From Eledone cirrhosa (Eukaryota): DNA of 64,000 nt. Position 1 is the stretch's first letter. Each line of letters opens with the position of its first letter. The stretch lies in assembly GCA_964016885.1 (NCBI GenBank), contig OZ024740.1:121892001-121956000 (forward strand), given 5' to 3'. The notes under the pieces were generated by a model. That model saw only the letters and a list, made by a program, of their open reading frames with translations. It had not been told where the DNA came from and did not search any database. Shown here piece after piece: positions 1 through 64,000 of this stretch. The position numbers were made by a program, and so were the translations under genes.

Positions 1-1989
1 CTACGAAATGACGTCGATTCTCAGTTGGAAATATGTCCCTGAAGCTACTAATATAATTTTGGATTCAGCGATGAATGTTCTAAGTAACTATACTATAGGT
101 AAAGATGAAATTTTGTTTATCAGTACATCTTGTTTTTGAATACTTTTTAGTGTATTTAAGAAAGCAGGTCAGTTTTTGTTTTGGGTTTCATAATTCACGT
201 GGCTCGGTTGCATGCTGTTATTTACATGTGATATTGTGTCACTTAATTTGTATAAATTCTTTTATCTTGGAATCTATTTGGAGAATTATATTAACACGAT
301 AAATTCTACTGTATTTTGTTTGCCGTATCCTTAAATCCAGATAATGTGTCGTAATCCAGTATATTGCAGGAATTGGATATTTTTGCTGATTACAAAAAAT
401 CAATTTGTATCTATAAAGTCTATCAATATTGATTAATTATATCCTAATATTAAACTTATAAAAATATTCTGAACACATTGAAAAAGGTTTAATGATTTCT
501 AATTTTTCACTCATTTTCATCATGATTAACACCCTCTTCACCACCAGCATCATCCTCTCCACCTCCAACTTCTACACCAGCACCACCACTATCAACACCC
601 TCAGAACAACCGCAATCATCACAATTTCCATCATTACTGTATGATTATCATCCACTGCATGAATAAAATTAGAAGCTAAAACATCAAAGTAGTAATGTTC
701 ATATTTTCTTTTCGGAAATTGATATTAGTATTTTATATTTGATAAAAAGTATCAGTTGTTCTTTTTTATGATTTACCCAAGCAATTGAAGGAGTGTAAGT
801 GTGATCGGGACAAATATGAATGTATTTTAATGTGAAACAGACCATTGTGTAACATCTAACATATTTTCTTATGTTTCATAGGAATAGAACTTATAAAACG
901 CAAAACATTAATAGGCTTTACAATATTAATAGGAAGTTTCTACATGGCTGTTTGATTAACCAATCCCTCGCATCAGGTTGGTCCCTTTTAAATCTATTGA
1001 TAATTTATTTGGTCATTGATATGTAAACAAAATGGGATAGTCTCGGTCAAAATGTATTTTGTCATAAACTCGGCGTGATTAATTTTGACTCAGTGATAAA
1101 GAACACAAAATATAAACTTAAGAGCAAATGAATTTTAAACGAAAGTAGATATAAGAAAAATAATTCGGCTTTGTATAACGTGAGTGTTAAATCATAGTAG
1201 GATTATAGTGATGGCGATGCATTTCCCGACGTGAAACAATGCGAGAGTATGATGTCTCGGTATTTTGAACATTCATAATGGATGCAGTCTCTTTTAAAAT
1301 GATATCCAGTGAAGTAACATTAAAATATATATCATAAAGCTATTTACAAATGTATCATCACCATCGGCATTGGTAAAAGAAACAAAAATGTAGAAAATAA
1401 AATATACTTCTACGTGGATTCTTCGCCTGATAGACGTAACAGCCAAAACTTATTCATGACAGAGAAAAAGTAGTGCAGAGCAATACTGTTTCAAATGCAC
1501 TGGGCTATGAGTAGAAACGAAAGATCTAACAATAGATACGCATAAGCTATACTTAATGAGAAGTCGCAACTCAATAAATAAAGACATACATAGCTTACGC
1601 AATACCAGGCAGTATAACGTATCATGTTCAGTGCTAAAAACTCATGCAATTCCTTCCCAATAATATAATGCGACCAACACAACCATACACAAAACTTATA
1701 TATCTATATAATGACAATCAAACAGTAAGTCACAATTAACACAACACATAGAAATCATATCACAACGCAACCAAACACAAAATATTTAGCAGAAAACCAT
1801 AGTAGTATGTCTGCAACAGAAAACTTTGCACACACTGGCACATACAGATACACATCCATACCCACGTGCATACACATTCACACACGCATGCACTTTGACA
1901 ACATTGATGTGCATCAACTTGTATAATAAGCAGAAGAATATCACATGGGATTGTTGAAAATATAATGATGATAATAATAACAATAATGA

Positions 1990-2900
1990 AAAAGTTTAAA
2001 GTTTAAAATTATCAAGATCTATTGGAATGTCCTCAACTATTACAGCATATGTAGTAAAATAAGTTAATGAAAAACATCCAGAAATACGACAGTCATTGCA
2101 CAAAGTACGTGCAGTATTACGACTATTATTGCAAACATACAAAAAAGAAGTACTAAAATCCACAACATACCTCAGAACATATATAATTACGTTTCACCAA
2201 CAATCATAGTATGAGCTGCAACATCTACAACAACAACAACAATAATAGTAGGATTCACAACAAAAACAAGCAACGGCAATAAAATCCCCATTAAACACGA
2301 GGAACAACAGTTAAATGTAAAACTGGCAGAAAATGGATAATTTCATAGCAGAAAAAACTATCATAAACAATGAGGATTTGACTATAAAGTGAATGAGGTG
2401 ATCGTCTAAACCAAAGGATCAATATCAGAGATTACGGTGCCGGTGATGAGGAAGGACGAACTAAGGAAATCAATGTAATCGAAATAAACCACTTAATTTA
2501 TTTGACGGTGGCAATAATAACAGAAACCTTGTGAAATAAACTCAAACTCAGACATAGACAAACAGAAATCAACGATGAAAGGAAGAAATCAAGGACTAAA
2601 ATTAGAAGTAAAATATCAAAAAGTGTACGTAGGAAAGACGGTTGCGAGTTAAATTAATGAAATACGAACATAGAGTAAATAAGAAAATGAAAACAGAAGG
2701 AAATATAACGAAAAGCAAATAGACGTAAAGAGGAATAAAACGGATAAAATAAATGAAAAGTAGAGACAGTAAAGAAAACGTATAGATGTGAACTAGCAGG
2801 AAATAAAAATAGTAAAAATGATCAACAAACTATGTAGTAACGTATTGAAAAAAAGGCAAACATTTCGAATACAAGAATATAAAAAGAAGACAGAACGGAG
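1990..2900 (+). mobile_element. Highly decayed N-terminal fragment of a probable R4/Dong-type non-LTR retrotransposon
   Basis: A-rich strand starting after an AAT-like tract. Translatable remnants such as IEINHLIYLTVAII (~2478) resemble the N-terminal region of the Dong-type copy at 52-53 kb. No intact ORF; boundaries approximate. Confidence 0.35.
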
Positions 2901-3430
2901 AGGAATGGAAATAAAGAGAAGTGCAAGAAATAAAGAAAAATGCGTAAGTAAAATGAGACAGCAAATGTAAAAGATGAAATAAATGAATGTAATAAAATAA
3001 CAAACAGCTTACGCCAGAAATTCGTAAAATAATGAATGGCAAACAGTAAATCAGTTTAAGAATATGCCACAACATAATATGACTGTCAAAAATATTCTTA
3101 ATATAAATTGAGAATATATGAGATGATCTCACAAAAAGGAGGGGTGAGTTTGGTAGATATCTCTTATAGTAGTAATGTTCATTTTGTTGGGGGCGTGTCA
3201 GCGAAGGTTTAGTATAAGAGAGAAAGACATGTGTACAGAAAAGATCAACACTGACAAGAAAATCATATAATATACGAATAAAATTTAAGAGGAAAATAAA
3301 TGAAATTATGACAACCAAACACGATGCCTTCCCAAAACACACACACACACACGGTTGTACATAAATTTATACATACACACACAAGCGGATGTACATACAT
3401 ACATACATAAATACAAGCATACGTCCATGA

Positions 3431-3471
<41 letters not shown>

Positions 3472-5899
3472 CATACATAAATATATACATACTGATTATG
3501 CAATTATCTATGTGAGGGGAGATAAACTTGTTATGTTCAAAATGTTCCGCAATAATCTACACATTCATTCTTTTGTACCTAGAGTTTCGGTCCTCTGAAA
3601 TTCCTTTGCTAAACATATATTTCAAGCCAGCACCTTACAACAATATAAGCAGAAATTTAAAGCAACATTCTAGGGTGGAAGCTACTTTTATGTATAGCAT
3701 AGACATTTATTTCACCATTTGTTCTTTTTCAATTATTTCAGTTCTTTCAAATATTAAACAAGTGAAGGGCAAGCTCATTTCAGATAAGGACAAAATGGCT
3801 TGTAGTATTTAGTTTCACTCAATTCGAATGACACCTCTATCAACGTTGCTTTTCATACTTCTGTGTTCAACAAAAAAAAGCACCACATATATACTGTGAT
3901 ATATGTATTAGACTGGTATTTGTAATTCATCGGCTTCATCAAGCAAGAAACATCTGTTGAGTATGACGAACGAATCGTTAATCACTTGCTGCATATTAAG
4001 AGTAATTGAAGGTGCTCGTGTCAGGTGCAATGACCTCAGGTAGTACTAGGTTGGAGGGACACAATAGGGTTAAATAATGTAGATACAATATGGGCCATTT
4101 AGGGAGAGAAATTGGATTATATCCACTCCGGTGGATACGGAAAAATGGGCTGAGAAGGACGACAATATGCAATCCGTATAAATAGTAGTTGAGAATATCG
4201 CGTAAAATTCCTCTGGATGGAGATAAATGCGTATTGTGGCCCTTCTCTCTTCATTTTTGATGTCTCCAGGGATTCTTAACGGAAAAGTTACAGTAGACAA
4301 TCTACTGACTACCTTAAAAACAGGGGATGTTTGCGACCATAATGTGTGACCTCAGAAACTGATAATAGGGAAAAAAAACTGTATTTAGTTTTGAAGGACG
4401 TATATATTACCGATGTTAATGGGAAATAAAATAATTAGTGTTTTCTCGAAATAATAAAATGTAAATTTTATCCACGGTAATACAATAATGTGATGTTAAA
4501 TTGAGGATATGCGTGGCCCTTCCTTAATGATCGTATTAGTCACAGCACACTCTCGTTTTTTGCATTAATTGTATGTAATATAATATCCCAAGCATTCAGT
4601 TATGTATTTTCGATGGTTGTATAGACTTAGGTACAATTTGATTCACTTCAATGGCATTTACATACAACAGGTTATGTGAAAAGTGTACCCAAATATTAGC
4701 TTTATTGTAATATAATGATAAAAGAAGTGCGTAATTTGTGTACTGTTATTTACACTATATTTTCGAATATAATATTACCTGTCACAATTGAAAACTGTAG
4801 CTTAGTAATAAGCACTAGTATATGTTAGAGTTATGTTGTGGTAATGCGATTATTAATGTAATCAAAACGATTTATTTCAGTATGACCACAGCTACACCTA
4901 TTATTCACTACAATAGATACAGTAGCAGCAATATATTTATACTTGATACAGCTTGGAAGAATGGAAGTGGCCATGACATATTTTACAGTATCAGAGACTG
5001 AAAACAGCAAGTTATTATCAGATTTGAAACGCAGTAAGAATGTTTCTAACGGGGCATTAAGTTTTATCAAACTAATGTATTAAATTTACCCTCCAAAATA
5101 AAAATTGCTCTTCATATGGATTTATACACACATGTCATACAATGGCATTCCCCAACGCGAGGGTAAGGAAGAATCGATCTACACAAGATACTATGCTGAT
5201 AGATTGAAGGGAAAATCACCTAGCTGTAAAGCGAACCTTTTGCCATAATAAACATGACTGACAAATCAGAGATATTCGATGACGTCGTTGAAGGCGATGT
5301 AGCTTAATGCTAATAATGATAATTTTATATTTAATACAAACAACAACCATAATATTGATTCAGATTGTAGGTGATGGATTAAGAGGATCCTTAGAGCCAA
5401 AATAATTTCGGCATAATTTACGAATGTTTACGTTCCAAGTTCTAATTCCACCTAGACTAACGTTGCCTTTCATTCTTTGGGGTCGATAAATACATTACAA
5501 AGCAAGTATGTGTCGATATCTCAACATTCATCACCCTCAAAACATTCACTGCTCCTGTGTCTAATTTAGAAGCAATAGCAATTATTTTAAATAAGTTGAT
5601 TTTTCGATTATAATAGCAAAAGAAGTGGTAGATGGATCAACTAAACATAAATCTACAGTAGTAGCAGTAGTGTGGTGAAATATTAATGTTAATTATCATA
5701 TGCTGGTGATGTGTATTATGGAAAACTACGTTCGCCCAGAGAAACCTGTCCTCGCGGTGTTGCAGGTAATGACGATTAGTTGTTGGCTGTGGCTGGGAGG
5801 AGGTTAACAGCATTTCCGATGATATTGATTAGCAATGCAATAATGAGTCAATGTGTAATTAAATTTCCCTCTAATTTAACAATGAAGCTTAACAATAGT

Positions 5900-5991
5900 T
5901 GTTTCTACTTTAGGCACAAGGCCAGCAATTACCCAGTGCATTACTGGTACTTTATTTTATCGACCCCGTAAGGATGAAAGGCAAAGTTAAC
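5900..5991 (-). mobile_element. 5'-truncated SINE copy
   Basis: Matches the 3' half of the SINE at 46094-46278; flanked by a short direct repeat AACAATAGT (5891-5899 and 5992-6000). Confidence 0.85.
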
Positions 5992-6045
5992 AACAATAGT
6001 GAATTTAAAATATCCCCAGCAAATTAGAACGAAACAGCAGCGACG

Positions 6046-6155
<110 letters not shown>

Positions 6156-6819
6156 GTGTCAGCAGCATTCTAGTGAAAGTGTGAATATACTTTTGGGGGG
6201 ATACCCTGTATATATTTATATATATAAATTCTCTGTGTGTGCGTGTGTTTGCGGAAGAAAACCGTAGTGGGAAATGTGAGAAAAGTTGAAATTATAAAAT
6301 CGCATAGTAATATATAAATGATGATAACAACAATTTTCATAAGATCTATTAAAGTGAAACGAAGAAATTGCTAATATATTCACATCGACTTCCTTGGTGA
6401 ATCCATTCAACCAGAATATACTTTGATCCTTTCAAATATCTCTTTATTTTTCGTTGTTTATTTTATTAACAATATTTTTTTCTTTTGTATTATGGTAAAA
6501 GAAAGAAAAAAAAAGGTAAAGAGGCAGAACTGATGTAATGTGTATGCAATTAAAAACCAGAATAACTTAATATTATTGCAAAAGTTTAGTTTGTGGCAGA
6601 CTACAACGTAACACATGAATTGGTTCCAGAAAAAAATATCAGTAAACAAATGATTGGAGCTGATTCGATGCACATGTTTGGTTGACCAGGGGCATTTGAA
6701 TGACATGAGTGAAAAAGGAAATTTATGTTTATATTAATTAAATGAATGCAAATTGAGATTTTTATTTAATTATTCATTTACGTTAGACAGCAAAATTTAA
6801 AACTAAAAATTACAGAAAT

Positions 6820-7345
6820 GAATTTAGTTGATTCAATCGACTTCAGTATTTGACTGGTACTAAATTTTATCACCATAGGAATTATGGAAAGTAAAGTTAA
6901 CCGCGGTGGGATTAGAATCAATTAAGTACGGAAACAGAAATATTGGATCGACACAATGTGTCTGATGTTCAAATGATTCTTCGAATTCACCACCCTTGAT
7001 AATAATATTTGTTTTTACTTTAGGCACACAGCCAAACATCTGTGTGGTGAAAAAAATGTCAATTTAATCGAGCACAGTACTCAACTGGTATTACATTTTA
7101 TATATCTTGGAAGGACGAAAATTAAATCTGAATTCTGAGCGATTTTCCCCCTTACAGAAAGAACTTTTGCGATGTGAGTGTTGAATTAATCCTTTAAATT
7201 GTGTAGCATATCTTAAAAAGGGAATTATACCAGACAACGTTGAGTTTGGTGGAATTTGAAGTCGCAATGTAAAGATCCGTTAGAAATACCGCAAAGCATT
7301 TTACTCAACACACAAATGGTTCTGCCAACTCACTTCCATAATGAT
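6820..7345 (-). mobile_element. Cluster of old, degenerate SINE copies
   Basis: Recognisable remnants of ACTGGTACT...TTTTAT, GGAATTTGAA and the GGCAC...GCC tail motif. Confidence 0.55.
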
Positions 7346-7464
7346 TAACAAATAACCGGATCCTATAAAATATAAATGTAATGAATTATAAACGAATGAA
7401 TGAGTGACATATGTAGAAACGATGGAAACGATTGAATCTATGTAACAAAAAGCAATGGAAATTA

Positions 7465-7866
7465 ATGGTTTCTTATATAGGCACAAGCCCAGCAATTTTT
7501 GGGGGGAGGGGAAAGTTTAATTAAATCGAATCCAGTGCGTGACTGGTGTTTTATTTTATCGACCCCGTAATGATGAATAGCAAAGTTAAACTCGGCAGGA
7601 TTTGAACTCAGACCGTATGCTGCAAAGCATGACCTCCGACTCTCTACCGAAACTGCCAATCAACTGCCAAATGGAAATAATTCTTTCTACTTTTGGCACA
7701 CGGCCAGCAATTACCCATTGAATTATTTGTACTTTATTTTATCGAGCCCGTATGGATGAAAGGCAAAGTTAACCTGGGCGGGATTTGAAATCAGAATCGA
7801 AAGGGCCGTAACTCTATGCGTCAAAGCATGGCGTCCGACCCTCTATTGATACTGCCACTCCACCGA
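7465..7866 (-). mobile_element. Two tandem SINE copies (about 7465-7670 and 7680-7866)
   Basis: Both contain TTTATTTTATCGA(C/G)CCCGTA..GATGAA.GCAAAGTTAA..GGATTTGAA, as in the reference copy at 46094-46278. Confidence 0.85.
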
Positions 7867-7968
7867 AATAATGAGGCAACATTATATGCAAAGAAAGAGA
7901 TAAATACAGAATATTAGGAATGATGTAAGCTATATAAGAAGGAAAAACCTCAAGAAATGTATCGAAAG

Positions 7969-8280
7969 AAAATCTGAACGATCAAAAATGAATAAACCAT
8001 TAAACTATATATCAATGAGGCTAAAAAGAATCTATAAAACATGATTAAATGTTCTACGTAAGAGAAGGGACACATGGATATTTAATAAACTGGGGAATAC
8101 GGAAAAAGAAACGGTGATATAAAATATTTCTTGTTTTTCAGACCTTTCCGTATTCCCCAGTTTATTAAATATCTGTGTCCCTTCTCTTACGTAGAACATT
8201 TAATCATGATTTATAGATTCTTTTTAGCCTCATTGTTACATAGTTTAATGGTCTATTCATTTTTGATCGTTCAGATTTTC
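7969..8280. repeat. About 135-bp inverted repeat with ~39-bp spacer (Penelope-like inversion)
   Basis: 7969-8105 (GAAAATCTGAACGATC...GGAATACGGAAA) is the reverse complement of 8145-8280 with few mismatches. Confidence 0.9.
8108..8148 (-). ncRNA. Degenerate minimal type I hammerhead-like motif
   Basis: Minus strand reads GAAAGGT-CTGAAAA-acaa-GAAA-TAT(ttt)ATA-TC-ACCGTTTC. Stems I and III and the AUC triplet fit; G8 is A and stem II is essentially absent. Confidence 0.4.
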
Positions 8281-9639
8281 ATACTGTTGGCATTAAATCT
8301 ATACACCAAAGGATATATTTTTACGAATAGTTTACCAGAAGATATTTTTTGACTTTTGCCCATACTGAATTCATCAATTAAAAATTTACAGATCATATCC
8401 CTGGTTATATTCATCTCAATACTACTAACTCACAATGTATTTAAATCCTCAACATAACTTACTATATTGCGAATAACGTCGAAGAGGCATTCACCAGAGG
8501 AGAAATATTTATGTAACGCAATATTTTCAGATGCTAGTGCCTTCACATAAATAACATTAGTTTCTAGTAAAAAGAAAAAGCGATTACTTTCAGACAATAC
8601 ATTAAATAAACTATTGGATGTATAAAAATAAGGCTTTAAATGTAAGAAATTTTAATTTGAACTAATACCATCTATAATATCAGGTAATTTAACTAATTAC
8701 ATTTTAAGTGAATTTACCTATCACAGAACCGACTCAATTATAATCCATAAATACATCAAGATTCAAAGAATTCTTTCAACTAAAAGTATGTAGCAGTCAT
8801 ATCTGACATATCAAGAATGATCAATGATATTCCTGGGTGAATATGAAAATGTTTCTGAAATGTATGCTGCCGTTTTCAAGTTAAAAGGTTTCACCCTAAG
8901 AGACCCCTTTTAGCTGTGTTTAACATGTTATCGGTGCATTCAATGCATGTCCGGTTTTTTAATGATATAAAAACTGTCACAGTGAGGGAAGTGCACGTCT
9001 TTGATATGAGACACTTACTTTTACCATCATGCCATGTTCAAAATTGAATTTAATGTGACGTACCAAGAGGCATCAACGTCATGCAGTAAAAGTGCCGATG
9101 TATCTTTGGACAGGCTACTTAATTTTCACATTTCCTCCCCATCCAGTCCAGCTATCTTCGGGTAAGAGAAGCTAATAGATTTTCATCCTTTTCAGTGAGA
9201 TTATTTAGCATTATTTTCAGAGTTCATTTTTTACAACTAGGACGATATGAATTAAGCAACACGAATTAAGCAACATCCATATAAACTTTAACTAAATTAT
9301 TTAACATCATGATCTCTTTATTTACAGTATATTCTCAAATTTACTTGTCGACATCTATCCATTACTAAACAAGCCTAAACAATACCATTTTTTATTCTTC
9401 GAATGGCAATATGGGCGTTTAAACTATATCATGTGTTTAGGATATACATACATTTTGCTTTAATGGTTATGATCGTACCTGATATATACATTGCCTGATT
9501 TTACTTTCATTTCGCTAGATAGACTCCGTTTTATTGTTGAATATATAAGAAATAAAACATTTATGTGTGTTATGGAAACTTTAATCTCAGAATTCATTAG
9601 TACTAAAATATTTCATCCGTAAGTCAGTTATTTCGGGTC

Positions 9640-10055
9640 AACCCGTAACTATGGTGCTGAATCCTGAGTAATGACCGAAAGAATACGATCGCGAATACAA
9701 GCGGCCGAAGTGGGCCTCCTCCGAAGCGTCTTTGGAGATCAGAAAGGCACTCCAGATAGAGATGTTACCTCTTCGAATTGAGAGATCACAGTTCCGATGA
9801 CATGGGTATGTGGATAGAATATCCCAGGAAAGAATTATGGGCAGTTTTTATGGGCAAAACCAACCGTGAAGAGCCCCAGGGGTAAACCTCGAGCAAAATC
9901 GTTAGATAACATCCATGTGCTTGGCTGCTCTCGCTTGGGAATCTGGTCGGATCAGTTGGAGGCCGTTGCACCTGACAGGACCCGGTGGAAGGAATGTTTG
10001 GGGTCTCTGCCTCCATGACCTTTTGAGGAATAAGAGGGCGAATAAAAATAATAAC
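9640..10055 (+). mobile_element. RTE-clade LINE 3' fragment
   Basis: Translates with stops to YGAES*VMTERIRSRIQAAEVGLLR...RIERSQFR*HGYVDRI...RGKPR, a typical RTE C-terminus. Confidence 0.75.
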
Positions 10056-12214
10056 AATGATTATAATAGTAGCGTTACTCGATAGAATGCGTCAGGTATT
10101 CATCCGAAGCAACTACATACATTTACGGCATACAGAAACCGCTGGAACGCATGCTTAAAGACTCTGCCCCCAAAATCCTACTAGAAATATGTGGGTGAAT
10201 AAGAAAAAGAAGAAGAAGAAGAAGAAGAAGAAGAAGAGTATGTATTCAGTTACAATTCAGAAGTAAGTTTGATAGATACGTAGAAACGTTGAGGCTGTAT
10301 TTACCCTGTATGTATAACCTTCTTCAGTCATTTTTAGTTCACCATAAGCGCATCAATAAGTTTCAATGTGGATAGGGAAATAACATTGTAAAATGTGTTT
10401 CTAGTTTGTTTAAGTAGAGATTACTTGTAAGGCACTTAAAGGAGAAAGTGTATTACATGGAAAATGTGCAGATTATATACTATTGAATTTCAAGTATATA
10501 TGCTCGGATCCTTGTGGATTGATGAAGCATATTAGAACATCTTTTTGTGAATCTCCAGTCTGCAGATTTCTTGGCCTTATGCACACGAAATTAACACGGC
10601 ATTCCCTCTGGATCTGATGTACTTACATACAATTATAGCATCCTGTTATATCTATTTGAACGTAACTATATCGTGCAGAAGGAAGCAGCATCGATGATTA
10701 GATGCGAGCAACTATCCACTGACTGGCTTGGTATGTTCTTCATTTAATCACCAGGGCAATAAATAAGAATACGGAAAAACAAACAAACAAAAAGCAAACA
10801 CTTATAACTATATTACAAATATTCATGTTTAGTCATTTTCTCAGACCTTGTTGTTACTAGCAGACACTAATTTATAGGAATTCGTACTGCAATTATTCAC
10901 GTCTATTCTATCTAAATAACGTCTTATATTTTCAAACAAATTCCGGTACATGACAAATCTAGAACTTATTTTTGTATCATGTGTCTTAAAGAATAATCCG
11001 ACATATGTTACCTCAAACACGGTCAATAATCTTTTATCTTCAAGTAATACTCTATACGTGACTGTCTTAATGTTTAATTCTCATTTCTACATCGACACAA
11101 AGGTTTGCAATTAATGTGCTCTGTTATTAAGCAATCATTATTTTAAATTAATGTTTAATTTGGCGTAAATTCCAAAGTCTCTATGACACCAACTTGTTCT
11201 TGTATACTCAGTTGACTGGGAATTATCAGAAAATCAGTTGCATACTATCTTACATACGTCTAACAGAGATAACACTTGATACAATACAGACAAAATACCT
11301 CTCACCTTCAATCTTTTACTATTCAAATCAACCGAATTTATTTAACCACTTTACTGATTAGCTGTCCATCTGCAATAATACAGAGACGCCGCGTGCTATT
11401 ATAGACAGAAAACCGTAATTAAAATGTGTGTAACATTATGCGTGTGTGACAGCGAAATAGATAAGAAGACAGATATTGTAAAGCATGTTTTAAATATCTA
11501 TAGAAAGCAATGTTTTAAATATGTAGCATCTACCATTAATTATACTTGTATCTCAAATATATATTGACTTTATTTCATACCCGTTGATGTTTCACAATTA
11601 CTTAAAATGTTTTCAAGTGGTAAATTTATAATGAATTCTCAGATTCCTGCTTACATTTAACTCTGATAAGGTCATTTTTCTGCAGAAAAATGTCATGGTG
11701 AATTTAACACACTTCAAATTATAATGAAAACAACCACGAAGTTGAAACAAGTCGAGAACAATTGTAGATATCACTGATAGAATTAGTGGAGGCATAGGAA
11801 TTCTTGATTTATTTGTGTTAAGAAATATTGCTTGCACGAGTAGATATATTTTCAATTCACAATTAATACAAATAATGGTAAGGAAATTCGAGAAAGTTAA
11901 GTCATATGGTTACATTGCTTTACGTGCGTATAGCATTGACTTGATTTACCTATCTACAGCCAGGTAAACTGAGCTATAGAGAAAAGAACACACACAGTGC
12001 AAATGACATGAACCAAATAATTGAATTTTGGAGTGATCATCTGATATTTCATTGACCCAAACATACACGATGTCCTTCGACGAAGAAGCTAACAATAATA
12101 AGAATAACTATAGTATCATTTAACATAATATGTATACTTACCATATTGTGTTTTACGTGTTATATGTTATATGACCTGTCAGAAGAGCATCGAACAAAAA
12201 AGCGTTGCATTATA

Positions 12215-12380
12215 CAGTTATGGCCCTTTACGTTCGGAGGTAACATTACATTGAGGGAAGGTTTGCCTTTTATACTTACAGGGTTTATAAATTAAAAGTA
12301 CCAGTAACTAAGGTCAATGTAATCGATTTTTCACTTACATTCAAATTGCCGGATTTGTATCCAATGTAAAAACAAATATT
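12215..12380 (+). mobile_element. Degenerate SINE copy
   Basis: TTTGCCTTTTATAC..GGG..ATAAATTAAAAGTACCAGTAA matches the SINE core. Confidence 0.5.
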
Positions 12381-13149
12381 TGATGTAAATCGGCGTTACC
12401 CTGTGAATTGAATCGGATATGGTTTTCCCTTGATTTAATGTGAATTTACAACAAATCAAATTGTGAAATTTGAAAATTTTTTGAAAAAAATGTGAGAGAC
12501 CATAATCGGTTACTTTCGCATTTGGAGATTTAATGCAGGTTGAAAATATCTAATAACATTTCATAGTAAAATCATTTAATAATATAAGCCAGCTGGCCAT
12601 AGATAATTCATATTACATTAGATTGATAGATGGTAACAAATATTAGATAATATTGCTCTCAAAGTTTGCAGTTTAGCAAACGATTAGGGATGGTAGATGT
12701 GAATAGGCTTGTAGGATAATTCAGCAAAGGCTAGATGGATAAAGAGTCGAGTATATATACTGGAATGTCATTAGAGAGATCTAAGTCATCATGGTCAGAA
12801 AAGCTGAATATGTTGTTAAAACAGTGCGATAAACTGCATAAGTCTGTAGTTGTACAACTGTGTCACAACCAGAGAAGGATGGACAGCAACAGCAGCTTCA
12901 AAGGCCAAAACAACATCAACATCAGCCCCAGGAACACCAATAACAACAGCAACAATAACGCGAAAAAATATATGCCCCAGCTCTGAGACAAGCCTGGGCT
13001 GTAAGCGATTTCTTCGAAGCTACAGCTGTCACCCTTTCTCCATCAACACCATTTACCGTTGTTGGTCCAGGTTGCTTATTCATCTGGGAGTTGCACTCTT
13101 ATATCGGAAATAACCATCGTATCTAGTGGCCGTTGCGCAATGCGCCACT

Positions 13150-13480
13150 TACGACGCAGTGTCTAGCAGAAGAGGTGTGGATTTCCCCTGAAGCAGGTGG
13201 AAATCATGTATCTCAGGGACGACGCGTTCAAGAATTGCATGGGCTGGTGTAGTAATGCGCCGGCTTCTGCATTTAGTAATCAGATGAAGGGAGGTTGGAG
13301 TAAAAGTCAAAGTTTCGATCTTCAATTCGATATTCGTGTCAGCCCTTACCTACAGTCATCTCGGGAAACGACCGAAAAAATACGATCGCGAATACAAGTG
13401 CTCAAAATGAGGTTCCTCCGAAAAGTATTTCGAGTAATATTACTAGATAGGGTGTGTTGCTCGGAGATCAGCAATAAGTG
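13150..13480 (+). mobile_element. RTE-clade LINE fragment, similar to 9640-10055
   Basis: TTEKIRSRIQVLKMRFLRKV; the DNA shares GACCGAAA.AATACGATCGCGAATACAAG with 9673-9701. Confidence 0.7.
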
Positions 13481-13749
13481 AGTTGAAGAAGAAGAAGAAG
13501 AAGAAGAAGAAGAAGAAGAAGAAGAAGACATGCCCTTCCTCATCTTGGTATAATCTTACATGGTTTGCAGCGAGGGTGTGGTGAAAATGTGTTGGTCACA
13601 AATAAAATGAAATATATAATTTGTATTCCCCTACAAAGAAAGGGAACAGAAAAAATAAAAGCCGTAATGCACACAACATAAACACCAGTAATGACAAGCG
13701 CATAAGTAGTCGCTACGTTGTTTCTGAAAGAGATCTTATGATATGGACC

Positions 13750-14230
13750 ATCTTCATGGCCCCAGTAGATACATTTGTGGTACTGGGCTTGTCCAGCAGC
13801 GAAGGATATGCGTTAAGTGTAGTGGTTGTCTATGTCCACTTTGTCAACGCCCACTCCAACCAATGTAAATCGGACACAATTTCGGTAAACATCCTACACC
13901 TGCTTGGACAGCATCGTCTAGCATATTTTCGCACTGTCTCCCAGCCATAAAGTGGTGCTTGCATAAACTCTGTTCACTTGTCGTCAGTACTCAGCACAGC
14001 TTCCGGCTTTGCATTTAAATCAAATGTCACTACGGTTACTTATTGAAAACGTTCGATATGTTTGGGGAAAATTCCAGCCTTCTTGGTCCCTGAACTCCTC
14101 CCATTTCACTACTATCGTGATGGGAAAGGCCATCTACAGAATGGGGTGCCATGTCCTGGAATAGCTATTTCAACTATTCACTCTTGCTAACCTCCTGCGT
14201 ACCGAGATCAATGTAGTTCAATATCCATTA
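13750..14230 (-). mobile_element. Possible decayed LINE RT fragment
   Basis: GC-richer patch; minus-strand remnant resembling the APGxDGL motif near 14130-14150. Confidence 0.25.
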
Positions 14231-14315
14231 AACCCATAATGTAGATTACGCTATGTTTTATTCGCATCAGAACGTGTTCTCTTATTGAGGTATCGATGGT
14301 GTAGTTCAAGATATT

Positions 14316-14350
<35 letters not shown>

Positions 14351-15751
14351 ACGCACACGCACACACACACACACACACACACACTTAGTCATTATCCCCA
14401 CAATATAGTAAGAATTCGTTACAGACCTATTGGATTCTTTAAATGTTGCTCTCACACTCAACGCACCTCTGATATTTTAAAGTTCCAGAGAACATATTTA
14501 GGTCCATGTGTAACTCATCTCCATCAAAAGAAACATCAAATGAAACAGATACAGTAGCGGTTATATTGACCTTGATAAAATAACGTAAATATATACATAA
14601 GGACGCAATCTATTTCTGAAGATAGGTATCCCATAGCCAACTATAAACCTTGCGTAATTCTCAGGGAGATTGAGATTGTCAAAGTGTCTGAGAAGGCTGA
14701 CATGTTCGACTAAAGTGCAGTTAATTAGTCGGGCACCCAAACAGTTTCTACGCACTCAGGCACACATATACACACGCGCACGAACACATAAATTTACATG
14801 CACATAAGAGGTAAATATTCAAGTTGTCAAAAACATTTTACATGTAAGTGTGTGTAAGTGTGTATACATATCTGCATGACAAGAAAATCGCTCGGTAGAA
14901 GTGCAGATTATCAGTTATATGTACAGGCTATCAAGTATGTTAGAAGAAAGAACAGTATATAGTCATATGTATATAACATTATATATGAATATATGTGTAT
15001 ATTCATATTTGTGTTCGTACTGGTGAGCACGTGCACGTTTGTAAGAATGTTACATATACACGTTGAAAATGTATAGAAAATCAAGAGTAAAACGAATTGA
15101 AATCTAAAATGAAAGAAATAAAGAGAGATTGAGTAGAAACTAGTCTTAAGAAAAATTTAAAATAAATATTAATAAAACATTCAACCGAAAATTAAGGAAG
15201 GATGATTAAGTTAAAAAACGAAATCATTTCTTTCCTGAAAAATAAAAAAAGGGAAAAATAATTATTAATATTTTACTTCACGGAATTATATTTTTCAAGA
15301 ATTTATTGCTTTTTCTGTTATAATTTATTCAATTGGCGTTTATGTTTTTATTTTATTCATTTTTATTTCATTTTTCGTTATTTTTGACAAACTTTTTTTG
15401 CTCATATTGCTTCAGTAATTCCCAACTTTTTACCTTCACCTGATATGTTGCATCTAAGATACGGAATGAATAACTTTGCCATGGCTAAGTTTGTAATATA
15501 ATATAATATAATAAAAAGAATATCATCAGCGAAGAATAACTACACCTCCCTTTATTTTTTTGCTAGCTGTTTCCACGTGTTATCCAATGGACATTTCTCA
15601 TGCATAATCATATACGAAATATGGGAGTATAGGTAAAAAAAGAAAAGAAAAGAAAAGATCAAAGAAGTATCATGCAGGAAGAGACAAATGATAAATCGAT
15701 GTAGAAGCCAAAAATATAAAATAATAATAATAATAAAAATAATAATAATAA

Positions 15752-15936
15752 TTGTTTCTACAATTGGCACAAGGCCAGAAATTATCCAATACAATACTGG
15801 TACTTTATTTTATCGACCCCGTAAGGATGAAAGGCAAAGTTAACCTCGGCGGGATTTGAACTCAGAATGGCAAGGGCCGTAAACATGAGCGTCAAATCAT
15901 GGCGTCCGACTCTCTACCGATACTGCCAATTCACCG
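15752..15936 (-). mobile_element. SINE copy lying in the (ATT)n tail of a Tx1-type LINE
   Basis: Near full SINE. (AAT)n lies on both sides (15720-15751 and 15937-15949) and the LINE 3' end follows at 15950. Confidence 0.9.
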
Positions 15937-15949
15937 TAATAATAATAAT

Positions 15950-17832
15950 GATTTCATTTATTAGTCACAAGGGTCGACATGTAGGGGACAATACAAATAC
16001 AGGGACAGTGGGGTTTACAATAGGGTCGAGTAAAAGTGCACAATGGCAAGACTTATTTAGCAATGAAGATATAAAAATATAAAATAAACTATGCATAAAT
16101 AAATCAAAATAAATTCCCTGAAGGGGGTGGACGACCCTGAGCTGACTCAGGTACACAACCAATCCTGAGCCACCCTGCGCTTCTAGTGCACCCAGGGAGA
16201 GCACCCCTCTCCTCAAGTTAGCTAGCCTATAGGCACATGGTCAGAGTAGGCCCATTCACATGGACCATTCTCGCCACATTCATCCACCTTTCAGCAAATT
16301 TACTAGGGAGCAGCATTTCTCTCTCCGCCCACACCTTCCTTTCCAGATAAAACTTGTAGAAGTTAATGAGGGATTGGCCGAAGAGAAAAGTGTCTGTCTT
16401 CAGTCCTTTTAATCTGGTCCACCATATAAGGGCTTTCGCTACGGCCACCAGACAGAGGAAAATTGCATGCTCTTCCTGACCTAAGGGAGGCGGCGGGTCG
16501 ATCTTCACTATGGACTCGGCCGATAGCCGGATTCGTTCCACACGCGACAGTATCTGTGAGACATAACTCCACAAGTCAGTAATGCACGGACATTTGACAA
16601 ATGGGTGCAGAACGATTTTGTCGTTCTGTGCGCATCTTGGGCAGGTCCATCTGATAGCACCTCCGTGCCTGTAGAGTTTATGCCGAACCGGCAGTGCCCC
16701 CCCCCCCGGTAGCACTGCCAAGCGAGGGATTTCTGGAAATTGTCCCTCGTCCCCGACTCGAAAGTCCTCCGGTACAGACTGGTCAGTTCGACTTCGTCGA
16801 GGCCCGAAGATTCTCCGAGTGCGTCATCGCTCTTGCCCACCACTAATCCTCTATATAACTCGAGGGTTGAAGTTCTACTGGTCACATTGCCCACTTGGTA
16901 GAGGGCAGTGAGTGCCTGGCAACTTTCCAGGTGCCAGTCACCCAGTTTCGGTCTCTTCTTAACCCAGGACTGCAGCTCAGTCAAAGAATCGAGCTGCGGA
17001 AAGTCCCGTCTGATAAACGGCGACCACACCTTTTCACCCTTTAGGTAGAATATCTGGAGATGTCGCAACCTCAACACATGTCTGCGCATCATTAGCCACG
17101 GCATGCCCAGCCCTCTGACTGGCTACTCTGCTCGTTACCTCGTCCCAATTCTTTTCCACCTGGAGGTCTGGTCCGAACCAATTCCCGACCAACTTTACCC
17201 GTCCGTCCGTCCAGCGACCCACGACGCAGTCGGACGGCATAGTCTTGCCTCTCCAGGTTCCGAGGTGCAAGCCCACCGACTATTCCAGTTTCAGTTTGGC
17301 TCCTGTCAACCTTTAATATTCCTTCAATAAGGTGCCGGCCACCTCGATTTCTGAGGTGTCCGCCACCATCACGGTGATGTCGTCCGCATAAGCCGACACC
17401 GCCCTTCCACGTCCCGGTTCGAATGGGATGCCCTGTAGCAGCTCCAGCTTCCGCAGTAAAGGCTCGAGAGTCAATACGTACAGAAGGGAAGAGAGAGGGC
17501 ACCTTTGACGGACCGATCGGGAGAGCCGACATGGTTCCGAGAGGTGGCAATTAACCTTGACCACCGAGCGTGTGCCGCTGTGCATTGCAGCGATCCAGGG
17601 CCGAAGCCAGCCGCTTTGAGGACAAACTTCAGATACCGATGAATGAACTTATCGAATGCTATCGATTGATCTATGATGTATCACATGAGTTGGAGATTGT
17701 CGTGTATGGACCTGGATGGGATTGCGCAAGTTTGCGCCTCCCCAACCAAATCCTCGACGACAAGCGCCAATCTCTTTGCTAACACCTTGGCCAAAATATT
17801 AAACTCTATGTTTAGCAGAGTTATGGGCCTGA
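15950..17832 (-). mobile_element. 5'-truncated Tx1/L1-type LINE, family A
   Basis: RT fragments (QRCPLS, SAYADD), C-terminal CPRC...H...C and intact 3' UTR. Highly similar to 36509-38319, with several internal deletions. Confidence 0.92.
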
Positions 17833-18600
17833 ATAATGAAATGTCTTCAAATCTTTGATATGAGGGAGGAAAAACTAACGATGTTCATTCACTAGAGTTA
17901 TGTTCCACATCTGAAGATTCAGCAGCCAAAACACGCCTACTGCTATCGTCTTCAGTCAGGGTCATAAATCTATCAAGTCTCTATCTCTCAATAGCTGTAA
18001 AAGACGCTGGACAGGTCTAAGCTCAGCATCAAATCTGTAGAATTTAGGTCGGACGCAATTAGTGTCAGTGAGTACACACTCAATCACACACACACTCACA
18101 CACACCGATGCGATGTCAGAGAGAAAATATATACACCAACACAGTATGCACCGAAAGTTAGGTTACAAAACAACAAATGTTATATTGGTCAAATCTCAAT
18201 TTTAACGATGTAAATTAGAAACATTGGGTCAAGCACAGTAAGTAAATTCCGTTCAACGCAAGTAAATTCCGTTCAACGTTCTGCTATACGTTCTGGCAGA
18301 ACTAATGGCAATTCTATGGATGAACGGATTCATACGCGTGATGACTCATACGCGTTCAACGTTTTGCTATACGTGTATCGATTGAATTATAACATCCGTA
18401 TCGTCAAAATTGTCTATGTTTTGGTATATAAACATCCATGTTTAGAGCAAGTTGTCAGATGTACACTAATACTAGTAAATATATGAGCTATGTCAAAGTA
18501 CCTAGGTGGGTCAATGCAGGGGGATGCAGAACAATTATATGAAAGACGTAAAATAAGAAAATGTTTAAAATAAAAAATTAACTTACTTACTAAAATTTTC

Positions 18601-18682
18601 ACTCCAACTAATTAGTTTCTGTAATGGGATAAATATAGTTACACAATGTAACTATCGAAAATTCATTACGTCATCAGGGAGT
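18601..18682 (-). ncRNA. Type I hammerhead ribozyme with extended stem II
   Basis: Minus strand reads ACTCC-CTGATGA-[51-nt stem II]-GAAA-CTAATTAG-TT-GGAGT. Perfect 5-bp stem I, palindromic stem III, GUU cleavage triplet. Confidence 0.85.
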
Positions 18683-19135
18683 CTATTCTCAGCTAAATTC
18701 CCAGGCAATGCGCGGACACTAGGAACCCATATAAAAATAATAATTCAGTGGATGTAATAAGCTAGCGGGGACTAAATTCCATAGCACTGAAAAAGTTCAC
18801 TGCCTCTGGTCAGTGGTGTATTCTAAAGAATCAATCACGTGACACTGAGGTTAGTCAGTTAGGAGTGGGGTGGTATTATGACAAGAGCCTACTACTACTA
18901 CTATGAATTAGCAGTAGATTTGGCAAGTTTGCTCAACAAATAATTTGGAGATAAATATAGAGAATTAATACATCTACCAACATATGCGTACAGATGTATA
19001 CTAATACTAGTAAATATATAAGTTATGTCAAAGTACCCAGGTGGTTCAATGCAGGAGGATGCAGAACAATTATATGAAAGACGTAAAACAAGAAAATTTT
19101 AAAAATTAAAAATTAAATTACTTACTAAAATGTTC

Positions 19136-19217
19136 ACTCCAACTAATTAGTTTCTGTAATGGGATAAATATAGTTACACAATGTAACTATCGAGAATTCA
19201 TTACGTCATCAGGGAGT
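19136..19217 (-). ncRNA. Type I hammerhead ribozyme, second copy
   Basis: Same fold exactly 535 nt from the first; core intact. Confidence 0.85.
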
Positions 19218-19779
19218 CTATTCTCAGCTAAGTTCCCAGGCAATGCGCGGACACTAGGAACACATATAAAAATAATAATTCAGTGGATGTAATAAGCTAG
19301 CGGGGACTAAATTCCATAGCACTGAAAAAGTTCACTAGTAAGTAAGTTAATTTTTAATTTTTAAAATTTTCTTATTTTACGTCTTTCATATAATTGTTCT
19401 GCATCCCCCTGCATTGAACCACCTAGGTACTTTGACATAACTTATATATTTACTAGTATTAGTGTACATCTCTACGCATATGTTGGTAGATGTATTAATT
19501 CTCTATATTTATCTCCAAATTATTTGTTGAGCAAACTTGCCAAATCTACTGCTATTTCAAGTAGTAGTAGTAGGCTCTTGTCATAATACCACACCACTCC
19601 TAACTGACTAACCTCAGTGTCACGTGATTGATTCTTTAGAATCCACCACTGACCAGAGGCAGTGAACTTTTTCAGTGTTATGGAATTTAGTCCCCGCTAG
19701 CTTATTACATCCACTGAATTATTATTTTTATATGGGTTCCTAGTGTCCGCGCATTGCCTGGGAACTTAGGTGAGAATAG

Positions 19780-19861
19780 ACTCCCTGATGACGTAATGAA
19801 TTCTCGATAGTTACATTGTGTAGCTACGTTTATCCCATTAAAGAAACTAATTAGTTGGAGT
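19780..19861 (+). ncRNA. Type I hammerhead ribozyme, inverted copy
   Basis: ACTCC CTGATGA (19785-19791) ... GAAA (19843-19846) CTAATTAG TT GGAGT; a few stem II substitutions. Confidence 0.8.
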
Positions 19862-19911
19862 GAAAATCTTAGTAAGTTAATTTTTAATTTTTAAAATTTT
19901 CTTATTTTACT

Positions 19912-20014
<103 letters not shown>

Positions 20015-20319
20015 AGGTATGTTTATGAATAAACATTTGAAATCATCAATGAATTTTGTAAACTGGTGACGTAGCAGATTCGATCAGAAGCATGGGTGGG
20101 TTACTGCCGATGACGATCAACAGTTCTGACGCCTGTCGTTATCGCGACAGTGCTCTCTTATGCTGTTCTCTGCTGGAACTAAATATAGGCGTCAACCTCG
20201 GTTGGACACGTGTGTACCTGGGCAGATTAGCCTCAACTTCTACATAGAACTCTCGGCCGTCTCCGCCGAAAAAAAGGCAACATTATATATTTTCATTCAA
20301 CAACAATATCTTATACTGA

Positions 20320-20505
20320 TTTAGGCACAATACCAACAATGTTGAGTGAGGGGTAATTCTACCCTAGTGCAATACTGATATTTTATTTTATCGACCCCGT
20401 AAGGATGAAATGCAATGCTAAACTCGGCAAGATGTGAACATATTTCGTAAAGGGTTGTATCTCTATGCCATAAAACATGCTGTTCAACACTCCTCTGCCA
20501 TTCCA
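20320..20505 (-). mobile_element. Diverged SINE copy
   Basis: TTTTATTTTATCGACCCCGTAAGGATGAAA core plus a TTAGGCACAA tail. Confidence 0.75.
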
Positions 20506-20879
20506 CAGACAACAGTATTGATATCGGATAGTTTTCCAATTAGCCAATCATTTTCCATTACACTGGTTGACAATTCTTAAAAAAAGAGCTGCCTGACTGT
20601 AAATTGATTCAAAATCATATCTATAATACTTCGTTCATAGAGTACTGAGTTTTTGTTTTCTCATCACGGTTACATACATTTTATTATGTCTAAATAGTGA
20701 GTTTCGATTTTTATCACGAGCTCATCAGACAAGAATTCCATCTAGTTTTTGTCTATTACGCCAGTAGCGATATTCTATAGTAACAAGAGTCACCATTTAG
20801 CCTCAATAAAAAGAATATTACTCTACTTCAGCATTTCTATCAGCTGTCAACCACATACGGATATATATATATATGATAA

Positions 20880-21085
20880 TAATGGAGCTGCGGCGTTGCA
20901 AATGGGTTACATATGAAAAAGTGAGTCCTTCATCAGTGACCCTCCAACCGTCCTAGGCATTTCATCGCTGTCCCAACGACTTTTTGTAGCCGTTGTTCGC
21001 ACCAACCTGAGGTATATGGCCTTTAAAGCGATGAAATGCCTAGGACGGTTGGAGGATCACTGATGAAGGACTCACTTTTTCATAT
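20880..21085. repeat. Fold-back copy of the 22585-23300 repeat family (59-bp inverted arms)
   Basis: 20911-20969 is the reverse complement of about 21027-21085; the centre is the reverse complement of about 22680-22739; flanked by TA tracts. Confidence 0.85.
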
Positions 21086-21235
21086 ATATATATATATATA
21101 TACATACATATGGTGAAACCGCCTCGCCGCTATCTTGTTGGCGTAGGTTTTTCTTCTTTTAGATTTTTTAAGTGTTTTCACCAAATTTTATAAACTATGT
21201 TACATCTTCACACAAGCTTATTATATATATATATA

Positions 21236-22136
21236 CAGGGTGTTCGGGATAAATTTGACAGAATAATATTTGGTTGTTTTTTAAGATGTTTTAAATTCAT
21301 TCATGCCCACTAGGCTTTATTTGAAAGTTTAAACCCTCCTTCATTCATATATGTGATGACAACGAGAATGGATGACTGGGAGCCACCTGAATCATGGAAG
21401 AGTATAACTTGTATCATGATGATTCGCGCCGGCCATCAAAATAAGGAGATTATGGTCGCTGCTCAATGCTCCCTGAACACAGTAAAAACAATCCGGCATG
21501 AACTGGAGAATTGCAATGGAGACTACGAGGCTGTGGCTAGAAGAAAGAAACATAACAGAAGATCTGATTGCTCTCGCACAGCAGAATTCCTCGAAAATCT
21601 GCAGAAAAAAGTGTTGGAGGACCCTGGCATCGGAATTCGGTCTTTGTCGCATGAATTGAAGCCCTGGATAACAAGGGTAGCCAATAATAGGCCGTATGTA
21701 TGGCAGCTGGATTCGGCCCCCTGCCACACCTCGGGGAAAAGTCAAAAATGGTTGTCAGCCAAGTTTTACGACTACACCAGTCCCAATGTTTGGCCTCCGA
21801 ACTCCCCTGATCTTAACCCGATGGACTATTATGTATGGGGCGCTGTAGAGAAAGACACCAATCGCCGTGCCAGTACTACAAAAGCCCAGTTAATCGACAG
21901 AATTAAAGTAGTTTTTGAGGGCCTTCCCAGGCAAAGTGTAAAATCAGCTTGCTCTAGGTTCCGGGCCCGGCTTGAGGCTGTAATAGACGCTAATGGAGGT
22001 TATTTTGAGTAAAACTCTTTGACAATAGTGTAATTTCCTTCTCCATTGAATTTCTTTTAAACCAAATAAATTTTGTAGATACCAAGCACTTTCTCTTTTT
22101 CCTGATGAAACTGTCAAATTTATCCCGAACACCCTG
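21236..22136 (+). mobile_element. Tc1/mariner DNA transposon, DD37D (maT) family, internally deleted
   Basis: Perfect 26-bp TIRs CAGGGTGTTCGGGATAAATTTGACAG (21236-21261, 22111-22136), TA on both sides, 901 bp. Confidence 0.95.
21353..22012 (+). CDS. Internally deleted maT transposase (219 aa)
   Basis: N-terminal HTH-like region fused in frame to QLDSAPCH...WPPNSPDLNPMDYYVW. There are 37 residues between the second and third catalytic D; the first D region is missing. Confidence 0.85.
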   Translation: MMTTRMDDWEPPESWKSITCIMMIRAGHQNKEIMVAAQCSLNTVKTIRHELENCNGDYEAVARRKKHNRRSDCSRTAEFLENLQKKVLEDPGIGIRSLSHELKPWITRVANNRPYVWQLDSAPCHTSGKSQKWLSAKFYDYTSPNVWPPNSPDLNPMDYYVWGAVEKDTNRRASTTKAQLIDRIKVVFEGLPRQSVKSACSRFRARLEAVIDANGGYFE

Positions 22137-22176
<40 letters not shown>

Positions 22177-22394
22177 GTTGTGTGTGGGAGCTTAGTTCCA
22201 TGAAACAATGAAAACATGAGAAGGCCGGAGTCTACAAATACGTATTACTGCCAGCGTTTACGCCACAGAACTTAGTGTAATAGCTTATTGTAATCGGCGA
22301 CGTATAAATATATATATATATATATATATATAAATATATATATAAATATATATATATACATATATATATTTATATATGTATATATATATAGACA

Positions 22395-22578
<184 letters not shown>

Positions 22579-22584
22579 TATATA

Positions 22585-23298
22585 TAAGAATAAACGTGCT
22601 GCGTGGTTGCTAATGGGTTACATATTAATAAAGTTAGTCCTTCATCAGTGATCTTCCAACCACCATTGGTATTTCATCGCTTTGAAGACCATATACATCC
22701 GGTTGGTGCGAGCAACGGCTAAAATAAGTCATTGGGACACGTAAATAAAGGGCACACGAGAGTGTAAACAAACAAATATGGTGAAGCAACGAAAAGTGAG
22801 GAAGAAGGAGTCAAGTCCCAAATTTCCATGAATATAAGTTTGGCGAAATCGTGAACGAGAGAGAATAATGACCATCAAACCTGGTTGGAATGTGAGCAAG
22901 GAAGGAATTCCGTACAGGTCTAACGGGAGGAAGAAGGGATCTAGTCTGTGAATTCGGTGAACGTAAGTTCTGTGAAATCGTAGACGAGAGATAGAAAAAT
23001 AGCGACCTATCTGACCAAGGGTGCGAAAGAAAAGAATTACGCACAGGTCAAACGGGAAGAAGGAGAAGGAGGAGAGGTAGTAACAGAGAGTGAGTGAGTG
23101 AAGGGTGAGGAAGAGCTAACAGAGAGAGTGACTGTTAGAGAGGGTAAAGATACAGAGAAAGAGGAAGCAGTAAGAACGAAATAGACGGGTCAGAACTTTT
23201 GAAAAAATATGTGTAAATATGAGAATATACGTGCTGCGTGGTTGCTAATTGGTTACATATGAATAAAGTTAGTCCTTCATCGTTGATCTTCCAACCAT

Positions 23299-23300
<2 letters not shown>
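22585..23300. mobile_element. Non-coding element with ~78-bp terminal direct repeats (Penelope-like pseudo-LTR arrangement)
   Basis: 22585-22662 is repeated at 23222-23298; internal diverged ~128-bp duplication (22811-22937 and 22941-23070); TA tracts on both sides. Confidence 0.65.
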
Positions 23301-23350
<50 letters not shown>

Positions 23351-23561
23351 ATTTTATCATTTATTTTGTCTGACCTGTTTAGTTTGACTTGTTTTTGGGA
23401 TTAGGTGGTTAATGCCTTCTTGGCTGCCTTTTTAGTTTGTATGGCGTTTATAACATATGTTTATACATCTTGTTTTTGAAACCATGGAGCGCTTTCCAGC
23501 ATGGCTCTGAATCTGCGTTACGTTTCGCTTTTTCTAGCCGCCGAAATGCAATTATCGCTGA

Positions 23562-23618
<57 letters not shown>

Positions 23619-23901
23619 ACTCGCAGGGCGAGAAGCAGTAAACCATCACCGTGTCATATATTACCGACCTGGATGGGGGTGATTGTTTGGTTGGGGTGTG
23701 GGGGGACCTGCCTAGGCGAGTTGCGTCGAGTTTTGGGGTAGTGGATGGTCAACTTACTTCGGATTTGCGCCTGCGCAAACCGGTGGGGGTGAATTTGTAC
23801 TCACAAGGGAACGGGTGAAGGATTCATGTACACCCTTTGCGTCTGTTCCCTTGTCGATACAATTTGGATTGCCCCGGGAACGTAACCTAATTATGTAAGT
23901 A

Positions 23902-23976
23902 GCTGTCTGATAAAGTCATGGCACTGGGTACACGGAATCGTGTGGTCACTGTCGTCATTGAAATATGTATCACAGC
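23902..23976 (+). ncRNA. Type I hammerhead fold with 46-nt stem II (G8A variant)
   Basis: GCTGT-CTGATAA-[46-nt hairpin]-GAAA-T(ATGT)A-TC-ACAGC. Perfect stem I, AUC triplet; about 19 of 22 stem II positions pair. Confidence 0.75.
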
Positions 23977-25171
23977 ATTATCATTAAATAACTTTAACAT
24001 CTGAAAATACTTCGCATTTTCTTATTCTAAATATACTCCGTCACTTCTATTTGGAAAGAATGGGCTGAGTGCTTGATTTGAATTGCATGCATGTATACCG
24101 TAAGAATTTAGCTTCTAAATGTTGAGCGCATTATGGTGTAACCAAAATGGAGGAACCAGCCATCAGCTAAACCCGGAAATTCCCTCTACCATGGGGACTG
24201 ATTACACATACTGGTGGTTCCTACTACTGGACGGAGATAAAATTATAAATTAACTTTCGACCGGGTAAATAAGCGGGTCTGAAAGCAATGTAAAACCCTT
24301 TATTTTCCTGCAGCAACTTGCATTTTACAAAGAGGCCTTGAACGGAACCTCCTCACTTCATCCGATAACGAATTTTTATATGCACTTTACATGGACAAAA
24401 TTGAAAAGTATTTTCACCACTCCCATACCGATATACATATTCCTCGTATATTTGTTTGTCATATATGTTCCTCTCTCATTTTACATCTATGCACTTTTTG
24501 TTTTGATTCATGTGATAGAAGAAGATAGTAACTAATTATTTTCCTAATTACTACGTTCCATACTGTAATTCTACTGTACGCTACTATCTTCCAATATATG
24601 GATAATATATTTGTAATATTGATCCCCTTTTCAAAACATCTTACTATAATTTAAACATCTCCCTATTTATTATGTATTATATACAGTATATATATATATA
24701 TATATTTAATTTACTTCAATCAAGATCTTAACTTGTAATCTTTAATTTGTAATTTTTTAATTTTTAATTTTTAATTTTCAATCATAATTTCCACTGTGAA
24801 ACCAGTACTGTCCAAGCATACTGTAGGGGTAGTATCGAAGCCCATTGCAACTCATACTCTGCCACCACCAGGAGGTCTCGGTCATCGGCCACTAGCAGGG
24901 CGACTAGCAGTATACTATAACCGTGTCATATTACTGACCTGGATGGGGGTGTTTGTTTGGTTTGCGTGTGGGGCGACCTGTCTAGGTGAGTTTCGTAGAA
25001 TTTTGGGATAGTGGATTGTCAACTTCCTTCGGATTTGCGCCTGCGCAAACCGGTGGGGGTGAATAGAGACTCACAAGGGAACGGGTGAAGGATTCAAGAA
25101 AACCCACTTTGTCCGTTCCCTTGTCGATTCAATTTGTATTGCCTCGGGTACGTAACCTTATTATGTAAGAA

Positions 25172-25234
25172 GCTGTCTGATGATGTCACGGCACTGGGCG
25201 CAACGAATCGTGTGGCCACTGTCGTCATCGAAAT
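25172..25234 (+). ncRNA. Second hammerhead copy, 3' part deleted
   Basis: Canonical CTGATGA (25177-25183), 46-nt hairpin and GAAA (25230-25233); 17 nt carrying stem III and the 3' strand of stem I are missing. Confidence 0.65.
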
Positions 25235-25460
25235 CATTAAAGAACTTACACATCCGAAACTACTTCGCATATTCTTATTCTAAATATACTCCGTCACTCC
25301 TATGTAGAAAAAGTGCGTTGAGTGCTTGATTCAATTACGTGAATATTTACCGTATATATATATGTATATATAAATATAATAAATTTGAAGACTAAAATCC
25401 AAAGAGGGCTCGATAAGGATAAATATATATCAAATATATAAGAACCTTAGAGCAAATATT

Positions 25461-25711
25461 TATTAAAATAACAGATTAAAGTTTAAGCAAATAATCGCTG
25501 CTTTCACCCTTAACGGGATCTTCTGAAACTAAAAAAAATCAATCTGTGAACGCAGAAGTAAATATTTCGAAAAACGTTGCAACCGAAGGATGACAGGAAG
25601 ACGATACTTTGGTTCGTGGGAATGTTCGCTGGCAAAAAAACCAAAAATAAACCGAAGATAATACGCGAAAGCAGCGATTCTTTGCTTAAACTTTAATCTG
25701 TTATTTTAATA
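25461..25711. repeat. Element with 45-bp inverted arms
   Basis: 25461-25505 versus 25667-25711 reverse complement, one mismatch. Confidence 0.85.
25480..25530 (-). ncRNA. Compact type I hammerhead-like motif (U4A variant)
   Basis: Minus strand reads AGTTT-CAGAAGA-TCCC(gttaa)GGGT-GAAA-GCA(9 nt)TGC-TT-AAACT; all three stems form; CUU triplet. Confidence 0.55.
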
Positions 25712-28059
25712 TATATATATATATTACACAAGATCCTCTTCAGTCATAAATGACTATTGAATTTTGCAGCTAAAAGTTCCAATCACTGCAAAAAATCGTT
25801 TAAGTTGTTTTTTGCTGAAAAACCGCAATTGCTCCAAATAGCTCTCCCCCTTCTTCACGCAACTGATGTTGTGCAAATGAAAGGGAAAGAACCATACCAC
25901 TTGGAATCTGTGACGATGCAACTTATTTCAAAAATTGAGCAAAGTAGAGCAAATGTGAAATCTAGTGACTTGCTTAAAAATAAACGCCCTACCTTCTCCG
26001 AGAATCGAACTCAAAACCCTACAAATCTGCAGTCAATTCTCTAACCACTAAGCAAGCCTCATCAGACATACACATACACAGAGACACATGTATATATGTA
26101 TGTTTATATTTATTTATATGTTTGTGTGCGTCTCTGTGTATATGTATGCATATGTGTATGTGGCTGTGTTTGTGTACATGCATCTATATATATATATATT
26201 ATAATAATTTGAACAATTTTCGTTAAAAACAATGTATTATATACACAATCATCTATTCCATTTTTCAGAGAAACCGTTCAGAGATTACCGTTCTGTTTAT
26301 CATATTTTCTTTCTCTCATTTGAATATAATTGATATCTTCAACAGATAAATATTTCTATCGCAACACTATTCGTCGTACCAAGTAGGGTGTAGATTAATT
26401 TGCAAAATAATATGTGCTATGAATTATAGTCTACATTAATTCAGAATTTAATGAGAGACAAACCATGGATTAGTTTGTTCAAAGGTGAGGGATTTTTGAA
26501 ATATGTTCTAATTCTAGAAACAAATGAAAAATATGTTTTGCTCCAGTTTACTCTACGGCACAAATGCCTAAATTCCCATAAATTCGTAAATGACCGGTGG
26601 AACTGTAAAAGGAATTCATAGAGTGCGTTAACAGATACTTTAATCGACTGAAAATTTCTGAGTCATAAACATTTCTAACGAGTCCACTTTGTTGTTAAAT
26701 GTGTTAAATATATAACTGAATGTATATCGTATACGATAAATACAGAGATGTTGGCGGGACCCTTCTGCATTATATTTCTCAGTGTAAAATATGAGGAAAT
26801 ATATAAGATTTAGATTTGAAAGAAAATACAATAAAAATGATGCTAACCTTCGTTGATACGATCTTGCGCGCAACTACTATTCTCACTCATCTACATATAA
26901 TTTTACTCAATAATATTCAGGCAGTTACAGAATGTACATCTTTATTTATGAATACTATTTTAAATAAGTATGAGTTCTCTACCGAATGAAAGCTATCTTT
27001 TTATTTAATTTTCTTTTCTATGTTAGTGATTTCTTCCTGCTTCAGAAAAATACATTACGACAGACACATTGTTCATGCTAAACAAATAGTTGATTTTGAG
27101 AGCTATGTTTTCCAACCAAACAGAATATATGATGATATGAATAATCAGATAGAATCTAAATCAACTATAATACGATATGTGTAATGGAAAAGAAAACCAC
27201 GCGGTCTTCTGGCATTTCCTCACGCGATAACTATATCGATTTAAGAGAAAAATCACTAAATCGGAAACTTCTTTATCTATATCATATCAACGTTACTGAC
27301 ATATCAGTATATCGCGTGGAAACGTTAATTGCATCGCAGTACACGTGGCATATAAATGCAATGACGTTTGTGAATCATTTTACTTTCCTTTCTTTGATGC
27401 ATTTTTTAACAAACATTTAATAATATGTATGAAACTTAATCGGGGTAAATCGTCAACTGAATCTGTGATAATGCATAATTCGCGACATTAAAATCTTCCG
27501 GCATATATCGATGCTCTAGTAATGCCTTCTGATACTTCTACCCAGTTATAGATATAAGCGTACCAACCACTAATGAGATGTTTGTTTTTTGTCGACCTCT
27601 TTAGATTTAGGGGTTAAGTTGACTTTGGCCTATTTCCAGAATAGTTGATTTACTTCGGGAATTCGAAGGGAACACCATTTAGTGTAGCGTGTGGTAACAC
27701 GTAAACAGAGAAATAAGACAATTACTGAATTACTGTCTTGATATACTCAATGTTTTTCCTATCAAGTATAATAAATAGCATTTTTAGAAACGTCCATTAC
27801 ATACAGAAATAACACCAACATTTATTACTCTATAATCATCTACACCCAAGTGTCTTTTACATGCAACAAAAATACATCTCGTTTAATCTACATTAATCTC
27901 AGACACAATCACCTCAACGTGATTTTATTAAGAGTCTACTACCACATTACAACAAAATTCACAGAGGATATCAAGAATAAATTATCGTGTCTCAAACACT
28001 CAGTCGAGGAACAATAACCACTTGAGTTTAATTAACGCTTGTGACCGCTTCGAAGGCCG

Positions 28060-28560
28060 TGTCCCGTTAACAATGGTGGTCTCTCCCGGAGATCATACAT
28101 CCTGCTGATAATATATATTGCAGGTAGGCCTTTCTCTTCAAACCCCAAAACTGTTCAGCTCCCAAACCACTATTATTCTTCTACAATGCCCAAATTCGAC
28201 AACTTGAACGGTGCTATACAGATACAAGAACATTAGATGTATCCAAATGGAGAGTCTTCTGTAACACATTCCGGTTTCAGGCATATACATGTAGTTCTTC
28301 TTTTCTCCATGTTTTTTGCCGCTACTATAATGCCCTTTATCCCAGCTGATAGCTTGCCGCGGTTCATACGACTAAGGCACTCAACGATTATCATGTCATC
28401 ATCGATGTTTTCTAATCTATAATGCCCTTCATAAACAATTCTGGAATTATGACTTTGCACTTGTAATCATTCTCCCGGCAACTTGCATTAAAATATTATC
28501 TTCATCAGATAGTTTCTTACTGCTATTCTCTTAGCCTTCAGTCCCTCCCATACCCTCTTT
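28060..28560 (-). mobile_element. Old R4/Dong-like 3' fragment
   Basis: RMNRGKLSAGIKGIIVAA resembles WLRRGDLKKATEGMLMAA in the Dong-type copies in this window. Confidence 0.4.
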
Positions 28561-31500
28561 CATAATCATGTTAGTGTGTGAAAGAAAGCTAGGAAAGAAG
28601 AGAGAGAAATACAAAATGAGACGAGGCACTTTTTGAAATAAAATGAATTGCTAGTTTCCACTCTAATCTAAACACACAAAATGGTACACCATTACAACCA
28701 TATTTTATTTCGCACAGAAATAGTTTCTTAGTTATGTAATGAAATATTACAGCAATTCACAAATCTTATTTTAATCTACTAGGTCTTAGACTATATTTTG
28801 TATCCCAATCTCACACTATATTATGAAAACGTTTAACAATTCCATCCTCATATCTTAAGTCAAATAGAAAATATTCATATCTGATCTACTCGCCCACTTC
28901 CAGGAAACGCAATTATTCTTTTGAGAGAAGCAAATACCGGCATGATTGCAGCAAAGTTGGATTAAGCAATCTATTTTACAACGACAATACATGGTTTTAT
29001 TAAAACGAATTATTCCTCATATAATGCAGCGTAAATTGCCTCAAAGGGAATACATCATTGAAAGGCCTTGATAGTAAAGCCACATCAGACTACCATGTCA
29101 TTACTTCTACATGCTGATGTCTAGTGGGGACACGCTTACCGAATTTTCTTCATAGTATCTTTCCAGATATGTCTGAAAACATCTGAAAGGAGTTAATTTG
29201 GTTTTATTCATCTAAGAAAATTTTAGTACGAACGTTATGCTTTTTCTTTCGTGAAATTCAGGAAATTGTATTCCACAAGTAATACATATTTTTAGATTAA
29301 GATAGTTAATCTAAGGAATGCAACACATTTTATGAAAAAAAAAAAAATAATATATATATATATATATCAGAAACACAAAATGGTGTAGAACGTAATTAGA
29401 GTTATGGCGCGAAAAAGAAACAGATGTACGATTAAACATTCGGAAGGTGAACATTCTTCAAGATAGAGAGATGAAATATTGGAGGAAAATATATTTGTCA
29501 ATACAAATTTTACTTATATGTTATAAAAAGCTATATATTTGTCTATCAGAACCACATATACGTTTTCATTTTGATGTTACTTATGTTTGACGGATAATAG
29601 TTGATTGATATCTATATGTGTTGCTTTCAGTACGTTTATGATTATCATCAATCTACGCCATCCATTGATAGGGCAGTTCCTTGTTTTGAAGGTGATAACT
29701 ATTTACCCATTTTAGTAAAAGTCATCAAAGTTATTTCTGCCATCGGTAGAACACGGAAGAAAAGAAATAATCTATGCTGTTGACCAAAATAAGTTAAAAT
29801 GAAATTTCAACCACCACTGGATTTGATTACCGTACACAGATTATAAACACAATGAAGCAAATACCATATTTCAAATTTCAATCAAATGTAATTGCTGTAG
29901 AAATATATTTCTACTACAATATACTTTTTCTACATCAAGGCATTTTTAACAAAATCATTTCCATTTTTTTGTGTTAACAATCTTATTATTTATATTTCAT
30001 AGTGCCTAATTATTGATTTTTTATGTGATTTACATTTTATATATGATTTAATCACAAGAGAAACACCCGAGCGACAACACAAATACAAAAAAGTGGTCAA
30101 TATTTTTCTGTTAATTATATATTTTGTTTTGTTTCGCGAAATTGAAAATCAATTAAGAAGACTAAAAACAAAAATAAAAGAATCATTCATAGGAATTCAA
30201 AATATTTCTTTAAAGAAATTCAAAATTATTCCGTATTCAATAAATGACCATTATATTATGTTTGTATGCTTATTCTGCCTCCAGTTGGCCTTCCCGGATT
30301 TTAGTTTTTGCAAATTATTCTATTTATGTTTTATTTCTTATTTTTATATTCAGTTATCTCTATACAATTTTGTTTTTCTTTCTCAACTGTAAGAAGTTAT
30401 AAATACTTCCACTGGTCTTTCAAGGTTTACTAACTCTTTATGGACTTTGTATTGATTAAATAAATACATAAATAGTAGGATGATTTCATTTGATTTCTTA
30501 ATACGCAAGACAATGGGGTAACCACATCAGTGTGGTTTTCTGCACCATCTTTCCCATCCAAAGATATTTTGGTATCAGATAGAATAAATCAAATTCCTGT
30601 TTTTGAAGTTGATGTTTACATTTACATTTTTTTTAAATTGGCATTGCATTGATATAATAAACCAGCATCTATCAATTAGCAGTTACCACAATGTTTGCCA
30701 TTAACCTTAATACCGTGAAGTTTTATTGTTGTTGTTTAGATCTAACTTTGGCATTGTTAATGATTGTATCAAATATTTTTGTTGGCGTTTTATTTGAATT
30801 GCCGTCTATCAGTAATTATATCAATTAGTTACTTTGTTTGATAACCAGTATATTTGATTTATAGATCTCTGGTATATGGATTGCGTAACACAACAAAAGT
30901 GGCTATAATTATGTCTTATTTTCTTCTTTCTTGTGCAACCCAAATTCTCTCTCGCTTATAACGTTTTTATAAGCAGGATTGAGTATTTCTTTTTTCGTAG
31001 AAATTATTTGTATTCTGCAAGACTTTCTTCTCTGGAACATACATTGTTGACACCTTTATATATATTTGGCAATATGGAAAATTACGTTTTATATATTATA
31101 TATGTTGAATGGAATGATTAGAAATACAGTTATTAGTGTGTGTCTGTGTTTTTATAATGTATCACTATTATAAAGTTGATACTAGTTTTAGCCATCAATC
31201 TCCTGTATTATAATGGCGGATAAGTTGATCATGCAGCATTTGTGAGAAGACTTTTGTACATTGTCTTCTAGGGATTTTGGTTCACTTTTGGTGCAGGCGT
31301 AACATGGAATCGTTGAATTTGAGTTCAGCATTATCCAGGCTTCATTTGAAAATGAATAACATTAGAGCCTATTTGCTCAATTGTTTCTGAAATATGTAAT
31401 CTTGGCTTTTTGCCATTTTCCGTAACTTATTTCCTGACATTAAAAAATGGATCCTTATTTGTTTGTAATTGTTTGCTTGTTGAACTACTCTGTTTCGTAG

Positions 31501-32954
31501 TCGTTTTACTTAATAAACTAGGTTTATTCGTTTATGAAAATGATTTAAGTACATTTCTTGACATAGGATGACTCTTAGCTTAGTTCCCCAGTGTTAGCCT
31601 TTGTCTAAATCTCAGACATTAAATCCCTCTCCATCATATGTTGTAAGGTAACATTCTAGCCCACTTAAGAAGCACCAAAACTTGTGAGCAACAATAATCA
31701 GATCTCGACAAGTATGCAACACAATATACTAGGGAATCATTATTACCAGGAAATATAAGTAAGCTTCTTAACTCACACAAAAACAGCGAAATCAAATTGA
31801 GTTAAAAAATGCACACTCGTTTGTGTAAAATGTGAACCGAAATGCCAATAGGGAAATAGGAAAAAATCGGTCCTTCTCAACATCGAGACAAAATTAACTG
31901 TATGGTATGAAATGAACTGCTGAATGGGTAAGAGGTTATGCTTTCAATCGAACCGGGAGGAACAGTTGGTAAGTGTTTTACCATATACTCGGGGAAATCC
32001 TGTTGGATGGATTTAACTGTAATACAGAGGTGCACTGTACTCAAGTTAAATACACCAACAGTAATAAGAAAATGATTATCGTTTTGGGTAATTTCATCTA
32101 TGTATGGCAATAAATGGGATGGTCGGGCTTCTGAGTGCTAGTGGCACAATGTCACCCAATACATATTGCTTCCTCTCTGAGTAGTTGGTGATTAAACCCC
32201 AGCTCCACCACAAGGCACTGGTGAGAAGTGTAAGTGTAATGCCAGCAGCAGAACAAAATAGAGCTGTTAAAAGGGTTGGTGAACTCAAATTCAAAGATCA
32301 TCCATCTCGACAATGGCTTATATAGGCTCATCTACTCTCAATTTTTCAAGAGTTGTGTGATATGAGGAAAATCAATAGAAAGTGGTGGAGGTCAAGCAGG
32401 ACGGGTTTCTGCAACAGGAGCGAGAAAAAGCTGGATTGAATTGGATTGCAATAAGTGTCAACCGTTTTTGTTGAAGAATAGGTGTTATTTGTTTCAACAC
32501 GAATCACAAAAATAGAGCGTGCCTTCCGAGATTGTTAGCTGTTAACGGGACAACATGCCAATGATATCAATGTATAAATTATTATGTATGATCAATGGAA
32601 ATGGCTGTGTGATTTAACGTGACACATTGTGTGATGATACTGCTCCTTTGAATGATACGTATATTCTATCGATGAACTTTCAAACCGTTTTCGTTTACCT
32701 AGCCGCAAGTGTAGAATTGGCTCGCTTTGTCATAAAACCATAGAATATAACACATGCACAAGATGCTACGCAGTGGGAACGAAACAGGAACATAGTGATT
32801 ACAAAGCGCTTGTCTGAAACATCCAAATATGATGCCTCCACAATATTACATAAAAATACAGTGATTAACAATTAAATATTTTATGAAATCTTTAAAGTAA
32901 ACTATGCTAAATTGTGCTTCAGAAAGATATTACATTTCATTATATTATATTCAA

Positions 32955-33133
32955 AATTGACAGTATCGGTAGAGAGCCGGACGCCATGCTTTCCAGCATA
33001 GTTACGTCTCTTTACGGTCTGAGTTCAAATCCCGCCGAGGTTAACTTTGCCTTTCATCCTTACGGGATCGATAAAATAAAGTACCAGTAATGTACTGGCT
33101 AATTGCTGGCCTTGTGCCAAAAGTAGAAACAAT
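32955..33133 (+). mobile_element. SINE copy
   Basis: GAGTTCAAATCCCGCCGAGGTTAACTTTGCCTTTCATCC...GGCCTTGTGCCAAAAGTAGAAACAAT; flanked by ATT-rich sequence. Confidence 0.9.
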
Positions 33134-33341
33134 TATATTATATTAAAAAATACTTCGGAAGAAAGTGCATCATTGCTCTAATGTCAATAAATGGCGACAT
33201 GTATGGATGGAAAAACAAAAAAATCCAAATTTTATAATGGATTTGAAAATATCAGACAGATTGGATTCAAACTGGAAATGTTGAGAAGGATATATTACCG
33301 GGAATCCTGAACTATAAATAAAATGTGTAGTTTCTTTATTT

Positions 33342-33378
<37 letters not shown>

Positions 33379-33388
33379 AAGAAAATAT

Positions 33389-33492
<104 letters not shown>

Positions 33493-34493
33493 CAAGAGAG
33501 ACAGAGAGAGAGACATAGAAAGAGTGGGAGAGAATGAGAAAAGCAAATCTATATTTGTAAATTAGCAATATAGCTTCATATAATGGCAGTTTAGTATTAT
33601 ACGGACGTGAATGTGATACAAGTGTGTATGTATTTATGTTAATGCGAATAAGTACGTGCGTCTGTTCGTTTATGTCAGTGTGAATTTATGTGTATGTTAG
33701 AGTCAGTTCGCATGTATTTGTGTGTGTGTACCTTTCTTTATCACAAAAGAATTAAACATTTATTCTCAATAGTTTTGATAATTGATTCAATAGAGTGAAA
33801 TAACGGTTGTATTTTTTCCTATATTTCTTTCTAACGTCATTCAGATATTTATTATATTTTTATTGTGCTACGTTTATAAACAATATTGTCACGTCAAAAA
33901 GAAATAGGGAAACCGAAGATAAACCTTAAAAACAAAGTAGTCATAAATATGTAATAAACAAATCTCAACAGTATACGAAATAATATCTAGAAAACTGCAC
34001 GTAGAAACAGATATAAGAATCTCATAAAAACAATATATATATAATCAAAATAGGAAAATAATATGAAGAAAATCTAATAGACCATTGAAATACTTTTAAT
34101 TCTGACTATATATTTTTGTATGTGCTAAAATTTAAAGTAGTGAGCGGTTCACTTTTTCTGATATAGTTGATTTTTACGAGGATTTCACAAGGGAAACTAA
34201 ATATATGGAACATAACAACTTAAGAAATCTGCAAAATACAAAAATGATATTTTGTTATAAACTTGAAGCTTGATGATGAGAGAAATATAGAAATTGATGT
34301 TGCAGAAATGGATATTGATTAAATACTCATTTTAGTATGAAATAAATACCTTTGTATTTATGGTTATATATGCAGTAATTCTAGGCAATGTATATTGTGT
34401 ATCAAATATTTGTTTTAATGCTACAAAAGCATTATGATCTCGTAGAGAAGCAACATGGTAGGGAGAGAATAATGCATTATATACGTTTGTACT

Positions 34494-35545
<1,052 letters not shown>

Positions 35546-35548
<3 letters not shown>

Positions 35549-36450
35549 GTACTGAAGGAGGGGACAATAGACCAGAGGATGTCCAAGGAGGAAATAACAA
35601 CAAGGAGAAAGAGCAGCCTTCATGTAAAATCCCTTCATAGTACCTTCTTTGAGAAAACTGAATTCAGAGATCCACAGACATGGAACTGGTTGAAAAGAGG
35701 TGACCTTAAAAAGGCTACAGAAGGAATGTTAATGGCTGCGCAAGGGCAGGCCCTCAAAACGAAGTGGTTGAAACACCATATTTACAAGGAGGAGGCTAGC
35801 CCACTGTGCAGGTTCTGTGGAGAGAGAGAGGAGACTGTGGCTCACATTGTATCCGAGTGTAAACACCTAGCCCAGACTCACTATAAGGGCTGGAGACATG
35901 ATGTGATGGGAAGGGTGATCCACTGGCACCTATGCAAAGTAAACAATTTACCACATTCTGAGAAGTGGTATGAGCATAAGCCAGAGTCGGTGTTAGAAAA
36001 CGATCAGGTGAAGGTGCTATGGGATTTTAGGATACAGACGCACAAGAAACTGGAACACAATAGGCCTGACCTGGTGGTTTTGGACAAGCAAAAAAGATCG
36101 TGTATGATTGTAGATGTAGCCTGCGCAGTTAACACGAGAGTGCAAGAAAAGGAGAGGGAGAAAATTAACCGATACCAGGACTTAAAGTGGGAGGTGAAAA
36201 GGATTTGGAACTGCCATTAAGTCAGTCTTCCCGATTGTCATATGCGCACTAGGTACTATCTCAAAGAGTTTCCAAGGATTGTTAAAGAAAATTAGTCCAA
36301 AACGGCTTTTTGGAACACTCCAAAAGGCATGCTTGCTGGGAACAGCGAGAACCCTCCGATACGTCCTGAATATCTGAGGCTGCAGGTAGAGGCTTGATAT
36401 TCATTTCAACAAACTTTCCAGTTAAATAACATTAATGACTGAGACTCAAA

Positions 36451-36451
<1 letters not shown>
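35546..36451 (+). mobile_element. 5'-truncated R4/Dong-type non-LTR element (RLE domain and 3' UTR)
   Basis: ORF 35579-36220 has CRFC...H...C, RHD and RPDLVV...D motifs; same family as 50008-50914; (AAT)n on both sides. Confidence 0.92.
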
Positions 36452-36508
<57 letters not shown>

Positions 36509-39500
36509 CATTTCATTTATTAGCCACAAGGGCCGACATGTAGGGGACAATACAAAGACATTCACCCACCTTTTAGCAAATGTACTGGGGGGCAGCACTT
36601 CTCTCTCCACCCTCACCTTCCTTTCCAGGTGAAATTTGAAGAAGTTGATGAGGTATTGGCTGAAGAGAAAAGTGTCTGTCTTTAGTCCTTTCAACCTGGT
36701 CCACCATATAATCTCTTTCGCAACTACCACCAGACAGAGGAAAATGTCCTGCTCTTCCTGACCTAAGGAAGGTGGCGGCTCGATCTTCACTATGGACTCG
36801 GCCGATAGCTGGATTCGTTCCACACGCGACAGTAGCTGTTCGACATAACTCCACAAGTCAGTAATGCACGGACATTCGACAAGTGCGTGCAGAACGGTTT
36901 CGTCGTTCTGTGCGCCTCTTGGGCAGGTCCGTCTGACAGCACTTCCGTGCCTGTAGAGTTTATCCCGAACCGGCAGTGCCCCCCGGTAGCACTGCCAAGC
37001 GAGGGATATCTGGAAATTGTCCATCGTCCCCGGCTCAAAAGTCCTCCGGTACAGACTGGTCAGTTCGACTTCGTCGAGGCCCAAAGCTTCTCCGAGTGCG
37101 TCATCGCACTTGCCCACCACTAATCCTCTATAGAACTCTATAGTGGAAGTTCCACTGATCGCATTGCCCGCTTGGTAGCGGGAAGTGAGTGCCTGGCAAC
37201 ATTCCAACTGCCAGTCACCCAGTCTCGGTCTCTTCTTGACCCGGGACTGCAGCTCAGTCAAAGAAATGAGCTGCGGAAAGGCCCGTCTGATAAACGACGA
37301 CCACACCTGTTCTCCATTGAGGCAGTATATCTGCAGATGTCGCAGCCTCAACGCATGTTTGCGCATCATTAGCCACGGCATGCCCAGCCCTCCACAAGAA
37401 TTTGAAGAGGAGCCGTTCTAACTTGACGAGGCGCGGACGGGGGAAAGGCACGACGGTTAGGCGGTAGTAGATGACGGACGCGATGTACGCATTCGCCACC
37501 TCCGCGCGACCTTCCAGTGATAGCTTCATCCCAGCCCATTTTTGGGTGAGATTGGCTACTCTGCTCGTTACCTCGTTCCAATTCTTTTCCACCTGGAGGT
37601 CTGGTCCGAACCAAACCCCGAGCAACTTTACCTGTCCGTCCGTCCAGCGCCCCACGACGCTGTTGGACGGCATGGGCCTGCCTCTCAGGTTCCGAGCTGC
37701 AATCCCACAGACTTTTCTGTTTGGCTCCTGTCAACCTTTCATATTCCTTCAGTAAGGTGCCGACCACCTCGATTTCTGAGGTGTTCGACACCATCACGGT
37801 GATGTCGTCCGCATAAGCCGACACCGCCCTTCCACGTCCCGGTTCGAGTGGGATGCCCTGCAACTGCTCCAGCTTCCGCAGTAAAGGCTCGAGACTCAAT
37901 ACGTACAGAAGGGAAGAGAGAGGGCACCCTTGACGGACCGATCGGGAGAGCCGAAATGGTTCCGAGAGGTGGCCATTAACCTTGACCACCGAGCGTGTGC
38001 CGCTGTTCATTGCAACGATCCAGCTTCTAAAGACAGGGCCGAAGCCAGCTGCTTTGAGGACAAACTCCAGATACCGATGGTCGACCCTATCGAATGCTTT
38101 CGATTGATCTAAATTGATCAGTGCCCCACCGAAGCCAGGTTTACACCCTACCCTCTCTATGATGTATCGCATGAGGTGGAGATTGTCGTGAATGGACCTG
38201 GCTGGCATTGCGCAAGTTTGCGCCTCCCCGACGAAATCCTCGAAGACAAGCGCCAATCTCTTTGCTAACACCTTGGCCAAAATCTTAAACTCTGTGTTGA
38301 GCAGAGTTATGGGCCTGAAGTTGTCTAATGTATCCCTCTTGTTCTCGTCTTTCCTTATCAGCGTCACCACTCCCCTGCTCACAGAACTGGGAATACTCCC
38401 ATTCTGCTGCCAGTTGCAGTAGAGTGCTTCGAGGAGTTCGGAGAACAAGTCTGGCATATTTACGTAAAGCTCGTAGGGCAGGCCATCCAAACCGGGTGAC
38501 TTGCGCCTTATGCAGCAGACAAGGGCGTCCTGAATTTCGGATGAAGTAATCAGCCTTTCTCAGCGCTCAGCGTCGACCGTCGAGATGCGCGGCAGGCCGT
38601 CAAGGTAGGGACTGAAATCTGCTACTCTCTCTGACTCGCCCCTCTCCGTGAACAACCGAGCAAAGTGCTGGCGAAAGGCCTCACACATCCGCTTGGAATC
38701 GCTTATCTCGTGTCCGTCTCGGTCCGCCAAAGACCGAATTGTAGTTTTATTACCACGCTGCGCCTCCGCCACGTGGGCCCATCGAACAGCTTTAGTTCCC
38801 TTGTGTCTCAGCGCACGCGCCTTAACTCTGACAATGCAACCTTCGTGTTTGGCGTTGAAGAAATGGTCTAATGCCATTCTCGCCGCTAGCACGTCAGTTG
38901 CGATGCCACTACAAATAGCCTCGTCTATCTTATCTACCAGCTCCCCCTCCTTTCTATTTTTCTCTAACGCTAGTTCTTTGCTGAACTCTATCGAAGTTAC
39001 TCTAATCTCTCTTTTGAGAGCCCCCCACCATCTGTTGTTGATGATCACCCTGTCAACTTTTGCTTAACTAAATTGTTGACTCGGTCCCTGTAAGCCTTAC
39101 GTGCCGGAAATGACATGTTCAGCTTCCAGTAACCAGGTCCTAACCTACGCGTTTTATTTAGGTCGACCGTACAGATCACAAATTTGTGATCTGAATAGGT
39201 GACCGTTTTAAAAAGTGGACAGCCCACACTATTTCTATCTATTTTCGTAATGAAGATCCTGTCTATATACGATCTAGATGACCCCATTCGGTTGGTCCAT
39301 GTCCATACTGTCACATTGGGGAAATCTAGTCGATACCTGTCAGACAGTTGGAACTGGCTGAGTAGGTGCTTCAGGCTTTTGCACCCCCCGCTCCTATCGG
39401 CTACTCCCACACAATGCCAGCGTGCGTCTAAGATGCCATCCCAGTCCCCCGCTAACAGTAAAGGGCGAGACGTACCCAGAAAGGTCTCCAGGCGCCTAAA

Positions 39501-39866
39501 GAAGTCAGGTCGTCCGGCCCCTGTAGGGGCGTAGACGGCCAGCAGTCTAAAGGCAACACCTTCGCTACTGCTCACATCCAATACCACCAACTTACCCTCC
39601 GGGTCCCGGAAGATCGACCTTACCTCGAGATCCAGTCCTTTCCTAAACAGCACTGCCACCCCACCCCCCATTCCCGGCCTGCTAACAGATGCGAAGATCT
39701 GATAGTCGTCGAAAATGGGGGCTAGTGCGCACGTGTCGGAAATTCTTGTCTCGCTTACGGCAATCACGTCCATTTCCAGCGACCGGAGGTCGTTGAGCAG
39801 GTGTCCCTGCTTCCAGGGTGACCCCAGGCCGCGGACATTTAAACTTCCTACTCTTAATATGGCCAT
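36446..39866 (-). pseudogene. Family A ORF2: APE endonuclease, reverse transcriptase, C-terminal zinc finger
   Basis: SLNVRGL, SET, VYAP, YIDRI, SDH and GYWKLN (APE); FRPITLLN, DQSKAFDRV, RQGCPLS and AYADD (RT); split across several frames. Confidence 0.9.
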
Positions 39867-42045
39867 ATTGGTAAGCTAAGAGAGAGAGGGAAGGTTTACT
39901 TACCTCCCGGGTCTTGTGAAGGTCGGGTGGTTCGACCTCCATGGTTGGTGGGGTTTGTTTTGGGAACCCCTTTAAAAGTCTTGATGTGGATTTCACATTC
40001 GGGGTTCCCACGTCTTGAGGAAAGCTCTCTCGAATTTCTTTGAAGGAATTGAGTGACATTCGGACCAGAAGCAAATCTTCTGGCACGCAAAATGTGCTCA
40101 TTTCAAAAATCTCCCCCTCTGTTTGAATGTCCTCGCTTCGCGCTAAGAGGGCCATCAGTTTATCGTTGGCCCTTCTGACAAGCACGAAGTTTTTAACATT
40201 TTGTTGGTGTGGTTTTATTTGTTTTCGTTTTGGTGAAGGTGGTGGCGATGGTTTTGGTGGTGTTGTTTCGGGTATGTCTATGTTTGTTGTAGGTGTGGTG
40301 TCTGCAATTTCAGGTATTTGTGTGTTTATTTGTACTTGTGTTTGTTTAGGTTGTTTGCGTTTCGGGGATTGTGGAGGTGGTGTCGATGTTGCTGTTGGTG
40401 ATGATGTTATTGGGGAAGTGTTTGCGTTAGTGGTGTCTGTATTTTTTGTTGTGTGTGTTTTTGTGTTTTGTTGGGGCTTTTTTTGTGAGTTTTCTCTGTT
40501 TTTTGGCACTTTGGGGTTTTCCTTCATCTTCGCTGCTGGAAGACAAAGGGTCTGTGGCTGTGAGTGTCTCTGTGTCTGTGTGTGCATTTATTTTTTGTGT
40601 ATGTGTATAATTGGAGGGGTAGAGGGAGTGGGAGAGCTTTCCTCGTTTTCTCCTTGGATTGGTTTTGGTGTTGGTGGTGATCTGGCTGATTTTGATGTTG
40701 TTGTCCGTGTTTTTGTTGATGTTGTTTTTGGTGGTGGTGGTGGTGCAGCTTTCCGTGCTGACACTGGCGTTGGCAACAAAGGAGGTTTGCGACCCCCTGC
40801 ATTTTTGCGCTGAGGGAAGAAGTCTTGAAGATGCATTGCTTCCCGCAGACGAAGCAGCGTGGCCTTCTTCCGTCAATCATTAGTTGGATTGTTGTTGCGT
40901 CCTGCAGCGGGCAAAATCCGGGATGTTATTCATTTCCTCCGGTTTTATTTGGAGAAGAATCTCCAAATCCATTCGGGACCAGTCCTTCTCTCTGTCCTGT
41001 TGATGTCCAGGAGGGTAGTATCTGTCCCCTCCTCGATTACGCATCCCAGCAGCCACCATATGTTCATTCCTGGTGGGATGCTGGGAATGCGTACCTTCAC
41101 TGTCCTTTTACCCATATAGGACGGATGCATGATAATGCGTTGCGTTCTGCAGGGGGTCACCGTGTGCTTAATAGCGAGGGCCTCTGTTTTGAACAGTACC
41201 GAGATGGTACCGAACTGTTTGCCTCATGCTTTGTACTCTATGTTACTTCCGATGTACTCCAAAGCAGCCTCTACCTCTGCAAGTTCCACTTTTCGTGTCT
41301 GCACCGAAATACATCGAAAGAGCACCGTCCTCCTTTGCATGGCCGCTATTGCCTCGTCCGGGATGGTCAGGTTTGCCCAGGACTTCTCCCGTTTAATTAG
41401 CCTCCACGCTTTGGCCAACTTTATCGCTAATATCAATATCAATATTCAATAAGCGCTTTGTTTTTGCTGCTGCTGCAGCAAATGTGGTGTTTCTGATGCT
41501 CTTATTGTTGTTGTTGTCATTCTTGATGTTGCCACCGCCATCGTTGCTTGCATTGAAGCTGTCGGTGTTATTGTCGTTATTGCTCTGAGTTGTTGTTGTA
41601 GTGGTGGTGGTGGTGGTGGCGGTGGTGGTGATGTCGTTTTCAGATGATACTGCTGCTATGGCAGAAGGTTGTGATGGTAGCTTTTGAGTGTTGCCTTCAC
41701 ATTCAGTAGAGTGGGTGACAGACATGACTGTAGCCGTCGTAGTCGTGGTGAAATCTACAGTGGCTGCCTTTAAACTTTTGACCTGAACGTTGTTTACCGT
41801 TTCAAGGTCGAACATTTCCATAAATTTCTTTTGGTGGGGAAGCGATTTTTTTCGAAGTTTTTAAAAGTAAATCTGAATATTCGGGCTTAAAGCCCGAATA
41901 TTGATAGGTATCCCTCTCTTTAAATCAAGATGTGTACCTTAAGTTTCGTTAATGACAAGAAAATACAAAAAAAGACATTTAAAACAGCTTAAAGTTACAA
42001 ACCTTTTCCCCCGCAGATTTGTACTGTCTTCACAAATGTGCGGCG

Positions 42046-42049
<4 letters not shown>
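36509..42049 (-). mobile_element. Full-length Tx1/L1-type LINE, family A (frameshifted)
   Basis: 5' UTR, ORF1 and ORF2 (APE-RT-zinc finger); (AAT)19 and (AAT)17 flanks; about 280-bp deletion near the 3' end relative to the copy at 15950. Confidence 0.93.
39880..41821 (-). pseudogene. Family A ORF1 (low-complexity N-terminus, zinc knuckle, Pro/Thr-rich tail)
   Basis: IDGRRPRCFVCG knuckle remnant; located upstream of ORF2; frameshifted; 3' end approximate. Confidence 0.7.
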
Positions 42050-42100
<51 letters not shown>

Positions 42101-42101
<1 letters not shown>

Positions 42102-45100
42102 TTGTCTTTATTAACCACAAGGGTTTACGTAAAGTAGACATTAAGGACAGTACAGGACAATACAGGACGGTACAAATGGGCATTTATGCGTGTAAAAAAC
42201 AAGAAACTGAGGATGTAATAATAGAACAATGAAAAAATTCTCCAATAGGGGGAAGACTTCCGAGGGACATTCGTGGAGAAAGCCCATTAAAAAGCCACAG
42301 TGACCCTGACATAGAGGGCAAGTGCCCTCTCCCAGTTTTCCACCTTTAAATTTACAGACACATACTCAGAGTAGGCCCATTCACTCGGGCCATTCTTGCC
42401 TCTCTCACCCATCTTTCAACAAAATGCTGGGAAGAGAGCACTTCCCTTTCTACCCTGATTTTCCTTTTTAAATGAAATTTGAAAAAGTTAATCAGGGCAT
42501 CACCGAAGAGGTAAGTGTTCGTCTTCAGCCCTTTCAAACGTGTCCACTATACTATCTCTTTCGCCATGGCCACCAGACAGATAAAAACTTCCTGCCCTTC
42601 CCGGCTAAAGGAAGGGGGCGGGGCAATCCTCACGATGGACTCTGCTGATAGCTGGATCCGTCCTACACGCGACAGCAGGTGTTCGACATAAACCCACAAG
42701 TCAGCAATGCTCGGACACTGGACGAGTGCGTGCAGGACGGTTTCGGCGCCATGCCCGCATCTCGGACATGCCCGGCTGACGGCACCTTCATGCCTGTAGA
42801 GTTTATCCCAAACTAGCGAAATCCTCAGTAGCACTGCCAGGCTAGGGATTTCTGAAAGATGTCCATAGGCCCCGGCCCGAAAGTTCTTCCGAAGAGATTG
42901 GCTGGTTGATTTTCTTCGACGCCTAGAGTTTTCCCAAGTACGTCGTCGCTCTTCCCCACCACTAATCATCTATAGAACGCCAAGGTGGAGTTTCCACCGT
43001 TCACATTACCTGATTGGTCGAGGGCTGTGAGCACCTGAAGAGATTCCAGTCTCCAAGCGATCCCTCTCGGTCTTCGCTTGATCGAGGACTACAGCTCCGT
43101 CAAGGAGACGAGCTGGGGAAAGACGCGTCTAGCAAACGGCGACCACACCTGCTCACCGTCGAGGAAGAGGTGGAGATGTCGTAGCCTGAGCGCGTGTCAG
43201 CGCATCATCAGCCACGGCATTCCCAGTCCTCCACGTAGCGTGTGTTGACAGCAGATGGACCGCCTGACCATCGGATCGCGTCCCTTCCACAAAAAGCCAA
43301 AGAGCAAACGCTCCAGCGCAGTCAGGCGGGGCTTAGGACAAGGTACGACGGTCAGGCGGTAGTAGATGACGGACGTGATATACGCGTTAGCCACCTCCGC
43401 TCGACCTTTCAGTGATAGCTTCCTCTCGGCCCATTTCTGGGTGAGAGAAGCCATCCTGCTCGTCACCTCTTCCCAGTTTTTGTCCGTCTGGAGGTCCGGA
43501 CCGAAACAGACCCCGAGCAATTTAACTGGTCCGTCCGTCCAGCGCCCGACGACGCTGTTGGACGGCATGGACCTGCCTCTCCACGTGCCGAGCTGCAGGC
43601 CCACTGACTTTTCCTGGTTGAACATTGCTCCTGTCACCGCTTTGTTTCCTCTAAGTGTAGTGCCGATCGCCTCGATGTGTTTGGCGTTCGACACCACTAC
43701 GGTGACATCGTCCGCATATGCTGACACGGATCTTCCGCATCCAAGTTCGCGAGGGAACCCCCTCAACGTCTCCAGTTTGTGCAGTAATGGCTCGAGAGTC
43801 AATACGTACAAGAGGGACCAGATAGGACATCCTTGGCGGTCCGAGCCCATGATATTGAACGGTTCCGAAAGTTGACCGTGCACTCTCACCACAGAGCAGA
43901 TTTCGCTGTGCATGGCAGCGATCGAGCCTCTGAAGACGGGCCCAAAGCCAGCCGCCCTCAGGACTGCCGCTGGGTAACGATGGTCGACCCTATCGAAAGC
44001 TTTCGACTGATATAAATTGATCAAGGAGACACCCGTGCCAGGTTTGTTCGCTACCATCTCCACGATGTATTGCATGAGGTGGAGTTGTCACGGATGGATC
44101 TGTCGGGTATGGAGCATGTCTGTGCCTCTCCCGCCAGACCACCAACGACAAGCGCCAACATCTTTGCTAGCACCTTGGCCAAAAGCTTGAACTCTGTGTT
44201 TAGCAGAGTTATGGGCCTGAAATTATCTATGTTATCCCTCTTGTTCGGATCCTTTCTGACCAGCGCCACAGCTCCTAGGCTCACAGGGAATTCTCCCGTT
44301 CTGTTGCCAGTTGCAGTAGACGTCCGCCAAGAGGCCTCCGAACAAATCTGGCATTTGTACGTAAAGTGTATAGTGTAGACCATCCAAACCAGGCGATTTA
44401 CCCCTTGTGCAGTCAGTCATTGCCTCCCGTACTTCACTGGCTGTTATCGGCTATTCGCAACACTCCGCCTCAGTGGCCGAGAGCCGCGGCAGTCCATCGA
44501 GGTAGACATAAAGTCCATCCCTCGAACCGGCCCGCCGCTGCACCCGAACAACCGAGCGCAGTGTCGCTGAATAGCTTCACACATTTGCCCGGGATTGAGT
44601 AGCATGCGCCCGTCCTGGTCCTCCAAAGACCGGATCGTGGCTTTGTTGCCACGACGCGCCTCCGCCACGCGTGCCCATTGAACGGCTTTCGTCCCCTCGT
44701 GTCTGAGAGCACGCAACCTAGCTCTGACAAGGCAGCCTTCCTGCTTTGCATTGAAGAATTGGTCAAGGGCCAATTTCACCGCAAGTACGTCGGTCGCGAT
44801 ACCTTTGCTAATTGCCTCGCTTAATTTTCTAACTTTCTCCCTCTGCTCTATTTTTCTCTATTGCTAAAGCCTTACTAAACCTAATGGACTGTATTCTAAT
44901 TGCCCTTTTCAGAGCAAACCACCACTTGTTGTTGACGATGGCCCCGTCAACGCCCGCTTAACTAGTTCGCTAATCCGGTCTCTGTAGGCCTTGCTCGCTC
45001 GTAAGGACGCGTTTAGCTTCCAGTAGCCGGGTCCTCGTATATGAAGCCTATCTAAGTCAAGCACACCGATCACGAATTTGTGGTCCGTGTAGCTGATTAT

Positions 45101-48100
45101 CTTGAATTGTGGACGACCTATGCTAGACCAATCTATTTCTCTACAAAATACTCTATCTAGATAGGATCTGGATGACACTATGCGAATTGTCCAAGTCCAC
45201 ATTGGCACATTCGGGAAATCCAATCGCTACCAGTCAGACAGTTCAAAACGTCTGAGCAGGCTGGTGATGCTCTTGCACCCTCCTGCCCCATCCGCTAAAC
45301 CCACACAGTCCCAGCGTGCATCTAAGATCCCGTTCCAGTCGCCCGCTAACACTAAAGAGCGGGACGTTCCAAGAAAGGTCTCCAGACGCCGGAAGAAATC
45401 AGGCCGCCCTGCTCCTGTCGGGGCATAGACGGCGTCTAGCCTCCGTCTCTTCTGCACTAGCGTGCCCGTCTCCGCTGGTCACGTCTAGCACCACCAACTT
45501 ACCTTTTGGGTCCAGGAAGATGGCCCGTATGGCGAGATCCAAACCTCTCCGAAAAAGCACATTAACTGCTCTCCCCGATCCCGGACGGCTGGGAGATGCG
45601 TACACATCGTAGCCGCCGAAGATCGGTGCGAAGGCCCGTGCTTCGGAGATTCTGGTCTCGCTGATGGCCACTACATCTATGTTTAGTGACCTGAGTTCGT
45701 TGAGCAGGTGGCCCTGCTTCCATGACGACCCCAAGCCACGCGCATTTATGCTGCCTATTCTGAGTGAGGTCATGATGATAAGGAGTTGAAAAGATGGGAA
45801 AGAACACTTACATTACTTCTCGTAGAGGAAGGAGGGTTTGTTCATCCTTTTTACCGCTTGTGGCCTCCTCCGGAAGGATGCCCTTATAAATCCTCCTGGA
45901 GAGTGTTTGTCGGAAGTCTCCGATGTCTTTGGGGAATTTTTGTTTTAGTGTCGTGTGCGTTTTCTGTGTGAAGCGAGTGATTTGTATGTGTGGTGGAGGT
46001 GATGTGAAATGTTGGGTTGTTGTGTAGTCTTTTTCTGTGATGCTGGTGTTGTGTTGCATATAGTGTAATAATTGGTTGTTGTTCAAATTTAATTGTTTCT
46101 ACTTTAGGCACAAGGCCAGCAACTACCCAGTACATTACTGGTACTTTATTTTATCGACCCCGTAAGGATGAAAGGCAAAGTTAACCTCGGCGGGATTTGA
46201 ACTCAGACTGTAAAGGGACGTAACTATGCTAGAAAGCATGGCGTCCAACCCTCTACCGATACTGCCAATTCACCGCCCTTGTTGTTCAAATTTAATACTG
46301 TATAGGTTGTATCGTTTTGGTTGTTTTGTTTTGTTTGCTTTTGTTGTGGGTTTGTTTCTATTTCGCTTGTTCGTGACTTTTGTGGTGTTGGTGATGGTGG
46401 TGTTGGGGTTAATGATGGTGATGGTGTTGGTGTTTGTGGTGATGGGGTTGGTGATTCTGGTGTGCATGGTGGCATATCTGTCCTAACTTTTTTGTTTGAT
46501 AATTTATTTGTTTCCCTCTGTATTTTGTTTTTGGAGGAGGAAGGAAGAGAATTTTTTCTTTTTTGGTTTCTTTTTTTCTTTTTTCCTGATACCGTTTCCC
46601 ACTCCTCGTCGTCACAATCTGTCTCCAGTTGCGATAAGCCGGGGAGTGGAAAATCCTCCACAGGCGTTGGTTTTGATGGTGCTGTGGTGGATGGTGTAGG
46701 CGCTGGTACTAGTTCTGGCGCGTTGGGTGGTGGTGGTGTTGGTTTTGCTACTGTTGCTGGGGTTGTTGCTGTTACAGTTGCTTCTGTTGTTGCTGCTACA
46801 GTTGCTGCTGCCACCTCTGCTGCTGGTGGTGTTGATGGTTGAGTCACTGGGGTGGGTAAGAGAGGTGGCGTCAACCTTTTAGCCTCAGGGCAGAAAGCCT
46901 TTAGGTGGGTTCCTTCACCACAAACGAGACACCTAAGTCTTCTACCCTCGACGATTAAGGTGGGGTGGCTGCCGTCAGTGAGATCTATTACCTGTGGGAT
47001 CTCCTCAATGCTTTTTTCGTCCGCTTGGATCAGGAGCTCCATCCCAGATCCGGACCAGTTCTCCTGCTTTTCTTTCGCTATTTCAATTATCGTGGTGTTG
47101 GCCTCGTTGCCGGCGAAGACGGCAGCCATTAGCCAGGGAATTTCGATGGCCGGTGGAACCTAGGTCACTCTGATCTTCACAAGCCTCTGACCGCAATAGC
47201 TCGGGACGAGTGTGAAGTCGTCACTTCTTAATGGGGCCATGGAGTGTTCTCTGGCCTCATGTGGTGTTTCAAAGAACACGTCCACGGTTCCATACTTCTT
47301 CCCACGTCTGATGTGGTTTTTTTTTTGCCCACACATGTCCCAAAGCTTTTGGGATTTGGGACTCGGATGCCCGTTCCACTCGGTGCGATTTTATGTTAAT
47401 TGTCCGATAAGACATGGTGCATAGGCGACGTTGCTCCATTTTATTAGGTGGTGCGGGTGAGGCTGACCCTGTACCCATCTTTCTTTACCATTCCTTTGGC
47501 TTCTTCTAATTCCTCCTGAGTTACCTGGATCGGTTCGCACGTTTTAGCTACTCTGGCAAAACTCAGGGTACTTTTCTTAATTTTCTTGTTGCTGTTGTTG
47601 TTATCGTTATTTTTGCTATTGTTAATTTTAGTTTCAGTTGTGGTGGTGGTGGCGTCAGTGGTGTTCGGTGTGGAAGAGTTCATTTTGGTTGAATTAATTT
47701 CGATATCACGAGTTAATTTATTTTTTCTTTTGTTTCTGTTGTCGCGGTGGCGGTGGTGGTGGCGGCTTTAACACCTGCAGTCATTGGTAATGGCGGAAAA
47801 TGAACGTCTGCCTGAGACAAATTTAAAATATTGCTACTGCTTACATTTCCAGTGTTGGCAAACGTAGCAATATTTACAATGCTGGTGTCGGTGTGAGGTG
47901 TTAGATTGTGAGGAAGGAGTGACTCTGAGTCAGCCATTATTTTTCAAAAGTTTAAATTTTGGGCTTAAGGCCCCAATATTTTTGAGTGTCCTTTTCAGAA
48001 AACAATGTATGTGCACTTATATACAGTTAACAATAAACATTTTTCATAAATTGCAATTTTAAACAAATGAAAATAACAAACCTTTGCGGGGCTCACGATG

Positions 48101-48124
48101 ATACGATTTACTAAGTAGGTCGAC
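42101..48124 (-). mobile_element. Full-length Tx1/L1-type LINE, family B (decayed)
   Basis: ORF2 fragments 45773 to 42352 (SINARGL, TDH, GYWKLN, SKAFDRV, RQGCP, AYADD, CPRC...H...C). ORF1 fragments from 47937 with the CX2CX4HX4C knuckle CLVCGEGTHLKAFC. (AAT)17 and (AAT)22 flanks. Confidence 0.93.
46094..46278 (-). mobile_element. Complete tRNA-derived SINE inserted in family B ORF1
   Basis: A-box-like TGGCAGTATCGG and B-box GAGTTCAAATCC; perfect 18-bp TSD TTGTTGTTCAAATTTAAT (46076-46093, 46279-46296). Confidence 0.95.
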
Positions 48125-48191
<67 letters not shown>

Positions 48192-48192
<1 letters not shown>

Positions 48193-50914
48193 GACAAGAA
48201 AAAGCAGAGCCGTGGTGGAAGAAACGACTGAGTGGTCAAATCGGGGAAATGAGAAATGACATAGGAAAGCTTGAGTCACTACTGAATGGGACACTAAAAA
48301 ACATAGGCACTAAAAATAGACTGGAAATAAAGTACAAAACTAGGAGGAAAAAGCTAAATATTATCATAGAGGAACTGAAGCAACGCATTGTAGCAAAGAG
48401 TGCCAAAATCAGGCGATACGAGAACAGAGTCAGTCAGTATAAACAGAACCGCATGTTCGACAACAACCAGAAGATGCTGTTTGGACAGCTTGAGGGGAAA
48501 GAAAGAGGCAACGACTTGATCCCTGGGGCGGAGCAAACTAAAACATTCTGGAGAGGAATATGGGAGCAGGATGTTAGACATAATGTCCAGGCAGGGTGGA
48601 TTGAGACAGTACAGAGGGAGATCGGTGAGCAGGCACACCAACAATCTGATTTGAGTATCACAGTTGAAACTCTTAAGGGGCAGGCCAGAAAACTAACCAA
48701 CTGGAAATCACCAGGCCCAGATGGTGTGCAGGGGTATTGGATTAAACATTTAACATCCCTCCATCCGAAGCTGACAGCCATGTTCAATGAGTGCTTGGTG
48801 TCGGGTGAGGTGCCAGAGTGGTTGACAAAAGGTACCACAGTTCTGATAATGAAAGACCGAATCAAGGGTAATGATGTTACCAACTATAGACCTATCACGT
48901 GTCTGTCCGTAATGTGGAAACTGTTGACGAGCATTGTGTCTGAGGAAATCTACCATCACCTCCACACAAACAACTTGTTACCGGACGAACAGAAAGGATG
49001 CCGAAAGAAGTCACGTGGTACAAAGGACCAGTTACTTATTGATAAGATGGTAATGGGGAATTGCACGAGGAGACACACTGATCTTGCCATGGGATGGATA
49101 GACTACAAAAAGGCATTTGACATGGTGCCTCATTCTTGGATCACCAAAAGCCTGGAGATCTTCAGGGTGGCAGATAACATCAGACAGTTGCTGGGCAGGA
49201 GTATGGGCTCCTGGGAGACAGAGTTGACATCAACTGGAGTATCCTTGGGAAGCGTGAAGATCAAGAGAGGTATCTTCCAGGGAGATAGCCTGTCCCCTCT
49301 GTTGTTTGTCCTTGCCCTGATGCCCTTGACCATTATGCTGCGAAAAGTGAGAGCAGGATACAAGTTGGGAAAGGGAGCGCTTACCATCAATCACCTCCTC
49401 TTCATGGACGATCTTAAGCTCTTCGGGAAAAGTGAGAAGGAGTTGGATGTGCTTGTTGACACTGTCCGTATTTTCAGCAGTGATATATGTATGCAGTTTG
49501 GTATTAGTAAATGTGGAGTCATTGTGATGAGGAGGGGTAGGTTGGGCAGAAGTAACGGGATCCAGATACCAACAGGTGAGATGATAAAGGAAATTGACTC
49601 TGAGGAAGGATACAAGTATTTGGGCGTTCTGGAGGCTGATGGTATAAAGAACAAAAAAAAGAAGGAATTGTTAAGAACTGAATACATTCGGAGAGTAAGG
49701 AGCGTATTGAAGTCACATCTGAACAGCAGAAATGCCATAAGCGCAGTAAATTCCCGAGCTGTGTCTATTATTAGGTACAGTGCGGGAATTCTGAGATGGA
49801 ATGTTGCTGAACAAAAAGAAATGGATAGGAAGACTAGGAAGCTATTGACTATCTACAACATGTTCCGCAAGAGGAGTGATGTCGATAGACTCTACCTAAG
49901 GAGATCTGAGGGCGGAAGAGGTCTTATCAGCATAGAGGACTGTGTTCAGATGGAGAAAAACAACCTATACAAATACGTGACCTATAGTAAGGAGCCAATG
50001 CTCAGAACTGTACTGAAGGAGGGGACAGTAGGCCAGGGGATGCCCAAGGAGGAAATAACATCAAGGAGGAAGAGCAGCCTTAAGGGAAAATCCCTTCATA
50101 GTACCTTCTTTGAGAAAACTGAATTTAGAGATCCACAGACATGGAACTGGTTGAGAAGAGGAGACCTCAAAAAGGCTACAGAAGGAATGCTAATGGCTGC
50201 GCATGAGCAGGCCCTCAAAACGAATTGGTTGAAGCACCATATTTACAAGGAGGAGGCTAGCCCACTGTGCAGGATCTGTGGAGAGAGAGAGGAGACTGTG
50301 GCTCACATTGTGTCCGAGTGTAAACACCTAGCCCAGACCCACTATAAGGGCTGGAGATACGATGTGATGGGCAGGGTGATCCACTGGCACCTGTGCAAAG
50401 CAAATAATTTACCACATTCTGAGAAATGGTATGAGCATAGGCCAGAGGCGGTGATGGAGAACAATCAGGTGAAGGTGCTGTGGGATTTTAGGATACAGAC
50501 GGACAAAAAACTGGAACACAATAGACCTGACCTGGTGGTTGTGGACAAAGAAAAAAGATCGTGTCTGATTGTGGATGTGGCCTGCCCATTCGACACGAGA
50601 GTGCAAGAGAAGGAGAGGGAGAAAATTAACCGATACCAGGACCTAAAGTGGGAGGTGAAAAGGATTTGGAACTGCCATGAAGTCAAAGTGATCCCGATTG
50701 TCATAGGCGCACTGGGGACTATCTCCAAAAGTTAACAGGGATGGTTAAAGAAAATCGGCCCCTTCACGCTTTTTGGAAGGCTTCAAAAGGCATGCTTGCT
50801 GGGAACAGCAAGAACCCTCCGATACGTCCTGAATATCTGAGGCTGCAGGTAGTGGCTTGATATTCATTCCAACGGACTTTCCATTTAACCAACATCAATG
50901 ACTGAGATTCAAGG
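48192..50914 (+). mobile_element. 5'-truncated R4/Dong-type RLE non-LTR retrotransposon
   Basis: Open frame begins directly after (AAT)22; short 3' UTR followed by an AAT tract (50915-50977). Confidence 0.95.
48249..50735 (+). CDS. RT + CCHC + restriction-like endonuclease ORF (828 aa)
   Basis: WKSPGPDG, YRPITCL, DYKKAFD, GIFQGDSLSP, FMDDLKL, CRIC...H...C, RPDLVV and KINRY motifs; the stop appears premature relative to the 36.3-kb copy. Confidence 0.92.
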   Translation: MRNDIGKLESLLNGTLKNIGTKNRLEIKYKTRRKKLNIIIEELKQRIVAKSAKIRRYENRVSQYKQNRMFDNNQKMLFGQLEGKERGNDLIPGAEQTKTFWRGIWEQDVRHNVQAGWIETVQREIGEQAHQQSDLSITVETLKGQARKLTNWKSPGPDGVQGYWIKHLTSLHPKLTAMFNECLVSGEVPEWLTKGTTVLIMKDRIKGNDVTNYRPITCLSVMWKLLTSIVSEEIYHHLHTNNLLPDEQKGCRKKSRGTKDQLLIDKMVMGNCTRRHTDLAMGWIDYKKAFDMVPHSWITKSLEIFRVADNIRQLLGRSMGSWETELTSTGVSLGSVKIKRGIFQGDSLSPLLFVLALMPLTIMLRKVRAGYKLGKGALTINHLLFMDDLKLFGKSEKELDVLVDTVRIFSSDICMQFGISKCGVIVMRRGRLGRSNGIQIPTGEMIKEIDSEEGYKYLGVLEADGIKNKKKKELLRTEYIRRVRSVLKSHLNSRNAISAVNSRAVSIIRYSAGILRWNVAEQKEMDRKTRKLLTIYNMFRKRSDVDRLYLRRSEGGRGLISIEDCVQMEKNNLYKYVTYSKEPMLRTVLKEGTVGQGMPKEEITSRRKSSLKGKSLHSTFFEKTEFRDPQTWNWLRRGDLKKATEGMLMAAHEQALKTNWLKHHIYKEEASPLCRICGEREETVAHIVSECKHLAQTHYKGWRYDVMGRVIHWHLCKANNLPHSEKWYEHRPEAVMENNQVKVLWDFRIQTDKKLEHNRPDLVVVDKEKRSCLIVDVACPFDTRVQEKEREKINRYQDLKWEVKRIWNCHEVKVIPIVIGALGTISKS

Positions 50915-50945
50915 AATAACAACAATAATAATAATAATAATAATA

Positions 50946-50976
<31 letters not shown>

Positions 50977-51869
50977 TAGATAGGGAAGAAGACGCACCTG
51001 TGGATAGAGTGTTATGGAATCGTTCCCGTACATGTTTTATTGTTAACATAGTCAAAACGATTGTGATATAACAATTCTTAGTACCAATGGTACATGAGGC
51101 ACCAGGCCTACTCTCAGGAAGTGAGAAATCATAATATCCTGTTAGAGCGCACAGATATTAAATGATGTATTATAAATGTTATATTCAGAAAGGAAAATGG
51201 TTATAAATGGAAGAAAACCTCCTCTGTCTACACTATATATAACAGCCAAATAACAGCAATTTCACCACTACCACAACCTAGATACACCACCTATCCCACC
51301 ACCCCGCTGTGTACACTAAATACAACAGCCAGATAACGGCAATTTCACCACTACCACCACCAATCCCCACATAATAATAATAATTACTATTATTGTATCT
51401 CAAGTTTGCTCAAAATGTTTAATTCAAATATTAAGGAAATATGTCAACATATTTTTTAAACATAGGCGACAAACCGTATATATATACCGATCAAACAAAC
51501 GCATACTAGCTACAGTTTATTCAACAGAACTCTGTAGCGACAACGCCATCACTACGGTCGCCGACGCCGCACTCCATCTTTGCTACCACTATCCCTTCGC
51601 CGCCGCCGACACTCCATCCTTGCTATCCCACTACGCTCTGTTAACTTAAGAAAGGGGAAGGCGGCGGTATCACTAGACAAGAGAGAGTCTAGCAAAATAT
51701 ATAAATAGACTGACTTAGAGATCCGGTCAATCGTCAACGATTATGGCACTGCTGGCTCCCCCCTGCCCCACCAACAATAGAATAATCCCCAGCACCACTA
51801 CCGACATAGCCAACAACAACAACAGGCAAAACAAATAGTATATTATATTATTAATAATAATATCATTAT

Positions 51870-54800
51870 TAAGCCACACAGTGCTCACATTAAGGAAGCA
51901 CTCATGATAATAACAATTTAAAAAACAAAAAAAATAGAAATTCTCCTGACCAAGAAATACAGGGATGGCGGCCGGCGAGGAATAGCCGTGTCTCTAAGGG
52001 AGGATGACCTCTATAGTCTTGGTTGACCCTCGTCCTAGGAGTGGTAACACGAAATGTTTGCCCCTTGGCGCGTTAAGGATAAACCGCAACAAAAAAAATC
52101 AATGTCAAATGATAAAATATCATACCGTATCGGCCGTCACCCGGGTCAAAATGGGCCGCGTCCCTCAGAGAGGAACCGGACTGGGGTCGAAAAATCAGCT
52201 GATGGTTCGAACCTTCCCATCAATTCGGAGCTGGAGACCTCCCATAATCGGAATACTCCTACTGTTGGCGCTCCATGCTCACCACCAAGAAATCCAAAGT
52301 AAAATAGAGAAAAATGGACAAGGGAAGACAATAAAGAAGTCCTTGACGCTTTCTACACTGCCATGTACTAACCATCAAATAGATCGAATACAGAACAGAC
52401 ATATATCAACTAGAAAAAGAAACATCCCAAAAACAGAGGTTATATTGACAGTAACCTGCTAGCCAATATACGAATAAATATTGTTAAAACAAGTTACTAA
52501 CTGATATAGAAATTGATCAGATCAAGCAATTAGCACAAAGTCAGCGAAGTGAAAGTGAAACCTGTGTCAGTGAAACCGAGGTAAATTGTAACACTTCGAA
52601 TCCCAGGGTTGGGGCGGAATCACTGACAGCAGAACTAATAAAGAAAGGATCGAAAAAATGGAGTGAGTGCATGCTCAAGATGAAACTGAAAATGAAAACG
52701 ATGAGATCGGAAATGATAAAAAAATGAATGAGAATGAATTTGCCAGCTTGAAGAATGAAATTATGATGAAAATGAAAGTATATGTCATGGGGGCGCGAGA
52801 CACTCTCCCTAAGATCCAGAGGTCCAAATAGAATCAAAAGATAATACACAAGACTAACATAATCCTGAAAAAACATTATCATCACAAACAAACAACACAT
52901 TATGATCTAAATCGTCTCTATTATGCATCGGCTAAAGTCACCACTCACATATGTGGAGTGAAAATGAAAAAGAACAAAGGAATTCCTCCAAGAAACCTAC
53001 TTGGCAAGAGAACATCAATCGCCAAATAAACCTTCTCCGATCTGACATACACATTTTAACAAACCACAAAATAGGTGAATATGTTAAACAAACTAAACTT
53101 AGAAAATTGAAAAGAAAATACAGTTTAAAATCAACAAGTGACATATACATTCTGATAGAAATAATCAAGCAAAAGGTGTCGGCCAAAGCTGCTCGAATAA
53201 GGCGCTTTGAAAAACCATCTAGATACTATAAGGACAATAATATGTTGAAAAACAACCAAAGAAACTTCTACAGAAAAATTGGCAAGTCAACAATAACTGC
53301 TAAATCAATACCACCAAAGGAGGAAGTCCAAGAATTCTGGGAAAAGATCTGGGCCGAAGAAAAAGTTCATAATATACATGCCCCATGCATAGACAGACAA
53401 ATGAAAGATACAGCTCACCTTGAGGAACAAACATGGGAAATATGACCGTCGAACAGTTGCGTTTGGCTCTTAGATAACCCAACAAATTGAAATCCCCAGT
53501 AAAAGACAAAATATCACATTTTCGGATAAATGCCTTCACAGAATCTCATGAGCTATTAGCCCAACTTTACAATGAAATGGTTAAGGAGCCAGAAAAGATA
53601 CCATCATGACAAGTTAACGGCATTATATTCCTACTTCCGAAGAATGATGAGACAAACAATGCCCAAAATAACAGACCGATAACTTGCTTGACAACAATGT
53701 ATACAATTTTAACATCAGTCCTAACTGAATATACATATGATCACCTGAGAACAAAAGATCTATTTCTCAATGAGCAGAAAGTGTATAAACGAGGCTCATA
53801 TGGCTGTAAAGTTCAGCTTTTAGTTAACCAAATGATGCGGGAAGACTGTCATAATAGATAAACAAGTCTATCAATTGCTTGGATAGATTACAAAAAAGCA
53901 TTTGATAGTTCGCCACACAGTTGGATTGAAAAATGTTTAGAGATTTTCAAAATATCTCCCGTTGTTAGGAGGTTCCTGTCATTCAGTATGAAGACATGGA
54001 AAACGACACTCCTTTTGAATAGTGACAAAAAAATCATTGGAAACTGGAGAAGTTAATATTAGTTGTGGAACATTTTAGTGTGATTCTTTATCACCGCTTG
54101 TATTCTGCATCGCACTTATACCATCAAGTAAAATGCTCAATGAAACTAAACATGGATTTAAAGTCTGTGACAAAACCATTAATCACTTGTTCTACATGGA
54201 TGACCTGAAACTAATGCAAAAAATTATGAACAATTGCAACGTCTATTATAAACTGTGAAGCAGTTCAGTGATGACATTAAAATGGAGTTTGGACTAGATA
54301 AATGCGCCAAAGCAACGTTCACCAGAGGAAAGCTGCTGAAAAGTTCAAACATTAATCTTGATCGGGGGAATGAGATAAGAGAACTTGATCAAGAGGAAAC
54401 TAACAAATATCTAGGTGTTTCTGAAGGAGACGGAATCAAGCACTCGACAATGAGGAGAAGGATAAGGAAGGAATGTTACCGCAGACTAAGAGCAATCTTA
54501 AGAACGGAATTGAATGCAAGGAATAGGATCGATGTCATAAACATGCTTGCCATACAAGTAGTAACCTACAGTTACAATGTCATCAAATGGTCAAGCACAG
54601 AGATCCGTAGGCTCGATACAAAAATTAGAAAATGCTTAACTATGCACAGAATGCATCACCCTAAGCCAGATACAGATAGAATATATCTCCTTAGGAAAGA
54701 AGGGTCGTGGTTTAATCCAGTTAGATATTGCGTTGAAAACTGCAATAATTGGATTATCTACATATCTACATATCACATGATTGGATGATCAAACTCATTT

Positions 54801-55880
54801 TGTAACACGAAAGTATCAAAAGATCATATTCCATTACAATAGAGGCACAAATATACAGTAATGAACTACACATTTCAGAAGTTCCATTTACTGCTGAAAT
54901 GAAAACACAGAAAAATCAAAGCAGGTAAAAGTAACTGCAAAGAAATAACTGCTCCAGAAACTGGCTAAGAAATGGCAAAAAAAGCCTCTGTATGGAAAAT
55001 ACCCAGAAAGAGCTAACAATCTTGATGTTGACAAAACTTTAACCTATCAGTGGTTGGCATCATCTGAACTGAAATCGTAAACTGAAGGACTAATTATATC
55101 AGCACAAGATCAGTGTCTGCCAACAAAAAATTACCAAGCCAACATAATAATAAATGGATGCAACCCATTATTCCGTGTACGTAAAAAACAACCAGAGACC
55201 ATTGAGCATATAATTTCAACGTGCAGTCCTATAGCTCCAACCGAATACCTAGACAGGCACAACAGAGCCGCACAATACAAACATTGGATAATGTGTAAGC
55301 ATTTTGACCTGCCCCTTCAAAAGAATTGGTGGGAACATCAACCACTTCCCGTACTTGAAAAAGATCACATCTCAATCTCGTGGAACTTTAGCATCAAAAC
55401 AGACCGAAAAATAGATGCAAATAAACCTGATATAATACTGAAGGACTTTAAAAAGAGGGAATGCCTGCTAATTGATATGTCCGTTCCAATAGACAAGAAC
55501 GTGTATATAAAAGCATTTGAAAATTTGAGCAAATACCTAGGGGTAGAAATTTGAAAAATGTGGAAATTGAGAACTAAAACAATACCAGTGGTTGTAGGCG
55601 CTCTAGGAATGAAACCTAAGGGTTCTAATGATTACTTATCGCAAATCCCAGGAAACCCGCGTATAGGAGAAATTCAAAAGATAGTATTAATGGGAACTGT
55701 CCATATACTAAGGAAGATTCTGTCAATATATGTACATCACAAGTCTAAACACCTAAAGATGCATGTGTGTGTATGTATGTTCTTTCTTGAACTTGGTGGT
55801 CATTGTTATCTCTTGAGGTCACTGGTTGTGACATTGTGATAACTCGTATGAACATAAAGCAAGATAAATGCAACTGTAAT
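51870..55880 (+). mobile_element. Near full-length decayed R4/Dong-type element, second family
   Basis: KQKVSAKAARIRRF, DYKKAFD, FYMDDLKL, FGLDKC, NKPDII...D and PVVVGALG in broken frames; ends in (TAA)n at about 55877; 5' boundary approximate. Confidence 0.85.
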
Positions 55881-56042
55881 AATAATAATAGAAATATTGA
55901 TAATCCTCTATAATGTAATCTAAAGACAAGAAAGGATAAAAGGAAAAGGTGATCTTGACGGGATATCAAATTAGGCCATTATGTGTTGTTTTGTCCAACG
56001 CAGTAACGATTTTGGCGACTCAATGGTAGCAAGAAGACGACG

Positions 56043-56130
56043 AAGAAGAAGAAGAAGAAGAAGAAGAAGAAGAAGAAGAAGAAGAAGAAGAAGAAGAAGA
56101 AGAAGAAGAAGAAGAAGAAGAAGAAGAAGA
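56043..56130. repeat. (GAA)n microsatellite
   Basis: Direct reading; shorter GAA tracts at about 10209-10236 and 13485-13528. Confidence 0.95.
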
Positions 56131-56160
56131 ATATATAAGTGGTTGTCGAACTAGAAAATG

Positions 56161-56199
<39 letters not shown>

Positions 56200-56799
56200 T
56201 ATATGGAATAACCATGTTTAGGATAACAGAGGATAGGCAATCGCCATCCTAGCAACGCAAACAAACGCGCGAAAACTTAAAATTTTACTGATTACTTGGC
56301 GCAGAGAAAATAAGTGGAAAAATAGTCAAATATGGTTTCTTATTTTAAGATTCATTTCTTTAAAATGTTCAAATATCAACACTTCCGATTAGCGATCGCT
56401 TAAATAAACATTCATATATTTCCGTCACTAATTTTCTCCTAATGCAGTTTATATATAATATCGTCTCTTTGTAATGTATCATGGATTACGTTACTGATTA
56501 CATAAGACAGTGTAACGCAGTATTCGTTCAATTTCTGCGTATATTGTCAATTACTATTTTATTTGATGTATCATATCGACATGCATATTTATACTTGCGT
56601 ATAATATCAATATGCACATTACACATGCTAGAATAAAACCACATGAAGGGTGTTTTTTCTACAAGTATGTACTAATATCTGTTTGTATTTATATAGCTGC
56701 TAATATACATATATGTGCTGTGTACGTTCGTAACGGAAAAAACGCTCATAGGGAATAGCCGTGCTTAAGATAACAGAGGCTAGAAAATCGCCATTTTTC

Positions 56800-58600
56800 A
56801 TCCCACCCTATATCTATCACCTTCCAGTATGCATGCCTGGTGCTGAACGCCAAAACATTCGTGCACATAGCACGTTAAACCAAGTTCGGCTCAGCGCAGA
56901 GACGGGGTGGACGGAGGCTCCGTAAGCCGTAGTGTAGTCAACCTGTCTACGAGAGCTACCAGCCCGAATAAATTGGTGCACGGTAGATAAGTCCCCTAAG
57001 TCCAGTAAGACAACTTCCCTAGTGTTGGTGGCACGAATAAAAGCACCCAGTCCATGCTGTAAAATGGATGGGTGGATAGGGCCCCTGAGTCCAGTAAGAA
57101 AACCACTCTATTGATGGTGGCAGAAATAAAAGCACCCAGTCCATATTATAAAGTGGTGCTGGTGTTATGAAGGGTATCCAACCATTATATATTGATGCCG
57201 AAAACTATGAGCACAACAAATGAGAATAGGAACAACTGCTTAAATAGCAATAACACTAACCATGTTAGGGCTGCGCACATTAGTGGAGTGGCTGGTGTGG
57301 CCATGTGCGAGAATTCCTCGACCATCATCAAACAATCTCACAACAACTGCGTAAACAGCAATAACACTAACCATGTTAGGGTTGGGAACGGTTGTGGGGT
57401 GGCTGGTGCGGCCATGTGCGAGAACCCCCCCCCCCCGACTGTCATCAAGCAATTGCACAACAGGAACAAGGAGAAGAATATGAAGACGTCGCGTTGCCAC
57501 ACTTAATGTTGGCACACTAACAGGTAAATCTGGTGAGGTAGTATAGATGCTGGAGAGAAGGCGTGTGGTTGTGTGCTGCGTGCAAGGGGTGAAAGGAAGA
57601 TACCTTTGCAAGACTAATCGCAGGCAAACATCTTAGTTGTAAGCTTTTCTGGGTGGGTAATGATGATGGGTTAGGTGGGGTAGTCATTTTACTGGTTGAG
57701 AGATGGACCGATAAGTCAATAGAGGGAGTCAGATTTAGTAATAGAATAATTAGATTAGTTGTAGACAAGTGACTGCTGATAATCATCTCTGCCTATGCTC
57801 CCCAGGCAAGCCTAGGTAAAGAAGAGAAAGTCTGATTTTACGAGCAACTTTTAGAAACAGCCAAAATGACAGAGGACGGAGACATCGTTATGCTGGCAGG
57901 GGACTTCAATGGTTATGTTGGAGAGCTCCAGAATGGATACAATGGGGTACATGGTGGGCATGGTTATGACTCAAGAAGTGAAGAAGGAGTGAGGCTTCTG
58001 GAATTTGGGGATGCAGGTGAACTAACCATTTGCAACACTAACTCCAAGAAACCTACCAACCATCTAATAACCTACAAATCAGGCGAGCACATAATCGAGA
58101 TTGACTTCTTGCTAGTTAGGCAGCGAAGGGTTTCTCCCTGCGTACGAAAAGTTATATGATGACTGTGTGAGATGCGCGATGCTGCATGGTAGTTTGGCAT
58201 GGGCAGCAACTGCAGAGGATACACGACGGCGGGAGAGAAATGGAGCTGGCATGCTGCGTTGGATGTGCAATGTCAATGTGCGTGAAGTGAACGACGAAGC
58301 AAAGATGAGTTGAGACAGAATCTGTGTATAAGACGGATAAGTTATAGTGTACGGAAGAGAAGACTGCGATGGTATGGACATGTGTGCGCACGGAGGATGA
58401 CCGCTGGGTAAAGAAGTGCCAAGAAATCCCAGTAGAAAGAAGACGCAATAGAGGAAGACGACGAAGAACAGACCTGAGATCGCTGAAGCTCACAGAGGAG
58501 ATGACGAAGCACCGTGACAAGTGGAGAGATGCTGTGCTGAATATGACCCGCCCCACCCTTGCAAGCAGGGAAAAGCGGAGGTAAAATGATGAGTATGATG
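56800..58600 (+). mobile_element. RTE-clade LINE with the RT domain deleted
   Basis: APE remnants (TLNVGTLTGKS, ISAYAPQ, LAGDFNGYVG, IDFLLVR) join at about 58130 to the C-terminus (AMLHGS, MLRWMC, RLRWYGHV). The tail ends in ATGATGA-like repeats; 5' boundary approximate. Confidence 0.8.
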
Positions 58601-58639
58601 CTTATGATGATATATATATATATATATATGAAGGGCGGG

Positions 58640-60215
58640 TAAAATTCTCAGAGATGCATCGATGAGTGATCTCCAGCGGTCTTTATCCATCATCATCGCC
58701 GCCATATCCATCTCTCCCAGAGAACACAGTCTGTTCTTACGGCATCAATATATGTCAACATCGATCTCCCTCTTCTTGTGTGTCCGTGTAGGGGTTCTCA
58801 CAGGATCACTGATTGCAGCAGTTTCAACTCTGCATGCGGGTGAGCATGTCCAGCTAATCAGTCTCCTCTGTGTTAATTAAAGAGCAGAATTTGGGAGGCT
58901 TCCATACAATTCTAAGTTCTTCATCCTCACTGTATACTTATTAATGTTCAGAGCCATCCTCAGCATTTTGTGTAGCACGCATCCACCCTTAGAATGAGTT
59001 TCTTTTGTCAATGTCTAAGTCTAAGACTCGTACACTAGCACCGACTCCACTGTAGCAACGAAGAAACGGATCTTTAGGTCTAACGAATTTCCAACTTCTA
59101 CACCGATCTCAAACTGTAGCACGCTGTCCAGGCATTGTTCTTCCTCTCAACCACATAATCCTCCGTGTTCCCAATATGAGCTCCTAGATAAATGAAGTCC
59201 TCAACAAACTCTAGTGGCTTCCAGCCTACATAATCTTCATAATCTTCTCTGGTTTCTTAATGTCCTCTACAGACTTCGTCTTACTCTCATTCGTTCTCAG
59301 CCTTACACTCATCGACACAATCTCCACCTCCTGCATCAACTCCACTGCCTCCTTCATTGTGTTTGTCAACAGAAATATGTCATCAGCAAATTCAACATAT
59401 AATATCGTTTTAGCCTTAACTCTCTTGCTTTGAGCCAGTGCTACAATAATGCCAGAATCCTGGTGTTTCTCCAGCGCAAGACCCATACAATCGTCCACTG
59501 TAATGGTAAAATGTTAGGGAACCAATCTATCTCCCCGGCGCACCCCAACCAATATCTCAAAGCACTCCGACATCACATCAAGTGTAAAGACTTGCGCTCT
59601 GGTATTGGTGTAGAGCAGTGATATCATGTCCACTATCTTCTGGGGGATGTTATAAGCCTGTAAGATCGGCATTAGCCAGTGATGCTCAACAGATTCAAAG
59701 GCCTTCCTAAAGTCAATGAAAACTATGACAGCAGAAAGGCTCATTGCTCTAGCATCCTCTAATATCCTCCTCATCATCAGGATGTGACAGGTGTTTAATC
59801 TTCCCTCTCTGAAGCCGTTCTGCTTTTCCCTGAGCTTCTTATCCATCTCGGGCTAGATCCTGTTAAGAATCATCCTGTTGAGGGTCATTGACACAACTGA
59901 CGTCACTGAGATCCCCCTGCACTTGTTGCTGTGTACTTCTCCTATAGCTTATCATCTTCCTTGAAAGCTGCACAGTCATAGATTGCTCTCCGGGGCTGAG
60001 CCTTACACTTTCTTAGGCTCACCCGAACCTCATAACAACTGGTGGCCACTGCCCAGTGTCCTGAAATAATTGTATGGTTCTGTGTTCAGAATACTATTCT
60101 GACACCTCTTTCTAACCAGAGTGAAATCAATTATGGACTTAGACAGGTGCTTATCAGAGATGTGGTTCCACATCCTCCCCGAATTCTTCCTAAACCTTAG
60201 TTTGGTTGCCATCAA
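58640..60215 (-). mobile_element. Decayed RTE/RTEX-like LINE
   Basis: QNGFR, FIDFRKAFES, GVRRGD and FADD RT motifs; APE C-terminal remnant at 60030-60215. Confidence 0.8.
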
Positions 60216-60612
60216 GTTCGCCTTGTATATTTACATTTACACACACACATATAAAGAGAAAAATAGATATCCAAGTAGATAGATTCAGTGAGAAAGAATA
60301 ACATCGGGAGTGAAGGGGGAAATATTGTGTGAGAAAATATCACGAAATTCCTCTGCGTACATCATTTTGGAATGCTAATATCTTGTAAAAAAAAGTCAGT
60401 ACATTTTTACTCTTGTATTTCCCTTAATGAATCTAGTTAAATGGAAACACATTCATCTCTTTTAGTTTTCGCCAATAATCTTTAATATGTTTGCTTTTAA
60501 TTGTTTTGCTTTTGCTTTTTCGCAGGTTATATTATACGATTTCGGCTTGATAATCCATCACCAAGCTTGTTCACAGCATATAACTACTTCAAAAAATGCT
60601 GCGCTATAATAA

Positions 60613-60800
60613 TTGTTTCTTCTATTGACACAAGGTCAGCAATTACCCCAGTGCATTGCTGGTACTTTATTTTATCGACCACGTAAGGATGAAAGGCAAA
60701 GTTAACCTCGGCGGGATTTGAACTCAGAATGGCCAGGGCCGTGACTCTGTGCTGGAAAGCATGGCGACCGACCCTCTACCGATACTGCCAATCCACCGCC
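60613..60800 (-). mobile_element. SINE copy adjacent to a (TAG)n tract
   Basis: Full match to the SINE consensus; ATAATAAT at its tail; (AGT)n at 60801-60883. Confidence 0.9.
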
Positions 60801-60819
60801 AGTAGTAGTAGTAGTAGTG

Positions 60820-60884
<65 letters not shown>

Positions 60885-61527
60885 ATAGATATGTTGTTAT
60901 TGATATTCTTGTTTGCAGGCGATATTGTTATTATTATTATTAATGCATTTATATCAGATAGCGATGACAGAAATCAGTTAGTAATAAAAACATCTTTTGT
61001 CATTGTTAATTCAACCACGAACGACCTTTTGCCTTATTCCTATTTTGTTAATCCCACTGGTTCCCCATACACAAACATAGTGATCATGGGGTATTATGTA
61101 CAAACAGTTGGTAATAAAATTGTATTGTATATGCACATATAGGGGTAAAAACATACACGCATGCACATACAAACATACACACCCACATCGCCACACTGAT
61201 ATACATACAAAATAAATTTCATTATAAAACGTTAGGATCATTACTCCGTTACGGTTTTGCATGATATGCATCCTGTTTTTTTCATCCGGAAACTGTGCCG
61301 CGGGACATACAAAATGGTGAATTTTCACTAAATGAATCAATGACCCCTTTGATATTGTATTTTCTCTGCTTTGCTATATTTACTCCTAACATTACTCTTT
61401 CTTTACAACTTCCAGCTAATTTGCTTATTTCTTTCCGAAAACTTATTGATTTATCGTGGAACTAGACATATATCTATACAACAAAATGATAACAGAATAA
61501 CAAAAAATAAGTGGTATTATTTTGCTA

Positions 61528-61597
<70 letters not shown>
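61528..61597. repeat. (TAG)n microsatellite
   Basis: Direct reading. Confidence 0.95.
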
Positions 61598-61598
<1 letters not shown>

Positions 61599-62079
61599 AT
61601 GAATTATTACTATTGTTATTATTACCGTTTCATCTTCATTTTAGCGAGAAATTCGGCTAGAGCGGTGGCATGTGTTGAGTAGATTAGGCAAGGAACCCAA
61701 GGGCGCCTTTCCTTATTATGAAAAAAAGAAAAAAAAATTAATTTAATGACAGATTATAACTCTTAACGAAGGGAAATTGGAAATTTCGGGTAATAAAACA
61801 ATATCTAAGCGTTTAGCAATACAAATAACATCATCTAATTTGAACTTGGGTGATTCCTTAACGAAATGCGTTCAGCTTGCATTGATACCAAATGACGCCA
61901 AAGTTGTTGTTGCGAGGAAATTCTAAATCATTCAATGATATACAAGCGATAACATCAATGGAATCAATTTGATTCTGGCATTGATAACATTTTTGATAAC
62001 CTCATGTATTCATTTATTAAAGGGTTAATTAAATAGAAATTAGCCTTTCGCGATATAAACTAACTAATAAGGTTTTCGT

Positions 62080-62450
62080 ACTTAGTAAGCAAACTATTTG
62101 TTTCAAATCCTCAGTGTATCACTGCCACTTATCAGGAACCATCATGAGTATATCTACGCTTTCACTTGATCTAAGGGAGGAAATAATTTTAGCTCGTTCA
62201 TATACACATGGCCCAGCAGGTGGTGGATATTAAATTGTTGGATGCGTCGCCAGAATTGAATATCTGATGGATGCTAGCATTCGTCCAATTAGGGAAATTA
62301 CAGTCCTCAACTCTTTGATAGTGTACGATTGTTTGGCTGTTATGATTTGACCAAAACAGATCTGATCAGAAATGTGCGTATGCTCTTTCATTTCTGGTGA
62401 GAGACATTTACAATGTCAGAATGTCCATCATCTCTAAACAGAGAAACAAC
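62080..62450 (-). mobile_element. Possible old CR1/L2-group RT fragment
   Basis: Minus-strand remnant FPNWTNASIHQIFNSGDAS resembles the FPxxWKxAxVxPIxKxGD motif. Confidence 0.35.
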
Positions 62451-63297
62451 ATACACTAAGCGCCACGGGATGATGTGACCTCTGAGGTGCAGGAAAATGC
62501 GTTAGCGGACATGCCTGCAGAGATTCTTGAACAGGCACTTAATAAAGAGAATGATATCAATTGCACGTCAGTGCATTTGATAAAAGATAGGTAAGAATGG
62601 AGGGTATGGTCTAAGTTGATGTATTTATATAAAACATGTACTGGTAGGGTGGATATTACAACAAAGAGAGCACTCTTATTTTTGGTAGCAAGGTAATCCG
62701 TAATCTTTAGGCTTCCCAGATTTGAATCAAGTAATCGTTATACTGAGACACATTTTCCTTTCATCACTTTCTCTTCATTATTATAACTGTTTTCTTCTAC
62801 TTGATGTATTACTTTTCCATCATTTTTGTATTGTCTCCTTGTAATGGATCTGCATCCATTCCCGTATGTCAACTTTGCCTTTCATTCTGCAATGGCGCAA
62901 AAAAACATATCGGCTTGTATATGTCTAACATATATCCCTGCTGTTGTAGTTGTGTTTAGTTCTTTATCGATAGACATATGATCACCTAATTTTGTATATA
63001 CTGGCGTACAGTATGCCTCCGACGTATATGTCCTCTCTTACGTCGGTATTGATGTTATTGAACAATAAATCATCACGAAGAAAGCACTCTTAAACAGTGT
63101 TTGCATTTTAGTAAAACTTGTGCATATGTTTAACCTACAGTTGAACGAAGATTGCCTAATTATATTGAAAGCAATGTTCAACAATGTTACATAGAGATAA
63201 TAAAGAATGACACCTTATCGTACGGAAAACTTCAAGATACATTCGTCACAAAATTATCTTTTGCATTCCTATCTTCATTAATTTAATTATTATTATA

Positions 63298-63682
63298 GGG
63301 CGGTGAATTGGCAGTATCGGTAGAGGGTTGGACGCCATACTTTCTAGCATAGTTACGTCCCTTTACAGTCTGAGTTCAAATCCCGCCGAGGTAACTTTGC
63401 CTTTCATCCTTACGGGGTCGATAAAATAAAGTACCAGTAATGTACTGGATAATTGTTGGCCTTGTGCCCAAAGTAGAAACAATAATTTAATTATTATTGG
63501 TGGATTGGCAGTGTCGGTAGAGAGTCGGACGCCATGCTTTGCAGAGAAGAGTTACGGTCCTTTATGGTTTGAGTTCAAATCCCGCCGAGTTTAACTTTGC
63601 CTTCCATCCTTATGGGGTCGATAAAATAAAGTACCAGTAATACACTGGGTTAAATGCTGGCCTTGTGCCCAAAGTAGAAACA
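63298..63682 (+). mobile_element. Two tandem SINE copies (63298-63482, 63499-63682)
   Basis: A and B boxes and tail present; the first copy is flanked by the repeat TAATTTAATTATTATT (63279-63294, 63483-63498). Confidence 0.92.
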
Positions 63683-63821
63683 CTTATTTTAGTTCATGTA
63701 AAATATATATGGTCGACAACATTGTATAATAGCAAATGTGAAAATAGTTACTAAACCAACGTATCAATAAGGATACATGGGTTTAAATTTTAAATTGTCT
63801 TACACTTCCACAGGTTATGAT

Positions 63822-64000
63822 ACACACACACACACACGCGCACACACAAGCGCACACACACACGTACCCACGCACACACGCACACACGCACATACACACC
63901 CACACATACACACACACGAACACACACGCACACATACACACGCGCACACACACATACACAAACATACACACACACGCACACACGCACACACACACACACA
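63822..64000. repeat. Imperfect (CA)n microsatellite
   Basis: Direct reading. Confidence 0.95.

Follow-up and report, generated by a model that had tools for sequence, protein, structure and literature searches.

In the window analysed here, a stretch of 64,000 nucleotides from Eledone cirrhosa (contig OZ024740.1), an array of non-coding 535-nt units carries a hammerhead ribozyme motif in each of three places, which raises the question of what kind of element this is and how it came to be inserted. Animal retrozymes of 51-972 bp have been argued to be non-autonomous Penelope-like elements (bioRxiv 10.64898/2026.07.22.740005), and the function of hammerheads in Penelope-like elements has been called unclear (PMC8557442). 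The array is probably one insertion of a dispersed non-coding retrozyme, likely a non-autonomous Penelope-like element, which is predicted to be cleaved, to form a circle and to borrow a reverse transcriptase (RT). The class of element is known; what is new is how the ribozyme is built, that this design recurs in several families, and how clean the insertion signature is.

The array comprises 1.65 tandem units on the minus strand and about 1.1 inverted units on the plus strand (Table 1). A preliminary description of the locus had proposed a 535-bp unit in 1.65 tandem and about 1.07 inverted copies, which is confirmed by the 535-nt spacing and the 95.7% identity of the minus-arm units. The array had been placed at 18456 to 19910; the start stands, but the end does not, as the inverted arm runs 12 nt further to 19922. 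The cut positions named earlier give, as predicted, an exact 535-nt monomer from cut to cut (19140-18606). Numbered such that +1 is the base right after the predicted cut, the inverted arm ends at +70, the first fixed 3' end of the family. The minus arm was probably clipped after insertion, because its end at +150 falls short of the family's usual +70 or +182-193. The unit contains no ORF, and a Penelope RT is absent among the 21 ORFs of the window that were scanned. The remaining window holds LINE and DNA-transposon debris and microsatellites; its 877-codon RT frame was considered as a Penelope frame and rejected, since by eye it reads as a LINE-type RT. Short dispersed repeats were also seen near the array (20860-20969, 22571-22681 and 23206-23316; 15792-15914 and 20370-20492). 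Within the body of the unit, CACGTG is followed by GATTGATT (19621-19626 on the plus strand and equivalent positions); this combination, which we take to be a possible promoter element, is present in several subfamilies and lies outside the invariant blocks of 16 monomers.

Table 1. Positions of the array and its hammerheads, of other features of the window, and of related families at other loci (L numbers)
Feature	Position	Strand	Remarks
Tandem arm, 1.65 units, 881 nt	18456..19336	-	monomer +340..+535, +1..+535, +1..+150
Predicted unit RNA	18606..19140	-	cut-to-cut monomer, exactly 535 nt
Head-to-head inversion junction	19336..19336	.	two 5'-truncated arms, 1-nt overlap
Inverted arm, ~1.1 units	19336..19922	+	monomer +14..+535, then +1..+70
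(TA)49 microsatellite	19917..20014	.	putative insertion target
Hammerhead copy 1 with pseudoknot strand	18601..18690	-	predicted cut 18606/18605
Hammerhead copy 2	19136..19225	-	predicted cut 19141/19140
Copy 2, stem I	19217-19213/19140-19136	-
Copy 2, core CTGATGA	19212-19206	-
Copy 2, core GAAA	19154-19151	-
Copy 2, stem II region	19205-19155	-	stem III palindromic
Pseudoknot 5' strand GAGAAT	19220..19225	-	within a block invariant across all tested subfamilies
Pseudoknot partner ATTCTC	19192..19197	-	5' side of stem II internal loop
Hammerhead copy 3	19772..19861	+	predicted cut 19856/19857
Copy 3, pseudoknot strand	19772-19777	+
Splice-donor-like GTAAGT	19872..19877	+	16 nt past predicted cut; putative function
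LINE-type RT and endonuclease frames, 877-codon RT frame, DDE_3 transposase fragment	36446-39875, 43197-44087, 48102-50735, 21314-22012	-, -, +, +
Neptune-type families, long open frames	L061:3809-6622, L062:2988-5519, L063:1775-5062, L064:4722-6629
F2a	L062:7010-7919; L144-L173		459-467-nt unit, 50-nt stem II; pseudoknot TGGAAA/TTTCCA, same register as F1
F2b	L192, L205, L206, L220, L223		~485 nt; pseudoknot GGAAAA/TTTTCC, same register as F1
F3	L189, L190, L195, L201, L209, L212, L214, L217, L221, L222		~655-677 nt; pseudoknot GAGTT/AACTC, in 3/17 copies (two loci) GAGCG/CGCTC, same register
F4 and F5	L174, L184, L185, L203, L207, L210, L211		long-stem hammerheads

All three hammerheads of the window share ACTCC/GGAGT, CTGATGA, a 51-nt spacer, GAAA, CTAATTAG and a GTT site, and the core CUGANGA ... 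GAAA, the A15.1-U16.1 pair and an NUH site are present in each. GUU is a less favoured hammerhead site, a point against the favoured explanation. The earlier statement that each copy is a complete type I hammerhead holds for these motifs in all three copies but fails for the stem II strands GUAAUG/CAUUAC in copy 3, which has CATTAA where the others have CATTAC, and this C-to-A change breaks its first stem II pair. Stem II had further been described as closed by a C-A mismatch; the C and A at its foot are better read as two unpaired extras, N10 and N11, that flank a regular first pair of G and C, and the published min-HHR descriptor for Penelope hammerheads permits both (PMC4209133). Covariation was examined in 20 copies picked to span the subfamilies. 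The core is intact in 18 of these 20 aligned copies, stem I is paired in 99% and the outer stem II in 97%, stem III is invariant, and 9 of the 28 pairs have changed on both sides (3 of 6 in the outer stem II and 6 of 8 in the inner hairpin). Over the whole set, 93% of cells are paired, compared with 38-47% when the partners were slid. None of 500 shuffles, nor any slid control, reached the covariation of stem II; the slid control weighs more here, as do the types of pairs, because shuffling ignores relatedness. The suggestion that a long stem II lets the motif escape hammerhead searches is true of the min-HHR descriptor, which allows a stem II of 3-7 bp, a loop of 3-10 nt and two extra nucleotides, with a maximum of 26 nt (PMC4209133), and which cannot match the motif because the 51-nt spacer between the core halves exceeds this maximum. 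Rfam gave no match in the window, no hammerhead family on copy 2 at E values up to 10 and nothing in 12 other loci; as short-stem hammerhead loci were among those missed, the failure is not diagnostic of a long stem.

In the 3.0-Gb genome, an 18-mer that covers the cut site together with GAAA and stem III has 9,628 exact matches, compared with none for the reversed control. A DNA search of the genome returned 2,903 candidates, and among the 40 of them that were scored those that match over the full length, the query aside, show 91-97% identity. Identity between subfamilies is 72-98%. A set of 16 natural monomers, 496-571 nt long and 72-100% identical to one another, has only five invariant blocks of at least 7 nt, including the core and the pseudoknot-strand block CTGAGAATA directly upstream of stem I; the longest ATG ORF in three family monomers is 27-30 aa. 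The unit belongs to a dispersed multi-copy family without apparent LTR structure. Both the copy number and the doubly changed pairs bear out the preliminary description, as does the conservation of the core among dispersed genomic copies; all this supports a retrozyme-like family that is mobile, exists in many copies, bears a hammerhead and has kept its core, rather than a single-locus artefact. Its mobile, multi-copy character as claimed earlier is thus upheld, but not that it is an undescribed kind, as retrozymes have been reported as Penelope-like in a 2026 preprint (bioRxiv 10.64898/2026.07.22.740005); the earlier description had not noticed the pseudoknot, the Penelope-type signature of insertion or the other long-stem families. 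That the arrays arose as satellite DNA through DNA-level recombination or as an artefact of assembly, their hammerhead-like motif being dead or due to chance, is highly improbable and refuted as the main origin by short arrays scattered over many chromosomes, by fixed 3' ends in microsatellites and by compensatory stem II changes next to an invariant core, even though recent DNA-level duplication has occurred in some arrays, such as L029, which combines 99.6% identity between units with a differing tail. When flanks were compared in 109 locus records, no common body emerged; they contain many unrelated repeats. A pattern scan of metagenomes gave two matches, which by eye both lie within prokaryote-like coding DNA and were dismissed as chance, and a search for short-stem relatives of the hammerhead gave further subfamilies of the same 535-nt family.

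The insertion signature was read from three samples of arms, namely subfamily A (without the window locus and duplicate records), subfamily B and unselected first loci on one chromosome. In 44 of 45 arms of A, 42 of 44 of B and 26 of 35 unselected arms, the 3' end lies within +60-75 or +170-195, and a dinucleotide repeat follows the arm end in 40/45, 40/44 and 27/35 arms, respectively; the 5' ends of the family's arms are scattered. Inverted arms are present at 42 of 72 loci (A 19/25, B 12/28, unselected 11/19). Arms longer than one unit make up 29/45 in A and 30/44 in B, both of which were selected for full-length matches, and 9/35 in the unselected sample, and arms reach up to about 2.75 units, running through the cut junction. 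Target-site duplications are unreadable, because the flanks are dinucleotide repeats. Penelope elements are characterized by partial tandems, inverted 5' copies and a microsatellite bias (PMC8557442), and a Penelope element has been described on which the RT starts internally, at two sites downstream of the hammerhead (PMC11167929). On this pattern, the insertions look likely to be Penelope-made. The unit resembles Penelope pseudo-LTRs (pLTRs) in its partial tandems, inverted 5'-truncated copies and microsatellite targets (PMC4209133; PMC8557442; PMC11167929), and pLTR hammerheads in two internal 3' ends downstream, an unpaired base at the foot of stem II and a short stem I. It differs from pLTRs in lacking an ORF and in the distance between its 3' ends, about 115 nt instead of the 30-40 nt of the Penelope tail, which counts against the favoured explanation. 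Similarity also exists to Chlamys MRC1, a non-autonomous Penelope-type element with head-to-tail insertions and microsatellite bias; elements of the MRC1 type, however, are described as lacking canonical hammerheads, and their 3' ends generally resemble those of autonomous partners (PMC8557442).

As to the source of the enzyme, the genome contains near-intact Neptune-type ORFs that stay open over 938 and 1,096 codons, and the 3' ends of the Neptune-type elements inspected also run into (TA)n and carry short-stem hammerheads, unlike the long stem of the unit. Among 50 GIY-YIG loci, drawn from about 10,600 candidates, no autonomous element shares sequence with the unit, nearby separate insertions aside, and the Penelope partner is therefore one that we infer. 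Such a small sample leaves some room for the proposal that the units are 5'-truncated pseudo-LTR ends of an unsampled autonomous Penelope-like element, or that another non-LTR enzyme mobilises them, and the preprint indeed derives retrozymes from pLTRs and single terminal repeats (bioRxiv 10.64898/2026.07.22.740005). We regard this as improbable, as the hammerhead is preceded by another unit, an inverted arm or a microsatellite and not by an ORF, the Penelope ORF pieces found nearby come from at least five different families, and the two elements examined closely, at L069 and L062, end in their own pLTR before the unit, which belongs to the 535-nt family and to F2a, respectively. L069 had been a candidate for a Penelope ORF joined to the unit and was rejected, the unit being a separate insertion behind the element's own pLTR and (TA)n.

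Some further observations concern the Neptune-type and short-stem elements. Some Neptune-type families have a GAGCCACT...TATAAAA-like motif upstream of the 3' short-stem hammerhead. At L078 and L080, the Neptune-type 3' end resembles the +70 end of the unit (a pyrimidine tract, CGTCTTT and a terminal CATATA), a similarity of low complexity. Short-stem hammerhead families were seen at L071:7579-9901 and at L063, L066, L067, L068, L070 and L079, one of them as a tandem array of ~490 nt; such families were unmatched by Rfam in the loci scanned. A link to the 'HHR_half_core' of Naiad elements was not supported: searches for two short motifs in the published supplement were negative, and the one of eight consensus sequences that was read by eye has no such hammerhead.

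The second distinctive trait of the ribozyme is a pseudoknot. In the 535-nt family (F1), the strand GAGAA(T), which is invariant and lies upstream of stem I, can pair with (A)TTCTC in the stem II internal loop; in copy 1 of the window one of these pairs is G-U. A loose long-stem pattern gave 13,926 further matches in the genome, compared with 1,720 for the control, and further long-stem families have units of about 460-680 nt, the first lead being an unrelated tandem unit found by chance. A pseudoknot of at least 5 bp can be formed in 61/73 hammerheads of F1, 27/31 of F2a, 7/7 of F2b and 11/17 of F3. When flanks were swapped among F1, F2 and F3, pairing was seen in 0-4%; F4 flanks pair with F1 loops in 52%, the one high control cell, and the random control gave 7.5%. 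F2a and F2b count as one group because they cross-pair, and since copies are not independent, the support across families amounts to three independent groups. Within F1, double-sided changes were found in 0 of the 6 pseudoknot pairs among the 20 copies. These comparisons support a 5-7-bp pseudoknot between the stem I flank and the stem II internal loop as the putative tertiary contact of stems I and II. Stem I-stem II pseudoknots are known and needed for fast cleavage; they occur in about 40% of a hammerhead collection, in all three types, and the human C10orf118 ribozyme has one of 5 bp (PMC3088659). The unit resembles these ribozymes in having a base-paired pseudoknot in place of a loop I-loop II contact, but its partner strand is an internal loop in a long stem II that is capped by a second helix, and it combines the pseudoknot with a dimer-type stem III and a location in high-copy retroelements (PMC3088659). 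A long-stem hammerhead with an internal-loop pseudoknot was not found described in the part of the literature covered.

A splice-donor-like motif lies 15-18 nt after the cut in 73/73 hammerheads of F1, 31/33 of F2a, 7/7 of F2b, 13/17 of F3 and 4/7 unassigned ones, compared with 0/8 in F4 and F5, the sole chance control; the long-stem F4 and F5 also lack the pseudoknot (0/8). A consistent splice acceptor before stem I was not found by eye across the families. F2a, with 2,284 candidates in the genome, likewise has two fixed 3' ends, which are about 105 nt apart. It is conceivable, though on balance we stop short of calling it probable, that four statements hold together: that the architecture, a two-helix stem II of about 50 nt with a pseudoknotted internal loop, is an unrecognised type I subclass which is inactive as a monomer and switched on by dimerisation; that it defines a retrozyme superfamily with more than 10,000 motifs in one genome which published minimal descriptors miss; that a fixed module after each cut, with the donor at +15-18 and the internal RT starts, represents minimal Penelope cis-signals; and that genomic junctions would record cleavage in vivo. 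With its ribozyme, pseudoknot strand and two RT starts kept across 28% divergence, the 535-nt family offers a compact system to ask whether cleavage and circles drive Penelope-type mobility. Whole families can go uncounted with short-stem descriptors, and reports that other genomes have or lack hammerheads may need re-examination. In F3, the core is preceded by a TTGGCGCG motif similar to one in Neptune-type 3' regions, which is presumably E2F-like.

The unit resembles animal non-LTR retrozymes in its tandem non-coding units with a type I hammerhead and a palindromic stem III each, its low GC content, its thousands of copies and the co-occurrence of Penelope-like elements (PMC7229834). Its length is within the 51-972 bp of the preprint (bioRxiv 10.64898/2026.07.22.740005), but exceeds the 170-400 nt of the circles demonstrated experimentally for retrozymes (PMC7229834), and here the unit is known from genomic copies. 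Animal retrozymes have a 4-bp stem and a loop-loop contact, whereas the unit has a 51-nt stem II with an internal loop and pseudoknot; it also differs in its short dispersed arrays, its inversions and its two fixed 3' ends in (TA)n. Judged by its sequence, the unit thus has the published hallmarks of both a retrozyme and a non-autonomous Penelope-like element.

In the mechanism we favour, a locus with more than one unit would be transcribed, two hammerheads would pair via their palindromic stem III, and cleavage would follow after GUU. The long stem II would dock on stem I through the 5-7-bp pseudoknot, pairings that are backed by conservation and covariation, and in a lone copy the predicted tie between core and stem III would keep a monomer or circle switched off. 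In line with this, the core of a lone hammerhead is paired to stem III in three of four lowest-energy folds of monomers, and the 12-nt stem III palindrome is calculated to pair as a duplex at -10.8 kcal/mol and not as a hairpin; these predictions fit the dimer model of PMC4209133. By analogy with the retrozymes of coral, mussel and axolotl, the 535-nt RNA would then be ligated to a circle. A Penelope RT/GIY-YIG protein, most likely of the Neptune type, would nick (TA)n, and reverse transcription would start internally at +70 or about +185, where the fixed ends are observed, would continue beyond the cut junction, covering at most about 2.75 units before it stops at random. As the observed pattern suggests, a second, inverted arm would often be made from the same template.

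Whether the template is a circle is a separate matter. In vitro, hammerhead cleavage was dispensable for the insertion of an anole element, and no RNA-seq reads were reported to end at the cut (PMC11167929); among frog retrozyme dimers, one of nine was cleaved (bioRxiv 10.64898/2026.07.22.740005). The same element and Penelope enzyme might use a linear template, either uncleaved multimers or cleaved monomers joined by template jumping, with a hammerhead that trims ends or cuts only with protein and with circles not serving as the intermediate. We consider this unlikely, though it is the most serious competitor: in the anole system, most of the substrate was RNA that had not been processed, and the ribozyme depended on protein (PMC11167929). 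Variants within arrays bear on both possibilities. Shared non-majority variants amount to 34% of variant sites in tandem and 18% in inverted copies of subfamily A, compared with 6.5% between loci, to 17% and 19% compared with 2.5% in subfamily B, where L138 distorts the tandem figure, and to 29% and 59% compared with 6.8% in F2a, so that sharing is commoner within a locus than between loci. A ratio of rare shared variants drawn from this comparison was not relied on, being partly built into its definition and, in B, inflated by misaligned pieces of L138. With L020 and L138 left out, sites covered by at least three copies have 60 variants common to every copy, 22 that part of the copies carry and 254 confined to a single copy. 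The copies of the window have no non-majority variant in common, which counts against the favoured explanation. For most loci, one template per insertion fits, be it a circle or a young linear multimer. L011:1421-2842 is a head-to-tail array of two subfamilies that switches within about 150 nt containing the cut site, a possible template jump between cleaved RNAs, and L002 has a deletion in three of five hammerheads; together with the 22 partly shared variants, these two loci can be squared with one circle per insertion only by assuming template switching or subsequent conversion, and they speak for a linear template. L029, with its recent duplication, is a third locus that departs from one template per insertion. 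However, purely linear copying only shortens arrays, yet subfamilies that differ by as much as 28% still have arrays longer than one unit, and most arrays hold units of one subfamily. The circular folds of three family monomers are stable (z -4.3 to -4.9), which also argues for circles, if weakly.

A small pile-up of 5' junctions at +1 speaks for the favoured mechanism and for the linear template alike. Of 20 junctions near the hammerhead (23 minus three mutated full copies), four, from three loci, lie at +1/+2, and genome matches that lead from (TA)n to +1 lie at the cut in 12 of 16 cases, compared with three loci at one control position. This excess may be a faint trace of cleavage in vivo, with microhomology as a confounder. 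Most early apparent starts at +1 proved to be an artefact of a 30-nt cut-off.

At one further junction (G000:C2:265083846-265083892), the first bases after the cut are present twice, both times with an additional G in front, as would be expected if the RT had met an RNA end at +1 two times.
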